The notes under the pieces: model-generated | What the model was told of the DNA's origin: nothing | Databases searched by the model: none | The model's input: the letters and a program-made list of their open reading frames with translations, nothing else | Program-made: the position numbers and the translations under genes | Origin: Planctomycetota bacterium | GTDB lineage: Bacteria > Planctomycetota > UBA8108 > SXIK01 | Direction of reading: 5' to 3' | NCBI GenBank assembly: GCA_965223265.1 | Contig: OZ244999.1 | Coordinates: 2,816,001-2,880,000 of the forward strand | Length of the DNA: 64,000 bases | Part shown: positions 1-64,000 of the stretch, piece by piece | How positions within the stretch are numbered: the first letter of the stretch is position 1 | Layout of the letters: the number at the start of each line of letters is the position of its first letter

Positions 1-1
1 G

Positions 2-397
2 TTCGCTCAGACGGTAGAAGAAGTCGATGCACGCATGGCCGCCATTGCTGAGCGAACAGCCAAGTACGAGGTCTTTCGTGACATGAAAGAGGAGGGTATG
101 TCGTTCGACGGCATGATCAACCAGTACACGTTCGAGCACCACGTGAACCCAGAGTCGGAAGGTTTCGTCCACGAGCTCTACACCGTGTGGTTCGATTCCA
201 CGGGAGGGGCCGTGAGGATGCGTCGCTCATTTTTCGGAGCCCATGGCTACTTCGAGCCTGACGAGAATTTCTGCGAGGTCGATCTCTGGACGGGGGAGAT
301 CATGCCGACGAACGGGCAGTCGACGCTCAGGAGTCGAGCTCTGGTTCCTTCCGACGCCAACCAGCCGATGCGGTGCGGAAATCGCGGCGGAAGCTGA
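2..397 (+). CDS. hypothetical protein, probably 5'-truncated by the window edge
   Basis: Frame is open from base 2 through the ATG at 35 to TGA 397; protein-like composition (FEHHVNPESEGFVHELYTVWFD); family not recognised. Confidence 0.5.
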   Translation, partial: FAQTVEEVDARMAAIAERTAKYEVFRDMKEEGMSFDGMINQYTFEHHVNPESEGFVHELYTVWFDSTGGAVRMRRSFFGAHGYFEPDENFCEVDLWTGEIMPTNGQSTLRSRALVPSDANQPMRCGNRGGS

Positions 398-615
398 ACT
401 TGACGCCCACAATCGTGGGCGTTCTCGCTGACAGTGAATAGTGAATCGACTCGGCGACGGTGAGGATAGACGGCGGCGAAACTGTGTAACGGACGCGTAC
501 CGAGAGCGTCTGGATGGGCAATTGCGCACCGCGTCCGCGGTGGAGCAGGCTTGAGCTCGAACGGCTTGCCGCTAACCCGCTTCTCGGTACGGTCAAACCA
601 AGGTGAGGTCGACGC

Positions 616-930
616 ATGATGTGTCCGAACTGCCAGTCAGAGCAGCCCATGGTTCCAGGCAATGCGGTCGTTCACACCACCGGTGTGGGGTTTATGACGG
701 CCGGTTGGTCGTATCAGCACTGCTGGTTTCGCCCGGCCGGCTGCCGGGAGAAGGACGACGAGATCATCGTCCACAACCCAACCGGGCTCTTTGCGTTCAT
801 GCCGTCGAAGAAGCAGGCCGCGCCGCCGGCTCACCGCTGTCGCGGGTGCGGTGCTGTGGTGATTCTGCCGCCGCGGATGCCGGGGGAGGAGCGGCGGGAG
901 GCGCGAGAAATCGCGCGCACGAATGCGTAA
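616..930 (+). CDS. small zinc-ribbon protein (DUF6487/PF20097-like)
   Basis: MMCPNC..M.PG at the N-terminus and AHRCRGCGAVVI at the C-terminus; AGGTGAGG SD-like sequence upstream. Confidence 0.65.
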   Translation: MMCPNCQSEQPMVPGNAVVHTTGVGFMTAGWSYQHCWFRPAGCREKDDEIIVHNPTGLFAFMPSKKQAAPPAHRCRGCGAVVILPPRMPGEERREAREIARTNA

Positions 931-1781
931 GCGACCGAGCACGAAGCCTTTTCGAGTATATCAGTTGTATTCAGTGGCCGTCTTCCATTCGGCACCGCCT
1001 CACTGAAGTGATGTAGAGAGCTTTGGGCTTCTCGAGATGTCCAGAAACCCAAGACGAGGGTCGGTCGGCTCCGAACGACGCAGCGCGATCGCCCCATTCA
1101 CGGAACAGCTCGACGTGGCCAACTCGCGCGAGATGCTCACGTCTCCTGGGATGTGTGGAACATTGCGGGCGGCTGACCCTTCCTGTGTGAAGTGTTTGTC
1201 ATCAATCTGCGTACCTCGCGGGAGCTAGTCGAGCGCTCTGCCCCAAGGAGGACGCTTGCGCCATCCACGATCGCGCCGAATGTGGGGTTCACTCAATGAA
1301 TCGCCCGCCTCGAGCACCGCAGAATTCCCGCATCCTCTCGAGAACACTCTCGTCTCATGAAACGTCCGACGTGGCGAGGTGCTACTCGAGTCTTCCACTC
1401 AGTGCGCTAGCTCTCCGACTCGCGAGCGAGAATGTCCGCGCTCACTTCACGCTGGTCTCACGATGCATCCAAGCGGCTAGCTAGCCTCGGCTCATGCTTC
1501 CTCGCTGAGCGCTTTGCTGCGGATTTTCTCCACCTATCAGACAATATTCCCTGCTTGAAGAGGTAATCAGAACGCCCGATGGACTCTTTATGACGATGGC
1601 CACGGATTTGCTTCTCCTGTAACGCGGCAGTGCGCAGACGCGTGAAGGGCAGCTGCGCAATTCATCGTCGACGTCGTTCGTTGGCGTGGAGCAGTTCTTA
1701 GTCGACTGCTGTGGCGGGAATTCCCGCATCTCGCGTGGGTGGAACCCGCCACGGCCCAAGTGGATACGGGAGAAGCGTCGC

Positions 1782-2429
1782 ATGAGTGCTAGAACGAAAA
1801 AGAAGTTCGCTCTGTTGATCGTATTCTCGGCGGTAGCAGGCTCCGTGGGCGGGTTCTTTCTTATGGTGGAGCGAACGAAAGGAGCGCAGGAGGACCCTCA
1901 ACTCGAAGAGAGCCGCGTCCTCAAGCCCTTTCAGTGGGGATACGACCTAGGTCAAGAGCGCGCTGGATTCTCTGGCCTCGACACAGTCTATGTCTTCGCC
2001 GACTCTACAGTGAATCTTCCCGTCCTCGAGGCTTGTTTGGATGATCCAGCGGTTGAAGCGGCAATGGGCACCTTCGTTGGTGTGATCCTTTCTGAGACCG
2101 AAGAGGACGCTGTTGCTCGTCGCTTGCGAGAGAAGGACCTCCAGCAGGTTGTCGTCGAATCTCTCAGCGGTCGATATCGCGGTTCACTTCCGCCCGGCTT
2201 TACCTGCGATGAGCTGGTTCTTCTTCTCGAGTCGATCGCCCGTCGACGCATCATCAAGCCCGCTCTGAGTCCGATCCGTTCCAGACTTCGAGTTGACCCT
2301 ACGGCCATTGATGAGTTCGTTGCGCGCGGCGAAATAGACCGCGCACGCAAGTATCTCGACTTCCTCAAGGAGTTCGAAGGAGCGGACAGTCCGGTGGCGC
2401 TAGCCGTTGAAGCCCGGATTCCCCAGTAA
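1782..2429 (+). CDS. membrane-anchored periplasmic protein, possibly thioredoxin-like fold without CxxC
   Basis: ATG 1782 followed by KKK and a hydrophobic helix (FALLIVFSAVAGSVGGFFL); lies directly upstream of the rhs gene; fold call is a weak impression. Confidence 0.6.
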   Translation: MSARTKKKFALLIVFSAVAGSVGGFFLMVERTKGAQEDPQLEESRVLKPFQWGYDLGQERAGFSGLDTVYVFADSTVNLPVLEACLDDPAVEAAMGTFVGVILSETEEDAVARRLREKDLQQVVVESLSGRYRGSLPPGFTCDELVLLLESIARRRIIKPALSPIRSRLRVDPTAIDEFVARGEIDRARKYLDFLKEFEGADSPVALAVEARIPQ

Positions 2430-2511
2430 CCCGGCTGTTCGCCCAGTCCGAGTGCCCGAAGTCAACCCGATCCAATTGTCGGTACCAAAGAGAATCGAAA
2501 GGGGTGTTGAA

Positions 2512-5500
2512 ATGCTGCACGGCACAAAAAGTCCTCTCGTCGCGCGACCCGGTGTTTTCTCTCTCTGTTTGGTGGGGCTCGCTACCATCACCCTCAGCAG
2601 CCTCGCGGTAGAGGACGACTACGAGTTCATGCCGACCCACGCTTGGAGATTCTTGGGTTCTATGGGTGGTGACGACGTCTCTCTCACGCTCGCGGAAGGC
2701 TTTCCGGGACATCGAGTCGAACCCAAGAAGAATCGGTGGATCGCACCCGTTGACGGCGACGGCGGCTTCGACAACGTCGCTCCCCGCCTCGCAGCCGAAG
2801 AAGGGCCGGGAGGTCTCGAATGGGATCCGTCGCCGACTTACCGAACTCGCTACAAAAACGGCACGAACTACTTGCCGAACTCGACGCGACTTCAGGGGAA
2901 CAACTGGTTCACGAGGATCCCGTATGCGGAGTATGACAGCACCAATGACGTTTGGGTCATACGCTTTGACGCGAACATGATTCGCTATTTCGACGTCGAC
3001 AGCCAGAGCTCGACTGTCTACTGGGGGCGCTACGGCAACTCGCGATCGAAGCTTGTCAAGTCGGGAACGAGTCCGAACGGGCTGCTCAAGCTCAGCGATG
3101 CCGGCGGCAAGGTGTACACGTTTAGTGAGTCAGAAAGCTACAAGTGCACGAAGATCGAACCGGTAGGGATAGCTGAGACGACGATCACCTACGCTACGAA
3201 CACGATCACCGTGATCCAAAAGTCGAACTCGAGCACGGAGGTGCGAAAGTTCACGTACACCCTCACCGACCATGGAAACGGAAAACGCATCGACAAGATC
3301 GAAGTCGCCGAAAAAGACGGCACGTGGGGTAGTGCTTACCGAACCATCGACTTCACGTATCATGAGCAGGTCACGTCGCCTGCGGGCAGCTCGACGGGAG
3401 ACCTCGTTGGCATCGAAGAGACGATGGATCTCTCGGAAAGCGGCAAAACATACTCGAGAAAGTGGGTCTTCAAGTACTACACGGGCAGTTACAACGCTCA
3501 GACGAATCCCGGGAATCCCTACCAGATCGAGGCGATCTTGGAGCCAGGAGCGGTTCACGGCTACGAAAGCGCAAATCCAACGCACAACATCTACGAAAAG
3601 AGCGTCACCGACCTGGCGAACTATGTGGACCGCACGTACGAGTACCACTCCGATCGGCGGCTCAAGGAGCTCACGCTCAACGACAACTGCGGCTGCGGCG
3701 GATCGTCCGGAACGTACACGTACTCTTGGGTCAAGAACGGGACGACTCCGACAGATCTCGACACGTGGTTTTCCCGCGTCACGATCACGCTACCAACGAG
3801 CGCGGGCCACTTCATTGACTACAACAAGTATGGGCAGATCCTCAACAGTATGATCCAGGAGGATATAGCGCAGAGCGGCTCACGAAAGTGGATCCGAACG
3901 TACCGTCGTGATGATGATGGATTCTTGACCGATAGTTACTCGGTAGCCGCGTGCGACAGCTACAATACCACTACGCATATCGTGACGACGAACACGACTG
4001 GAGGTATGCACTACCAGTACGATTTCACCTATGACTCTGGGGACGATGACTGGACGCTCACTGCCAAGCTGCGCGATCCAGGAAGCGGGGACTGGAACTG
4101 GCAAGCAAAGAGAGTCTTTACGCTCAAGACCTCGGGTGATCGAAGGAGATTCTTTCAGGACTCCGAGACGATCTACCCGACCGAAACAACGACGGATTCC
4201 GGCGACACGACGTCGTTTGCCTACGAGACCTTTCACACGCTCGACGCTCTGGCGGTTGCGCGTCGAAAGATGACGTTTCCAGTCGTACCTACAGGGGAAA
4301 ACGGATCTGGCAACGCAGTCAGTATCTACGACTATTTCGAACTGGACTCGCTCCACACGTGGACGAAGGACGGCGAGGGGCATGTAGACTACATGGGCTA
4401 TGACGGCGATCGGCGCACGGAAACGATGCACGTCACGGACATCGATACCGATAGCGCAGACCGCCCGGCCGGCGTCCCGGCACCTCCCGATACAACGTTC
4501 AATAGCAGCAGTGGCCTAAACATCGTGACAAAGGACGAGTACGACGTACTCGGGCGCGTCACGAAGAGTGAATCGGCGGCGTTCGATGCGTGGAACGGAA
4601 CGAGCGTGACGTCGACGAAGATCACCAAGAGGTGGCACTACGATAAGCTTTCAGGGGACGAGCTTGTCATCATGGAGTACCCACACATTGACTCTTCGTA
4701 CCATCATGCTGCGATTTCCCTGCAGGTGATCGACCACGATGGGAATGCCGCTACGAGCGCGATGGGAGAGCTCGATACGCTCAAGCGTGATACGACGCTG
4801 TCTGACGATCTCGACGACACCGAAGCGACGATCGAAGACGCGTTTGAGGGGACGATCGTTCAACGCAGAGACTCTACTTACGACGGTTCTAAGGTCCTAA
4901 CGAGCGAAGTGTGGAGCGACGCTTCGAGCTCCCTTGCAGATAAGCACATAACCACCTACACCTACGATTCTTCCGGGAGATTGGAGACAACTAAGAATCC
5001 CGCCGGAACGATCACTCGCTACACCTATGACGTCCTCGGCCGCACGAAGATCACGGAGATCGGGACGGTCGACAGCGGCCCAACTCCCAACATGACGGCG
5101 ACTGAAAAGCTATTCTACGACGACGAGGAAGACACCTCGAGCAACGTGGGCGACGGCTTTCTCACAAGTCGTGTTCGCTACACAAAAAATAGTCTAACCG
5201 AAGGACTGCGAACAACCGACCATGATGTCGACTATCGCGGGCGGGTCACGACAGTGTTTGAGCCTCTTGATGTAAGCGAAGATCGTACGTACGACAATCT
5301 GGATCGCCTAACCCTCATTGAGCGATATGACGATGGCGGTCAGTCCTCAGTCCTCATGAGGAAGACTGAGAATTTCTACGACCCTCTTGGTCAGGCCTAT
5401 GAGGTGAGAAACTACGGGATCACGGGTGGAAGCGGATCTGACTACTCGAAGACAGCGTACTGGCATGATGCGCGGGGTCTGAACATCAAGACGCTGAGCA

Positions 5501-8500
5501 ACGGAAAAGTCTTCAAGAAGACGCAATACGACGGAGCCGGTCGCGCGATCAACCGTGCGACAAGCTATGACGCGGGACAGGATGAAAGTGCGTATAGCGC
5601 GGCGGACGATCTCGACAAAGACACGGTAATCCAAGAGAGTGTCTACACCCGAGATGCTAGCGGACGAGTGGAGCTTGAGGCGACATATGAGCGGCGCCAC
5701 GGAGCGACGGGTGAAGGGAGTCTGACCGTCGGAACCAGCGGCAACGGTCGAGCTCAGTACGTTGCCACTTGGTTCGACGAATTTGGCAGATCTTCTTGCA
5801 GAGCCAACTACGGGACAAACGGAGGGACGGACCTAACGACGCGGCCAACAGGTAGCCCTCCGGCAACGTCAGACGCCAATAGGCTCGTTACGGAGACGAG
5901 CTACACGGTAAAGGGAGAAGTCGAAGAGCAGAGAGGTCCGGCTGTCAAGACTCCTGCGAGTGAGGGCCTTGTCGTAACCCATCGCTATGAGTACACCGAC
6001 TGGGGAGCCACATCCAAACGTATTGACAACTACGTTAACGGAACCCCGGGAGTCGACGACGACAGAACGACCGTCTATACGTACGACAGCGTCGGAAGGC
6101 TGCAAACAATCACCGCCAAAGCCACTACGAACGACCAGGTGACGGAAAATGTCTACGGTGTGACCCGAGGTTCGGGCGACGCGGATTCGCGCATCGCCTC
6201 CAATGATCTCATCAAAACCGTCAAGCACCCTGACCCGTCGAATGGGGGTGCGGGTGGCGTCAACGACCAGGTGCACTATGCGTACAACGCACAGGGTCAG
6301 AGAACGTACATGGAGGACCAGCGTGACACTGCGCACGTTTATGAATACGACGATCGAGGTCGAGTGATTCACGACCGTGTAACGGTCCTCGGAGACACAG
6401 GAGTAGACGGTGCCATACGCCGAATTAGCTGGATCTACGACGCACTCGATCGTACGACGAGGGTCCGCAGCTATGACAACGCCAGCACGACGTCCGGGAC
6501 GATCAAGAACGAAGTTCACTATGTCTACGACAAATTCGGCGTGGTTAAGACAATCTATCAGGAATGGAACGGCTCAGTTGACCTGGGTTTCTCGAACAAG
6601 GTGAGCTACGCGTACAGCTTTCCGACCAATGGGACAACGGGACTCCGTCAGACTTCCACAACGTATCCGAGCGGCGCGGTCATCACAAATGTCTACGATA
6701 GTGGAATCGACGACACAATCAGCCGAGTCAGTGGCAAGAAAAAAGGAAGCGACTGGCTTTTCGAGGATGATTACCTAGGGCTCGGCAGGCTTGTCAAACG
6801 AAGGTACGCTGGGTCCGACACGTACTGGACACTCGAGGGAACAGACTCTGCCAACGCCGACAACTACGTTGGCCTCGATCGTTTCGGGCGAATCGACGAC
6901 TTGGTGGTGATTGATGGGACCACCAATGTCAATCGCTACCTGTACGCCTACAATGACCGATCCCAGATCACCTACAGGGAGGACGAAGTAGGAAACGTCT
7001 CCGGGTCTTACGAGTTTGACCAGCAGTTCACTTACGATGGCCTTGGACGGCTCACAGAACACGAGCGCGGCGAGGAGCTGGATCAGACGCCAACACATAC
7101 CTCTCACGAGTGCTGGACGCTCAATCGCTCGGGGGGCTGGGAAGATTACTACGAAGGGCTAGCGGATCCCTGCGGGACAGGCGTCTCGTGTACGCTGAAC
7201 TCCTCGAATGAGATCACAGACGTAGACTCTGTCGACTATTCGTACGACCGTGCGGGAAACATGACAGAGCGTGGAAGTGATTATGACCTGATCTTTGATG
7301 CCTGGAGTCGTCTCGTCGAAGTCAAGGATGGGGCGGTCACAGTTTCAAAATACGCTTATAACGGAATCCATCAAAAGATATCGAGTGGCGAGTATTCGTC
7401 ACTGGAGTACGACTACTATTACTCGAATAATAATCAAGTCGTAGAGGAGTGGTATAGAGATGATGACGATTACAAGCAGTGGTATGCCTGGGGTACACAA
7501 GATGTTGATGACATCGTCGTTCGATCGACTGGATCAACTTCGTCCTATTTCAAGTATTATGTCCTTGATGCAAACCTCAACGTGGTCACTCGCCTTGGTT
7601 CGACGGGGGCGCCGATCAGCCGGTACGTTTACTACAGCTATGGTGAGCCCAAGCAGCTGAGTTCTAATTGGACGACATGGCAAACCATCACCGAAGACCA
7701 TTACCTATTCACCGGTCGGCAGTATCACCGGAGGCATGGTGCATACGACTATCGAGCTCGCTTTCGGGACGCGGAGATTGGTGGCTTCGTGCAGCGTGAC
7801 CCAATAGGGAGCTGGGGCGATGAAGAAAACTGGGGAAACGGATATATGTACGTGGCAAGCGATCCGGCAAATTTGAGAGATGGCAAGGGGTTGTGGTCGA
7901 CGTCTGATCACGAAAAGCTAACAAACACCACACTGGATCACCTTACAATACGGGAATTATTTGGCGGTTGGGGCTGGATTGGTCGCTGTAAAGAACGAAT
8001 AACTGATGACTTGCACTACTATAATGAACGGCAGGATTCATCCTGGATACTTGGTCCTGTACTTTCTCCTTCAAGGCATTTTATGGCTCCCTACATTGTC
8101 AGTCAAAAATGGATGAGGCGTAGATATATTCGATACGTTGACGATGAAATGGATACCCTGAAAGAGATATTAAAAAATAGTGTTGGAGATTTCGGAGACG
8201 ATGGATGTTGGCGATTTAATAATATGGAAAAATGTACTGAGCAATGCAGTTTCGCTTTGCGATCTCTTGGATATTTGTTGCATAGTTATCAGGATTATTA
8301 TGGTCACTCTACAAACTGGATTAGTGGTGACAATCCTCTCCGACACAGTGATGCGTCTCTGCCAATGAGATGGGAGCCTGAGCATGAAGAGAGGAACTCT
8401 CGTTTCCACTCAGCGCGTTTTTCTTCGGCCTCACTTTGGTCAGCTGAGAAGATATCGACAGAACTCTATATGATGAAAACAGGAAAGATTCGTAAAGTTT

Positions 8501-8559
8501 TGAGTCATCTTTCCCTCCTTTGCTGTGATCTGTCTAGTCCATTTTGGCCGCGAGCTTAA
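2512..8559 (+). CDS. Rhs/YD-repeat polymorphic toxin with signal peptide and C-terminal Zn-dependent phospholipase C/HET-C-like domain
   Basis: Many YD repeats (YTYDSSGRL, YTYDVLGR, YEYDDRGR); Rhs core YLFTGRQY..YDYRARF..GGFVQRDPIG..DPANLRDGKGL; N-terminal hydrophobic helix ending SSLA; tip motif LGYLLHSYQDYYGHS. ATG 2512 with GAAAGGGG upstream preferred over the ORF start at 2407. Confidence 0.93.
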   Translation: MLHGTKSPLVARPGVFSLCLVGLATITLSSLAVEDDYEFMPTHAWRFLGSMGGDDVSLTLAEGFPGHRVEPKKNRWIAPVDGDGGFDNVAPRLAAEEGPGGLEWDPSPTYRTRYKNGTNYLPNSTRLQGNNWFTRIPYAEYDSTNDVWVIRFDANMIRYFDVDSQSSTVYWGRYGNSRSKLVKSGTSPNGLLKLSDAGGKVYTFSESESYKCTKIEPVGIAETTITYATNTITVIQKSNSSTEVRKFTYTLTDHGNGKRIDKIEVAEKDGTWGSAYRTIDFTYHEQVTSPAGSSTGDLVGIEETMDLSESGKTYSRKWVFKYYTGSYNAQTNPGNPYQIEAILEPGAVHGYESANPTHNIYEKSVTDLANYVDRTYEYHSDRRLKELTLNDNCGCGGSSGTYTYSWVKNGTTPTDLDTWFSRVTITLPTSAGHFIDYNKYGQILNSMIQEDIAQSGSRKWIRTYRRDDDGFLTDSYSVAACDSYNTTTHIVTTNTTGGMHYQYDFTYDSGDDDWTLTAKLRDPGSGDWNWQAKRVFTLKTSGDRRRFFQDSETIYPTETTTDSGDTTSFAYETFHTLDALAVARRKMTFPVVPTGENGSGNAVSIYDYFELDSLHTWTKDGEGHVDYMGYDGDRRTETMHVTDIDTDSADRPAGVPAPPDTTFNSSSGLNIVTKDEYDVLGRVTKSESAAFDAWNGTSVTSTKITKRWHYDKLSGDELVIMEYPHIDSSYHHAAISLQVIDHDGNAATSAMGELDTLKRDTTLSDDLDDTEATIEDAFEGTIVQRRDSTYDGSKVLTSEVWSDASSSLADKHITTYTYDSSGRLETTKNPAGTITRYTYDVLGRTKITEIGTVDSGPTPNMTATEKLFYDDEEDTSSNVGDGFLTSRVRYTKNSLTEGLRTTDHDVDYRGRVTTVFEPLDVSEDRTYDNLDRLTLIERYDDGGQSSVLMRKTENFYDPLGQAYEVRNYGITGGSGSDYSKTAYWHDARGLNIKTLSNGKVFKKTQYDGAGRAINRATSYDAGQDESAYSAADDLDKDTVIQESVYTRDASGRVELEATYERRHGATGEGSLTVGTSGNGRAQYVATWFDEFGRSSCRANYGTNGGTDLTTRPTGSPPATSDANRLVTETSYTVKGEVEEQRGPAVKTPASEGLVVTHRYEYTDWGATSKRIDNYVNGTPGVDDDRTTVYTYDSVGRLQTITAKATTNDQVTENVYGVTRGSGDADSRIASNDLIKTVKHPDPSNGGAGGVNDQVHYAYNAQGQRTYMEDQRDTAHVYEYDDRGRVIHDRVTVLGDTGVDGAIRRISWIYDALDRTTRVRSYDNASTTSGTIKNEVHYVYDKFGVVKTIYQEWNGSVDLGFSNKVSYAYSFPTNGTTGLRQTSTTYPSGAVITNVYDSGIDDTISRVSGKKKGSDWLFEDDYLGLGRLVKRRYAGSDTYWTLEGTDSANADNYVGLDRFGRIDDLVVIDGTTNVNRYLYAYNDRSQITYREDEVGNVSGSYEFDQQFTYDGLGRLTEHERGEELDQTPTHTSHECWTLNRSGGWEDYYEGLADPCGTGVSCTLNSSNEITDVDSVDYSYDRAGNMTERGSDYDLIFDAWSRLVEVKDGAVTVSKYAYNGIHQKISSGEYSSLEYDYYYSNNNQVVEEWYRDDDDYKQWYAWGTQDVDDIVVRSTGSTSSYFKYYVLDANLNVVTRLGSTGAPISRYVYYSYGEPKQLSSNWTTWQTITEDHYLFTGRQYHRRHGAYDYRARFRDAEIGGFVQRDPIGSWGDEENWGNGYMYVASDPANLRDGKGLWSTSDHEKLTNTTLDHLTIRELFGGWGWIGRCKERITDDLHYYNERQDSSWILGPVLSPSRHFMAPYIVSQKWMRRRYIRYVDDEMDTLKEILKNSVGDFGDDGCWRFNNMEKCTEQCSFALRSLGYLLHSYQDYYGHSTNWISGDNPLRHSDASLPMRWEPEHEERNSRFHSARFSSASLWSAEKISTELYMMKTGKIRKVLSHLSLLCCDLSSPFWPRA

Positions 8560-8624
8560 AAATCCCAGGTCTATTTTGTTTTTGTTTTTCCTTCTGCCAT
8601 GATCGGGCGAGCAGAGAGGTTGAG

Positions 8625-9014
8625 ATGAGGAGCGCTATCGGCGTCCTGGTAATTGTTCTATGTTCGATGTCGGCATGCGGTTGCGTTATGACTTCGGCGA
8701 CCCAAGTGTCTTACTGGAGTGAGGAGCGCGTGTTTCATAACTTGGTGGGTGACGAAGTTATGATATATGGTGGAACATTTTGGGATTTTGCGCTTTTGGG
8801 TGGCTGGTTCTACGTCGGAGTAACCGAAGATCCAACTATGATAGCTTGCATGCCTCTCGCGATTCTTGACCTGCCGTTCTGTGTGACAGCCGATACGGTT
8901 TTGCTCCCGATGACGATACCACAGCAAATTGAGGTGCTTCTGAGGGATGAAACCTCGGGATCACAAGAGGACGCCGAACTGGGCGCCGTACAAGAGGGCG
9001 GAAGTGATGGTTGA
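8625..9014 (+). CDS. YceK/YidQ (DUF1375)-family lipoprotein; candidate Rhs immunity protein
   Basis: Lipobox-like ..SACGC; YGG..D and LDLPFCVTADTVLLP motifs; GAGAGG SD before ATG 8625; first gene after the toxin. Confidence 0.8.
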   Translation: MRSAIGVLVIVLCSMSACGCVMTSATQVSYWSEERVFHNLVGDEVMIYGGTFWDFALLGGWFYVGVTEDPTMIACMPLAILDLPFCVTADTVLLPMTIPQQIEVLLRDETSGSQEDAELGAVQEGGSDG

Positions 9015-9162
9015 GCGCTCGGTGATCCCTCTGTCTTTCACTTCGCAGGGCTTATGGTTCGGACCGCAGTCAACGGGTTGCGCGGAGTGTTCAAGATGCT
9101 CTGAGTTCTTTCAAGGCAATCTCGTTGTCTGTGATCGGTGTTGGCGATATCCGTTTGACTAA
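9007..9162 (+). CDS. possible 51-aa Cys-rich peptide
   Basis: Overlaps the upstream stop and fills most of the gap to the next gene; CAECSRC..CDRC; could be spurious. Confidence 0.25.
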   Translation: MVERSVIPLSFTSQGLWFGPQSTGCAECSRCSEFFQGNLVVCDRCWRYPFD

Positions 9163-9185
9163 GGATGTTCTGGAGACGGCGAAGA

Positions 9186-10436
9186 ATGAGAAGCCTGTGT
9201 CGAAGCACCATTGGTTTCTTTTTTTTCTGTATAATCACTTCCGGTTGTATGACCGTTATTAGCCAAGCGGAGTACTGGAGCGATCTTCCGAAATCTCCTC
9301 TCAAAGATGAATTCGACCCACTTGTTGCGACTTACGGGGGTGTATACAACGGTGGGCTATTCATACGGCGAAGCGTCGACGCCCTCTCCAGCGACGTGAA
9401 TAAGATCGTGTTCGTTCCTGCCGTGTTGTTTGATATGCCACTCTCTTTCGTCGTAGATACCGTTTTTCTTCCGATGACGATACCACAACAGATTGAGATT
9501 GGCCTGCGTGATCGACCGGACGAAGAAGAGCTCGAGATCTCTTTGCCTGGAGATGTCGCTGTCAGGTTTGCGTCAAGGAGTGAGACTGCAGAGTTCCTCG
9601 GCACGCGCGATGCGTTTGTCTCGGCTATGAGTCCCTTCGACAGAGCGGTGCGGATGAGGAGCCGCGAAAGGTTTTCGGAAGCGGAGTTTCTCGAGTTTGT
9701 AGCCCGTCAGAGCCGGGACTTTGGCGGCGCAGAAAAACGGAAGCTCCGGACAGTTGTTGCGTCGATCGCGAAGAAGTTCTCTGCGATCAACCTTCGGGAC
9801 GTGTTCCCCGCAGAGATCACGATTGTAAAGACAAGCGGGAAGGAAGAAGGTCATGCGGCATATTGCCGTGGCAATCACATCGTCCTTTCAACGCGAATGC
9901 TCCGTCAAGGACGAGGTGAGTTGGAATTTACGCTGACTCACGAGCTGTTCCACATTCTCTCCAAGAACGACCGTCAACTGCGTGCCCAGCTCTATGAGAT
10001 CGTCGGGTTCAAGCCGTGTGACCCCGTTCCCTTTCCCGAATCTCTACGCGCGAAGAAGATTACGAACCCAGACGCGATCGAGAACGATTTCTACACGCAG
10101 GTGACGGTCGAGGGGCGCGAAGAGAAAGTTCTGCCGATTCTCCTATCGAGCCAGACCAGCTACGATTCTCGGCGCGGCAAGGATCTCTTTGACTATTTGA
10201 CGCTCATGCTTCTTGCGATTGAAGAGAAGGATGGACGTTGGGTCCCCAGATACGAAGGCGGCGAGCCAGTACTCTTAAGTTTGGGAGAAGCTCCGGAGTA
10301 CTCAGAAAGGTTCAAAGACGGCTATGGCTACATCCTGCAGCCGGAGGAAGTCCTTGCCGACCAGTTCGTCTTTATGGTTGAGGGCTCCAGCGAGTTTGCG
10401 ATTTCCCAGGCCATGCGTGAGGTTCTTTGCCGGTAG
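9186..10436 (+). CDS. YceK/YidQ-like lipoprotein domain fused to HExxH zincin-like metallopeptidase domain
   Basis: Lipobox ITSGC, YGG and FDMPLSFVVDTVFLPMTIPQQIE (paralogous to 8625-9014); then THELFHILS, TNPDA and QPEEVLADQF; alternative start 9165. Confidence 0.8.
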   Translation: MRSLCRSTIGFFFFCIITSGCMTVISQAEYWSDLPKSPLKDEFDPLVATYGGVYNGGLFIRRSVDALSSDVNKIVFVPAVLFDMPLSFVVDTVFLPMTIPQQIEIGLRDRPDEEELEISLPGDVAVRFASRSETAEFLGTRDAFVSAMSPFDRAVRMRSRERFSEAEFLEFVARQSRDFGGAEKRKLRTVVASIAKKFSAINLRDVFPAEITIVKTSGKEEGHAAYCRGNHIVLSTRMLRQGRGELEFTLTHELFHILSKNDRQLRAQLYEIVGFKPCDPVPFPESLRAKKITNPDAIENDFYTQVTVEGREEKVLPILLSSQTSYDSRRGKDLFDYLTLMLLAIEEKDGRWVPRYEGGEPVLLSLGEAPEYSERFKDGYGYILQPEEVLADQFVFMVEGSSEFAISQAMREVLCR

Positions 10437-10740
10437 CCGAAGTCAAGGCGTTCGCGGCGTGTGCAGCGGTAGTGAGGTGCGTCGTTTGAGGCGACCACGG
10501 AGCTTTTCTGTCGAGCCGGAGTGGCAATCAGCGATCCGAGCCTCATCGCACGGAGCACCGTGCGCTACCCACTCGGGGGCTCGACGTTCGGGCTCTGCGC
10601 AAGACGATGGGGGCGGATTTCCACGAAACGCAATCAGACATCAGGCGCAATCGAATGGGATCAAGGATGCGCGATGACGCCACGATCGCTGGCGGGCCTC
10701 GTGCGCCGTTAGCAGGCTTCCTATGGACACACTGAGCACT

Positions 10741-11046
10741 GTAAACGTCCGGTGAAGCACATCTGGCGTGGCGTGTCGTTGTGTGGAGACTTCGTGGTCG
10801 AGGAGGTGAACCATGAAGAGCTCCAGATCGAGACGTCGTTCGCAGCACGAGATCGAGGAGATTGTCGCAGCGTACCACCGAAGCGGGCTTTCGCAGTCAG
10901 CGTACTGTGAGTGCGAGGGACTGGCGCTGTCCACTCTGAGCAAGTGGCTCTCGAAGTCACGCAGGGGCCGGACGAGGCAAGCGGCAAAGCGTAGCTCCAT
11001 GGAGTCGCAGTTTGTCCCCGTGAAGCTCGTGGACGCTTGTGAGTGA
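10741..11046 (+). mobile_element. IS66-family remnant (left end plus tnpA only)
   Basis: GTAAACGTCCGGTGAA at 10741 resembles IS66 terminal IRs (GTAAGCGTCC..); followed by a tnpA-like ORF; no tnpB, tnpC or right IR seen. Confidence 0.7.
10813..11046 (+). CDS. tnpA: IS66 accessory protein TnpA (truncated)
   Basis: IVAAYHRSGLSQSAYCECEGLALSTLSKW..FVPVKL is the typical IS66 TnpA HTH pattern; strong AGGAGG SD. Confidence 0.75.
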   Translation: MKSSRSRRRSQHEIEEIVAAYHRSGLSQSAYCECEGLALSTLSKWLSKSRRGRTRQAAKRSSMESQFVPVKLVDACE

Positions 11047-11367
11047 TCCCTTGGTAGGTGGCCGTTTCGCCCGCTGTTTCGTTCGCGATGGTGAGGGGGC
11101 GACGTACTCTACTCTTGGAGCGCTTTTGGTAGATCGCCCCCGGTCGCAGAACGGAATCTTGGAACAGGGTGGACGGACGTCCAGGATCCGACAACTCAAA
11201 CCGACCGAGGTTTCAGGCGTCCTCCGAGCTTGCCGGCGATGTGTGGCGGATCGTCCCGTGCGATGTGGTACTCCGTTTTCCGAAATGTCGTCACGCAGAG
11301 CTTGGCTGCCCAACCGCCCAGCGACGACCCACAAACCCACTCTCAACCACTCCCTCACACTCCCCAG

Positions 11368-11454
11368 CAGGTACTCATACAGGTACTCACGCCGATTTCT
11401 TCGCAGCGTCCCGGGCAAAAAGAAAGCCTCGTAACTCTTTGTCTACGAGGCTCT
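11368..11454. repeat. att-arm-like region: direct repeat CAGGTACTCA x2 and hairpin AGCCTCGTA..TACGAGGCT next to the tRNA 3' end
   Basis: 10-bp repeats at 11368 and 11380; 9-bp inverted repeat at ~11425-11452, which could also act as the tRNA terminator. Confidence 0.55.
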
Positions 11455-11460
11455 TACGTG

Positions 11461-11537
11461 TGGTGGGCGTTACTGGACTTGAACCAGTGACCCCCAGCTT
11501 GTCGAGCTGGTGCTCTAGCCAACTGAGCTAAACGCCC
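11461..11537 (-). tRNA. tRNA-Val(GAC)
   Basis: Reverse complement GGGCGTTTAGCTCAGTTGGCTAGAGCACCAGCTCGACAAGCTGGGGGTCACTGGTTCAAGTCCAGTAACGCCCACCA: cloverleaf, GAC anticodon, encoded CCA. Confidence 0.97.
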
Positions 11538-11759
11538 AAATACGTTGTCGTCCTTTTACCGTATGCGGTGGCAGGCCGCCGGGCTTGGTCCGTCGCCAGT
11601 GGTGACCGCGGCGGTGGCTACGTCATGTTTTGTCGCGCCGTTCCTCGGGGGGCAGCCAATCAGGCGCGTAAACTACCCTCTCCCTTGGGCACCGTCAAGA
11701 CACGAGCCCCCCTCGCCCTCGGGCGCTCGAGCCTACCCGGAGAATGCCGTCGGTGCCTC

Positions 11760-13085
11760 TCACCACCGTCCGCCCGGTGCGGGCTTGCTCGTCCGCTTCG
11801 GGGCCTCCGGCTCGGCGACCTTCGGCGGCGATGCCGCCCGCTCGTCGCTTGCCGCACCCTCCGTCGCCGCGTCGCCGTGACCGCAGAGGCGCCGCACCCC
11901 CCGGTGCACCACGTCACCAAATCTCTCGAGGCGTGCCATCGGCGCGGCGTCTTCGCCCTTGGCGTTCACTTCCAGCGCCGACACGCCACCAACCCAGAAC
12001 ACGAATACGAACAGCACCGGCACCAACATGCATGCGGCGATGACCACCGCGCTCTTGGGTGTCTTTCGCTTTCCGGCGCCGCCGTTCGCAGTGTTCTTTT
12101 TGACGAACGAGTCAAACTCGTCGTCGCCGAGCAGATTCCCCTCCGAGGGCCAGTCCTCCTCATCGTCATCTCGATCTCCGATTGCCGCGGCGTCAAGCGC
12201 AGGCGGGACGACCGCCGACGAGGCTCTGGCTGCGCCTCGCCGCTTCTTTTCTCCAACCAATTCGTCGACCGCGGGAAGGTCGACACCGCCCACGCGCCGC
12301 TCCGTGCTTCCGGCCACATTGAGCTCACCGAACGCAAGCGTGTCTTCGTCACCTAAAAAACCAGTGGCGTCCCCGCCTTCCGATTCCTGAGTACTACCCG
12401 CTGCGCTGTCAGCGGCTGCTTCGCGGCCCTGACTGGACGCCACTTTTTTCTGGGCCAAGCCCTGACTCTGCGGCTGGGCGACCGGAGCACTGCGAGTCGC
12501 TGCTTTCTTTTTGCGGATCGCCACCGAGGGATTCTTGCCTTCCAGACGCCCGTCCGCTGTGACGTAGAGCGGCTTCTTGCAGGACGGACACTGCAGCTTG
12601 CTCGTCGTAGCTACCGGTCGAATGGAAATCGGTGATTTACAGAAAAGGCAACGAAAGACAATCTTCTGGGCGTTACCGGCCGGGTGAGAGCTGCCGGCGT
12701 TGCGGCCTGGCGAGTCGCCGCCCTCCGCTGCAGTCGCCGGTTCGCCTCCGTCCTGTTGCGGCGCCGGAGACTTCGGCGTCTTGACCACCGATGAACCTCC
12801 CGACTTCACCAATCGCAGCTTTGAGGGCTGAGGGCGAGCCTCTTCTCGCGAGCTCTCTCGGGCGTCGAGTTCTTGCTTGCGTATCGCGATGGAGTCCTGT
12901 GAAAACAATTCCAGATCGGTGAGGGTCATCTGCGCGGGTGCGGCGCGACGCTGCAACCCGTTTGGTTCGGATCCAGCGTCGCCCCCTTCGCACTGACTGC
13001 AGATGAACGAATCTTTCAACGTGATCGGCGCGTCGGAGTCACTCTTGATGACGTCGCCGCATCTTTCGCAGTATCGTAATTCCAT
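11760..13085 (-). CDS. double zinc-finger, low-complexity protein with C-terminal TM helix
   Basis: CERC/CSQC and CLFC/CPSC pairs; acidic disordered linkers; hydrophobic helix AVVIAACMLVPVLFVFVFWV. Confidence 0.75.
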   Translation of the reverse strand: MELRYCERCGDVIKSDSDAPITLKDSFICSQCEGGDAGSEPNGLQRRAAPAQMTLTDLELFSQDSIAIRKQELDARESSREEARPQPSKLRLVKSGGSSVVKTPKSPAPQQDGGEPATAAEGGDSPGRNAGSSHPAGNAQKIVFRCLFCKSPISIRPVATTSKLQCPSCKKPLYVTADGRLEGKNPSVAIRKKKAATRSAPVAQPQSQGLAQKKVASSQGREAAADSAAGSTQESEGGDATGFLGDEDTLAFGELNVAGSTERRVGGVDLPAVDELVGEKKRRGAARASSAVVPPALDAAAIGDRDDDEEDWPSEGNLLGDDEFDSFVKKNTANGGAGKRKTPKSAVVIAACMLVPVLFVFVFWVGGVSALEVNAKGEDAAPMARLERFGDVVHRGVRRLCGHGDAATEGAASDERAASPPKVAEPEAPKRTSKPAPGGRW

Positions 13086-13104
13086 CGGATGAACGTCCGT
13101 TTCG

Positions 13105-13644
13105 TTAGTGATTCAGGCCGAGGAGGAACACGGTCCCGAGAAGCCCGAATTCGGCAAGCTGCACCGCGAGGATTGAGAAGACGAATCGGTTCGACGACTG
13201 ACGCTTGACAACGAAAAAGAGAAGGACAGTTAATCCGAGGCCGAACCCAATTTCGAGCAGCGAGACTGCTGCGAGCGCGCCTACCGTCTGTGCCGTGAGA
13301 GCATCTTCGCGGATCCAGCCGACGCCATAGCTCAGTAGTAGGGCCAACAGCAAAGCAACCAGCGCAGCGTTGAGGACGAACGCAAACTCCATCACGCGAC
13401 GTGTGCCGACCATGGGGTCGCTGCCTCGACTGGCGCTGAAACTGAAGAAGAACGCGAACGCGAACGTGAAAGCGAGCGCGACAAGGCACAGCACTGACTT
13501 TGAGTCGAGTTCCCGAAATGGCTGAATCGCTCTGGCCAGGACGTTCTCGTCGTGAAGTCCAGTGCTCACAAACGCGCCTGCGGCGAACAGGTACGTGAGT
13601 AGGACACCAAGTACAGTGAAGATTCCGCTCGAAGTCGGTCGCAT
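13105..13644 (-). CDS. hypothetical integral membrane protein (~5 TM)
   Basis: Multiple hydrophobic helices; co-oriented 19 bp upstream of the zinc-finger gene; exact start uncertain. Confidence 0.7.
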   Translation of the reverse strand: MRPTSSGIFTVLGVLLTYLFAAGAFVSTGLHDENVLARAIQPFRELDSKSVLCLVALAFTFAFAFFFSFSASRGSDPMVGTRRVMEFAFVLNAALVALLLALLLSYGVGWIREDALTAQTVGALAAVSLLEIGFGLGLTVLLFFVVKRQSSNRFVFSILAVQLAEFGLLGTVFLLGLNH

Positions 13645-13897
13645 AAACTGGTCCAGTGATGAGCTAGATGAGTGACCAAGCTATGTCTTCGACGCGGGTG
13701 CTGCACCGCGCCGAGTCGCAGAAGTATACCCTTTGCTCCAAGCAGCGGCAAAACGACCTGAAGTTGTCACCAGGGCGACCGTTGCGTATACTCTCGGTAG
13801 GTCGTTTCCGACTTCATCTACCCGTCGATGACGGCTTGAGCTAGGGGCAAAACCACGAGTACGCGACCACCGCGAAAAGTGCCGTTCAGATGCAGCT

Positions 13898-13956
13898 CCG
13901 ATAAGACACCCGATAAGACACCCGATAAGATACCCGATAAGATACCCGATAAGATA
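13898..13956. repeat. 12-bp tandem repeat CCGATAAGA(C/T)AC x~5
   Basis: Units at 13898, 13910, 13922, 13934 and 13946 in a divergent intergenic region. Confidence 0.9.
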
Positions 13957-14029
13957 GCAGCGCCGAGGTGGCGTTGATCAGGTGCGGTGCTGATAACGTT
14001 GTTGCGTGCCAGAACCGGGAGTGAAGTGA

Positions 14030-15571
14030 ATGCGAGAGCGCTGGACGAAGGACTGGGACCGTCGTTCACCCGACGAGCGACAGGCAGCGCAGCTTCGCAG
14101 GCTGAAGACGTTTCTTCGCTATCAAGTACTGCCCTTCAGCCCATTCTATCAACGCCTCTTTCGCGATGCGGGCGTCGATCCTGCCAACATCCAGTCGTTA
14201 CGTGATTTTCAGCAGTTGCCGTTCACGTCGAAGGACCTGATCGCACCGACTGCCGACGAGCCGCAGCGTCCTCGCGATCTGATTCTGCAGCCGACTCCAG
14301 AGATTATCCGTGCGCAGTGGCCACTCTCTTGGAAGCTTCGCCTTCTTTGGAATCGATTGTGGCAAGGCGAGTCTGGCGTGCGCGAAAGCCTCGAGAGAGA
14401 ATACCGTCCCGTTTCGATGTTCTTCACCACGGGGCGTTCAGCGTTGCCAACGCTCTTCACGCTCACGAACTACGATCTTGCGCTCCTTGAAGAGGTCGGG
14501 CGCCGGATTTTGCAAGTGGCGGACATCGGGTCGCGCGACAAACGCTTGCTGAACCTCTTCCCCTACGCGCCGCATCTGGCGTTTTGGCAGGTGTACTATG
14601 TCGGTATCGGGAGCAACGTGCTGACGCTCAACACCGGTGGCGGCAAGGTCATGGGGACGGAAGGAATTCTGCAGTCCATCGAGCGGATTCGCCCCTCCTT
14701 CATCATTGGCATTCCGGGATACGTTTATCACGTCTTGCGAGAGGCTCATTCCCGTTCCATGGACTTGAGCTTCGTCGAAGGATTGGCTCTGGGCGGCGAC
14801 CAGGTGACGCCTGGTTATCGGTCTCGCGTCAAGGAACTCCTCGTGTCGATGGGCGCGACAAAACCGCGTGTTCAGAGCGTTCTTGGTTTTACAGAGTCGC
14901 GTAAGTGCTGGGCAGAGTGTCCTGGAGAGGCGGACGCGGGTTTTCATACATATCCAGACTTTGAGATCGTCGAGCTCATCGATCCCGAGTCAGGGAATCC
15001 TGTCGGCGAGGGGGAAACCGGAGAGCTGGTGTATTCGTGCATCGACGGGCGCGGCAGCTGCATCCTTCGCTATCGCACGGGCGACCTGATCGTCGGAGGT
15101 ATGACCTGGAAGCCCTGCCCGCACTGCGGCCGAACCGTGCCGCGGCTTGCTTCCCAACTCGAGCGCGTCAGCAACCTGAAGAATTTTCAGCTTTCGAAAG
15201 TGAAGGGCACTCTCGTGAATCTGAACGTCTTCAAGGAAGAGCTCGATAACGACCCTGTCGTCGAGGAGTGGCAGCTGGTCATCAAGAAACGAAACGACGA
15301 TCCGTGCGACGTCGACGAGATCCATCTCAACCTGGCGCTTGCCGGCGACGTCAGCGACACCGATCAAGCTGCTGTCGTGGAACGCCTTGAAAAGCATCTC
15401 TTCAGTGTTTCCGAAGTGAAGCTGAACTCGACACGCGTTTTGGCGCTTGAGAAGGTTCTTGAGCTGCTCGGCATGGAGACTCAGATGAAAGAGAAGCGCA
15501 TCGTCGATTTGCGCACCGAGACCGCAAATGCCACCACGACGGCGGCGGCGCAGCAGCCGGTGAAACCGTAG
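14030..15571 (+). CDS. phenylacetate-CoA ligase (PaaK)-like adenylate-forming enzyme
   Basis: PFYQRLF..GVDP..LPFTSKD, VELIDPESGNPV.EGETGELV, LRYRTGDL, KVKGTLV. Confidence 0.85.
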   Translation: MRERWTKDWDRRSPDERQAAQLRRLKTFLRYQVLPFSPFYQRLFRDAGVDPANIQSLRDFQQLPFTSKDLIAPTADEPQRPRDLILQPTPEIIRAQWPLSWKLRLLWNRLWQGESGVRESLEREYRPVSMFFTTGRSALPTLFTLTNYDLALLEEVGRRILQVADIGSRDKRLLNLFPYAPHLAFWQVYYVGIGSNVLTLNTGGGKVMGTEGILQSIERIRPSFIIGIPGYVYHVLREAHSRSMDLSFVEGLALGGDQVTPGYRSRVKELLVSMGATKPRVQSVLGFTESRKCWAECPGEADAGFHTYPDFEIVELIDPESGNPVGEGETGELVYSCIDGRGSCILRYRTGDLIVGGMTWKPCPHCGRTVPRLASQLERVSNLKNFQLSKVKGTLVNLNVFKEELDNDPVVEEWQLVIKKRNDDPCDVDEIHLNLALAGDVSDTDQAAVVERLEKHLFSVSEVKLNSTRVLALEKVLELLGMETQMKEKRIVDLRTETANATTTAAAQQPVKP

Positions 15572-15592
15572 TGGGATGCGAGCGAGACGAAC

Positions 15593-16489
15593 ATGGGTGA
15601 AGCAAAACGAAACTGTCTGGCGCTTGGTGGTGGCGGAGCTCGAGGACTGTCGCATTTGGGTGTTCTCCAAGTCCTAGAACGCGAAGGCGTTTCGGTCGAC
15701 GCTATCGTCGGAACTAGCGCCGGCGCGGTCGTCGGCGCCGCCTACGCCCTCAATCCCAGTGCCACGGAGATTACCCGAGTTGCCCTGAAGTACTTTCGTG
15801 AGAGCGCCGAACGCAGCAGTGCCTTTAAGAAGGTGCTCCTCGGCAGTGAAGATGCGGAACAAAACTTTGTCGCCAACTTAATTTCGAGCATCAAAAAAGG
15901 GTACGTCTTCAGTGCTCTCCTACGACGCCCGTCGATTTTCCCGACGAAGCGTCTCATGGACGTGATCTCCGACCTCGTTCCTGACAAACAGTTTTCGGAT
16001 ACGCAGATTCCGTTTGCAGTGCCGGCACTCGACATTCGTTCGGGCGAGGAAGTGCTCCTTCGCGAAGGCTCGATTCGAGAAGCCGTCCTGGCGAGCTGCT
16101 CGCTGCCGGGCTTTTTTCCTCCCGTGGCACACGGAGAGCAACTGCTCGTCGACGCCGGAGTGATCGGGCCGGTGCCGGTCAGTGCGGCCCATTCGTTTCG
16201 GCCGGGCCATGTGATCGCGGTCGACATTACGTCACAACTGCCAGAGATCGTGGAGATCACCCAGGGGCTTGACGCGATCTTGCGCGTCGAAACGATTGCT
16301 TGTAAGCGACTGAACGACCTTGAGCTTGAGCGCGCCGACGTCGTGATCCGGCCGAACGTCGGTGAGAAGTACTGGTCCGACTTCAGTGGTCTCGATGCGC
16401 TCATCTCCGAGGGTGTCGGCGCCGCGGAGCTCGTGCTCGACGAGCTGCGGCGGCTGAGCCGTCCGCTCGCGTCGTCTTCAGCTGAGTGA
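15593..16489 (+). CDS. patatin-like phospholipase
   Basis: LALGGGGARG, GTSAG nucleophile elbow, VDAG motif. Confidence 0.92.
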   Translation: MGEAKRNCLALGGGGARGLSHLGVLQVLEREGVSVDAIVGTSAGAVVGAAYALNPSATEITRVALKYFRESAERSSAFKKVLLGSEDAEQNFVANLISSIKKGYVFSALLRRPSIFPTKRLMDVISDLVPDKQFSDTQIPFAVPALDIRSGEEVLLREGSIREAVLASCSLPGFFPPVAHGEQLLVDAGVIGPVPVSAAHSFRPGHVIAVDITSQLPEIVEITQGLDAILRVETIACKRLNDLELERADVVIRPNVGEKYWSDFSGLDALISEGVGAAELVLDELRRLSRPLASSSAE

Positions 16490-16801
16490 ACGGGCTTCTG
16501 CCCGACGATCCGAGTCGGTCTTGATACTGGCGGTGGGAGAGCTTCGCGCCGTGGCCCACCCCCGGTAACACAGCACTGGAGCACGGATTTCGTGCAGCCG
16601 CGGCAAACAGCGAGTGGGGCCTTCGAGCTCGAACGAAGTGTCTCACTGGCGCAGAAGGTTCCAAGAGGCGGTGGAGTCGCGGCTAACTGGCGGTGCGCCG
16701 CCGGCGCAAAATGGCCAAACTCGAGGCGATACGCTATTCTTCCCGTTGGTCGTACTATGAACAGTACGTAAGGCGGCGATCGCATTGGTCCAGGAGCTTT
16801 C

Positions 16802-17413
16802 ATGTTCATCGCGCTTGAGGGCGGCGACGGTTGTGGGAAGAGCACGCAGGCTGAACTTCTTGCCGCGCATCTTCGCAGCGCCGGGCGTTCCGTCCTCGCG
16901 GTCCGCGAGCCAGGTGGCACGAAGCTCGGCGAGCAGCTGCGCTCGCTTCTTCTTGATGGCTGCGGCGAGGAGTTGTCACCCGTTACGGAGACGTATCTAT
17001 TCATGGCGGCGCGAGCTCACCTTGTCGAGCAGCGCATTCGACCAGCGCTCGAAGCCGGGGAGATCGTCATTTCCGATCGATTCTGGTGGTCAACTGCAGC
17101 CTACCAGGGTGCGTCTGCAGGCCTCGAGCCGGAAGAGATCCTGAACCTCGGCCTCCTCGCGGTCAAAGGTGCGACCGTGAACGAAACGATCCTGCTCGAT
17201 CTCGATCCTCGCGTTGCCTTGCATCGCGCTGCCGGTGCCGACCGTATGGAGAGGCGAGGCGTCGAGTTTCAGCAGCAGGTGCGCCGCAACTTCTTACTGC
17301 TCGCAGAGCGTTTTCCGCAGGGCGTTCATGTCATCGATGCGAAGGGCTCAGTTGATGAAGTTCACCGGCGAGTCCTCGCGAGTCTTGACGTCGTGTCCCC
17401 GGGGAGTTGCTGA
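16802..17413 (+). CDS. tmk: thymidylate kinase
   Basis: FIALEGGDGCGKSTQ, REPGGT, SDRF..S..AYQG. Confidence 0.95.
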   Translation: MFIALEGGDGCGKSTQAELLAAHLRSAGRSVLAVREPGGTKLGEQLRSLLLDGCGEELSPVTETYLFMAARAHLVEQRIRPALEAGEIVISDRFWWSTAAYQGASAGLEPEEILNLGLLAVKGATVNETILLDLDPRVALHRAAGADRMERRGVEFQQQVRRNFLLLAERFPQGVHVIDAKGSVDEVHRRVLASLDVVSPGSC

Positions 17414-17414
17414 C

Positions 17415-18257
17415 GTGGTTGCGTTTCTACCGCACTGCGAGGGGCACATGTTTGCGCGCGAGTATTTCGAGAAAGTTCTCGATCGTGGGCGGCTAGCGCA
17501 TGCGTATCTTCTTTGGGGAGATGTTACCGACGCAGGCGTGCGCTTCGCGATCGAGTTCGCCAAAGCGATCCACTGTGGGAGTGGCCGACCATGTGGCGAG
17601 TGCGCCACGTGCCGCGCCATTGAGCACGACAACTATCCGGCGGTTAACACATTCGGGCTGGCGGAAGGAAAATCAAAAGTAGATATCGACACCGTGCGAC
17701 AGCTCTGCGAGCGTCTTTACGTGCAGAGCGACCGAACGAAAGTTGCGATTCTTAGTGATGCGGACCGTCTTACCGAGCCGGCAGCGAGCGCGCTTCTCAA
17801 AACGCTGGAAGAACCACCAGAGCGATCGCTTCTCCTTCTGATCTCACGTTCGACGGGTACGCTTCTTGAGACGATCGTGTCGCGCTGCCACCGTGTGCCT
17901 CTGACCTCCTCTGAGAGTCGCGAGGTGGAGGAGGGCGTCGACGACGAGATACTCGGTCTCGTCATGCAGCGGGGTTTTTTTGCACGAAACGATCCGAAGG
18001 AATGGCTTGCTGCTCTTTTCCCGGACGGCACCCACCGCGAGAAGGTGCGGAGTTTGACTAATATTCTTCTCGTGCGCTGCCACCGCGAACTCGACACCGC
18101 GGATGAGACGAGTCTCGACCGGATCCTTCGCGCCATGGACGTTTTGTGTGAACTCGCCGAGGCCTGGGACGGCAACGTCCACGCCGACTTGATCCTCGAG
18201 CGATTGCTGGCCGAGCTCCGGCAGGGAGCGCGGCGCTACCACGAAGCTGCTCGCTGA
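17415..18257 (+). CDS. holB: DNA polymerase III delta' subunit
   Basis: GRLAHAYLL, C..PCGECATC Zn finger, ALLKTLEEPP, TIVSRC; tmk-holB synteny; GTG start inferred. Confidence 0.9.
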   Translation: MVAFLPHCEGHMFAREYFEKVLDRGRLAHAYLLWGDVTDAGVRFAIEFAKAIHCGSGRPCGECATCRAIEHDNYPAVNTFGLAEGKSKVDIDTVRQLCERLYVQSDRTKVAILSDADRLTEPAASALLKTLEEPPERSLLLLISRSTGTLLETIVSRCHRVPLTSSESREVEEGVDDEILGLVMQRGFFARNDPKEWLAALFPDGTHREKVRSLTNILLVRCHRELDTADETSLDRILRAMDVLCELAEAWDGNVHADLILERLLAELRQGARRYHEAAR

Positions 18258-18363
18258 CCGGGGCCTATCGGGCTCCTGGTTGACCAGGCGGTGAGCTGGA
18301 GTTGTCCACCCGCGCCGGACGGTCGTTTGGAAGGTGGTGTTGTCGCCCGCCCCGGGCGGTTAA

Positions 18364-18522
18364 CAGCCCGTTGAAAAAGTCATTCGGCTGAGAAACCGGC
18401 CTCTTCACGCCCAGATCAGCCGCGGCGAGCCTCGAGAATCTCGGAGATTACCTGCGTTCGCCGCGGCTGATCTGGACGCGAAGCGACCAGTTTTCAGCTC
18501 GAAGCGCTTTTTCAACAGGCTG
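18364..18522 (-). mobile_element. foldback MITE copy 1 (IS5/IS1182-like ends), TTAA flanks
   Basis: TIRs CAGCCCGTTGAAAAAG / CTTTTTCAACAGGCTG; TTAA on both sides; reverse-complement match to the copies at 42954 and 46771. Confidence 0.85.
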
Positions 18523-18806
18523 TTAAGGGCTGCCGTCCTCGCCTCCCCACTCAGCCCTTCTTCATGCCTTCGTGATCGCGCGGGGCCCCTTCCGGGAGAG
18601 TATTGGGCCGTTCGATTCAAATCGATCCCCTGCTGCTTTCCATAGCCTTTTCTGACGGGGTGAGTTGCATGGATCGGAGCACAAAGGACTCAATTTTTTA
18701 CCGCCGCCGTCCGAACTATCCGGATGAGAGTCGACGCCAGTGGCGCGCGCTGTTGCGCCTCCGGCGTTTGCCGTTCAGCAACTGCGTTTCAAGCGGATCG
18801 CTACCT

Positions 18807-19247
18807 ATGACCGCAGCCGAAAAATTCCGACGCCTGCTTGCAGACGACAGTCGCTATAGCGCCGAGACGTATAACTTCGTCTACGAGGCCCTCGACTGGA
18901 CCTTGAAGAACGTTGTCTCCGACGACGACCGCGAAAGTCAGCACGTCACCGGGCCCGAGCTCCTCGAGGGCATCCGCCAGTGCGCCGTGGCCCAGTTCGG
19001 GTGTCTCGCTCGAACGGTGCTGGAGAGTTGGGGCGTAAGCTCGACGGACGACTTCGGCGAGGTCGTCTTCAATCTGGTCGAGTACGATCTCATGGGGGCC
19101 CAGGAGACGGATCGCCGTGAGGACTTCCACGGCCTCTACGACTTCGAAGAAGCCTTCGATCTCGTACCTCAGTTCTCCTACTCTGCCGACACGGACGAGT
19201 GGGACACCGACTACGTGGTGCGCGCCAACGAGCCGCTCGACGCTTGA
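18807..19247 (+). CDS. Minf_1886-family (PVC-conserved) protein
   Basis: DSRY..E.YNFVYEAL..HVTGPELLEGIR..A..QFG.LARTVLESWGV..TDDFGEVVFNLVE. Confidence 0.85.
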   Translation: MTAAEKFRRLLADDSRYSAETYNFVYEALDWTLKNVVSDDDRESQHVTGPELLEGIRQCAVAQFGCLARTVLESWGVSSTDDFGEVVFNLVEYDLMGAQETDRREDFHGLYDFEEAFDLVPQFSYSADTDEWDTDYVVRANEPLDA

Positions 19248-19368
19248 GTTCACATGCTCACGTGGAACTTCCCGTGCGGCGCCGCACCGGCGACTTGACG
19301 ACGGTCGCATTCACCGGGGAAACGGCCGGGGAGAGTCGTTCGACTTGCGACGGCTTCGCCTCGTGCGC

Positions 19369-21753
19369 CTACTCTTTCTCGTTCGTCGCTTCGTCGTTTG
19401 TTCCCGGCTCGGGTGCGGCATCGGACGCCTCGCCGGCGTCGCCCGCACCTTCCTCGACCCACGCGCCCAGGTCACGGTACTCCTCAAACGTCGATGCGTC
19501 GTCACCGCGCAGGTTCAAAACTTCGAGCAGCGCCGCCTGGAGCTGTCGGTCTTCGAGGTAATCGGAGGCAAACTCATGCTTCGCTGCGTCCTCCAGCGCT
19601 CGTCGCACGAGTTGCCTGACCACTAACCGCACATCGTCCCGCGGCAGCGTGGTGTTGAGCGCAGCGTAGAGCTCCTCGAAGCGTGGGTAGTTGTCGAAGC
19701 TACGGGCTTCTTTGCGATGGTAGGAGTCTTCGAGCTGCTCTCTGTGTTTGTGGACGTACGTCAGGAGCTCGTTGGATGACTGTAGCTCATCGATCAACTC
19801 CGCGCGCCACGCTTCGATGCTCCTCGAGGCCACCCGAATGTCCGGTTCAATGCCGCCGCGTGTGACAATGTTTCCTCGCTCGTCCGTAAGATTGTGGATC
19901 AGCCGGCCGAGAGGGAGAAAGTAGTACTTCACGGTGAGGCGCAGTTTCGCGATGCCGCCGAGCGTCGCAGCCGAGCGATTGGACAGCTCGACGACTTCCT
20001 GCACGGTGCCCTTGCCGTAGGAACGCTCGCCGATCAGCGTCGCGCGTTGAAAGTCCTGGAGAGAACCGGCGACAATTTCGGAAGCGCTGGCACTTTCGCC
20101 GTTGATCAGGACGACCATCGGATAAGGAGGTCGTTCGGCGTCGTCGGCTGGCGTGCTTGATTCGCCACCGTCGCGCCCCTTTTGGCTGATGATCGGCAGA
20201 CTGCCGCTGACGAATTGGTCCGCAATGTTGATGGCGCCGCTGGCGCGTCCACCATGATTGCCCCGCAGATCGAGGACGAGGCCAGTCATCCCGTCTTCTT
20301 CGAGCTCGTCGACCGCAGCGGTGAATTCGCGTGCGGTGCGATCTCCGAAGCGTGTCACCCGCGTGTAGCCAATCTTGCCAGGAAGCATCTGCGAGTAGAT
20401 CGTCGGAACTTCGACGCGCCCTCGACGAACGGTGTATTCGGTGTGGCTCGTCTCGCCGACACGCTGAACCGTCAGGCGGATCTCACTGCCCGCGGGGCCC
20501 TTCAGTTTCTCTACGACAACGCTGAGCTCGAGAGGTGCGGTCTCCACGTCGTCAATCTTGACGACCAAGTCGCTCGAACGGACACCGGCGGCGAAAGCCG
20601 GCCCGCCATGTAGAACCTTGCGGATCTCGAGTGGGAACCCCGGTCTCTTGTTGACGTGCGCACCGATTCCAGAGTACTCGCCGGCCATGGACTGGCCGAA
20701 GTCTCGTGTCTCTTCGACGGTCATGAAAGCTGAGAACGGGTCTAGGCTGCCCACCATACCCTTGATGGCAGCGGTGATCAGATCCTTGCGTTTAACTTTC
20801 GTTTCGTCGACGTACTTTTCCTGCACTGTGCGCAGAACTTCCTCGAGGATGGCGGTGTGAGCGTCGAGTGTGATCGACTCGGCGCGTCCTGAATTCGTCG
20901 GCCCACCTTCGGTTGCCGCTGCGAGCTGCGCCTCGAGCTCCTCGATGCGCTGTTTGCGGATTTGCAGCAGTTTCGTCGGATTGACGCCTTCGAGGAGGAT
21001 CTCGCCACTGTCGAGTTTGCGGTCGAGTTGGCGCGAGAGCTCCTGCACCTTGCCGAGGATTGCCGCGCGGCGACCCTGCTCGCTCGGTTCGGTTTCGAGC
21101 TCTTGAAGGATCGTACGCACTTCGCCTTCGAAGTAGCCCATCTGCGCCAGCGTCAGCGCCGCTTCACGCCGGACGCGGAAGTCCTTAAGCTTCAGAAGCA
21201 CGAGGAGCTTTTCACGTCCCGCCGTACTGCGGTTGAGTTCCCAGAGAGCTTCGGCGGCGCGGATCACGGTCATTGGATCCTTTGCGGTCGCGAGCGTCTC
21301 TTCGAGCACTGGTTCCGCTTGATCGATCTCGCCGTAGAGGCCGTAGAGCTGCAGCGCGGCAAGTCTCACTTCTCGATCTCGTGCTTCGCGCGCAAGACCG
21401 TCGAGCGTGCTGGAGGCAATCGTGAGATCCGAGTCGCTGATGGTTTCGTCGTCCAGCTCGAGGAGGATCTTAGCGCAGGCAAGTCGTGCTCGTTCGCCGA
21501 CCGTGCCGATGGCGTCGCGAAGCGGCTGGATCGCGGCGGTTCCGAGTGACTGCAATCTCGACACTCCGGCCCAGTATTGATCGCCCGAGCGTTTTTCGAG
21601 TTGACCGAGAAGCGCTTGGATCTGCGCTGGAGTGCTTTCTTGGCTGGGGACTGGAGACGCCACCGCGGCCGCGGCGAACATGGCAAGAAACGCGACGAGG
21701 TGGGTCCACCTCGACCGGCGCCTCACGAGTGTCTGACGCGGGGTGCTAGTCAT
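19369..21753 (-). CDS. S41 carboxyl-terminal protease with N-terminal HEAT-like repeats and PDZ
   Basis: Signal peptide; GMVGSLDPFS, YSGIG PDZ, LVLDLRGNHGG, SASASEIVAG, SYGKGTVQ, GGIEPDI; start 21753 inferred (ORF extends to 21861). Confidence 0.92.
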   Translation of the reverse strand: MTSTPRQTLVRRRSRWTHLVAFLAMFAAAAVASPVPSQESTPAQIQALLGQLEKRSGDQYWAGVSRLQSLGTAAIQPLRDAIGTVGERARLACAKILLELDDETISDSDLTIASSTLDGLAREARDREVRLAALQLYGLYGEIDQAEPVLEETLATAKDPMTVIRAAEALWELNRSTAGREKLLVLLKLKDFRVRREAALTLAQMGYFEGEVRTILQELETEPSEQGRRAAILGKVQELSRQLDRKLDSGEILLEGVNPTKLLQIRKQRIEELEAQLAAATEGGPTNSGRAESITLDAHTAILEEVLRTVQEKYVDETKVKRKDLITAAIKGMVGSLDPFSAFMTVEETRDFGQSMAGEYSGIGAHVNKRPGFPLEIRKVLHGGPAFAAGVRSSDLVVKIDDVETAPLELSVVVEKLKGPAGSEIRLTVQRVGETSHTEYTVRRGRVEVPTIYSQMLPGKIGYTRVTRFGDRTAREFTAAVDELEEDGMTGLVLDLRGNHGGRASGAINIADQFVSGSLPIISQKGRDGGESSTPADDAERPPYPMVVLINGESASASEIVAGSLQDFQRATLIGERSYGKGTVQEVVELSNRSAATLGGIAKLRLTVKYYFLPLGRLIHNLTDERGNIVTRGGIEPDIRVASRSIEAWRAELIDELQSSNELLTYVHKHREQLEDSYHRKEARSFDNYPRFEELYAALNTTLPRDDVRLVVRQLVRRALEDAAKHEFASDYLEDRQLQAALLEVLNLRGDDASTFEEYRDLGAWVEEGAGDAGEASDAAPEPGTNDEATNEKE

Positions 21754-22098
21754 GAAAAGTGCGGTCTCCTGGGTTGCGCGCGGGCACATTTCTTTCTTTA
21801 TCGGCAAAGTCAGCTCGAATGTCCGCAACAAAGCGGCGTACTTCCGTGGGCGGACTCCCAACAGGCCGAACGGCTCCTGCCAAGACTGCCAGAGCTTCTC
21901 GCGGGGAAAAAAGGGTACTGAACCATTTTACTGGGAGGTGTCAAGCCGCGGCACTAAACTGAGGGAACCTACTCGCTGGGCGCAGAGCGCCGGGCGTCGC
22001 GCTGGCCGCGCTGCCGATCTGACGTGGCCGCGCTTTCTGACGATCGTTCTCTTTGATCGTCGGTTTCCTTAACTTATTCCCTAACAGTGAGTAGAGAC

Positions 22099-23799
22099 AT
22101 GTCTCAGGACGATGAAAGAGGGGCTGAGGGGGACTCGGCCACAGCTTCCCGCCCGCAGCCGCAGCCGCCAGGAGCGGCGGTGTGCGACGCGACTGCGGCG
22201 GGAGTCACTCCCGCGACGGCGAGCGCTGGAAACATGGTACGGCTTCGCGGCGGAGACTTTTTCGGACTCGAAGGCCGCATGGTCGAGGTACAGGTCGACG
22301 TCTCGACGCGTGGACAACCGGCGGTCACGATCGTCGGCCTCGCCGGCAAGTCGATTCGCGAGAGCCGCGAACGCATTTGGGCCGGAATCAAGAACTCAGG
22401 CTTTTCGTTTCCCTTCAAAAAACGCATTCTCATCAACCTGGCCCCGACCGCGCAGCACAAAGATGGAGCTGGATTCGATCTGGCCATCGCCGTGGGGATT
22501 CTCCTGGCGGATCGCCAGGTTGCGCCCGGCGATGGCTGGATGTCGCCGCCGGGGCTGCTCAGTTGCGTTGGCGTCATCGGGGAGCTCGGGCTTGAAGGCG
22601 AGCTCCGCGCCGTGCCGGGGGCACTGCTCGTCGCCGACGGTTTGGTGCGGGCCGGCGTGCGCCTGATGATCGTGCCACAAGAAAATGCCGCCGAAGTACG
22701 GTTGGTGCGGGACATCGAGGTTGTCGCGGCATCGCGGCTGCGCGAAGTTCTGGACCTTGTGTCGCAACCTCTGGAGGCGGTGCTGCGGCAGGCCCGCAGC
22801 GGCGACGGCGAACGCCAGCTCGCCGCTGCGCCGGCTGACCCGAGCGTTGACTTCGAGGAGGTGCGCGGCCAAGAAGCGACGAAGCGTGCTCTCCTGATTG
22901 CAAGCGCTGGTGTTCACAACGTTCTTCTCTGCGGGCCGCCGGGAGCAGGGAAAACGATGCTGGCGCGGCGACTGCCTTCTATTCAGCCGCCGCCGGGGTA
23001 CGAGGAAGCCCTTGAGATGACCCGCATCCAGAGCGCGTGCGGCGGCGTAGCGTGTTCGGCACTCGTCTCCGAGCGACCGTTTCGCAGTCCCCATCACACG
23101 ATCAGCTACGCAGGGCTCGTCGGCGGCGGTTCGCTGCCGCAGCCTGGTGAGGTGAGTCGGGCGCATGGGGGTGTCCTATTCCTCGACGAGTTCGCTGAAT
23201 TCAGCCGCCGTTCCCTCGAGTCGCTCCGTGAGCCGCTCGAGGAGGGGATGATCAGGATCGGCCGATGCAGCGGCTGCGTCACTTTTCCGGCCCGGTTTCT
23301 GCTCGTCGCCGCCATGAATCCTTGCCCGTGCGGGTACTACGGCTCGGAGAGGCGAGATTGCTCGTGTTCGCGGCAGGCGGTGGTGCGCTACGCGCAGCGT
23401 ATCTCCGGGCCGCTGCTCGACCGCTTCGACCTGTTCGTCGGCGTCCGCCCCGTCGATCCGGGGGCGCTCTTGAGCTCCGGGCGGAGTGGTCTCAGCACGT
23501 CCGCCATGCGCGATGTCGTGGCTCGCGCCCGGAAGATCCAGGAGCGCCGCTGGGGAGGTGGTGTGGTCAACGGGCGCGTACCGTTTCCGCGGCTACTCAA
23601 GCGCGGGGGGGCGACATCGTCGGCTCTTGAGACACTGGCGGCAGCCGCGACGCAGTGGCAGCTGTCGGCTCGCGGTTACTCCCGCGCACTCCGAGTGGCG
23701 CGTACGGTTGCTGATCTTGCCGGACGTGACGAGTTGCTGCCGGAAGACGTCCACGAGGCGTTTCACTTTCGCGAGTGGCGGGGCGCCCGTCAGAGTTGA
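22099..23799 (+). CDS. comM: YifB/ComM Mg-chelatase-like AAA+ ATPase
   Basis: IVGL..ESRERI, INLAP, GPPGAGKTMLARRL, PFRSPHHT, AHGGVLFLDEF, AAMNPCPCG, ISGPLLDRFD; start uncertain. Confidence 0.93.
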   Translation: MSQDDERGAEGDSATASRPQPQPPGAAVCDATAAGVTPATASAGNMVRLRGGDFFGLEGRMVEVQVDVSTRGQPAVTIVGLAGKSIRESRERIWAGIKNSGFSFPFKKRILINLAPTAQHKDGAGFDLAIAVGILLADRQVAPGDGWMSPPGLLSCVGVIGELGLEGELRAVPGALLVADGLVRAGVRLMIVPQENAAEVRLVRDIEVVAASRLREVLDLVSQPLEAVLRQARSGDGERQLAAAPADPSVDFEEVRGQEATKRALLIASAGVHNVLLCGPPGAGKTMLARRLPSIQPPPGYEEALEMTRIQSACGGVACSALVSERPFRSPHHTISYAGLVGGGSLPQPGEVSRAHGGVLFLDEFAEFSRRSLESLREPLEEGMIRIGRCSGCVTFPARFLLVAAMNPCPCGYYGSERRDCSCSRQAVVRYAQRISGPLLDRFDLFVGVRPVDPGALLSSGRSGLSTSAMRDVVARARKIQERRWGGGVVNGRVPFPRLLKRGGATSSALETLAAAATQWQLSARGYSRALRVARTVADLAGRDELLPEDVHEAFHFREWRGARQS

Positions 23800-24099
23800 A
23801 ATGCAGTTTTTTTCTCACCGCTGCAGTATACTGAGGGACTTCATCGCGCGTCGGGTGAGCCCCAGGACGGCCGGCGCACAGCGAGCTTCGCGGCCGTAGG
23901 TCGTGCTATTTTCGATGATGAGTTGATTCGGAGCGACGCTGCAAGCGGGTAAAGCAGGCGGAGGCAAGCAGGTGAACGATGATCTTCGGTGTTTCGAAAC
24001 CTGAGTTTGTGATCGTCGCGGCGGTCGGCTTTTTCCTCTTCGGGGTGCCACTCATGGCCCTCGCAACGGCTTATATCAGACGCTGGAAGGAGACACGAG

Positions 24100-25104
24100 A
24101 TGAGTAGTGCGCGGGTGGCGGTCGTAGGTGCGACCGGCGCCGTTGGTCAAGAGATGCTGAACGTACTCGAAACGCGGGATTTTCCCGTGGCCGAGTTGAT
24201 CCCTCTCGCTTCGCCAAGATCGCAGGGTCGCACCGTGCGATTCAAAGGTGAGGAAGTTCCCGTCAGTGTGCTCGGCCGCGATTCATTCAAGCGCATAGAT
24301 CTCGCACTCTTTTCGGCTGGCGGTGGCACGTCGAAGGAATATGCTCCTGTCGCGGTCGATGCTGGCGCGCTCGTTGTCGACAATTCGTCGGCGTTTCGTT
24401 ACGACCCAGAGATACCGCTCGTGGTGCCGGAGGTGAACGCGGCAGCGATCAACGGCCATGGCGGAATCATCGCCAACCCCAATTGCACGACGATCATCAT
24501 GGTCGTGGCGATCGCGCCGATTCATCGTCTGTCGCCGATTCAGCGACTCGTCGCGTCAACCTACCAGGCGGCTTCGGGCGCCGGCGCGAAGGGGATGGAC
24601 GCGCTGTCGCGCGAGCTCGGGGGGGAGATCGGCCCTGACGGGCGCGCCGTGGATTCGCCGTTTCCTCATCGACTTGCCGGCAACGTGATCCCGCGCATCG
24701 ATTCAGTGCAGGAGAACGGTTACACGCGCGAGGAGATGAAGATGGTGTGGGAGACCACCAAAATCATGGGGCTCAACGACGTGCCGATCAGCGCCACGTG
24801 TGTGCGAATTCCCGTCGAACGCGCTCACTCTGAGTCGATTCAAGTGACGACTGAGGCGCCTCTCGAGCTCGACACGATCAGAGCGGCGTTGGCTGCGGCG
24901 GACGGGGTTTCCGTGCTGGATGCACCGGGCGAGGACGTGTACCCAACCCCGCTGAGCGTTAGTGGTGCCGATGACGTAATCGTCGGGCGGCTGCGACGGC
25001 ATCCCAACGACCCCTCGACGTACGATCTTTGGGTGGTCGGCGACCAAATTCGCAAGGGCGCCGCGTTGAATGCCGTTCAGATCGCTGAGTGTGTCTTTGG
25101 CTGA
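24100..25104 (+). CDS. asd: aspartate-semialdehyde dehydrogenase
   Basis: VVGATGAVG, DNSSAFR, IANPNCTT, STYQAASGAG, DQIRKGAALNAVQIAE. Confidence 0.97.
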   Translation: MSSARVAVVGATGAVGQEMLNVLETRDFPVAELIPLASPRSQGRTVRFKGEEVPVSVLGRDSFKRIDLALFSAGGGTSKEYAPVAVDAGALVVDNSSAFRYDPEIPLVVPEVNAAAINGHGGIIANPNCTTIIMVVAIAPIHRLSPIQRLVASTYQAASGAGAKGMDALSRELGGEIGPDGRAVDSPFPHRLAGNVIPRIDSVQENGYTREEMKMVWETTKIMGLNDVPISATCVRIPVERAHSESIQVTTEAPLELDTIRAALAAADGVSVLDAPGEDVYPTPLSVSGADDVIVGRLRRHPNDPSTYDLWVVGDQIRKGAALNAVQIAECVFG

Positions 25105-25975
25105 AACTCACGCCCCAGCGCGCCGCCTGAAACTAACTCTTGCCTACGACGGTACCGAGTTCCACGGTTGGCAGAGGCAAGACGGCGTGCGGACCGTGCA
25201 GGGAGAGCTGGAGACCGCGCTGCGCGTCGTGCTGGACCGCCAGCAGATCGAAGTGGTGGGCGCCAGCCGCACGGACCAGGGCGTTCATGCCTGGGGGCAG
25301 GTGAGTTCCTTCGCCCTGTCGCACCCGATTCCATGCGCGCGTCTGGCTCGCGCCATGAACGGGCGGCTGCCGCCGGACGTCCGCGTCCGCCACGTCGAGG
25401 AGGTCGACCACGACTTCAGCGCTCGCTTCTCAGCGATCGGCAAGCACTACTTGTACCGGATCGACTGGCGTGCAGAGATCGATCCGTTTTCGCGGCGCTT
25501 CGTCGCTCACGTGCCTTTGAAGCTCGATGTCGAGCGTATGCGCCTGGCCGCGGAGCGTTTCGTTGGCGAGTATGATTTTGCGCCGTTGAGCTGCGTCTCG
25601 GGGCAGCCGGTGCGGACGACCGTACGGAGAATATACGCCTCGGGCGTCGAGGCCGAAGAGCATCGCATCGATGTTCACGTCTTTGGCAGCCATTTTCTCT
25701 ATAAGATGGTGCGAAGAATGGTGGGGACACTGATCGAGGTCGGACGCGGCCGCATGGCGCCCGAAGACATCACCGCTCTCTTAGCGCCAAACCGCCGTCC
25801 AGCGGCAGCGGGTCCGACCGCGCCCCCCGAAGGTCTTTTCCTCGTAAAGGTTTACTACACCGGTGACGACCTCGATGCGGATGTCTTAGCGAGGCGCCAG
25901 GGGAGTACTTCTGGTCGCCCAGCCGAGAGCTTTGCCCGTGACCTGCGTCCGCCGATCGAAACCCGCCCGGATTGA
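25097..25975 (+). CDS. truA: tRNA pseudouridine(38-40) synthase
   Basis: LAYDGTEFHGWQRQ, GASRTDQGVHA, FLYKMVR, GPTAPPEGLFL; TTG start overlapping the asd stop inferred. Confidence 0.95.
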   Translation: MAETHAPARRLKLTLAYDGTEFHGWQRQDGVRTVQGELETALRVVLDRQQIEVVGASRTDQGVHAWGQVSSFALSHPIPCARLARAMNGRLPPDVRVRHVEEVDHDFSARFSAIGKHYLYRIDWRAEIDPFSRRFVAHVPLKLDVERMRLAAERFVGEYDFAPLSCVSGQPVRTTVRRIYASGVEAEEHRIDVHVFGSHFLYKMVRRMVGTLIEVGRGRMAPEDITALLAPNRRPAAAGPTAPPEGLFLVKVYYTGDDLDADVLARRQGSTSGRPAESFARDLRPPIETRPD

Positions 25976-26000
25976 CTGCGAGGGTCGGCGCTGTTATACT
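25972..26000 (+). promoter_or_regulatory. sigma70-type promoter for the hpf/PTS cluster
   Basis: TTGACT-N17-TATACT with an extended -10 TG. Confidence 0.65.
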
Positions 26001-26233
26001 GCCCGCACTAAGTGCTTTCAGGAATTTATTTTAACAGCTCGTTGGGAAATCGTGCGGCTGCAGTCGACTCCCCCTCAAATTGAGCTCGATCCGCTTCAAA
26101 GCAGGCCCCACTTGTCAGCGAAAAGGCGTGGCACGCAGGGTTGGCGGTGGTGCTGCGGGGAGTCGGGCGTTCGGCTTCAGCACGCCGTCTGCGGGCAACT
26201 GAGACTGGGTTCTCATTGAAGGAGCACCGTCCT

Positions 26234-26629
26234 ATGGCAACGATCGTCATCAAGGGCAGGCATGCTCAGCTCACGTCTCGCCAGCGCGAGCATGTCGAAG
26301 AGAAGCTCGAGAAGCTTCAGCGTTATTTTGGCGGGATTTCGCGCATCGAGGCCATCGTCGACGGCGCCGGGGAAGAGGCGGAGGTCGAGCTCGTGATTTC
26401 GGTGCCGAAGGGAAATCCCATTGTCTGCCACGCTAAATCGCGCGAGCTGTACGCAGCCGTGGACGTGGCGGTGTCGAAGGCGGAAACCGGGCTCACGCGC
26501 CTGAAAGAGAAGAAGCGGGACCATCGCGCTCAGAAGGCGCCTCCGGCAAATCCGGTGGAAGCGGTGGAAGCCGAAGAGCTCGAGAGTTACGAGGAGATCG
26601 TCGACCGCACAGACTTTTCCTCTCAGTAG
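26234..26629 (+). CDS. hpf: ribosome hibernation factor (RaiA/HPF)
   Basis: IVIKGRH..LT...EHVEEKLEKLQRYF, ELYAAVDVAVSK; AAGGAG SD. Confidence 0.88.
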   Translation: MATIVIKGRHAQLTSRQREHVEEKLEKLQRYFGGISRIEAIVDGAGEEAEVELVISVPKGNPIVCHAKSRELYAAVDVAVSKAETGLTRLKEKKRDHRAQKAPPANPVEAVEAEELESYEEIVDRTDFSSQ

Positions 26630-27037
26630 CTACGAAAGGTGTTTTCTAGGTGAAAGCTGGGTCTCTCTTGCCCAGGTCGGCATCGCCAGGTCCGCAAGTA
26701 GCCGTCGCTGTTGAACTGAGCGTGCATGCCGCGCTGCGCGATGGACACTCTCACTTTCGAAATCGTGCTCGAGGGCTAAAGGCGCGCTTGGCGCACGCGT
26801 TTTCGACGACAGGCGGGGCGGAACGTTTAGAGTGTGAGCGAGTGATGTTTCCCCATCTTTCCCCTAACCTCGAGCGTGGCCGTTTCGCGCCGCCCTGGCG
26901 GCTCGCGTTCGCCGCGATTCATAAGCCATTGGGAGTCTTTTCGGAGCGGGGCTGTGGGGGTGTGGTTGGCCCGGGTGCGGAGACGCCCCGTTGCCGTTTT
27001 CCAGTCCCTGTTTGACGTGTCGGTATCGTCTTCGCGC

Positions 27038-27526
27038 ATGAACGAAAAAGAAGTTTCTTTGGTCGCGACGTTTCCCTCCGATCGCGTGATCGTCGATTTG
27101 CAAGCACGCGAGAAGAAAGCGGCAATCCGCGAGATTCTGCAGTCGCTTGTCGAGTTTGGGGCCTTAAAGGACGACGGAGCGAAGAAGGCTGAAAAGGCGA
27201 TTTTGAAGCGCGAGTTGGTTGGCTCGACCGCGATCGGAAAGGGCCTCGCGATTCCCCACGCCAAAGACTGTTCCTTTGTGGATGGTTTGGTTGGAATCTT
27301 TGCGCGCTCGAAGTCAGGTTTGCCCTTCGACGCCCACGACGGTGCGCTCGTCCATGTGATTTTCTTGGTGCTCTCGCCGGCGAATATGGCCGCCCAACAT
27401 CTTGATCTGATCAAGCGAGTCGCGTCACTTCACAAGGATGAGAAAACACTACGGTATCTTGCTTCGGACGAGAAACTAAAGAGCCTCGAGGCCATCTTTA
27501 AGGAAGTCGATGAGCAGTTCAGTTGA
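27038..27526 (+). CDS. ptsN: PTS EIIA (Ntr/fructose-type)
   Basis: ILKRELVGSTAIGKGLAIPHAK phospho-His motif, FDAHDG..VH.IFL. Confidence 0.88.
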   Translation: MNEKEVSLVATFPSDRVIVDLQAREKKAAIREILQSLVEFGALKDDGAKKAEKAILKRELVGSTAIGKGLAIPHAKDCSFVDGLVGIFARSKSGLPFDAHDGALVHVIFLVLSPANMAAQHLDLIKRVASLHKDEKTLRYLASDEKLKSLEAIFKEVDEQFS

Positions 27527-28583
27527 AAAGAACGCTGGCATCAGGCCGCGCTCGCACGGCTCGAGGACGGGGAACTCACTTCCAAGTCGGAGAGCGGAAG
27601 AGGCGTCCGCGCACGAGCGACGCGGTCTCAAGACCGTCGCGTTCGGCGGTGGGACCGGTATGGCTGCCCTCTTAGCTGGCCTCAAGGCTTACACCGAAAA
27701 CATCACAGCAGTGGTCACTGTTACAGACAACGGCGGCAGCTCCGGCCGACTGAGGAATGACTTTGACATCGTTGCGCCTGGCGACCTGCGAAACTGCCTG
27801 CTCGCTCTCGCCGACGTCGACCCGTTGATCGAGGAAGTCTTTCAGTACCGCTTCAGTGAGGCTGAGTTCAAAGACCACTGCTTCGGAAATCTGTTCATCA
27901 CGGTGTTGGCACGTGTGGTGGGAAGTTTCCGCGGTTCGATCAGTGAGATGAACCGTTTGCTGAGAGTTCGCGGCAACGTCATTCCTGCCGCCGGTGAGAA
28001 AGTTTCCCTGGTGGCGCACCATCCAGACGGCACGAAGAGTACGGGGGAGGTGCAGATCACGCAGAGTCGAAAGCCGATCGAGCGTATCGAGCTCCGACCG
28101 TCGCCGGTCAAATTGCTCCCTGAGATCCGCACGGCGATCGAAGAGGCTGAGCTCTTCCTCTTCGGACCTGGGAGCTTGTTCACCAGTGTGATTCCGAACC
28201 TTCTTCTTGAAGGCATTATGGATGCGATCAGGGCGAACGCCAGCCCGCAGGTCTACATAGCTAACATCATGACGCAGCCTGGCGAAACCGACGGCTACGA
28301 TCTCGCGGATCATCTACGCGCGATTCGACGCCACGTTGGCGACGACTTCCCAGATTGTGTGCTCGCCCACAGCGGTCCGCTTCCCGAGGACCTGGTCGCG
28401 AGGTATCGCGCCCAACACGCAAGCCCGGTGACCTCGGGATTGCCTGCCGAAGAATTCGCCGACGTGCGTCTGATTGAGCGCGACTTTTTCTCGGCTGGCA
28501 CGACGGCACGGCACGATTCTCACTTGCTGGCTCGAGCGATTTACGAAGAGATTATTCTGCCGTTGGCGCCTGTTGGCGGTTGA
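27510..28583 (+). CDS. yvcK: YvcK/GlmR (UPF0052) UDP-GlcNAc-binding gluconeogenesis factor
   Basis: FGGGTG, VTVTDNGGSSGRLR, PGDLRNCL, GPGSLFTSVIPNLL, NIMTQPGET. Confidence 0.93.
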   Translation: MSSSVEKNAGIRPRSHGSRTGNSLPSRRAEEASAHERRGLKTVAFGGGTGMAALLAGLKAYTENITAVVTVTDNGGSSGRLRNDFDIVAPGDLRNCLLALADVDPLIEEVFQYRFSEAEFKDHCFGNLFITVLARVVGSFRGSISEMNRLLRVRGNVIPAAGEKVSLVAHHPDGTKSTGEVQITQSRKPIERIELRPSPVKLLPEIRTAIEEAELFLFGPGSLFTSVIPNLLLEGIMDAIRANASPQVYIANIMTQPGETDGYDLADHLRAIRRHVGDDFPDCVLAHSGPLPEDLVARYRAQHASPVTSGLPAEEFADVRLIERDFFSAGTTARHDSHLLARAIYEEIILPLAPVGG

Positions 28584-28628
28584 CGGCATGCCACGCCCGC
28601 GTCGTGGTGACAACCGTTTGGATACAGG

Positions 28629-28904
28629 ATGGAACTCAAGCGAAGCGTAGAACTCACGAACGAGCACGGTTTGCACGCTCGTGCCTCGACTCGACTGGCG
28701 CAGGTCGCGCAGCAATACCGAGCGTCGATCTATGTCGCGCGCGAAGGCGCTCATGAGGAGGTCGACGCAAAGAGCATCCTTGGCATCCTGACGCTTGGGG
28801 TCGAAAAAGGCGAAAAGCTTCAGCTGCGAGCTGACGGAGATGACGCGGAGGGGGCCATCGACGCCCTCGTTGAGCTCATCAACGACAAATTCGGCGAGGA
28901 GTGA
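28629..28904 (+). CDS. ptsH: phosphocarrier protein HPr
   Basis: NEHGLHAR, VDAKSILG. Confidence 0.93.
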   Translation: MELKRSVELTNEHGLHARASTRLAQVAQQYRASIYVAREGAHEEVDAKSILGILTLGVEKGEKLQLRADGDDAEGAIDALVELINDKFGEE

Positions 28905-30647
28905 GTGGAAGTCCGCCGCAAAGGAATTCCAGTTTCGCCTGGCATCGGCATCGGCGATGCCATCGTCGTCGCCCAGCAGGACTTTCGCATCCATCGTCGT
29001 TCGGTCGACCCGGAGGACGTCGAGGCCGAAGTCGAGCGCTTCGACAACGCTGTGGAGCGGACGGTCGCGGAGATCAACGACGAGATCGGGCGCTTCGGCG
29101 AGGATATGATGATCCCGCGGCAGGTGCTCGAGAGCCATCGAGATATGGTGGCAGATCGATATCTGCGCCAGGAGATCGTGGCGTCGATTCGTGACCATTG
29201 TTACACGGCGGAACATGCCATCTCTCTCGTTATGCGAGCCTATCGGAGGCGGTTCGAGGAGATGGAATCGTCCTACATTTCCGAGCGTGCTCACGACATC
29301 GAGGACATTGAGCGTAAGGTCCTCGAGACGCTGCTGGGAAAGCAGTCCGTAGACGAGTTGGCACGTGCGAAAGATGCTGTGCTAGTCGATCACGATCTCA
29401 GCCCGAGTCAAGCGGCGCGGCTCGACAAAGAAGCCGTCAGCGGTGTTGCGATCGACGTCGGTGGACGAACATCGCACGCGGCGATCATGGTGCGCGCCAT
29501 GCAGATTCCTGCCGTCGTCGGTCTTGAAGATTTGTCGACGTGCGTCAGCGGCGGGGAACGAATCATTGTTGACGGTTACAGCGGCGTCGTGATCGTCGAC
29601 CCAGAGGAAAAGACGCTCGATGAATACCGCGTTCGGGCTGCACTGTCGGATGAGTTTTTTCGCAGTCTTCACTCTGAAATACGTTTTCCCTGCGAGACGC
29701 TCGACGGATATGAAATCTTCCTTGCGGCGAATATCGAGTTTCCCGAAGAGATCGAGCCCGCACTTGTTTGGGGAGCGCGTGGTATCGGGCTCTATCGCAC
29801 CGAGTTTCTCTACGCCAGGGACGTGCCTGACGAGGAGCTTCACTATCGGACGTACCGCGCGGCGATCGAACAGCTCGACGATCGTCCACTCGTGATCCGA
29901 ACGCTAGATGCCGGTGCGGACAAGTTTCACACCGAAACCGTCCGTTTTCACGAACCGAACCCGTTTCTCGGCTGTCGATCTCTGCGTCTGTGTTTCCAGC
30001 GTCCGGACCTCTTCCGGGCACAAATCCGCGCGATACTTCGCGTCTCAGCGCTTGGTCCGGTGCGCATCATGTTGCCGATGGTGTCAAGCCTCGAGGAACT
30101 GCGGCGGGCGAAGGGATTCATCGAAGGGGTCCAAGAAGAGCTCCGGGAGGAAGGCGTTGAGCACGATGCGAACGTTCAAATTGGGATCATGGTCGAGGTG
30201 CCATCGGTCGCCCTGATGGCAGACCGGTTCGCACGCGAGGTAGACTTCTTCAGTATCGGAACGAACGATCTGGTGCAGTATTGTCTGGCGGTCGACCGAG
30301 TCAACGAGAGGGTCGCGGATCTTTACCAGCCCGCCCATCCTGCGATCCTGCGCATGATTCGCGGTGTGATCGACGCGAGTCAACAACACGGCATTGATGT
30401 GTCCATCTGTGGGGAGATGTGCAGCGAGCCGCTGTATGTCGTGCTGCTTCTGGGGCTCGGCCTGCGCAGCTTTAGCGTTAGTCCCATATCGATTCCGACG
30501 GTGAAGCGAATCATTCGACAGCTGACCATGCGCGACGCTCTTGACGTCGCACGTCGGTGTCTGCAGCACGAGTCCGCCAGTCAAAGCCAGGCGTTCCTGG
30601 AGTCCCACGTTAAGGGGCTATTGCCGCAGTTTGTCGGTATGGTCTGA
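28905..30647 (+). CDS. ptsI: PEP-protein phosphotransferase (PTS enzyme I)
   Basis: GGRTSHAAI, GIGLYRTEFL, NPFLGCR, FSIGTNDL, ICGEM. Confidence 0.96.
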   Translation: MEVRRKGIPVSPGIGIGDAIVVAQQDFRIHRRSVDPEDVEAEVERFDNAVERTVAEINDEIGRFGEDMMIPRQVLESHRDMVADRYLRQEIVASIRDHCYTAEHAISLVMRAYRRRFEEMESSYISERAHDIEDIERKVLETLLGKQSVDELARAKDAVLVDHDLSPSQAARLDKEAVSGVAIDVGGRTSHAAIMVRAMQIPAVVGLEDLSTCVSGGERIIVDGYSGVVIVDPEEKTLDEYRVRAALSDEFFRSLHSEIRFPCETLDGYEIFLAANIEFPEEIEPALVWGARGIGLYRTEFLYARDVPDEELHYRTYRAAIEQLDDRPLVIRTLDAGADKFHTETVRFHEPNPFLGCRSLRLCFQRPDLFRAQIRAILRVSALGPVRIMLPMVSSLEELRRAKGFIEGVQEELREEGVEHDANVQIGIMVEVPSVALMADRFAREVDFFSIGTNDLVQYCLAVDRVNERVADLYQPAHPAILRMIRGVIDASQQHGIDVSICGEMCSEPLYVVLLLGLGLRSFSVSPISIPTVKRIIRQLTMRDALDVARRCLQHESASQSQAFLESHVKGLLPQFVGMV

Positions 30648-30882
30648 CGCACTCGCGTCGCGGGTACGACTTCGGTCGACATACGCGGAACGTTGAGAGC
30701 TGGTGCGTGCTTCGTAGCTCCTTTATTGCCACGTGTACGCAGCGCGGAGCGGGCAGTCTTTCCGATAGACAGTGGTGCGCGTGCATGTGCGACGCCGCGA
30801 GTCTCTCCGGTCGGTGTCGTGAGGCGGCACCAAGTTCCGAGATCGCTTGCCGCGCGGGATATTCAAAGGTCTCTCGTCTGCG

Positions 30883-30910
30883 TTGACGATTTAGAAGGGC
30901 GTTGTATTCT
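30883..30910 (+). promoter_or_regulatory. putative sigma70 promoter of the pil operon
   Basis: TTGACG-N16-TATTCT ~95 bp upstream of pilM. Confidence 0.4.
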
Positions 30911-31003
30911 TCTGCGGCTCTTCCGGCGGACGATTTCCGTCGTCGTGGTTTGGGTCCACGGGCCATTCTTACGTAGCAGGTCCGAATCTTTTCGTGGTGA
31001 AAC

Positions 31004-32041
31004 ATGATACGAAAGAAGAGAAGTCTCGTCGGACTCGACATCGGCTCAACTGAGGCGAAAGCTATTGAGCTCACAGAGTTCGGCGATCAAGTGAAAATCA
31101 CAGGATTCGGCAAGGCCGCGATCGAGTCACAAGACGCGATTCCTGACACCATCGCCGACCTCTTCCGACATGCTGGAATCCGTACTAAGCGAGTGGCCAC
31201 GGCCGTTTCCGGCCGAGCTGTCATCGTTCGCTATCTCAACATGGTCAAGATGGCTGAGGATGACCTCAAAAGCGCACTGCGTTACGAGGCCGATAAGTAC
31301 ATCCCGTTCCAGATTGACGAGGTCTTCCTGGACTCTGCAATTCTTCCTGACTTCGACGAGTCTCACGACGCGGCGAATGAGGAGATGAAGGTGCTTTTGG
31401 TCGCGGTGAAGCAGAATCTCGTCGAGGAACACCTTGAGTTGCTACAACGGGTTGGTCTGATTCCGACCGTTATCGACGTTGACACCTTCGCGCTTGGAAA
31501 TGCGTTCGAGTTGAACGCTCTCAACAGTCCACGAGTTGAAGACGAAGACAAAGTTCTTGCGCTTGTCGACATTGGTTCGGTGAAGACCAATATCAACATT
31601 GTGAAGAACCATACGTCCTATTTCTCGCGTGAGATCTACCTTGCAGGGAATGACTTTACTGAGGCCGTTTCGCGACGTCTTGCCGTTGACACTGCAGAGG
31701 CCAATGCTCTCAAGCATTCACCTGAGGGACGCGAAGAATCGATCGAGGAAAGTATCCTTCCGGTGCTTGACGACCTCGGCAACGAGATTCACTTGTCGTT
31801 CGACTACTACGAGAATCAGTACGACCGTGAGATCGACGAGGTTTATGTCTCGGGCGGCAGCGCCAAGCTTCCTGGTTTGAAGACTAATCTCGAGCGCGTC
31901 TTCGATCGGCGTATTTACTCGTGGGACCCGACGGAAAACCTCGAGGTCCGTGACGATCGTGTTGACGTCGACTTCATGAAGGAACACTGCGAACAGTTGA
32001 CCGTAGCGGTGGGACTGGCTTCGCGAATTCTAGACGCCTAG
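31004..32041 (+). CDS. pilM: type IV pilus assembly protein PilM
   Basis: VGLDIGS..KAIEL, EADKYIPF, ALVDIG, VSGGSAKLPGL, VAVGLA. Confidence 0.95.
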   Translation: MIRKKRSLVGLDIGSTEAKAIELTEFGDQVKITGFGKAAIESQDAIPDTIADLFRHAGIRTKRVATAVSGRAVIVRYLNMVKMAEDDLKSALRYEADKYIPFQIDEVFLDSAILPDFDESHDAANEEMKVLLVAVKQNLVEEHLELLQRVGLIPTVIDVDTFALGNAFELNALNSPRVEDEDKVLALVDIGSVKTNINIVKNHTSYFSREIYLAGNDFTEAVSRRLAVDTAEANALKHSPEGREESIEESILPVLDDLGNEIHLSFDYYENQYDREIDEVYVSGGSAKLPGLKTNLERVFDRRIYSWDPTENLEVRDDRVDVDFMKEHCEQLTVAVGLASRILDA

Positions 32042-32051
32042 GAGACAGTTC

Positions 32052-32714
32052 ATGATTCGCATCAATCTACTTCCACCGGAGCTGCAGCGCGCGGCGAAGA
32101 CGCCGCCGAAGTTCTTTCTGTCTCTTGTGCTCTCAGTCGCGTTGGTCGCAGTGACGGCATGTGTGTACGTGTACATCTGCTTCAACGTGATCGTTCTGAA
32201 CGAACGCGTAGAGCGTAAAAGGGCCGAGGTTGAACACGTTGAGAAAAACGCCCAAGAAGTGGATACGCTTCTCGACGAGATCGCGGACTACAAGTCTCGA
32301 GAAAAAGCGATTATCTCAATCAAGACCAATCGCATCATTTGGTCCAAGAAGCTCGAGATGTTGTGCGACATTACTCCGCCGTTCATTTGGATTATCCGCT
32401 TGGAGATGCGTGAGAGTGATGGCGCTCCCGCCAAAGGCGGCGGCGCTCAGCCCGGGGGGCTGCTCGCGCTTCACTGCTACTCGTCGGGAGACGAAGTTGA
32501 CCGTATGACGAACTATCGCCAGCGGCTCAAGAATGTCGACGAGTTTTATCTCCGCTTTCTTGACGAGAGCGTCAAGCCTGGAAACTTCTATTCCGACTTC
32601 AACAACATCACCCCACCGGAATGGAAGTTCGTCAAGTTGAGCGAATACCTCGAGCCGAACAACATTCGCTTCGCAGTGAAGCTCGATCTGCGTCCATTCA
32701 TCACCAAAAAATAG
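32052..32714 (+). CDS. pilN: PilN-family protein
   Basis: N-terminal MIRINLLP motif, TM helix, coiled coil; follows pilM. Confidence 0.88.
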   Translation: MIRINLLPPELQRAAKTPPKFFLSLVLSVALVAVTACVYVYICFNVIVLNERVERKRAEVEHVEKNAQEVDTLLDEIADYKSREKAIISIKTNRIIWSKKLEMLCDITPPFIWIIRLEMRESDGAPAKGGGAQPGGLLALHCYSSGDEVDRMTNYRQRLKNVDEFYLRFLDESVKPGNFYSDFNNITPPEWKFVKLSEYLEPNNIRFAVKLDLRPFITKK

Positions 32715-32731
32715 ACTTCGAGGCCACTACG

Positions 32732-33364
32732 ATGAGACTCAACGACAAACAAAAGATGACTGTCGTTCTATTGGTCATGGGACTTGCTCTCATTGGTCTC
32801 GGAACGCTTACGTTCTTCAAGTATCGCGAACGCAGTGAGCGACTCACGGAGATGGATGGCTACGTGAAGCGCGAGAAGGCCGCGAATCAGAAAATCCAGA
32901 GGATTCCGGAGCTGCGCAAGGATCGCGATCGGCTCGCATCGACCATCAAGGAGTACGCTGACATCCTGCCGAAGGAGGCTCATGTCGAGCACGATGCCTT
33001 CGTCGACACGATCGACAACTACCGCCAAGACACGAACATCGTGATTAAACGTGCTGAGTACGTCAAGCCCACGGCGGCGCGCGGTAAGAAGAACGCCGCC
33101 CCTACAAGTCCGACAAAGTTCATTCGCCACAAGTACAAGTTCGAACTCGTCGGCACGATTCAGGATTTCATCTCCTTCATCAACAAGATTGAGAATCACA
33201 CTCGGTTCCTGAAGGTCGATGCGTTCAACATTCGCCCGCTCGGAGCTCCGGCCACTGCGCCTCGATTTGATGGCGTCTCGTCGGATCGTGAGCTGGCGAA
33301 CGCAGACAACCCAATCAAGGAAATCGACCTTACGATCAGCACGTACACGTACAAGCAACTGTAA
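32732..33364 (+). CDS. pilO: PilO-family protein
   Basis: TM plus coiled coil, ILP, FINKIENHTRFLKV, LTISTY; position in operon. Confidence 0.82.
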   Translation: MRLNDKQKMTVVLLVMGLALIGLGTLTFFKYRERSERLTEMDGYVKREKAANQKIQRIPELRKDRDRLASTIKEYADILPKEAHVEHDAFVDTIDNYRQDTNIVIKRAEYVKPTAARGKKNAAPTSPTKFIRHKYKFELVGTIQDFISFINKIENHTRFLKVDAFNIRPLGAPATAPRFDGVSSDRELANADNPIKEIDLTISTYTYKQL

Positions 33365-33375
33365 AGAGAGATACA

Positions 33376-34923
33376 ATGAAGACTCCAGTCGTTTGTTTGC
33401 TTGCCGTGCTTGTGGGCTCGTTCCACGGCGTCGGTGTATTCTGCCAAGAACCGACGGAGGCTCCTGCGCCAGCGGACGAGGAGGCGTTTGGACTTGAGTC
33501 GGAACTACCCGCCGAGGACGTCCCTGGTGACGAAGCGGCGCCGGATGAAGACGATCCGGAGGAGTTCTCCCCGGCGGACGAAGACGTCGCCAGTGAATCG
33601 AGTGAACCTTTCGTCGTGCCATCTGCAGTTGGCGATGAAACGCTGGATGCCGGCGACAACGAAGCGAGCGCCGCTGATGGCAGCAGTGGGAAAAAGGGAC
33701 TCGTTGGACGTTTGCGGGGCCTCATGGGCATTTTGGGACCGTCGGACGAAGACGCTGAATCCGCAGATGACCCGAGTGAGACGCACGACGAGCAGGACCG
33801 GCGGATCAACGAGCTGCGTCGCAAGGCGACGACGAGTATCCAAAAGAAACGTACCGATGTGGCGATCAGCGCGCTGAACGAGCTGATCAGCTTGAAGCCG
33901 TACGATCCGGACTATCACTTGGCGCTCGGGTTCTGCTACCGCGCCAAAGGGAGCTTCCGCGAGGCCCTCCGAAAGTACGACGACGTTCTCGATCTCGGTG
34001 GCGATAAGGCGTTCGTTGCCCTCATGCGGGCGGAAGCCTTCGCCGTGCAGGGAAGCCGTGCCAAAGTATTCGACACGCTCAAAGAGGCTGCGGTCGCCGG
34101 GCGTAATATTATTAACGACATGCGGCTTCTCAAGCCGCTGAACAAGTATCAGACGGATACGGACTTCATCAAGCTGGCTCTGTCGCTGGAGCGCGTGCAG
34201 GTTGACGTCTCGAAGATTCGTGACCCGTTCACCAACCCGTTTCCGACGAAGGGTGCGGATCCAGGACCGGGTAACGCTGACGTTCCTGTCATCCTCGAGC
34301 CAGAGCAGCAGGAGGAGCTTCTTGAGAGTGCCAAGAAACTCTTCGAGCGCGTGAAGTTCTACATCAAGCTCGAGGACGACACCAAAGCGATGGAGTCCTA
34401 CATCCAGCTGAAGGAGACGCTGGAGCGAGAGCACCTCTTGACGATTCCGAAGATTGTCAGCGAGTTCAAGGTGATCCGCGGCAAGATCCCGAGCGTCGAG
34501 ATCGAGATCGAAGGCATCCGACTCAAGTATTACTACCGCCAGGCGAAGGAAAAACTTGACCAAATGAAGGAGGTCTTCGAGGACGGCGGTTACGACCGTG
34601 TCGCTCGCATCCACGGCGAGGTGCTTCGCCTCACCGAGGAGATGACCGCAACGAACGAAAACTACCAGCCGGTGGCTCAACGGATTCTCGACGCGTCGAA
34701 AGGATGGTTCACGCGTGCCAACATCCGAAAAGAGTTCGAGACAGTGCGCCCGAAGATCGAAGGCATCATCATGTCCGACGACGGTCGCATGGCTGTGCTC
34801 AACGGCACGGTGGTCGCACAGGGCGAGTTCTTGGATGATCTGCGCGTTGAGATGATCGAGAGCAACAAAGTGACTTTTCACTACAAAGGGGAGCAGATCC
34901 CGGTCGTCTTCCGCCGATACTGA
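33376..34923 (+). CDS. secreted TPR protein with C-terminal PilP/GspB-like beta domain, in the pilP position
   Basis: Signal peptide, acidic IDR, TPR (PDYHLALGFCY), RDPF motif, C-terminal IEGII...MAVLNG.VV.QGE. Confidence 0.75.
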   Translation: MKTPVVCLLAVLVGSFHGVGVFCQEPTEAPAPADEEAFGLESELPAEDVPGDEAAPDEDDPEEFSPADEDVASESSEPFVVPSAVGDETLDAGDNEASAADGSSGKKGLVGRLRGLMGILGPSDEDAESADDPSETHDEQDRRINELRRKATTSIQKKRTDVAISALNELISLKPYDPDYHLALGFCYRAKGSFREALRKYDDVLDLGGDKAFVALMRAEAFAVQGSRAKVFDTLKEAAVAGRNIINDMRLLKPLNKYQTDTDFIKLALSLERVQVDVSKIRDPFTNPFPTKGADPGPGNADVPVILEPEQQEELLESAKKLFERVKFYIKLEDDTKAMESYIQLKETLEREHLLTIPKIVSEFKVIRGKIPSVEIEIEGIRLKYYYRQAKEKLDQMKEVFEDGGYDRVARIHGEVLRLTEEMTATNENYQPVAQRILDASKGWFTRANIRKEFETVRPKIEGIIMSDDGRMAVLNGTVVAQGEFLDDLRVEMIESNKVTFHYKGEQIPVVFRRY

Positions 34924-35122
34924 CCAAGGAGATTAAGAGTAGGCTCGACGGGAGCGGCGCGGGAGCTCAGACGGGAGGCGATTCGCGGGGATCGCTGACC
35001 AAGATTGTTAGTTAAATGTTAGGAGCGTGGGTTAGGGCGTCGGACGCCCAACCCAACGACAAGGAATCGTGGAACACACAGGGTGGTCCGCCGCGCGCGG
35101 AGTTTACACCGTTGGAGGTCAC

Positions 35123-37021
35123 ATGGGTTGGAAAGAGCGGCGGCATGATTGGCGCTTGCATTGTGTAGTGGCATGTCTCGTCTTTGGTGCCTCGTTTCTC
35201 CAAGCGCAGGACGCGACCGGCGCGGACGAAGGAGACACAACGGCAGCGATTGACGACTACTTCGGTCCGGGTGACGCTGAGACCGTCGGTAGTAGCGAGT
35301 TCATCACGCTCGACGTCCGCGACAAGGATCTGCGTGAGATCCTTAGCTTCATCAGCCGGCGCGTCGGCGTGAACATCATCGCGGATCCTGAGGTCTCTGA
35401 GACCGTGACGGTCCAGCTCGACTCGATCGACTGGCGCGAGGCTCTTGGTGTGATTGCCAATCAGGCTCGCTGCGAGATTGTCGACGTCAGCGACCGTCTG
35501 ATTCGTTTTGCTCAGCCGCCTTCGATCAGCATGGAGTTTCAGGATGCAGACATCAAAGTCGTGCTGGAGCTGCTTGCCAAGCAGGCAGGTGCCAACATCA
35601 TGCTGGCGTCCGACATTCAGGGACAGATTAGTTTGAGCCTTCGCGAAGTGTTCTGGCGCGAAGCGCTGGATGCTATCGTCAAGACCGCCGGCTACGTGAT
35701 TGTCACGGAAGAGACCAAGTCGGCCAAGGAGATCCTGCGCGTCGTGCGGCCGGAGACGCTCAAGCGGCAGCTGGAAACGCGTAGCTTTCAGCTGCGCTAC
35801 GTTCGACCGGACGATCCGTACACCGCGATCATTGCAGACGTAGAAAAGTATGCCAATTCACCCTTCGCGGGCCAGGCTGGTTCCAACGCTTTCGCGAATT
35901 CCGGAGGGGCGGCGAGCCAAGCGAGCTTCAGCCTCGAAGGGGCTCTGCGAGAAGTGGTTTCCGAGGAAGGCTCACTCAACTTCGATTTCAACACCAACAC
36001 GATCATCGTCAAGGACGTGAAGCCGAAGCTCGACGAGATCGCCCACATCATCGAGCTCGTCGACGTCCCACCGCCACAGATCTACGTTGAGGTGAAGTTC
36101 ATTTCGACGAAGAATGCCGACCTCCTCGAGCGCGGTGTGAAGTTCGACCTTCCGAACACGCCGGAGCGCGACGGTTTCCAGGTCATCGCCCGTGGCGCTG
36201 ATCCAGACCCGCTTGCCTTCGATCCTCTCTTCCGCTTCGGCGGCACGTTCCCGTTCGATATCGGCCAGATCGATGACATCCCGGATGACTTCGAAGCCCT
36301 CGGCATTCTCGACTTCACCGAGACGAGACTTCTTCTTCGCCTTCTCAAGGACGACGAGAACAGCCGCATCGTTCAGGAACCGACCTTGACGATGGTCGAT
36401 AACAAGCCTGGCACCATCTTCGTCGGCGAGACGATCCCGTTTGCTGTGCAGCGCGTCAACGTCGACCAGAACGGTAATGCGACGGTGACGATTGACGAGA
36501 ACAAGCGCTCGCCGATCAACGTCGGGTTCACGCTCTATATGATCCCTCACGTCGTTGCGGGCACCGACTCCATCGCCATGACCGTGATTCCACGTGTCTC
36601 GACACTCGTCGGTACGACGTCGACGATTCAGGGTTTCGATCGCTTCGAGTTCAGTCAGGAAGCGACTGGCGCGCAAACTTTCATCGACTTGCCGCGCGAG
36701 TCGTCGCAGACGGTCGTGACGTCTCTGCGCGTCACGGACGGTCACACCGCTGTGCTCGGCGGTCTGCAGACGGAGAGACGCGAAGAGATCCAGACGAAAG
36801 TGCCGATCCTCTCGAGCATTCCGATCCTTGGAAATCTCTTCACTTGGAGGCGCAAAGCGAATGACGTGGAGTCGCTGATCATCATGATCACGCCACACAT
36901 TCTCAAGAGCGTCGAGCAGGACGACAAGCGTTTCGAGCGCGCCATGGAGAAGCACAAAGAGCGTGACTTCTTCTGGAAGAAGTACGAAGACGACACGCCG
37001 GTGAAACGGGACGAAGAGTAA
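35123..37021 (+). CDS. pilQ: type IV pilus/T2SS secretin PilQ
   Basis: ITLDVRDKDLREIL, ISMEFQDADIK, QIYVEVKF, VTDGHTAVLGGL, KVPILSSIPILGNLF, LIIMITPHI; GGAGG SD before ATG 35123. Confidence 0.93.
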   Translation: MGWKERRHDWRLHCVVACLVFGASFLQAQDATGADEGDTTAAIDDYFGPGDAETVGSSEFITLDVRDKDLREILSFISRRVGVNIIADPEVSETVTVQLDSIDWREALGVIANQARCEIVDVSDRLIRFAQPPSISMEFQDADIKVVLELLAKQAGANIMLASDIQGQISLSLREVFWREALDAIVKTAGYVIVTEETKSAKEILRVVRPETLKRQLETRSFQLRYVRPDDPYTAIIADVEKYANSPFAGQAGSNAFANSGGAASQASFSLEGALREVVSEEGSLNFDFNTNTIIVKDVKPKLDEIAHIIELVDVPPPQIYVEVKFISTKNADLLERGVKFDLPNTPERDGFQVIARGADPDPLAFDPLFRFGGTFPFDIGQIDDIPDDFEALGILDFTETRLLLRLLKDDENSRIVQEPTLTMVDNKPGTIFVGETIPFAVQRVNVDQNGNATVTIDENKRSPINVGFTLYMIPHVVAGTDSIAMTVIPRVSTLVGTTSTIQGFDRFEFSQEATGAQTFIDLPRESSQTVVTSLRVTDGHTAVLGGLQTERREEIQTKVPILSSIPILGNLFTWRRKANDVESLIIMITPHILKSVEQDDKRFERAMEKHKERDFFWKKYEDDTPVKRDEE

Positions 37022-37101
37022 GCTCTTCGGATCTCGGTCGCCGCGGTGCGATCCGGGCGAGAAAATGAGTCGCTCGGATCGCTGAAGTCAGGTAAAATCT
37101 G

Positions 37102-37132
37102 CGAGCGGGAGTCTCTCCCGCTCGATTTTTTT
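37102..37132 (+). terminator. Rho-independent terminator after pilQ
   Basis: CGAGCGGGAG-TCT-CTCCCGCTCG perfect 10-bp stem followed by A and T7. Confidence 0.8.
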
Positions 37133-38120
37133 CCGGCGCGGCAGCAAGAGCCCCGCGCGGGAGTGGGCAGGGCAGCGTTCGCGGCTGGTTCGGAAACCGG
37201 GCCGCGGCGTGATCAAAGTCAGTAGAGAACAAGGTTTACGCCCGGACAGTTGGTCCAGGTCTGCACGTCGACCGAAGTGTGCTCACCGCGCCCACTGCGC
37301 AGTGAAACGTTTGAGCGGCGCTGCAAGCAGCGGCACGGCGTCCGGGGCGAGTAGAAGAATCGGTTCGAAGGAAACAAAAGGAGAGTCGCGAAGTTTTCGC
37401 GCGTTCCGGCCATCGCAATAGGGATGCATCTCAGGAGAGTGCCAACGGGGAGATTGCTCATTCAGTAGAGACTGCTCAGGAAGTTGTGCGAATCGGCAGA
37501 GAGCGAGGCGGCGCTGGTGAGCCCTCTAAGCAACGGCGCGCTCGCGGCAGATCAGCGAGCGCCGCGAAGAGCCAGGCCAGCACGCGAAACAGCACATGCA
37601 ATAGCACATGCAATAGCAGAGCGCTGCGCGCCACAGCTGAAGCACAACACATAGTTAGCACCATCTCGGCACCATAATCAGCACCGCCGTCCAGCCAGCC
37701 GTACAGCGATCTGCCCGCAGTTGCAGGGTGCGGAATGCGGCACGACACAGCGACCGCTTGGTTTTGACCTGTGGCCGAGCTGCGAACCGCTGGTTACGGA
37801 GGCCGGTCCGTCGCACTGGGCCGCGAAAGTGCCCAATTGCGTCCGACGGCGGTGCCTCTGAGTTGCAGTCAGATTTTTTTGAGCCTCTCTTCGCGCCACC
37901 GCGACGCACGCGCGGTGCCTGCTCACACGCTTGAGTTGTGGACCGCCGAATGACGTTGGCCGCGCGGTGATCGTCCGCCTTTGGCAGTCGTTTGAAGGGC
38001 GCTTTGGCCTCCCCGGGCGAGTAGCGTTCGGATGTCGACAGCAACCGGCGGCGGATCGTCGGCAGCACAGTCCTTGTCGAGGTGCCGGGACGCTTGAATT
38101 CAAGAGCGGCTTGAAAGCCT

Positions 38121-41030
38121 TTGGTGAAAAACGGTTTCGAGATTGAAGGCGTTCGGGGCAAAACCAATCCAGAGAGCTCAAAGGCGGAAGGCGATTCCGG
38201 AGAGAAGCGACCGCGCGCTAAACGGCGCCGTTCGACGGCCGCTTCACGCTCTGGGACACCCCGCGGACGCGCCACGAGTCGCTCGGCGAGCGAGAACGAC
38301 GCTGCGCTCGAAGTTGATGACGGAGCCAAGGCCGCAGGTGTCGTCGCCGATACGCGTCCACGAAGTGGGGCGAAGCGGCCACGGCGTCGCACCGCGCCGC
38401 GCAAGAGTGCCTCTGGAAAGAGGGCGACGAAAGAGCCGTCTGGCGATGGGCCGGAGAAGCCTGAGGTGGCAGCCACTCGTGAGCGTGCCACTCGTGAGCG
38501 TGAAGCTCCTCCGTCTGCACAGAGGGAGCGCGCTGTCGACGCAGGGGACGCAAGATCTGGAGCGCCTGATTCTGCGGATGCAGTCAAGGGCTCACCCGCG
38601 GCTGCCGCGTCGACCCTAGAGGCGGCTCCGCAGTCAGCGGTAGATTCAGCGTCAACGTCAACCGCAGGGCCTAATGACGCATTCGGTGCCGGGCTTCTGA
38701 GCGACCGCGAGCCCCCGAAGCGGGGAGGCTCTCGCCGCCGGGGTGCTCGAGCGTCAGCCGCCGGCGCGACTGCGCCGGCGCCGCGGAAGCGTTCGAGTGG
38801 TCGTGCCTCCCGCGAGTTAACGCGCGACTCTGCCGCCGACGCCTCGGAGAAGCTTCCTGCAGAGCAGGGGCAAGACGACGACGGCGCGAGTGCGCCGATC
38901 GATTCGGAAGCGGGCGATGACTCGCGCACCCCGGTGCGACGTCGGCGCGCAGCTGTTTCGTCGCGCGGCGTGGGCCGCGCCGTCGCGGGGAGAAAACGTG
39001 CCGCCTCTGCCGCACGCAAGACCGCAGACGAGGACCTCGACGACACCGATGCAGGTGATCGCGCCGCGCGCGACACCGGTTCGTCGGAGGATCCCGCTGC
39101 CTCTGCGCCGCCAACGGCGGCGCCGGACGAAGTCACCGCGGCGGAGGAGAGAGGACAAGATGCCGAGTCGACGAGTGGCCCCTCACAAGAGGCAGAGTTC
39201 GTTGACGAGCCCCCAGGACGCGAGCGGCGGCGTTCAAGCCGCGGTCGCCGGCGGGCAAGTTCGCGTTCGCGGGGTGGATCCCGCAGCCCACGCGGTGACG
39301 CGGCGCCACGCCCGAGGCCAGCACCTGCCGATGAGCGGCGCGACTCACCTGCGTCTGTCGCTGCGCCCGAGTCGCGTAGCGGACGCAGCGGCGTCGAGGA
39401 GGTCACGCTCCCGACCTGGGTCGAGCCGTCACATGATCCACCGGCCACCTCGGCGAAGGGGCGAGATCTCATGCTTGCCGGCCGGCCCATCGTCGATGAG
39501 AGCGTCCAGGAGCAGGGCGGTCGGGCGAAGTCACTGCCCAAGCGCATCCTCGTCAACGCCGTCGACCCCGAGGAAGTTCGCATCGCCGTCATTGAGGCTG
39601 GGCGGCTGAACGAGCTGTACTACGACCGCCCGCACGAGAAGAAATACCTCGGCAACATCTACAAGGGACGCATCGTCAACCTCGAGCCTGCCATTCAAGC
39701 GGCGTTTGTCGAGATCGGCATCGGACGCAACGGTTTCCTTCACGTCTCGGACGTTTTACCGGCTTATAAGGACGCCAGCGCAATCCCTATCGATGGGCTC
39801 TCGCAGCGAATTGCAGACCGTCGCCGCCTGAAGATTCAGGACATCTTGCGCGAAGGGCAGGAAGTGCTCGTGCAGATATCAAAGGACGCGATCGGTGCCA
39901 AGGGGCCGAGTCTAACGACCTACGTCAGCGTGCCAGGCAAGTATTTGGTGCTCATGCCCGGCGTCAATCGTTTCGGAGTCTCGAAGAAGATTCATTCCGA
40001 CGAGGTCCGCCACCGCCTCCGCAAAGCTCTCTCTAAGTTGAATCCTCCCAGTGGGTTGGGGTACATCGTCCGGACGGCATGCTACGACGGCACGCAGTTG
40101 GAGTTTGAGAAGGACTTTGACTACCTGATGAAGGTGTGGGGCGATCTCACCTCGAAGGTGCAGGGCTCCGACGCGCCGTGTCTGGTCTACGCCGAGAGCG
40201 ATTTGGTGACGCGCACCATGCGCGACTTGGTGGGCGCTGACGTTGGCGAGGTCCTGATCGACGACCGCGCCGTGCACCGGAGCGCGCGGGCGTTTTGCGC
40301 TGAGATCGACCCGGAGACCGAGAAGAGGGTCAAGCACTATTCGGCCGCCTCGCCTATCTTCACGCGCTTCGGTGTTGAAGAGGAGATCGAGAAAATCTAC
40401 AATCGCAAGGTTCCGCTTCCGAGCGGCGGCCACATCGTGGTCGAGCAGACCGAGGCGTTGGTGGCGATCGACGTCAATTCGGGGAAGTACCGAGATGAGG
40501 ACGACCTCGAGGCGACAGCGCTCAAGACCAATCTCGAAGCGGCTGAAGAGATTGCTCGTCAGCTGCGTCTGCGCGACCTTGGTGGGGTGATCATCAACGA
40601 CTTCATCGACATGGAACGGGAGTCGAACCGCCGCGAAGTGGAGCGTGCCTTTCGAGCTGCGCTGCGCAGCGAACGTGCGAAATGTTGGATCTCGCGCATC
40701 TCGCGCTTCGGGATCATCGAGATGACCCGGCAGCGTGTGCGGCCGAGCTTCGAGAGAGCGCACTACGAGCCGTGCGAGTGCTGCCGAGGCACCGGAGTGA
40801 TCATTTCACCAAGGAGTACAGGAACCGCCATTTTGCGACAGGTTCGAGCTGGTTTGGCACTGCGGCGCAAACGCACTTGCGAAGTCATCGCCGCGGCCGA
40901 GATCGTCGATCACCTGCTCAACGAGCGGCGGCGCTACCTGGTCGAGTTAGAGTCTCAATTTAGAAAGAATATCGTCGTCAGAGCGGATCCGACGTTCGTC
41001 TCTGATCAGTACGTGATACGGTACCAGTGA
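38121..41030 (+). CDS. rne: Rne/Rng-family ribonuclease with very long N-terminal disordered extension
   Basis: From ~aa 475: ILVNA..EEVRIA, GNIYKGRI.NLEPAIQAAFV, TEALVAIDVNSG, QLRLRDLGG.II.DFIDM, CECCRGTG; start uncertain. Confidence 0.92.
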   Translation: MVKNGFEIEGVRGKTNPESSKAEGDSGEKRPRAKRRRSTAASRSGTPRGRATSRSASENDAALEVDDGAKAAGVVADTRPRSGAKRPRRRTAPRKSASGKRATKEPSGDGPEKPEVAATRERATREREAPPSAQRERAVDAGDARSGAPDSADAVKGSPAAAASTLEAAPQSAVDSASTSTAGPNDAFGAGLLSDREPPKRGGSRRRGARASAAGATAPAPRKRSSGRASRELTRDSAADASEKLPAEQGQDDDGASAPIDSEAGDDSRTPVRRRRAAVSSRGVGRAVAGRKRAASAARKTADEDLDDTDAGDRAARDTGSSEDPAASAPPTAAPDEVTAAEERGQDAESTSGPSQEAEFVDEPPGRERRRSSRGRRRASSRSRGGSRSPRGDAAPRPRPAPADERRDSPASVAAPESRSGRSGVEEVTLPTWVEPSHDPPATSAKGRDLMLAGRPIVDESVQEQGGRAKSLPKRILVNAVDPEEVRIAVIEAGRLNELYYDRPHEKKYLGNIYKGRIVNLEPAIQAAFVEIGIGRNGFLHVSDVLPAYKDASAIPIDGLSQRIADRRRLKIQDILREGQEVLVQISKDAIGAKGPSLTTYVSVPGKYLVLMPGVNRFGVSKKIHSDEVRHRLRKALSKLNPPSGLGYIVRTACYDGTQLEFEKDFDYLMKVWGDLTSKVQGSDAPCLVYAESDLVTRTMRDLVGADVGEVLIDDRAVHRSARAFCAEIDPETEKRVKHYSAASPIFTRFGVEEEIEKIYNRKVPLPSGGHIVVEQTEALVAIDVNSGKYRDEDDLEATALKTNLEAAEEIARQLRLRDLGGVIINDFIDMERESNRREVERAFRAALRSERAKCWISRISRFGIIEMTRQRVRPSFERAHYEPCECCRGTGVIISPRSTGTAILRQVRAGLALRRKRTCEVIAAAEIVDHLLNERRRYLVELESQFRKNIVVRADPTFVSDQYVIRYQ

Positions 41031-41163
41031 GCGGTCGGTGGACCGCTCAACAGACTGCGCCGCCAAATGGGCTGATCTACAGCTCAGGCCGATCGGCAAC
41101 TGGAACTGATCTGCGCGGCGCTGGAAGAGAAGGTTTTTACAGAGATCCAGAGAGAGCGGAAGC

Positions 41164-41481
41164 ATGGAAGCAATCATTCAGAGCGATGGCCGGCAGTATA
41201 AGGTCGTCGAGGGCGCTACAGTTGACGTCGACTACCGGGAAGAGCTCAAAGAAGGATCGAGCCTCGAGTTTTCGGACGTCCTGTACGTCACGAAGGATGG
41301 CGACTCGACTGTCGGCACGCCAACCATCAGCGGCGCCAAAGTTGTCGGCACGGTCGTCGGACACGTGCGCGGACCGAAACTGGTGGTTATGAACTTTCGT
41401 CGTCGCAAAAACTCTCGCCGCCGCGTCGGCCATCGACAGTCGTACACGCGCGTCAAGATCGATCGCATCGAAGCGTCTTAG
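41164..41481 (+). CDS. rplU: 50S ribosomal protein L21
   Basis: AII..GRQYKV.EG, RRKNSRRRVGHRQ.YT. Confidence 0.96.
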   Translation: MEAIIQSDGRQYKVVEGATVDVDYREELKEGSSLEFSDVLYVTKDGDSTVGTPTISGAKVVGTVVGHVRGPKLVVMNFRRRKNSRRRVGHRQSYTRVKIDRIEAS

Positions 41482-41571
41482 GGAACCGGGGCGGTGGCGA
41501 CTCGACGAAGAGGCTACACGCCTGAGAGCTGATCAGCAGAGACACGGAATCACTCAAGAGGAACAAGGTTC

Positions 41572-41820
41572 ATGGCACACAAGAAAGGCCAGGGGTCGTC
41601 GAGAAACGGCCGCGACAGCAATCCTCAGCATCGTGGCGTCAAGGTCTACGGTGGTGGACTTGTCAACGCTGGAACGATCATTGTCCGGCAATGTGGCACG
41701 AAGTTTCATCCCGGGATGAACGTTGGTGTTGGCAAAGACTACACGATCTTCTCTCTGATTCCTGGGCGCGTGAAATTTGAGAGCCGCCGCCGGATCAGCG
41801 TTTACCCTGTCGAGAACTGA
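41572..41820 (+). CDS. rpmA: 50S ribosomal protein L27
   Basis: [17 protein letters not shown]. Confidence 0.98.
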
Positions 41821-41921
41821 CCTCTCGGGTTCTGCATTTGAGCGCGCCTTTGAGCTGACGCCGAGCGCTTCCGCCTGGATCTGGGTGCCGCGTTGAGCAC
41901 TCCGGCACGCGCACGCTGACG

Positions 41922-42953
41922 ATGTTTATCGACGAAGCTACGATTCTGGTGCGCAGTGGTGACGGCGGCCACGGATGCATCAGCTTTCGGCGTGAGAAGT
42001 ACATCCCGAAGGGCGGGCCGGACGGCGGCAACGGCGGTCGTGGAGGCCATGTCATCTTGCGCGCTAGCCGAGGCTTGAGCACGCTGCTCGATCTCTCTCG
42101 CCGCCGACATTACCGCGCTGAGTGCGGCCGGCCCGGCGGCGGCAATCAGCGTACTGGTCGTCGCGGTGGTGACCTCGTCGTCGACGTGCCGCTGGGCACG
42201 GTCGTGAAGGAGCGAGACGCGGAAACAGGGGAGAGCGTCGCATTCGGGGACTTGCTGCGCGAGGGCGAGACTCTCCGCGTGGCACGTGGGGGTAAGGGCG
42301 GGCTGGGGAACAAAGCTTTCGCAACCAGCACGCACCAGGTGCCGCGCACTGCGACGGAGGGCGGGCCGGGTGAAGAGCGGCGTCTCGACCTTGAGCTCAA
42401 GCTGCTCGCGGACGTCGGTCTCATTGGCCTGCCAAACGCCGGCAAGTCGACGTTCCTGGCGCGGGTCTCGGCGGCGACGCCGAAGATTGCCGCGTACCCT
42501 TTCACGACTCTCCATCCGAACCTTGGCATCGCTGAACTGGACGACTATCGCCGCGTCGTCCTCGCCGACATTCCCGGACTGATCGAGGGGGCACATGCTG
42601 GCCATGGACTCGGCATCGAGTTTTTGCGGCACGTCGAACGTACGCGTGTTCTTGTGCATCTCGTCGCTGCTGAGACGAACGACGTCGACGAGTTAGCTGG
42701 TAATTACCGAACGATCCGCCACGAGCTCGCCAGTTATAGCGAGGAACTTGGTCGCAAGCCTCAGCTTGTCGCGCTGAGTAAGATCGATCTCATCGAGGAG
42801 TCGCAGCGGGACGCGCTCGCGCGCGAACTCGAGGCGCGCCTCGCTGCTCCCGTCGCGACGCTTTCCGCGGTTACCGGAACCGGCGTGCGAGCACTTCTTG
42901 AGGCCGCCGCCCGCGAAGTGGAGAGCGCGAAGACTCGCGACCAGTCGGCCTAG
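41922..42953 (+). CDS. obgE: GTPase ObgE/CgtA
   Basis: MFIDEA..GDGG.G..SFRREKYIPKGGPDGG, GLPNAGKST, YPFTTL.PNLG, DIPGLIEGA. Confidence 0.97.
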   Translation: MFIDEATILVRSGDGGHGCISFRREKYIPKGGPDGGNGGRGGHVILRASRGLSTLLDLSRRRHYRAECGRPGGGNQRTGRRGGDLVVDVPLGTVVKERDAETGESVAFGDLLREGETLRVARGGKGGLGNKAFATSTHQVPRTATEGGPGEERRLDLELKLLADVGLIGLPNAGKSTFLARVSAATPKIAAYPFTTLHPNLGIAELDDYRRVVLADIPGLIEGAHAGHGLGIEFLRHVERTRVLVHLVAAETNDVDELAGNYRTIRHELASYSEELGRKPQLVALSKIDLIEESQRDALARELEARLAAPVATLSAVTGTGVRALLEAAAREVESAKTRDQSA

Positions 42954-43113
42954 CAGCCCGCCTGAAAAAGTCCTTCGAGCCGAAAACTGGTCTATCGTGT
43001 CCAGATCGGCTGCGGCAAACGCAGGTAATCTCCGAGATTTTTGAGTATTGACGCGGTCGCGCTGGGCGTGAAGAGGCCAGTTTCTCGGCCGAATGACTTT
43101 TTCAGGCGGGCTG
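42954..43113 (+). mobile_element. foldback MITE copy 2, CTAG flanks (left flank contains the obgE stop)
   Basis: TIRs CAGCCCGCCTGAAAAAGTC / GACTTTTTCAGGCGGGCTG; CTAG on both sides. Confidence 0.87.
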
Positions 43114-43321
43114 CTAGTCTTTGCGGCGCTCCTGGTCGTAGACGAAACCGCCCTACGTTCTGGTACTGCCCTGCCAGAGAGCGGTGTGCCCAAAACGTCA
43201 AGCGTTCGTCGCTGTTTCAGCGCCGTTGTATACTCCTCCGACCGCTTCCGCGCCGCGACGCGACCCGTACGTCGCACCCAGGTCGAGAAATCTACGCAAG
43301 TCGATTCAAGCGAGGCTGAGG

Positions 43322-44425
43322 ATGGAATTCCACGAAATGCTCCGGAAGATGGTGATCGAAAAGGCCTCGGACCTTTTCATCAAGGTCGGCACGCCGCCTT
43401 CGCTGCGTATCGATGGTGCGATTCACTTTATCGATACGGACGAGATCACCCCGCAGGACACCCACGAAGTCTTTGAGATCATCGAAGACTCAAAAAAGGA
43501 GCGATTCGTTTTTAAAGGCGACATCGACGTCGCCTACGAGCTTCCTGGCATCGGCCGATTTCGCGTCAATATTCTGCGCTCGAAGGGACATCTCGGATTC
43601 GTGCTGCGTCACATCGAGAGCAACATCCCCGGCTTCGAAGAGCTCTACTTGCCGGGAGTGGTGCTGACGAAGATGGCGACCGCACATCGCGGGCTCGTCC
43701 TCGTTACCGGGCAGACCGGAAGCGGAAAGTCGACGACCCTCGCGTCGATGATCAATTACATCAACGAAGAGTTCAACAAGCACATCATCACGTGCGAAGA
43801 TCCGATCGAGTTCATGTTTAAGGATCGCAAGTCGATCGTCAACCAGCGTGAGATCGGAGCCGACACACCGGACTTCCTCAGTGCCCTGAAAATGGCAGTG
43901 CGGCAGAGTCCCGACGTGATCTTGATCGGTGAGATGCGCGATAGCGAGACGACCGAAGCGGCGCTCTCGGCAGCGGAGACGGGGCACCTCGTCATGAGCA
44001 CGCTGCACACGGTGAACGCGATCCAGACCGTTGAGCGCATTATAAATTTCTTCCCGCCGCATCAGCACCAACTGATTCGTCTGCAGCTGTCGCTGGTTCT
44101 CGTCGGTGTCATTTCGCAGCGGCTCATTCCAAGAAAACAGGGCGGCGGCCGCGTCCCGGCGATTGAGCTCATGATTCAGTCGCCGACGATTCGCGACCTG
44201 CTGCGCACCGGGCAGACCCAGGATCTCTACAATGCGGTCAAGCAAGGCGAGTACTACGGCTGCCAGACGTTCAACCAGTCCCTGAAGGGGCTTTATCAGG
44301 AAGATCTGATCAGCCTCGAGAGTGCCATGGCTGCCTCCGACTACCCGGATGAGCTCAAGCTCGACTTGAAGGGCATCTTCAAGGGCGGCATGGCGAACCA
44401 CGAAGACTTCAACTTCAATTACTGA
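43322..44425 (+). CDS. PilT/PilU-family pilus retraction ATPase
   Basis: ASDLFIKVG.PP.LRIDG, GRFRVN, TGQTGSGKSTTLA, EDPIEF, RQSPDVILIGEMRD, AETGHLVMSTLHT. Confidence 0.93.
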   Translation: MEFHEMLRKMVIEKASDLFIKVGTPPSLRIDGAIHFIDTDEITPQDTHEVFEIIEDSKKERFVFKGDIDVAYELPGIGRFRVNILRSKGHLGFVLRHIESNIPGFEELYLPGVVLTKMATAHRGLVLVTGQTGSGKSTTLASMINYINEEFNKHIITCEDPIEFMFKDRKSIVNQREIGADTPDFLSALKMAVRQSPDVILIGEMRDSETTEAALSAAETGHLVMSTLHTVNAIQTVERIINFFPPHQHQLIRLQLSLVLVGVISQRLIPRKQGGGRVPAIELMIQSPTIRDLLRTGQTQDLYNAVKQGEYYGCQTFNQSLKGLYQEDLISLESAMAASDYPDELKLDLKGIFKGGMANHEDFNFNY

Positions 44426-44533
44426 TTCATAGACCGCGTTTCAGAGCTCTTCTGCAGCTGAGCCGTGGTCATCGTGGGCAAACTCTAAGGCGCTTCGCCG
44501 GCGAGCGCTGGCAGCGGCAGGGGGCCTCTGGGA

Positions 44534-44548
44534 TATAATCCCGGAATG
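44534..44548 (+). promoter_or_regulatory. -10 box 6 nt before the coaX ATG (possible leaderless transcript)
   Basis: TATAAT at 44534-44539, ATG at 44546, no SD. Confidence 0.45.
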
Positions 44549-45337
44549 CTCGCGCTTCTACTCGGCAACACCACACTGCGTTTCGCGTGTCTCCGCGACG
44601 AGTTACTTCGTGGCGACGTTCTTTCCCAGAACTCGCCGCCGATGCGGATCGAATCGCGCCGCATCGCGTGGGAGGACTTGCGGGCGCAGCGCGAAGTGGT
44701 GCGCCGCGAGTGGCGTGCGGCGGCGGGGCAGGGAGTCATCGCCGCGTCCGTGCGCGACGATCGAGTCGAGCTCGTCGAGGCACTCTTGCCGCCCGGGACA
44801 GGTCTCGTCCTGGCCGGGCGAGATTTTGAGGTGCCTGTTCGGAACCGCACCGACGCGCCGCAGCAAGTGGGTGTTGATCGGCTGCTCAATGTCCTTGCGG
44901 CGCGGCGCCGAGCCGGTGGGCGTGCCGCCATCGTCGTTGACTTTGGCACGACGGTGTCGATTTCCGCGATGTCTGCCGAAGGCGACTTTATTGGCGGTGC
45001 GATCGCGCTCGGCGTTCCAGCCGCGCGGCATGGCCTCAGCGCGGGCACACCACGCCTTCCGCGTCTCGAGCTCGCGGCAGAGTCGAGTCATGTGGGCAGA
45101 ACGACGGAGACGGCACTGAGCCGAGGCGTTTATTGGCAGCTGGCTGGCGGGACGCAGGAACTGCTGCGCGGCCTTTCCCGCGAACTGATGTTGAGTGATC
45201 CGCTCGTACTCGCGACGGGAGGTGATGCGGAGCTGTTCGCGGCCGCCGTCGACTCCATCGACGAGGTTGTGCCCGAGCTGACCTTCGAAGGCTTGGTTTT
45301 AGCGCATAGGACCCGTCCAGACGTGGCGTCGCGGTGA
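44546..45337 (+). CDS. coaX: type III pantothenate kinase
   Basis: LLLGNT, ASV, VGVDRL, IVVDFGT, GGAI..G, ATGGDA. Confidence 0.88.
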   Translation: MLALLLGNTTLRFACLRDELLRGDVLSQNSPPMRIESRRIAWEDLRAQREVVRREWRAAAGQGVIAASVRDDRVELVEALLPPGTGLVLAGRDFEVPVRNRTDAPQQVGVDRLLNVLAARRRAGGRAAIVVDFGTTVSISAMSAEGDFIGGAIALGVPAARHGLSAGTPRLPRLELAAESSHVGRTTETALSRGVYWQLAGGTQELLRGLSRELMLSDPLVLATGGDAELFAAAVDSIDEVVPELTFEGLVLAHRTRPDVASR

Positions 45338-46545
45338 ACGCGGCAGCAGATTTCACGTTTCATCTCGCAAGTCCCGCCGGCGAAGGCGCGATCGCACTCA
45401 TTGAGATTTACGGCGCGGGGGGCGAGTCGGCGGTGAGGGCGTGTTTCAAGTCACCTAAGGGGGCACTGCCGCGCGTCGGGCGGGCGCGCTACGGCGACTT
45501 TGTGCAGCCGCACGGCGACGTGATCGACGACGTCGTCGTCCAGCGCATTCCCGCGGCGGCGATGTGGAGCGGCCGCGAAGCATGGGTCGTCGAACTACAC
45601 GGCGGTCAGTGGCAGCAGGCGCAAGTGCGAGCGACGCTCCGGCGCGTCGGAGGCGTCGAGCAGTCGCTTCGCGAGGTGTTGGTTTCGTCGGTTCGAGAGC
45701 AGACGCTGGACGCGATCCAAGCCGCAGCGTATGAGTGTTTGGTCGAGGCCCGATCTGAAAAGGCGGCAAGGTTTTTTCTTCGGCAACACAGAGGGGAGCT
45801 GTCGCGCCTTGTCCGCACAGAGCTTGACCAGCTCACAGCGGAGACGCTCGAACGACTTGCATCGCGCGCGGCGCCGTGGCTCGAGCGTTCGCGTGCGGCA
45901 CGGCATCTCGCAGCGCCGCTCCGTGTCCTGATCGCTGGACGTCCGAATGCCGGCAAATCAACGCTATTCAACCGTCTGGTCGAAGAGGAGCGTGCTGTGG
46001 TCTCGGACGTCGCCGGCACGACGCGCGATGTGCTTGTAGCGCAGATCGATCTGTTTGGCTATCCCGTCGTTCTACACGATGGCGCAGGGTTGCGGCCCGA
46101 GGGGGAAGGCGATCTTGTCGAAGAACTCGGGATCCGAAAGGTCATCGCAGGCGAGTGGGATGCGGTCATTCACCTCGTCCGCTACCCTTGGAGGCTCGAC
46201 AGCGCAGAGATCGAACTACTCCAGCGCGTGCCAGCCGGACGTCGTCTGATGGTTGCCTCCGGAGCCGATTTGGCCGTCGACAACTCGTCCGATGTTGACG
46301 CCACTTTCGATCTGAAAGTTTCTGCGCACAGTGGTGAAGGTGTTGATGAGCTGCGGCAACTCATAGCCGAGCGTTGGATCTGCTCCGGGCTCGGTGCGGA
46401 CGACGAAGTGCCCTGTGCTCCGTTCAGCGACCGGCAAGTCGCGCTCTTTCAGGCTGCGATCACGGCATCGGCGAGCCGCGAGGATGACGCCCTTGACGCG
46501 ACTCGGGCTGCGTTCTTACAATGCCTGCGTTCCTCCTGGCCGTGA
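45334..46545 (+). CDS. MnmE/TrmE-like GTPase (divergent)
   Basis: ASPAGEGAIALIEIYG, ELHGG, GRPNAGKSTLFN.L, VVSDVAGTTRD; G3 DGAG; lacks NKxD and terminal CxGK. Confidence 0.8.
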   Translation: MNAAADFTFHLASPAGEGAIALIEIYGAGGESAVRACFKSPKGALPRVGRARYGDFVQPHGDVIDDVVVQRIPAAAMWSGREAWVVELHGGQWQQAQVRATLRRVGGVEQSLREVLVSSVREQTLDAIQAAAYECLVEARSEKAARFFLRQHRGELSRLVRTELDQLTAETLERLASRAAPWLERSRAARHLAAPLRVLIAGRPNAGKSTLFNRLVEEERAVVSDVAGTTRDVLVAQIDLFGYPVVLHDGAGLRPEGEGDLVEELGIRKVIAGEWDAVIHLVRYPWRLDSAEIELLQRVPAGRRLMVASGADLAVDNSSDVDATFDLKVSAHSGEGVDELRQLIAERWICSGLGADDEVPCAPFSDRQVALFQAAITASASREDDALDATRAAFLQCLRSSWP

Positions 46546-46770
46546 GAGTGATTTGGGTGCGTTTGCCATCGTCGAGCGACTGCCAACGGCAAGATTCGAC
46601 GTCTTAGCAGCCGGCGCTTCACTCGTGCGGCAGGCTAGGACGTGCAGCCGGAAGATTCAGCTGTGTCGGCGCCGGGCCAGCGCGTTAGACTTCAATGACG
46701 GTCGCGCCAGTGCCGACGATTCGGAGGTGAGGAGAGTGATCGCGCTACTTGAGAGCGGAGCGGGCGTTAA

Positions 46771-46931
46771 CAGCCCGCCTGAAAAAGTGCTTCGAGTCGA
46801 AAACTGGTCGCTTCGCGTCCAGATCGGCCGCGGCGAACGTAGGTAATCTCCGCGATTTTCGAGGCTCGCCGCGATCGATCTGGACGTGAAGAGGCCAGTT
46901 TCTCGGCCGAATGACTTTTTCAGGCGGGCTG
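46771..46931 (+). mobile_element. foldback MITE copy 3, TTAA flanks, just upstream of pyrR
   Basis: TIRs CAGCCCGCCTGAAAAAGT / ACTTTTTCAGGCGGGCTG; TTAA on both sides. Confidence 0.87.
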
Positions 46932-46980
46932 TTAAGCCCGAAGTACGTTTTCAGGCACGCGACCGACGCCAAATGGGCCT

Positions 46981-47571
46981 ATGAGTGTACCTCCAGACAC
47001 CTCCGACGCGAGTGAGTCGCTGCCAGACGGGCGACTCTTCGACGCGTCTGTATTTGCGGGTACGTTCGAGTCGTGGCGACTTGCCATACAGGAGGCGATT
47101 GAAGCCGATCGTTCGTCTCCGGCCGAATGCAGCTGGGCGCTGGTGGGGATCAAGCGGCGTGGCGCAGTCCTGGCGCATCGGCTCCGCGATTGGCTCGAGT
47201 CACAGGGAACGCCGGTACGCTACGGTGAAGTCGACATCTCGCTCTACCGCGACGACTACCATTTGCAGGTTGCCAATCCTCGCGTCCTCGGCACAGAGAT
47301 ACCGTTCAACGTCGACGGCGTCAAAATCCTCCTCGTCGACGACGTTCTCTTCACTGGAAGGACGGTTAGGGCAGCTCTTGACCTCCTACTTGATTTCGGG
47401 CGGCCGAAGGTGATCCAACTGGCGGTCTTCATCGACCGCGGTCACCGCGAGTTGCCCATCGCAGCCGATCTCGTCGGCAAAGTGATTCCGACGCGCGCGG
47501 GGGATCGGGTGCGTGTACGGCTGAAAGAGATCGACGGCGAGGATTGTGTATTCTTGGAGGGGCGAGCCTAA
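46981..47571 (+). CDS. pyrR: bifunctional pyr regulator/uracil phosphoribosyltransferase
   Basis: LVGIKRRG..LA, DISLYRDD, LLVDDVLFTGRTVRAAL, DRGHRELPI. Confidence 0.95.
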   Translation: MSVPPDTSDASESLPDGRLFDASVFAGTFESWRLAIQEAIEADRSSPAECSWALVGIKRRGAVLAHRLRDWLESQGTPVRYGEVDISLYRDDYHLQVANPRVLGTEIPFNVDGVKILLVDDVLFTGRTVRAALDLLLDFGRPKVIQLAVFIDRGHRELPIAADLVGKVIPTRAGDRVRVRLKEIDGEDCVFLEGRA

Positions 47572-47586
47572 TCGTCGTCGGCAACC

Positions 47587-48552
47587 ATGCAGTGGACTCG
47601 AAAAGACTTGATCGGGCTTGACGAGCTGAGCGCAGAGGAGATCGAGTTCATCCTCGATACGGCGACCGGCTTCACCGAGGTTTCTACACGCAGCGTGAAG
47701 AAGGTGCCGGCGCTCCGCGGTAAGGTCATCGTCAACCTCTTCTTCGAAGTGTCCACGCGCACGCGGATCTCGTTTGAGCTTGCTGGTGCGCGCCTCTCGG
47801 CCGACGTGATCAACTTCACGGGGTCGATCAGTTCGACGCTCAAAGGTGAAACACTCAACGACACGGCTCGAAACATTGAGGCGATGGGGGTCGACATCGT
47901 CGTGCTACGCCATCCCTGCTCCGGTGCCGCTTATCAGCTGTCACGGGTTTTGAAGGCGAGCGTCGTGAATGCCGGCGACGGTTCGCACGAGCACCCCACA
48001 CAGGCGCTACTCGATATCTTCACGATTCGTAAGGCGCTCGGGCGCATCGCGGGATTGAAGGTCGCCATCGTTGGAGACATCGGGCATAGCCGCGTCGCGC
48101 GGTCGAACATTTGGGGCCTGCAAAAACTGGGGGCCGACGTCTACGTTGTCGGGCCGCCAACTTTGGCCTCGCGCGGTCTCTCGAAGCTGGGGGTGAAAGT
48201 TTGTCACCATTTCGACGAGATTTTGCCCGAGATGGACGTATTCAACATGCTGCGAATTCAGCGTGAGCGTCAGGATCCGGGACTGTTTCCGACGCTGCGG
48301 GAGTACTCGCGTCTTTTCGGCCTCACAAAACAGAGAATGCGCCACGTCAGACCGGATGCGCTCATCTTGCACCCAGGGCCCATCAACCGAGGCGTGGAGA
48401 TCGCGCCTGAAGTCGCGGACGGCCCGCAGTCAGTCATTTTGGATCAGGTGGCGAACGGCCTGGCTGTGCGCATGGCTGTGCTCTACCTGGTCGGGGCGAC
48501 ACGTTCCGAGCAGCCCTCCGACGCACCGCTTAGCGCGGGAGGTGGCGTATGA
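47587..48552 (+). CDS. pyrB: aspartate carbamoyltransferase catalytic subunit
   Basis: [52 protein letters not shown]. Confidence 0.97.
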
Positions 48553-49865
48553 CCCGTCGTCTCTTGATCCGCGGCGGCCGTGTCGTCGACCCTGCGACGG
48601 GGCGGGACGAGATCGCGGACGTCTTTGTCGAAGGCGCGAGAATCGTCTCGATCGGTCACGCCAGTGCACCGACTGACGACACCGTTGACGTCTTCGACGC
48701 GTGCGGTCTCGTGGTGACGCCCGGGCTCATCGATATGCACACGCATTTGCGGGAGCCAGGTAACGAAGAGGTTGAAACCATCCTCAGCGGCGCACGCGCC
48801 GCTATCGCTGGCGGCGTCACGAGCGTCGCGTGCTTTCCGAATACCGACCCCGCGATCGACAACGAGGCGGCCGCCGAATTCGTCATCATTCAAGGTAAGC
48901 GGGCTGGCTATGCCAATGTCCTGCCGGTCGGCGCCGTGACCCTCGGCCTCGAAGGGACGCAGCTTGCTGAAATGGCCGGACTGGCTCGCGCCGGCGCGGT
49001 GGCGTTCACGGACGCGGATCGCACGCTACGCTCGGCGGAGATGATGCGCCGCGGTCTGCTCTACGCCAAGATGTTCGACCTGCCTCTCATCGCGCACTGC
49101 GAGGACGAGGATTTACGGCGCGGCGGTGTCATGAACTATGGACGCGTCGCGCTGCGCCTCGGGCTTGCCGGAATTCCGGAGGTTGCAGAAGACATCGTTG
49201 TCGCGCGCGACATTCGTCTCGCCGCCATCACGCAAGCACAGTTGCATCTCGGCCACATGAGTACGGAAGACGCGGTCGCACAGCTGCGGGCGGCGAAGGC
49301 GAGTGGCGTCGCGGTCACCGGCGAAGTGACCCCACCGCACTTCACTCTGACAGAGGACGAGCTCACCACCTACGACCCGAACTTTAAGATGCTGCCGCCG
49401 CTGCGAACTCGTCAGGACGCAGATGCGCTGATCCAAGGATTGGCCGATGGTGTGATCGACGTGATCGCTTCCGGCCACGCGCCTCATGCGCCTGAGGATA
49501 AGGACGTCGAATTTGTCTACGCACCTCCGGGGGTCGTCGGGCTGGAGACTCTCTTCTCGGTGGCTTACACGGTACTCGTTCTCAAGCACGGATTTTCGCT
49601 GCCATCGGTGCTCGAAAAGATGACGATCAACCCGGCGCGGATTCTCCGGCAAGATCAGGAGCGCGGTAGCCTCGCGCCCGGTAAACTCGCGGATATCGCC
49701 GTGTTCGACCTGTCCACGGAATACACGGTCGACGCCTCGAAGTTTCAATCGAAGAGCCGCAACACGTGTTTTGGTGGCATGCCGGTCTTTGGGCGGGCCG
49801 TGTTCGTCGTCGTTGGTGGCCGTCAGGTTCTGCGCGACGACCAGTTGGTACCTGTGCTGCAGTAG
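48549..49865 (+). CDS. pyrC: dihydroorotase-family protein, possibly inactive PyrC'
   Basis: [32 protein letters not shown]; but ASGHAPH instead of ATDHAPH. Confidence 0.9.
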
Positions 49866-49974
49866 TGCTCCGTTTGCATTCGCCCCCGCTGGTACATGGG
49901 GAGTTCCCATAAACTGTTGCGGAGAGGGAGAACCTTGGGAAAGGTAGTGTTCCGGCGAAATCTGTCTTGGTAAC

Positions 49975-51159
49975 ATGCTACCCGGCCCAGAGGAGACCGC
50001 GCGTATGGGAGGAATGACCCCACCGAGGGGCTACACCAAGGAACATACCGAAAAGCGTATTCGGTGGTTGGCAGAAAAGACCGGGTTTCACGTCAGGAAT
50101 GGTGAACCCGATGATCCGGCGAAGCTCAAGGGCATCATTGAGAATCACCTTGGCTTTGTCCCCATACCTCTCGCTGTCGCGGGTCCCCTGCTGATTCATG
50201 GCGACTATGCGGAGGGGCAGTTCTACGTGCCGCTCTGTACGCTCGAGGGAACGCTGACGATCTCGATGACACGCGGGCTCTACTTGACCCAGCTCGCTGG
50301 AGGCATCAAGACCCGGCACATCAAGCAGGAGTTGTCGAGGAGTCCCCTCTTCGTCTTCAACGACATCGATGAAGTGGAGCCGTTTCAGGAGTGGGTGGAC
50401 GCTTCGTTCGAGTCGATCAAGGCTGCAGCGGAATCAACGACACGCTATGGGCGCCTACTACGGATTGATCAATACACCGTACGTAACAGCGTCATACTGG
50501 ATTTCATCTACAATACTGGCGAGGCGGCCGGTCAAAACATGGTGACTCTCGCGACGTACGAGGCGTGCGCGTACATTCGCCAGAACTACACCTCGGGACG
50601 ACCGCGAAACTACTACATCGAGTGCAACTTCAACTGCGACAAGAATCCAGCGTACAAGTCCGTGCTTCATGGCCGAAGCCATCAAGTCATCGCCAGTGCG
50701 CTCATCCCCGGCCGTTTCTTGAGGCGCGTGCTTCGTACCACCGCGCAGGAATACTGCGAAGCATGGTCTCACTGCACCCGCAGCGGGCAGATCGCGGGCG
50801 TCGTTGGCAACAACCTTCATGTCGCCAACGCGTTGGCCGCCATCTATCTTGCCACCGGGCAGGACGTGGCCTGCGTCGCCGAGAATGCGGTCGGCAACGT
50901 TGAGTTTGAGGTGCGAGACCAGGAGAATCTGTTCGTCACGTTGACGATGCCGTCGATCAGCGTCGGCACCGTAGGTGGTGGAACGACCTTGTCACATCAG
51001 AAATCGAATCTTGAAATGCTCGGCTGTAGCGGTAAGAACTCCTCTAAGAAACTTGCCGAGATCGTTTGTGCGTCTGCTTTGGCGCTGGAGCTCTCTTTGG
51101 GAGGCGCCATCGTCAGTGATGAGTTTGCCCAGGCTCACGCGATGTTCGGTCGGCGCTAG
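49975..51159 (+). CDS. class I HMG-CoA reductase-like protein
   Basis: IENHLG, VPLCTLEGTL, GEAAGQNMVT, CDKNP, ANALAAIYLATGQDVACVAE, VGTVGGGT, AQAH..FGR; start may be 50005 or 50014. Confidence 0.9.
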   Translation: MLPGPEETARMGGMTPPRGYTKEHTEKRIRWLAEKTGFHVRNGEPDDPAKLKGIIENHLGFVPIPLAVAGPLLIHGDYAEGQFYVPLCTLEGTLTISMTRGLYLTQLAGGIKTRHIKQELSRSPLFVFNDIDEVEPFQEWVDASFESIKAAAESTTRYGRLLRIDQYTVRNSVILDFIYNTGEAAGQNMVTLATYEACAYIRQNYTSGRPRNYYIECNFNCDKNPAYKSVLHGRSHQVIASALIPGRFLRRVLRTTAQEYCEAWSHCTRSGQIAGVVGNNLHVANALAAIYLATGQDVACVAENAVGNVEFEVRDQENLFVTLTMPSISVGTVGGGTTLSHQKSNLEMLGCSGKNSSKKLAEIVCASALALELSLGGAIVSDEFAQAHAMFGRR

Positions 51160-51335
51160 CGCCAGTAGCCATGCGTCGAACACCGCGCGAGCGTGCCGCG
51201 GCAAACAGTTCGAAAAGCCGTTTCGAAAAGCAGTTCTGAAAAGACACGTGAAGTAGGACCGATCCAGATTGACGACGCTGCCGACTGACCATCTCCAGTT
51301 GAGTGGCGCACTGAACTACGAACGGAGCGAGAGTC

Positions 51336-52094
51336 ATGGTGAAAAGTCTTCAGTATGAGCTGGAGCATGCGACAACCGAGCCCCAGGTGACGTCGCCGCA
51401 TCACGATTCACCGCTCTTCGTGCGCTGCACGCAGCGTTTGTTTCAGTCCTTCAGTCAGTTCGTGCTGAAGTTCTACTGCCCCATGCAGGTCGACGGCCGT
51501 GAGTACTTGCCCACGTCGCCGTTTCTGCTTTGCAGCAATCATAACAGTCACATGGACAGCCCCGTCCTCATGACTGCGTCTCGATTGCCGTTTTCGAGCT
51601 TTGGGATGCTGGCAGCGCGAGACTACTTCTTCGAGAATCGCACTCGCCGCGTCGGCTCGCAGATGATCATGAACCTCATTCCGATCGAACGCAACGCCAA
51701 CCGCAAGAGTATTCTGCAGTCCGTTGCTTCGTGTCAAAGTTTCATTCGCGCTGGCGGCCGCGGCTTGATCATTTACCCGGAAGGGACGCGGTCGACGACT
51801 GGCGTGCTGCGTGGCAAATTCAAGAAGGGGCCGGCGATTATCGCAGTCGAGCTCGGCCTGCCGATCGTGCCGGTCTATGTCTCGGGCACGAGCGCGGCGT
51901 GGGGTAAGGGCAAGCGATTCATGCGACCGCGACCCATTCGGGTGACCTTCGGCGCGCCCATCATGCCTGACGAGTTCGCAAGCGATGGGTTCGGGCAAGA
52001 CGGCGGCGGTGACGTGTCGCGCTTCGAAGCCTACCGAGCCATGACGGAGGAGCTCGAGAAGCGTGTGCGGGCCCTCAAACCCTCGGGCGATTGA
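51336..52094 (+). CDS. PlsC-family glycerolipid acyltransferase
   Basis: NHNSHMD (HX4D), IYPEGTRS, FKKG, PIVPV. Confidence 0.93.
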   Translation: MVKSLQYELEHATTEPQVTSPHHDSPLFVRCTQRLFQSFSQFVLKFYCPMQVDGREYLPTSPFLLCSNHNSHMDSPVLMTASRLPFSSFGMLAARDYFFENRTRRVGSQMIMNLIPIERNANRKSILQSVASCQSFIRAGGRGLIIYPEGTRSTTGVLRGKFKKGPAIIAVELGLPIVPVYVSGTSAAWGKGKRFMRPRPIRVTFGAPIMPDEFASDGFGQDGGGDVSRFEAYRAMTEELEKRVRALKPSGD

Positions 52095-53834
52095 GTGTCC
52101 GCGCCGACGCAGATGAAGTGGTGGGGTTGGGGCGACCCGGAGAAGGCGTTCGATCCGGCTGATAAGCCCTACCTGTGGCCGTTCATCGAGACGACACTCG
52201 GGATTTCTTCGCGGGCTCAGACGCCTCCGGTTCGCCTCGACGACATCGACATTCCCCCAAGCCGGTTGCACGAGACGGCGTTCAAGCACCTTCGCTCGGA
52301 GCTCGGCGACGAGCGAGTTTCGTCAGATGACTTCGATCGACTCCTGCACGCCTACGGTAAGAGTTTTCGAGATGTCTGGCGACTGCGCCATGGCATCGTC
52401 GACGTGGCTCCTGACTGCGTTGTCTATCCTGAAACGGAGCGCGACGTCGTCGCGGTTGTGACCGCGTCGCTCGAACACGAGTTCGTTGTGATCCCGTTCG
52501 GTGGCGGCTCGAACATTGCCGGCTGCGTTGAAGCGCGCGACACAGAGCGACCGATTGTCTCCGTCGACATGAAACGGCTGAAGCGGCTCCTGCAGGTTGA
52601 TGAAGAGTCGATGATCGCGCGGGTCGAGACAGGAGTGATGGGGCCTGATCTTGAGGCACAGCTCGCACCGCATCGTGTCACGCTGGGACACTTTCCCGAC
52701 TCGTTCGAGTACTCGACTCTCGGCGGCTGGATCGCAACGCGCTCTGCCGGCATGCAGAGCGATAAGTACGGTAAGATCGAAGACATGGTCATCGCCCTGC
52801 GAATGGTGACGCCGCAGGGGACGATCGCGACGCGGGAGGTGCCGAAATGCTCGAACGGCATCGACGTGAACCACCTTTGCATCGGCAGCGAGGGAATCCT
52901 CGGAATATTGTCCGAAGCGACCATGCAAGTTCATCGTCTGCCCGAGCGGCGGGAGGCGTACGGCTACCTCTTTCCCGACTTCGAGAGCGGTGTGCGGGCG
53001 ATTCGTCGCTGTGTCGAGGACGACTGCATGCCGGTTGTGACCCGATTGAACGACATCGGCAAGACGGCGCTTTCGTTCGCATTCAAGTCACCGTCGACTG
53101 GCTTCAAGACGGTGGCGAGCAAGGCCGTGAAGTCCTACTTGAGCAAGGTTCGTGGTTTTGACTTGCAGGCTTGCTGCCTCATGGTGACGATCCTCGAGGG
53201 CAGCGAACGCGATTTTCGTCGGCAGCGCCGCCGTGTCGAGCGCATCTACCGTGCGAGCGGTGGTGTGTGTCTGGGCACGGAGCCCGGCCGCTCTTTCGAA
53301 CGTGCGAAATACGACTTTCCGTATTTGCGCGATCACGTCATGGACCACAACATCATCGCCGACGTGAGCGAAACCTGCACCGTGTGGTCGAATCTCTTGC
53401 CCCTTTATGAGGGTGTTCGCAAGGCGATCGACAGCGCCATTCGTGACACCGGCCGGCAACCGTTTCTCGGTTGTCACGTCAGCCACACGTATCACACGGG
53501 CGCTAGCCTCTACTTCACGTTCGCCTGCGAAGGCGTGCCGGAGCGAGAGCTCGAGCAGTATCTCTACATCAAGAAAGCAGCGCAGGATGCATTCATCGCC
53601 GCCGGGGGCACGCTCTCGCACCACCACGCTGTCGGTTACGAGCACATGCCTTGGATCGAAGAGGATATTTCGCCCGCAGGCGTCGCCGCTGTGCGCGCTC
53701 TGAAGCGCGGCCTCGATCCCCGCGGCCTGATGAACCCGGGTAAGATCCTTCCCGGCGATGCGGCGCGGCGATTCGACGATTGGGGGTTCGGTGCGCAAAG
53801 TCAAGCTCGGTTCGACGAGCAGCGTGAGGCCTGA
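52095..53834 (+). CDS. alkyldihydroxyacetonephosphate synthase (AGPS)-like FAD oxidoreductase
   Basis: MKWWGWG, PFGGGSN, GHFPDSFEYSTLGGWIATRSAG..KYGKIEDMV, GSEG.LG, SHTY..GASLYFTF, GGTLSHHHAVG, MNPGK. Confidence 0.9.
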   Translation: MSAPTQMKWWGWGDPEKAFDPADKPYLWPFIETTLGISSRAQTPPVRLDDIDIPPSRLHETAFKHLRSELGDERVSSDDFDRLLHAYGKSFRDVWRLRHGIVDVAPDCVVYPETERDVVAVVTASLEHEFVVIPFGGGSNIAGCVEARDTERPIVSVDMKRLKRLLQVDEESMIARVETGVMGPDLEAQLAPHRVTLGHFPDSFEYSTLGGWIATRSAGMQSDKYGKIEDMVIALRMVTPQGTIATREVPKCSNGIDVNHLCIGSEGILGILSEATMQVHRLPERREAYGYLFPDFESGVRAIRRCVEDDCMPVVTRLNDIGKTALSFAFKSPSTGFKTVASKAVKSYLSKVRGFDLQACCLMVTILEGSERDFRRQRRRVERIYRASGGVCLGTEPGRSFERAKYDFPYLRDHVMDHNIIADVSETCTVWSNLLPLYEGVRKAIDSAIRDTGRQPFLGCHVSHTYHTGASLYFTFACEGVPERELEQYLYIKKAAQDAFIAAGGTLSHHHAVGYEHMPWIEEDISPAGVAAVRALKRGLDPRGLMNPGKILPGDAARRFDDWGFGAQSQARFDEQREA

Positions 53835-54695
53835 GTGAGCGAAAGCGCTGTGCCCAGCCGTGGTGGACCGTGCGGCGGCCAGGCCGTGGCCATCACCGGC
53901 GCTTCGTCCGGCCTCGGAGCGGCGCTCGCCGAAGAGTTCGCCCGGGCCGGCGCTGACGTAGCGCTCTTCGCACGCCGGCGGCCTGAGCTCGAGGCGGTTG
54001 CCGAGCGATGCCGCCGGCACGGAGCGCGTGCGGTCGTTGTCGCCGGCGACGTGACGCGTTACGAGGATTGCGAGCGACTGATCGAAGACGCCGCGGAGCA
54101 GCTTGGCGGCGTCGACTGCGTCGTCGCCAATTCAGGTATCAGCATGTGGGCGCGCTTCGATGAGGTGGAAGACATTTCCCTCTTCAAGCAGCTGATGGAC
54201 GTGAACTACCTTGGCGTTGTGCATACGGTGCACGCCGCGCTTCAGGCGCTCCTCAAAAGTCGTGGCATGATCGTCGTGGTTTCGTCCGTGCAGGGATGCG
54301 TCGGCGTGCCGTTTCACACGGGCTATGCTGCGAGTAAGTTCGCACTGCACGGATTCGTCGAGTCGCTGCGCCTTGAACTCGAGGGCACGGGTGTCGACAC
54401 CCTCATCGCCATGCCATATTGGATGCGCGGCACGGAACTCAGGGGAAGCGCCCTGTCGGCAAGCGGCGGCGAGGTAGGGACGGCGCGGCGCCAACACTCG
54501 CGCGGCGCCGTCGACGTCCAGGAGTGCGCGCGGCGCATTGTCGCGGCGACCGCGCGGCGTGAACGCCAGCTGACGATTCCCGGCAAGCTACGGTTTCTCC
54601 CGCTCCTCAAGGCGTTGGCGCCGCGGCTGACCGAGTCGATTGTGCGGCGCAAGATGCGGCGCGAGGATGCGCGAGGGCCGGCAGGAAGCGAGTGA
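53835..54695 (+). CDS. classical SDR oxidoreductase (DHRS7/7B-like)
   Basis: ITGASSGLG, NSGI, MDVNYLG, VSSVQG, YAASK; GTG directly after the AGPS TGA. Confidence 0.92.
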   Translation: MSESAVPSRGGPCGGQAVAITGASSGLGAALAEEFARAGADVALFARRRPELEAVAERCRRHGARAVVVAGDVTRYEDCERLIEDAAEQLGGVDCVVANSGISMWARFDEVEDISLFKQLMDVNYLGVVHTVHAALQALLKSRGMIVVVSSVQGCVGVPFHTGYAASKFALHGFVESLRLELEGTGVDTLIAMPYWMRGTELRGSALSASGGEVGTARRQHSRGAVDVQECARRIVAATARRERQLTIPGKLRFLPLLKALAPRLTESIVRRKMRREDARGPAGSE

Positions 54696-54855
54696 GGCTG
54701 GCACGTTCTCGGCGGAGCTGAAGAACGTCGGCTTCGACGCCCGGCGCGCGGCGCGGCGGGTGTGGCGATCGCATGATGCGCGCTAGCGCGAACACCAAGA
54801 GCGACGACGTCGACCGATCGCATCGGTGTCGATTCTGCCAGTTTTGGTCGCGCTC

Positions 54856-56034
54856 TCAGTCGTCGGCGTCGCCCGAGTCGCCTAAGACGTCCCCGGTTTC
54901 CGGCGGAGCAAGCTCATCGACGACAAAGTCAACCCGCTGACTGACGAGGACTCCGGGCTTGCTCGGGAGATAAAGCTCGACATCGGCGTACGAGACAAGA
55001 CGAGTTACAGGGTTCGAGGTGTAGAGTAGCTGTAGGCTGATGGTTTCGGGGCCTGAGACACCGAGGGCGGCCCGGTCTATGGCGACGCGTAGTCGCAGCT
55101 GTTGCGCTTGTTGAGGCTTAAACCCAAGGCCGTGGTTGGCGAGAACGGCCGCCTCCGGCGACGGATAGTACGGAATACCGTTGATCCACCAGCGAGCGAG
55201 AATGCGCCTGGCGGCGGCTGAGACTTCGACTCGCGAGGACGACGTGAGCAAAAGGTCTGGACCGTCGACCTTCAACTCGAGACCACTTGCGGGGACGTCG
55301 GCTCCGCTGAGGTTCCGAAGCTGGGGCAAGTGGGTCCGAGAGGCCTGAAGCGCCGCCTGCGTGGCTGAACGCGGGAAGGGTATGGTGCCGTTGCCCCAAC
55401 CGGGAAGGGCGATGCTTGAAGTGGGTCCCGAGACCTGGGCGGCCACAACTCCAGGTTGGGTTCCCTGGGTGATTCGGGTCTCGGCCGGTTCGAATGCTAT
55501 CCACGGATGTGACGGGTGCTCCTCAGCGTGGAGAACGAACTTGAGGATTTCTCGCTGCTCGGAGCTGATTCTGATGGTCTGCTCGCGCGCCTCTGTGACT
55601 GGCACGACGCGGAGAAACAGAAATGGTGGTGCGAGAGTTGAGGAATGCTGATGTATGCCACGGACGAACTGGTTCGAATCGTCGCTACCTGCGACTTCAA
55701 CGGTGAGGGGGCCGAACGGTTGTCCGCGGTTGTGGCGAAATTCATACGACCGAGGACCCTCAAACAGGCAGTAGAGGAGCACGCCAGAGTGAACGCGCGC
55801 ACTCGATGCCTCGACTCCGACGCGCACGCTGTGGCTGTCGCCGACTCGGATTGCCGGCTGGCGTAGAAGGTCGCCCCATGTCCGCACGACGGGGACGCCA
55901 TTCCACCAGTCGCGTAGCTCCACCCGCCGCACGTACGCCAGAGCTGCCGCCAGCAGCGCCGTCACGGTGAGCAGCATTGCCAGCAGCCGCTTCGGTCGGC
56001 GGCGTCCTGAGGGCTCCGATGCGCGCTCGGCCAA
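54856..56034 (-). CDS. hypothetical membrane-anchored protein
   Basis: Basic N-terminus plus hydrophobic helix (LLAMLLTVTALLAAALAYV); 392-aa ORF; no family recognised. Confidence 0.65.
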   Translation of the reverse strand: MAERASEPSGRRRPKRLLAMLLTVTALLAAALAYVRRVELRDWWNGVPVVRTWGDLLRQPAIRVGDSHSVRVGVEASSARVHSGVLLYCLFEGPRSYEFRHNRGQPFGPLTVEVAGSDDSNQFVRGIHQHSSTLAPPFLFLRVVPVTEAREQTIRISSEQREILKFVLHAEEHPSHPWIAFEPAETRITQGTQPGVVAAQVSGPTSSIALPGWGNGTIPFPRSATQAALQASRTHLPQLRNLSGADVPASGLELKVDGPDLLLTSSSRVEVSAAARRILARWWINGIPYYPSPEAAVLANHGLGFKPQQAQQLRLRVAIDRAALGVSGPETISLQLLYTSNPVTRLVSYADVELYLPSKPGVLVSQRVDFVVDELAPPETGDVLGDSGDADD

Positions 56035-56267
56035 CGTCCGTAAAGCCTTTCTTCGACATGGGTTGAGGATTCGAAGGATTTCGTTGAATGCTGCCTTGGT
56101 GGCGGGCGTCTATTCCGAGAAAAGCGACGCCAGATCACGGTGCAGCGAGCGACAGCTGCGCGTGGTTCTGCTAAAATCAGGTCATCTTTCTCTTATTGTA
56201 GACTCCATATGACCGGCGGATTCAACTCAGTCGCATCGTTCCTTGGACGACGAAGGGGGATGATCCC

Positions 56268-58658
56268 ATGACGGGAATTCAAGTTCGATCGCATCGCGGC
56301 GCGTTCTATTTCGCGGTTTTCGCCGCGGCGCTGTTTCTGGCGAGTTTTGTGAGCGCGCCGGTCGAGGCGCAGCGCGCGCGATCGGGCGGTCGTTCTTCCG
56401 GCCGCAGCATGAGCCGGGGCTCGAGTTCCTCGAGCCGTAGCAGTGTGGGTCGCTCCCGCTCGTCCGGTCGCAGCGTCAGCCGTGGTTCTTCCGGCCGTAG
56501 CCGCAGCGTGAGCCGTGGTTCTTCCGGCCGCAGCCGTAGCGTCAGCCGCGGCTCCGCCGGCCGTTCGCGCGCCAGCACGGCGCGGGGCTCTTCGGGCTCG
56601 CGCTCCCGGAGTGCGGTTCGCTCCGGCGGACGGTCCTCCAGTCGATCGCGCCCGTCGGCCAGTGGGACGCGTTCACGCGGCTCGTCTGCAGCTGCGAGCC
56701 GCGGTACGCGTTCGCGGTCGTTTTCGAATCCTCGTGGCCGCGGTGGGGCAACACGATCCCGATCGTTTTCGCCGTCGGCGTCGCGTTCCCGTGGTTTGCC
56801 GTCGCGCTCTCGCTCTCTCGGTCGTTCGCGCCCGGCGAATCGCGGCTTACGTTCCTCACGTGGTGTGACGACGCGTTCGGGCGCGCGGGGAGTGTCACGT
56901 TCCGCCACCTCATCGCGCGCTCTGGGTCGCTCGAGCATTGGACGTAGCAGGATAGGTCGCAGCAGCAACCTCGGCCGTAGTCGCATCGGACGAAGCGTCC
57001 AGCGCGGCACCGGCGGCGCAGTGACGTCGAGATCGCGTGCAGTGGGGCAGCTAGCCCCCTGGAAGGTCGGTGCAACAAGGTCGACGTCAGGTCGCTCTCA
57101 GGTTGCCTCGCGCACGGACGTTTCGCGGCGCGGGATTTCGAGCCGCGCCAGCCAAGCACCATGGCGCGCAGGCACCTCCGTTGCCGCGCGGCAACAGGGG
57201 GCGCTTCGCAATCGCCTCGGTGCGCGCTCGTCAGGCGAGGCCGTGTCACGGACACGGGTTAGTTCAGGTACTGGCGGTGTTGCCTCGGTTGCGACGGGTA
57301 GCCGCAGCGGTACACGTCACCGCTTGCGCTCTGGTGTTCCGTATCTGAGCGAGTCTGCGACGCGTAGCGGTTCCGTACGATCGTTGACGGGCGGCCGTGG
57401 CGGCAACGTGCTGTCAAGTAGCGGTGCGATTTCGTCGCGAAGGGCAATTTCGTCCCGCTCCGCGGTGTCGAGCGCTTCGCTTGGGACGGCCGGGGCGAGC
57501 ACCGCGCTGCGTAGTTCCGCAGGCGTGACTTCGGGTGGCGTTCATTCAGCTGTCGTGCCCAGTCTCGATGCAGCGTCGACGTCAGCGCGCCATTTTTACC
57601 ACGGCCACCGTCGACATCATGGTGATCATCACGATTCCTATCATCACGCCTTCCATCATGGTTTCCACCATGGCCACCACCACCATTTTGGTCACTTCTA
57701 TGGCCACTATGGCTTCGCGCATCACTACCGTCACTATCACCACTTCGGCTATCCGTACTTCTCGTTCGGTATTTCTTTCGGATCACCGTACTACTACGCG
57801 GACGCCTTCTATCACGCCTACCACCACTATCCGTCACACTATTACCGCTACCATTACTGGCGCCCGGACGTCTACTACTACGCGTATCCTTACTACGCGC
57901 CCGTCTACGTCGCTTATCCTCACAACTACGCGTCCGACACGGTGGACTATGAGGTCGCCGAAGTCTCCTACGAGCCGCGGCGCGAAGTCGTACGGCCGCA
58001 GGAGTATGTCGAACCGAGCGACACGGGCGTCGTACCTGTGTCAGCGCCTTCAGACGCGAGCGCGGTAGCGAGTAGCGTCGGCCAAGGTGGCGAGGTCGTG
58101 ACCGACGCGCAGCGGAGTTTCGGACTCGGACTGCTGCACCTGCAGCGAGGCGACTTCAGCGCCGCCTCGGAGTCGTTCTATCTTGCCACGCTGGACGCTC
58201 CCGGAAGCGATCTGGCGAAGGTCGCCCTGGCGGTGAACCTGTTCGCGATCGCTGAGTATGAGCACGCCGCGGAATACTTAAGGGGCGCTCTTGCGGGGTG
58301 GGATGGTTTTCCGAATGCGGGCTTGGATTTGCGTAAATTCTATGGCGACACCGCAGCTTTGGCGCTGCACACACAGCGCTTGAGCGCGGCGCTTGAGCTG
58401 AATCCGTCCGACCGCGACGTGCGCCTCGTTTACGCCTTCGTACTTTTCCACAGCGGCGAGCGGGATGCTGCGGCTGCCCACTGGGACGCTCTCGACGACC
58501 TCCCCTCGAAGGATCCGGCGGAGGCGGCCGTGGTGGCGCGTTACCTAAGAACGTACGATGCCGCGGCGGCCTCGGAGGCCTCGTCTGTCAGTCCCGAGAT
58601 TCGGGCGTTTCTCGACGATCCTGACTTCGCCAAGGTGAGCGCACTGCCACTTGAGTAA
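56268..58658 (+). CDS. secreted protein: Ser/Arg/Gly low-complexity region, His/Tyr-rich block, C-terminal TPR domain
   Basis: Signal peptide ending VEA-Q; ~400 aa of S/R/G repeats; HHGFHHGHHHHF and YYY-rich tract; TPR-like helices; AAGGGGG SD. Confidence 0.85.
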   Translation: MTGIQVRSHRGAFYFAVFAAALFLASFVSAPVEAQRARSGGRSSGRSMSRGSSSSSRSSVGRSRSSGRSVSRGSSGRSRSVSRGSSGRSRSVSRGSAGRSRASTARGSSGSRSRSAVRSGGRSSSRSRPSASGTRSRGSSAAASRGTRSRSFSNPRGRGGATRSRSFSPSASRSRGLPSRSRSLGRSRPANRGLRSSRGVTTRSGARGVSRSATSSRALGRSSIGRSRIGRSSNLGRSRIGRSVQRGTGGAVTSRSRAVGQLAPWKVGATRSTSGRSQVASRTDVSRRGISSRASQAPWRAGTSVAARQQGALRNRLGARSSGEAVSRTRVSSGTGGVASVATGSRSGTRHRLRSGVPYLSESATRSGSVRSLTGGRGGNVLSSSGAISSRRAISSRSAVSSASLGTAGASTALRSSAGVTSGGVHSAVVPSLDAASTSARHFYHGHRRHHGDHHDSYHHAFHHGFHHGHHHHFGHFYGHYGFAHHYRHYHHFGYPYFSFGISFGSPYYYADAFYHAYHHYPSHYYRYHYWRPDVYYYAYPYYAPVYVAYPHNYASDTVDYEVAEVSYEPRREVVRPQEYVEPSDTGVVPVSAPSDASAVASSVGQGGEVVTDAQRSFGLGLLHLQRGDFSAASESFYLATLDAPGSDLAKVALAVNLFAIAEYEHAAEYLRGALAGWDGFPNAGLDLRKFYGDTAALALHTQRLSAALELNPSDRDVRLVYAFVLFHSGERDAAAAHWDALDDLPSKDPAEAAVVARYLRTYDAAAASEASSVSPEIRAFLDDPDFAKVSALPLE

Positions 58659-58739
58659 AGCACTGTCGTTCGAGTAAAGCACTGTCGTTCGAGTAAAGCA
58701 CTGTCGTTCGAGTAAAGCACTGTCGTTCGAGTAAAGCAC
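58653..58739. repeat. 19-bp perfect tandem repeat GAGTAAAGCACTGTCGTTC x4 plus a partial unit
   Basis: Units at 58653, 58672, 58691 and 58710, partial at 58729; no spacers. Confidence 0.95.
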
Positions 58740-58839
58740 CGTGCCCGCCGAGTGCGTTTGCGTGCTTTTTCCCTCCTGCGCAGGCTCTGATCGTGGTCGA
58801 ATGATCGCTTGCTGCAAAAGTCGTCGGTGAGATTTGTCG

Positions 58840-59424
58840 TCATCGTTCGTCGCAGCCGTCGTCCGTTGAGCAGTGTGTGCAACCACCTTCACGCTCGAAT
58901 GTCGTGACGTTCCCCCGACGGTCGAAGTCGACATGACAGCAGGAGAGCAGAGTGGTTCTCAGCAACTCTCGGCCCCGTTGAACGCGCGATTTGGCTCCGG
59001 ACAAGGAGAGTCCGAGGCGCTCTCCGACGGCGCGCTGCGTTAGACCTTCGACTTCTGCTAGCTCCAATGCCTCACGGTATTTTTCCGGCAACGACGGGAG
59101 CATGGCGTGAAGACAGCTGCCGACTTGGTCGTTGAGGTCGGATTCCTCTTCGTTTTCATCCGCCTGCGGCTCGTGCTCGAGGGGTTCGAGTCTACGCCGG
59201 GTCCTGAAGTGGTCCGCCACCGTGTTACGTGCGACTCGGAACACCCATGCGACGAGCTTGCGGTCGTCCTCCAGCTCACCGAGCCCTTGGTGTACTCGCA
59301 CAAAGACCTCCTGAACTAGGTCAGCCGCAGTCTCGTCGTCGGCGACACGACGCCGAATGAAGGCGAGAAGGCTACGGCTGAGCTGTTCCCAAGCGTGTTC
59401 GGTCGAGGTGGGCATTTCAGTCAT
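58840..59424 (-). CDS. sigZ: ECF RNA polymerase sigma factor SigZ
   Basis: LLAFIRRRV.D...AADLVQEVFVRVH, AWVFRVARN...DHFR, LSLSGAKSRVQRGR, CCHVDFDRRGN; start 59424 or 59415. Confidence 0.9.
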   Translation of the reverse strand: MTEMPTSTEHAWEQLSRSLLAFIRRRVADDETAADLVQEVFVRVHQGLGELEDDRKLVAWVFRVARNTVADHFRTRRRLEPLEHEPQADENEEESDLNDQVGSCLHAMLPSLPEKYREALELAEVEGLTQRAVGERLGLSLSGAKSRVQRGRELLRTTLLSCCHVDFDRRGNVTTFEREGGCTHCSTDDGCDER

Positions 59425-59438
59425 GATAGCATGGGGTC

Positions 59439-60101
59439 CTAGCAGCAGTCTGGACCACAGTTGCAAGCTGCTTCGCACGCCTCCTCGGTGGGATTCTGTC
59501 TGGACGAGACTTTGGCGCTGAAGAACCGTTTCAGGTTGTCGGGCACGTCGTCGGTTCCACCTTCCGGCGGAACGCTCTCCTCGCCTGAGAAGGACTCGGC
59601 GAGAATGGCATGCATGAGGAGAGGGACGGGCGCGGTCGTGTGCTTTTCTCCGTCCCAGTCCCACAGTCGGCATTCGACTCTCGTGGAACCGGAGCAGCAC
59701 AATTCGCCGCACTCGCCGCATTCGTTCGCTTCCCAGTCGGGCTGAACGTCGCGGCCATTGATGCGGACGGTCGGGGATATCTCCAACCTGTGCTTGCGAG
59801 CTTCTTCTTCGTTCTTCACGTGGACCTTCCGAAACGCCAGCTCGACGCCAACCTCGGCGAGTGTGGGCGAGAGCCGGTCGACCGCCGCCTTAAGACTGCC
59901 AGCCGTGCCGATACAGCGGCCGCAGGTCGTGAGATCGAGGTACAGAAACTCGACGGCAAGCGTGCGTTGCGTTCTCATAGATACTTTCCTTTCAATCGAT
60001 GGGCTCTCAGGAGCAAGGCAGCCGGTGAACAGCACTACGGGAACCAGTGCGACTCTCGTAGCGATCGAGGCGGGTCTGAACGACGACTGCTTGTTCCTCA
60101 T
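59439..60101 (-). CDS. DUF2703 thioredoxin-like Cys-rich protein, possibly a lipoprotein
   Basis: FLYLDLTTCGRCIGT, SPTVRINGRD, CGECGELC, ECRLW; lipobox FTGC if start is 60101; alternative start 59978. Confidence 0.85.
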   Translation of the reverse strand: MRNKQSSFRPASIATRVALVPVVLFTGCLAPESPSIERKVSMRTQRTLAVEFLYLDLTTCGRCIGTAGSLKAAVDRLSPTLAEVGVELAFRKVHVKNEEEARKHRLEISPTVRINGRDVQPDWEANECGECGELCCSGSTRVECRLWDWDGEKHTTAPVPLLMHAILAESFSGEESVPPEGGTDDVPDNLKRFFSAKVSSRQNPTEEACEAACNCGPDCC

Positions 60102-60210
60102 GGCTTTGCCTCTCAGTCACGCCAGTCCGAATTGACTGGCTCTATCCATGCAGTCGGAGAAGTTGCGAAAAGGACGCAAAAAAGTTCGGAAGACGCTTTG
60201 GCGTCAATTT

Positions 60211-60375
60211 GCGGGCGCCGCCGAGGGAGCTGGACTCGAAGGCACTCACCCCCACACCCGCCGGCACGCTTGGGGATCTACGTCGCAAACCGAGGCTACG
60301 ACCTTCAGTTCACCCAAGAGCACCTCGGGCAATGCGACCCGAAGCACGCCGTCCACTCCGCCCGGGTTGCCGGGC
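60211..60375 (+). pseudogene. frameshifted C-terminal fragment of a FimB/FimE-type tyrosine recombinase
   Basis: AAEGAGLEGTHPHTRRHAWG, then a frameshift, then YVANRGYDLQFTQEHLGQCDPKHAVHSARVAG; resembles the remembered family pattern HPH.LRH.CG..LAN.G.D.R.IQ.YLGH....HTV.Y. Confidence 0.75.
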
Positions 60376-60505
60376 AAGGAAGCTTGCTCGGCCCCTCAAG
60401 TTTATCTGCCCCATCAGCCGACGATTCTTCCATAGAGCCGCCGCGGGATGGGACCGCTGCCGCATCAGGAGATGCTGCGGTTGGCTTCGGACGACGGCAG
60501 ATGCG

Positions 60506-62293
60506 ATGACTCGGGAGAGACGCTTGTCGGCACAGACGCGACAGCAGAGCGAACCTCACAGCGCCACGATGGCCGGCCGCGGTCGACGAAGACGACGGCG
60601 GTGGCTGTTTTGGGGTGCGTTCCTCATTGTCGCCATCGTCGCTTGGCGTTTCTTCGCCGCACCGGCGCCGACGGTGCCGGGAACTGTCGTTGTCGTTGAG
60701 CTCGGCGCAGAGATGCGCACTACTCCGCCCTCTCAGCTGCAGGCTTTTTTAGGCGCACCAGAACTGAGCCTACTGTCGCTCCACGAGGCGCTGGATGCGG
60801 CTGGCAAGGACGAGCACGTCGATGCGGTATTGCTTAAGATCGGCGCTCATCGCGTCGGCCGAGGGGTGGCAGAGGAGATTCGAGGTCTGGTAGCGGCGCT
60901 TCGCTCTAGCGGAAAACGGACCATCGCTTTTCTGTCGCAGCCCGACAGTGAATCGTATTTGATCGCATCTGCGGCCGACGAGGTGATCCTCGAGCGCGCC
61001 GCACTTTTTGACGTTAGGGGGATTCGCCTGTCGTCTATGTTTCTCGGAAAGACCTTGGCGCGTTACGGCGTCGAGGCTGATTTTGTCCGCGTCGGCTCAT
61101 TCAAAGGGGCGTACGAGCAACTGGTGCGCTCGACGCCTACGCCAGAGTTCGAAGCAGCGATGGAATCCCTCGTTGACTCACTCTATGAGAGCTTGATCCG
61201 TGCAATTGCTTCGTCGCGCGAACGTCAGCAGGATGCTATTGGCTCGGCGATCGATGCCGCACCGCTGACACCGCAGGAGGCGATCGCGCAGGGGCTCGTC
61301 GATCATGTGCTGTTTGAGGACGAGCTCAAGGCACACATCGATAAGACTCTCGGCAGATCTGAGCTGCACTTCGAATCGGCGCAGTCGTTTCTGTCGCGGT
61401 GGCACCGTGCTGTCGACCGCGACCGAGCGTCGATTGCATTGATTGCGCTTGAGGGGACAATTGTCGATGGGGATTCGGGGAGACTTTCGCTCGTTGGCAA
61501 CGTGAGCGGCGCTGACACGATTGTCGACGCGATCCGTAGCGCCGAGGAGGACGACGCCGTCAGCGCGATCGTCCTTTACATCAATAGTCCGGGCGGCGGT
61601 GTCGGTGCCTCGGAACGCATTTGGCGTGCGGTAACTCAGGCACACAAGCCCGTGGCAGCCTACATCGCTGGCGTTGGCGCGTCAGGGGGATACTACGCAG
61701 CGGCGGCTGCAGATGTTATCTTCGCGCAAGAGATGAGTTTGACCGGCTCGATCGGGATCTTTGGGGGTAAGTTCGTGGCGGCGGAGCTTCTGGATTCGCA
61801 GGAGGTGGGGGTGCACACTTACTCGCGAGGTGCGCGAGCAAGCATGTTTGATCTTTCACGCCGGTTCAACGCCGATGAAAAGACAGCGCTGGCTCGCACG
61901 ATGCAGAAATCCTACGACACGTTCGTCGAGCGCGTCACACGTGGCCGCCGCCTAGAACGCAGTGAGGTTGAGAGGGCTGCGGACGGGCGAGTCTGGAGCG
62001 GGGTGCAGGCGCGGACGCTTGGGCTTGTCGATCACATCGGCGGGCTCGCCGATGCCATCGGCGAACTCGAGGAGCGTGCGGGGGTCTCGGACACTACACT
62101 CGTCGTCTACCCGAAGCCTCCCGGGCTTCTGGCGCCGTTCGTTCAACATCGAGAGCGCCTCGTGCACAACGGGAACCAAGCCGGTGCCGCCATGCGAGCC
62201 GGCGACTTGGCACGGACTCTCATCGAGGAGTTGTCCTGGCTCTCCGACGCTCGCGGCGTCGCCCTTATGCCGCACTTTCTTGAGGTGCGCTGA
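60506..62293 (+). CDS. sppA: signal peptide peptidase SppA (long, two-domain form)
   Basis: TM anchor; YLIASAAD, VGSFKGAYE, INSPGGG..ASERIW, ASGGYY, TGSIGIFGGK, ADGRVWSG.QA..LGLVD.IGG. Confidence 0.93.
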   Translation: MTRERRLSAQTRQQSEPHSATMAGRGRRRRRRWLFWGAFLIVAIVAWRFFAAPAPTVPGTVVVVELGAEMRTTPPSQLQAFLGAPELSLLSLHEALDAAGKDEHVDAVLLKIGAHRVGRGVAEEIRGLVAALRSSGKRTIAFLSQPDSESYLIASAADEVILERAALFDVRGIRLSSMFLGKTLARYGVEADFVRVGSFKGAYEQLVRSTPTPEFEAAMESLVDSLYESLIRAIASSRERQQDAIGSAIDAAPLTPQEAIAQGLVDHVLFEDELKAHIDKTLGRSELHFESAQSFLSRWHRAVDRDRASIALIALEGTIVDGDSGRLSLVGNVSGADTIVDAIRSAEEDDAVSAIVLYINSPGGGVGASERIWRAVTQAHKPVAAYIAGVGASGGYYAAAAADVIFAQEMSLTGSIGIFGGKFVAAELLDSQEVGVHTYSRGARASMFDLSRRFNADEKTALARTMQKSYDTFVERVTRGRRLERSEVERAADGRVWSGVQARTLGLVDHIGGLADAIGELEERAGVSDTTLVVYPKPPGLLAPFVQHRERLVHNGNQAGAAMRAGDLARTLIEELSWLSDARGVALMPHFLEVR

Positions 62294-62517
62294 GGCTTTG
62301 ACGCGTTCTCTTGACGCTCGCGCCCATTTCTCATAAGTTCTGCTGCGGCTGTGGAGGTCGCGTTTCGGTCAAGGCGTTACGACCTTGGCTGCAATGCGTT
62401 TCCCAGCGTCAGTCGGAGCGAAATGGACGAGAAGCGCGCCGTGGCCAAGAACGTGGTCGCAAACGCATTCCTGAACGATAGGAGACGTTGCTGGTGTCGA
62501 TCGTGGTGATAAAGGTG

Positions 62518-64000
62518 GTGACGAAGAGGCGCGGCTGGCAGCGATTTAGGTGGTTCGGACTCTGCTGCATTTTCGCCGCGTCTCTTACATCGTGTGCGCA
62601 TGAGCCAGGCTACTTCCTCGACGTCGCGGAGCGCGACGGAATGGAGTTCGTGAGCTACTCGGGCGATCGTCTGTGGTACCTCATCGACACGCTCGGCGCT
62701 GGGGTGGCGGCCGGAGACTATGACGGCGACGGTGATTCAGATCTGTTCTTTCTTTCTGGCCACGCGATTCTCGACTCGTTCCAGGATGAAGCTGACGAGC
62801 ACAGTAACGCACTTTGGCGCAATGACGGCGGGACCTTTACGGACGTCACAACCGAGACCGGGTTGCATAGAACCGGCTGGTCGAACGGTGCAGTGTTTGC
62901 GGACTATGATGACGACGGTGATCTTGACCTCTACGTCGCCCGTCATGGCCCGAACCTTTTGTACCGCAACGACGGCGGAAAGTTCGTCGAGCGGGCGGCG
63001 GAGGCCGGAGTCGATGATCATGGATTTGGCACCAGCGCTTGTTTCTTCGACTACGACGGTGACGGAGACCTCGATCTCTACGCTGCCAACTACGCTATCT
63101 TCGACGTCGCCGAGCAGAAGGGCAAAGTCAAGTGGTTCACCGACGGCGTCAAGCAGTTCCCGCAGTACTTCGAATCGCAGGACAACGTCCTGTATCGCAA
63201 CGACGGCAACGGCCGATTCACGGACGTCACCGAAGCCGCTGGTGCCGCGGGCACGGGGCGAAGCCTTGGCGTTGTCGCGACTGACTATGATCAGGATGGG
63301 GACCTGGATCTGTTCGTCGCCAATGATGTCGGGTTCAACAATCTTCTGCACAACGACGCCGGAGAATTCCGTGACGTCGCTCTGCTCACCGGAGTCGCGT
63401 GCAACGAGAGAGGTGCCTTCGAGGCCTGCATGGGCGTCGACGCTGCGGATATCGACAACGACGGTGACATGGACTTGATCGTCACGAACTACGGCGGTGA
63501 ACAGAACACGGTGTACCGCAATGAGGGCGACGGGTTTTTCGTCGACGCAACACGAGAACTGGGCCTTGTGAACCAGGCGGTCCTCGATTGCGTCGGGTGG
63601 GGCGTCGGATTTCACGACTTCAACCAAGATCAACATCTTGATCTCTTCGTCATCAACGGACATGTCGTCTCGAATATGGTGGCGTTCTACATGCGACACT
63701 GGAATGACAGTTCGAACGATATTCCGCAGATGGGCGCCGGCTCGTTTCGCCTTGGCGCGAAGCAAACCAAACTGTTTTTCTTTGGCGGGCCAGACGGACA
63801 GTTCCGCGATGCGACGCAGGAGTGTGGCTACGAGGTTTCTAGTCCCCGCATGGGACGGGGAGCGGCGTTCGCTGATCTCGACCTTGATGGAAGCGTCGAC
63901 GTCGCGGTGAGTAACAAGAATGCAGAGGCCCAGGTACTCCTGAATCGATTCCCCAATCGCGGCAATTGGATCGTCTTCGACTTGCGCTCGCCGCCGCCCA
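62518..64000 (+). CDS. CRTAC1-family FG-GAP/ASPIC-UnbV lipoprotein, 3'-truncated by the window edge
   Basis: Not in the ORF track (no stop in window). Frame 1 reads LTSC lipobox, GAGVAAGDYDGDGDSDLFF, NALWRNDGGTFTDVT, FADYDDDGDLDLYV, GRGAAFADLDLDGSVDV; start uncertain (62488-62518). Confidence 0.88.
   Translation, partial: MTKRRGWQRFRWFGLCCIFAASLTSCAHEPGYFLDVAERDGMEFVSYSGDRLWYLIDTLGAGVAAGDYDGDGDSDLFFLSGHAILDSFQDEADEHSNALWRNDGGTFTDVTTETGLHRTGWSNGAVFADYDDDGDLDLYVARHGPNLLYRNDGGKFVERAAEAGVDDHGFGTSACFFDYDGDGDLDLYAANYAIFDVAEQKGKVKWFTDGVKQFPQYFESQDNVLYRNDGNGRFTDVTEAAGAAGTGRSLGVVATDYDQDGDLDLFVANDVGFNNLLHNDAGEFRDVALLTGVACNERGAFEACMGVDAADIDNDGDMDLIVTNYGGEQNTVYRNEGDGFFVDATRELGLVNQAVLDCVGWGVGFHDFNQDQHLDLFVINGHVVSNMVAFYMRHWNDSSNDIPQMGAGSFRLGAKQTKLFFFGGPDGQFRDATQECGYEVSSPRMGRGAAFADLDLDGSVDVAVSNKNAEAQVLLNRFPNRGNWIVFDLRSPPP

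Follow-up and report, generated by a model that had tools for sequence, protein, structure and literature searches.

Four co-oriented genes in a 64,000-nucleotide stretch of the genome of a Planctomycetota bacterium (the window) probably constitute a conserved operon that has spread horizontally and serves the oxygen-independent, AGPS-type synthesis of a 1-O-alkyl glycerophospholipid precursor. From sequence comparison we give this reading a probability of roughly 0.7. In the proposed pathway an FcrA-type protein with the HMGR fold would use NADPH to reduce a long-chain acyl-CoA to a fatty alcohol, a transfer of four electrons. An acyltransferase of the PlsC/ElbD type would convert DHAP to 1-acyl-DHAP. 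The acyl-DHAP would then react on the oxidised flavin of AGPS, where the fatty acid leaves and the alcohol enters, to yield 1-alkyl-DHAP. An SDR would reduce the keto group, and the resulting 1-alkyl-sn-glycerol-3-phosphate would proceed to ordinary phospholipid synthesis.

An earlier sequence-only reading of this DNA had proposed an ether-lipid pathway of alcohol supply, DHAP acylation, acyl/alkyl exchange and keto reduction, and all of the computational tests run here fit it. Actual production of ether lipids by the host is a prediction. A study of Pontiella reports elbD homologues but no detected ether lipids (PMC11868695), so carrying the genes is no guarantee of the lipid.

Gene organization

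The four ORFs lie exactly where the sequence-only reading had placed them; their Pfam matches are listed in Table 1. The zero-base abutments it described were also read in the sequence. The acyltransferase/AGPS junction is ...GAT TGA GTG TCC... (52092-52097) and the AGPS/SDR junction is ...GCC TGA GTG AGC... (53832-53837), so the abutments are real as ORF boundaries. The last three ORFs share one reading frame and are separated by single TGA codons alone. An alternative AGPS start is the ATG of Met7 (52113), and the conserved start of the HMGR-like protein is probably Met11, at 50005.

Table 1. Genes and intergenic gap of the putative ether-lipid operon
Feature	Position in window	Strand	Description
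HMGR-like (FcrA-type) gene	49975-51159	+	394 aa; PF00368 (HMG-CoA_red) 338 bits
Gap with direct repeats	51160-51335	+	176 bases; three direct repeats of ~13 bases
Acyltransferase gene, PlsC/ElbD type	51336-52094	+	252 aa; PF01553 73 bits
AGPS gene	52095-53834	+	579 aa; FAD_binding_4 and FAD-oxidase_C, 126 bits each
SDR gene	53835-54695	+	286 aa; adh_short 167 bits

The direct repeats in the gap resemble TTCGAAAAGC and are found at 51209, 51222 and 51234. The close, non-overlapping pair of TTCGAAAAG copies in the gap is the sole such pair genome-wide. These repeats may be a candidate regulatory site; no terminator-like or promoter-like site was found on the + strand of the gap. The reductase and acyltransferase genes are spaced more widely here than at other loci, where 0-97 bases separate the tblastn hits, a point against the operon reading, in which the reductase gene would be co-transcribed with the downstream three.

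The HMGR-like protein and FcrA

The genome has no PF00368 gene other than the HMGR-like one, whose product scores 280 against the TIGR00533 equivalog profile, below the cut-off of 441.8. Alignment to archaeal 6hr7 and human HMGR shows that the catalytic residues are kept (E91, K223, D297 and H388) and that other residues stand in place of the HMG-carboxylate ligands. Human Ser684, Lys692, Lys735 and Leu862 correspond to E216, N224, C267 and F384, the equivalence at Lys735 being approximate because this loop is shortened by two residues relative to canonical HMGR. In HMGR this lysine forms a salt bridge with the HMG carboxylate, according to PMC9500038. The FcrA paper (PMC11948995) defines the FcrA signature as Ser684 to Glu, loss of the HMG-binding Lys and bulkiness at the Leu862 position, and reports that purified Pb-FcrA reduces long-chain acyl-CoA (C14 and longer) and not HMG-CoA. 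All three changes are present in the window protein, as Glu, Cys and Phe respectively. The Lys735 column is still Lys in 13 of 23 full-length AGPS-linked homologues (those of Verrucomicrobiota and one gammaproteobacterium), so that this change is not general for the clade.

The canonical HMGR signature is found in only 3 of 195 rows, drawn from the 150 best representatives of 1.84 billion proteins and the loci analysed here. In a 74-row IQ-TREE phylogeny, the 24 AGPS-linked reductases and six near representatives form a clade (support 99) nested among FcrA-signature sequences, which were defined by their residues, reference FcrA sequences being absent from the tree. HMGRs with the canonical signature form a separate clade (support 100). 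The HMGR-fold protein of the window thus probably makes fatty alcohol as an FcrA-type reductase; for this particular protein the activity is predicted by analogy, as the characterised FcrA is only a distant homologue. The suggestion that an HMGR homologue serves as the fatty acyl-CoA reductase is well supported by the FcrA signature, by the orphan gene in a genome with the MEP pathway and by the conserved gene order. The idea itself has been in print since the description of FcrA (Grossi et al., ISME J 2025, PMC11948995).

Isoprenoid and wax ester genes of the host

The sequence-only reading had noted no other mevalonate gene in the window and had proposed a search of the genome for HMG-CoA synthase and mevalonate kinase. 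The window has none. Across the whole 9.18-Mb genome, a single contig, HMG-CoA synthase and diphosphomevalonate decarboxylase were not found and mevalonate kinase had no match above the cut-off. The MEP pathway is represented by two copies of IspH and by DXR. The search for HMG-CoA synthase matched two of the three genomes of the phylum that carry a canonical-signature HMGR, and therefore works in this phylum; it matched neither of two sampled genomes of another, operon-bearing family of the same order. WS/DGAT (wax synthase) was found neither in the host nor in the four operon-bearing genomes of that family, in a search that, for the phylum, exceeded its cut-off in 7 of 301 genomes. An ElbD-type FAR domain was not found in the genome by tblastn.

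Acyltransferase, AGPS and SDR

The acyltransferase has the motifs H69-x4-D74 and YPEGTR, and its only PDB relative is the Thermotoga PlsC (5kym). Among longer proteins, it is homologous to FAR-AMP-ACP-AT proteins of the ElbD type (31-38% identity) and to one AT-AGPS fusion. An orthologue adjoins AGPS at 66 of the 80 closest AGPS loci. The enzyme is predicted to be a DHAP acyltransferase that yields 1-acyl-DHAP. The specificity for DHAP is part of this prediction, and no feature of the protein was found that proves DHAP as the acceptor over glycerol-3-phosphate or lysophosphatidate.

The AGPS motifs quoted by the sequence-only reading are all present in the translation (QMKWWGWGD, LGHFPDSFEYSTLGGW, SLYFTFA and SHHHAVG). 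Among proteins of solved structure it is closest to Dictyostelium ADPS (2uuu, 437 bits), followed by mammalian AGPS (319 bits); the next family scores 101 bits. The Dictyostelium residues R352, R447 and Y508, which have roles in catalysis (PMC3509576), correspond to R317, R412 and Y473 of the window protein; the HHH motif is at 509-511.

The SDR scores 282 bits against NF004825 (cut-off 215). It has the motifs TGASSGLG and YAASK, with Arg-Arg-Arg after the second strand, and is most similar, among solved structures, to clavaldehyde dehydrogenase and 11-beta-HSD1. For this classical SDR the prediction is NADPH-dependent reduction of 1-alkyl-DHAP to 1-alkyl-sn-glycerol-3-phosphate, the substrate being a presumed one within a broad family.

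Conservation of the gene set

The same four genes are found in the same order in the four genomes of the other family of the order, where the flanking genes are unrelated. Identities to these genomes are, in gene order, 60-62%, 41-43%, 60% and 50-51%. A survey of the 80 closest AGPS loci out of 185,579 species genomes, the kind of neighbourhood comparison the sequence-only reading had called for, identified 19 loci with FcrA-AT-AGPS-SDR, four with FcrA-AT-AGPS and one with AT-AGPS-FcrA. This recurrence places the arrangement far beyond chance. FcrA-linked loci make up 24 of the 80, and 24 of the 27 outside Acidobacteriota and Chloroflexota. The carriers belong to Planctomycetota, Gemmatimonadota, Verrucomicrobiota, Calditrichota, Ignavibacteriota, Bacteroidota, Gammaproteobacteria and KSB1. 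Of the remaining three loci, two are cut off upstream and one has a FarA-type FAR domain in the position of FcrA. AGPS is followed by an SDR orthologue in 19 of the 24 FcrA-linked loci; of the five loci that lack one there, two end at a contig edge. Operons with more similar FcrA proteins tend also to have more similar AGPS proteins (Spearman 0.74 between the pairwise identities).

At 52 acidobacterial AGPS loci neither an FcrA nor an SDR orthologue lies nearby, and a sample of five genomes with acidobacterial or Chloroflexota loci yielded no PF00368 gene. FcrA is therefore not a requirement for AGPS.

Alternative interpretations

The same four reactions could serve another ether product, such as a minor signalling or stress lipid, neutral alkylglycerols or a precursor of vinyl-ether plasmalogens, in place of bulk alkyl-phospholipid. 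The AGPS route of Myxococcus xanthus yields ether lipid in minor amounts only (10.64898/2026.06.23.733905), and a patchy operon, present in 5 of 301 genomes of the phylum, suits an accessory trait. The window's cluster also has no gene for the head group or for sn-2 acylation. We nevertheless regard such a product as unlikely. At a verrucomicrobial locus the genes after the operon are those of a second PlsC-type acyltransferase and then fabD, fabG and fabF, which points to core membrane lipid synthesis. The CarF/PEDS1-type desaturase PF10520 is unmatched in the genome, though the control for this search gave no match anywhere either.

Two further explanations concern the reductase. It could be a fatty acyl-CoA reductase whose alcohol goes to wax esters or remains free, so that its adjacency to the AT-AGPS-SDR genes signifies no pathway link. 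FcrA was discovered as a supplier of alcohol for wax esters (PMC11948995), a 176-base gap precedes the acyltransferase gene, and the acidobacterial AT-AGPS pairs work without FcrA. This is improbable given the lack of WS/DGAT matches in the host and the four genomes of the other family by a search effective in the phylum, the adjacency in 24 of 27 loci from eight phyla with tblastn gaps down to 0-7 bases, the FarA-type reductase in the same slot at one locus and the separate clade of the AGPS-linked reductases. That the protein is a genuine HMG-CoA reductase of mevalonate synthesis or breakdown, merely located beside a lipid operon, is extremely improbable. The strong PF00368 match and the intact catalytic tetrad would suit it, but the sub-threshold equivalog score, the replaced carboxylate ligands, the three mevalonate-pathway enzymes not found in a genome with the MEP pathway and the separate clade of the phylum's canonical HMGRs, two of three with HMG-CoA synthase in the same genome, all argue against it.

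Relationship to known systems

The window protein shares with FcrA the class-I HMGR fold, the Glu/Lys/Asp/His residues, the three signature changes, with a small residue in place of the HMG-binding Lys, and a genome without the mevalonate pathway. As described in PMC11948995, characterised FcrA serves wax ester synthesis with WS/DGAT, whereas the window gene sits in an AT-AGPS-SDR cluster. Many FcrA carry an N-terminal Lad or ACP domain, whereas the window protein is a bare 394-residue domain. It has Phe, not Trp, at the Leu862 position, and clade-specific changes of Lys692 to Asn and His861 to Glu. The authors of that paper had themselves proposed that some FcrA provide alcohols for ether lipids, and in their example an AGPS gene lies nine genes from fcrA, in contrast to the tight operon of the window. 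The FcrA-AT-AGPS(-SDR) operon itself was not found described in print.

The MXAN_1676-1675-1674 operon of M. xanthus is similar in that a reductase and an acyltransferase are encoded beside AGPS in an AGPS-dependent route, and deletion of MXAN_1676 blocks the ether lipids of this route (PMC13012113, citing Lorenzen et al. 2014). In that operon a FarA-type (NAD_binding_4) domain, fused to the acyltransferase, serves as the reductase, whereas the window has an unrelated HMGR-fold reductase, a stand-alone acyltransferase and an SDR after AGPS. ElbD, of the myxobacterial elbB-E cluster, is related through the C-terminal AT domain of proteins of its architecture, which the window acyltransferase resembles at the identities given above; the window has no multidomain protein, and the ether bond is assigned to AGPS. 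The distinctness from myxobacterial ElbD claimed by the sequence-only reading is thus not complete: M. xanthus also has an AGPS operon, and the window acyltransferase is homologous to the acyltransferase domain of ElbD-type proteins.

None of the four genes resembles the PlsA/PlsR or Ger enzymes of the anaerobic routes in Pfam and family profile matches. Those enzymes, of unrelated sequence, reductively convert an existing ester bond, and the end products are likewise bacterial sn-1 ether glycerolipids.

The eukaryotic peroxisomal pathway (FAR1/2, GNPAT, AGPS and acyl/alkyl-DHAP reductase) has the same four reaction types as those proposed for the window. DHRS7B and Ayr1 are the eukaryotic acyl/alkyl-DHAP reductases. 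The window AGPS is clearly orthologous to eukaryotic AGPS, as judged by the score to Dictyostelium ADPS and the catalytic residues kept. In the window, FAR is replaced by a non-homologous enzyme and the long GNPAT has as its counterpart a short acyltransferase of the PlsC/ElbD type.

The four-gene cluster

The sequence-only reading had described four co-oriented genes encoding an HMGR-like protein, a PlsC-type acyltransferase (AT), an alkyl-DHAP synthase (AGPS) and an SDR, the last a putative alkyl-DHAP reductase. The cluster as a whole is confirmed in the 9.18-Mb genome, which is a single contig (the window being its + strand from 2816001 to 2880000), with pyrR-pyrB-pyrC upstream. The AT, AGPS and SDR ORFs share a common reading frame, in which neighbours are separated by a single TGA and a GTG follows directly after each; the sequence thus bears out the TGA-GTG abutment claimed for both junctions. 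The motifs quoted in that reading were likewise all found in the translations.

Features of the window and of loci in other genomes discussed in the text (L-numbers)
Feature	Sequence	Position	Strand	Description
HMGR-like ORF	window	49975-51159	+	394 aa; Pfam HMG-CoA_red PF00368, 338 bits
AT ORF	window	51336-52094	+	252 aa, single domain; Pfam Acyltransferase PF01553
AGPS ORF	window	52095-53834	+	579 aa; Pfam FAD_binding_4 PF01565 and FAD-oxidase_C PF02913
SDR ORF	window	53835-54695	+	286 aa; Pfam adh_short
AT, AGPS and SDR in common frame	window	51336-54695	+	TGA-GTG at both junctions
Reductase-AT gap	window	51160-51335	+	176 bases
Direct repeats in the gap	window	51205-51245		three copies, period about 13 bases
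Rfam match upstream of pyrR	window	46800-46901		RF03240, below gathering threshold (41 bits vs 79)
Long ORF	window	2407-8559		2050 aa, in the lowest-G+C stretch (0.49-0.57 vs about 0.61 in the rest of the window)
Distant AGPS cluster	L074	7369-10031		planctomycete
Distant AGPS cluster	L075	2724-7344		planctomycete
Distant AGPS cluster	L078	2823-6917		planctomycete
Operon with FAR domain	L114	5873-11647		Coxiellaceae MAG
Operon extended by fab genes	L095	3316-12028		verrucomicrobial

The gap 5' of the AT gene exceeds the corresponding gap in every other locus compared. Promoter and terminator consensus scans of its + strand returned nothing. The terminator scan gave 6 candidate sites in all, about what chance predicts (4.6). 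The direct repeats in this gap are TTCGAAAAGC-like. Their exact-copy close pair is the only non-overlapping pair of its sort in the 9.18-Mb genome, and the repeats may be a regulator-binding site. The sole Rfam match lies just upstream of pyrR. That family label must be wrong in a bacterial genome, but the stretch may contain a conserved hairpin, for instance a pyr leader.

The reductase

Identity as a biosynthetic HMG-CoA reductase was considered and rejected. The protein scores 280.3 bits against the equivalog model for biosynthetic HMGR (NCBIfam TIGR00533), well below the cut-off of 441.8, and in human numbering the HMG-binding Ser684 is replaced by Glu, Lys692 by Asn and Lys735 by Cys. The active site was read from HMMER alignments to archaeal 6hr7 (251 bits) and human HMGR (178 bits), with the human numbering set from the DKK cis-loop and checked against the residue lists in the accessible text of PMC9500038 and PMC3875450. 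By its PF00368 match the protein has the class-I HMGR fold, and relative to both references the catalytic Glu559, Lys691, Asp767, and His866 are retained as E91, K223, D297, and H388, as are Arg590, Ser565, His752, and Asn755. The Ser684 position is occupied by E216 and the Leu862 position by F384, and Glu and Phe are found there in all 23 full-length AGPS-linked homologues. This set is without the reductase of locus L116 (60% identity over >80% of length), whose match overran an upstream stop. The Lys735 position is C267 by both HMMER and MAFFT alignments. Cys fills this column in 8 of the 23 homologues and Ala in 2, but the other 13 keep Lys; the Lys735 change is thus not shared by the whole clade.

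The HMGR-like gene is the sole PF00368 gene of its genome and lies outside any mevalonate pathway. Of the two enzymes for which the earlier reading had proposed a genome check, HMG-CoA synthase was not found in the whole genome and mevalonate kinase gave no match above cut-off; diphosphomevalonate decarboxylase was not found there either. The MEP pathway is represented by two IspH genes and DXR. As an in-phylum control, the search for HMG-CoA synthase matched in two of three genomes with a canonical-signature HMGR; it matched in neither of the two genomes tested that bear the four-gene cluster.

An enzyme derived from HMGR that reduces fatty acyl-CoA has been named FcrA (Grossi et al., ISME J 2025, PMC11948995). 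According to the accessible main text of that article, the homologue from 'Ca. Promineifilum breve' uses NADPH to turn acyl-CoA of C14 or longer into the alcohol; it leaves HMG-CoA unreduced, and simvastatin does not inhibit it. The signature given there combines conserved catalytic residues with Glu in place of Ser684 and a bulky residue in place of Leu862 (Trp in Natronomonas). The HMG-binding Lys, printed as Lys795 and corresponding to Lys735 in the accessible text of PMC9500038, is replaced by a residue that is generally small. The same main text describes FcrA-bearing genomes as being without the mevalonate pathway and proposes that some FcrA may feed alcohols into ether lipids. A PlsC-like gene is reported next to fcrA in one species, and an AGPS gene nine genes away from Pb-fcrA. 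The assignment of the window reductase as an FcrA-type fatty acyl-CoA reductase is supported by these sequence features. The sequence-only reading had placed the HMGR-like enzyme in the role of fatty acyl-CoA reductase, which is right by the FcrA sequence criteria. Because FcrA had already been named and suggested for ether lipids in the accessible text of PMC11948995, this central inference is not new.

The alcohol made by such a reductase might instead go to wax esters. This is unlikely, as WS/DGAT was not found in the window's genome or in the four related carriers of the cluster (described below), although the same search was positive above cut-off in 7 of 301 sampled phylum genomes. One of these seven also encodes an N-terminally extended FcrA of the Trp type.

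AGPS, acyltransferase and SDR

The window AGPS has a VAO-type FAD domain and a cap, and its best solved relatives are Dictyostelium ADPS (2uuu, 437 bits) and mammalian AGPS (4bby, 319 bits), and the next family, D-lactate dehydrogenase, follows at 101 bits. The HHH loop, which we take to be a functional feature of AGPS, is present at H509-H511. Mutagenesis of Dictyostelium ADPS, in the accessible text of PMC3509576, shows that R352, R447, and Y508 matter. These correspond to R317, R412, and Y473 of the window protein, which together with the HHH motif are invariant across a six-sequence AGPS alignment (A3). By these residues the protein is assigned to the AGPS/ADPS family, and acyl/alkyl exchange is predicted.

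The AT carries the HX4D motif (H69-x4-D74), and its sole solved relative is Thermotoga PlsC. In comparison with GNPAT, PF01553 was the only match, and the nearest multidomain relatives are ElbD-type rather than GNPAT-type. Among longer proteins the best relatives, at 31-38% identity, span about 1400 aa and are built like ElbD (FAR / AMP-binding / ACP / acyltransferase); others, of about 910 aa, have the order AMP-ACP-AT. In P0159, a database protein of 753 aa encoded on a single 3.1-kb contig, AT and AGPS are fused. The SDR is classical, with TGxxxGxG and YxxxK motifs, and its second strand is followed by an Arg-rich stretch; the solved structures closest to it are those of clavaldehyde dehydrogenase and 11-beta-HSD1. 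The substrates of the AT and SDR, DHAP and alkyl-DHAP respectively, are predicted from gene context. An 836-residue frame in locus L072 was rejected as an SDR-AGPS fusion, because the SDR match is in another frame and the long frame has no Pfam SDR domain.

Distribution of the cluster

In a sample of 301 genomes of the phylum, 26 have HMGR-like genes, 36 have AGPS-like genes and ten have both. Adjacency of the two is confined to the window's genome and four others, all from one genus in another family of the same order. All four related carriers keep the four-gene order (60-62%, 41-43%, 60%, and 50-51% identity along the cluster), with one locus ending inside AGPS at a contig end. Their flanks are unlike those of the window and contain sulfatases, a Kazal-domain protein, and a WelO5-like protein. 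Elsewhere in the phylum, distant AGPS homologues (L074, L075, and L078; 33-40% identity) adjoin a GlpD-like glycerol-3-phosphate dehydrogenase (DAO and DAO_C) and a DAGK_cat/YegS_C lipid kinase, fused in one case into a protein of 1013 aa. This is a different AGPS-centred cluster, which could supply DHAP.

An AGPS alignment was then scanned against 185,579 species, each represented by one genome, which gave 528 confirmed relatives; the best 80 were retained. Neighbours were scored by tblastn (E <=1e-10, >100 aligned residues; at least 36% identity for AT and SDR). The co-occurrence for which the earlier reading had proposed a neighbourhood survey recurs, with 19 full FcrA-AT-AGPS-SDR clusters among these best 80 loci. 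The remainder comprise FcrA-AT-AGPS (four loci, two of which end at a contig end), AT-AGPS-FcrA (one), AT-AGPS-SDR and AGPS-SDR (one each, both cut off upstream), AT-SDR-AGPS (one), AT-AGPS (40), and AGPS alone (13). An AT orthologue stands beside AGPS in 66 of the best 80.

AGPS is widespread without FcrA. Within the best 80 of 528, FcrA is absent from all 52 acidobacterial loci and from the sole Chloroflexota locus, and five genomes sampled from these loci contain no PF00368 gene. It is present in 24 of the 27 loci outside these two phyla. The 24 loci come from Planctomycetota, Gemmatimonadota, Verrucomicrobiota, Calditrichota, Ignavibacteriota, Bacteroidota, Gammaproteobacteria, and KSB1. 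The one complete exception (L114) has the order FAR, AT, SDR, one gene, AGPS, and its FarA-type FAR domain, directly upstream of the AT, shares 31% identity across 511 residues with the corresponding part of an ElbD-type protein. Since this domain takes FcrA's usual place, two unrelated reductases fill one operon slot, a clean case of non-orthologous displacement. A FAR-domain match also lies beside AT-AGPS in two Bryobacterales loci (L123, L149).

Some operons are longer. In L095 the SDR gene is followed by a second PlsC-type AT gene and then by fabD, fabG, and fabF, which places the predicted ether-lipid operon next to genes of fatty-acid synthesis. The second PlsC-type AT after the SDR is also found in L102, L105, L113, and L169 (Verrucomicrobiota, KSB1). 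Across operons the pairwise identities of FcrA and AGPS correlate (Spearman 0.74, 276 non-independent pairs).

Phylogeny of the reductase

The window reductase matched 748 representatives at E <=1e-30 among 1.84 billion proteins, and six of the matches listed are at least 45% identical to it. Only 3 of 195 rows (150 representatives and the loci of this report) carry the canonical Ser/Lys/Leu signature. A quick IQ-TREE analysis without a mixture model used 74 of these rows: 24 AGPS-linked, six nearest representatives, 28 random others, nine phylum loci, three canonical, and four divergent rows as outgroup. One clade (99% SH-aLRT) unites the AGPS-linked genes with the six near representatives, and its sister clade consists of proteins that bear the FcrA signature and often have several domains. 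The canonical-signature clade (100% support, three rows) stands apart. In this tree, which has only those three canonical rows and is without the reference FcrA of Promineifilum and Natronomonas, the window protein is nested among FcrA-signature sequences. Its gene groups with those of Calditrichota and Bacteroidota and not with those of the other planctomycetes, a placement suggestive of horizontal transfer.

Other HMGR-like proteins were encountered in these searches. A divergent family in eight planctomycete loci (L021, L023-L026, L029, L030, and L033; 28-33% identity to the window protein) has Arg590 replaced by Gln, Asp690 by Glu, Lys692 by Arg, and His752 by Gln, with Tyr at the Lys735 column; judged by these residues it belongs with neither the canonical HMGRs nor the FcrA-like proteins. 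A few phylum genomes pair a canonical-signature class-I HMGR with HMG-CoA synthase (L020 in genome G098, L022 in genome G074, L172, and L173), and some members of the phylum may have a mevalonate pathway. One representative (P0011, 741 aa) combines the HMGR fold with an N-terminal PilZ domain, a hint that c-di-GMP may control an FcrA-like enzyme; its Ser684 column holds Arg, however, and it is thus without the FcrA signature.

A candidate ether-lipid cassette

The ether-lipid pathway proposed in the sequence-only reading is supported by the family identities, the FcrA signature, and the conserved gene order. FcrA would supply the fatty alcohol, the AT 1-acyl-DHAP, AGPS 1-alkyl-DHAP, and the SDR 1-alkyl-glycerol-3-phosphate. 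We put at slightly below even odds (about 0.45) the broader reading that FcrA-AT-AGPS-SDR, with a second PlsC-type AT in some lineages, is a self-sufficient, horizontally moving ether-lipid cassette of at least eight phyla. In that case its DHAP acyltransferase and alkyl-DHAP reductase would be the first bacterial enzymes of either kind to stand alone. The cassette would also be a major source, so far unrecognised, of the non-isoprenoid 1-O-alkylglycerol lipids of oxic soils and waters.

Non-isoprenoid alkyl glycerol ethers serve as environmental biomarkers. To our knowledge, the genes behind them are unknown for most bacteria, and the genomic surveys we know of have been single-gene searches (agps, elbD, ger). 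A compact four-gene module would be a far more specific genomic marker of ether-lipid capacity. It would also give candidate genes for two bacterial steps now without any, DHAP acylation and alkyl-DHAP reduction, and would make the FcrA-to-ether-lipid suggestion directly testable by expression of the four genes.

Comparison with known systems

The literature searched, the main text of articles outside subscription journals, yielded no account of an FcrA-AT-AGPS-SDR operon besides PMC11948995, whose supplements may list FcrA neighbourhoods. A tight operon of this kind, conserved across many phyla, seems unreported in that literature. Judged from its genes, the operon is a predicted new form of the bacterial AGPS route; the reductase idea itself was already published. 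The same literature documents no ether lipids in the operon carriers identified, and the accessible text of PMC13159169 and PMC11868695 mentions alkyl ethers in planctomycetes for anammox bacteria only.

Among the other ether-lipid routes, an ElbD-type FAR domain was not detected in the window's genome by tblastn with an ElbD-type protein. PF07993 matches there are weak (<=46 bits), and this family is present in 14 of 14 control genomes and hence little informative. PF10520 (CarF) was not found in the genome, in a search whose control matched nowhere either.

The window reductase has every published sequence feature of FcrA and stands in a genome without the mevalonate pathway. In the Myxococcus-type AGPS operon the FarA-type reductase is fused to the AT, whereas the window AT is a lone 252-residue domain. 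This domain resembles the C-terminal AT domain of ElbD-type proteins, but no ElbD-type FAR was found by tblastn in the genome that encodes it.
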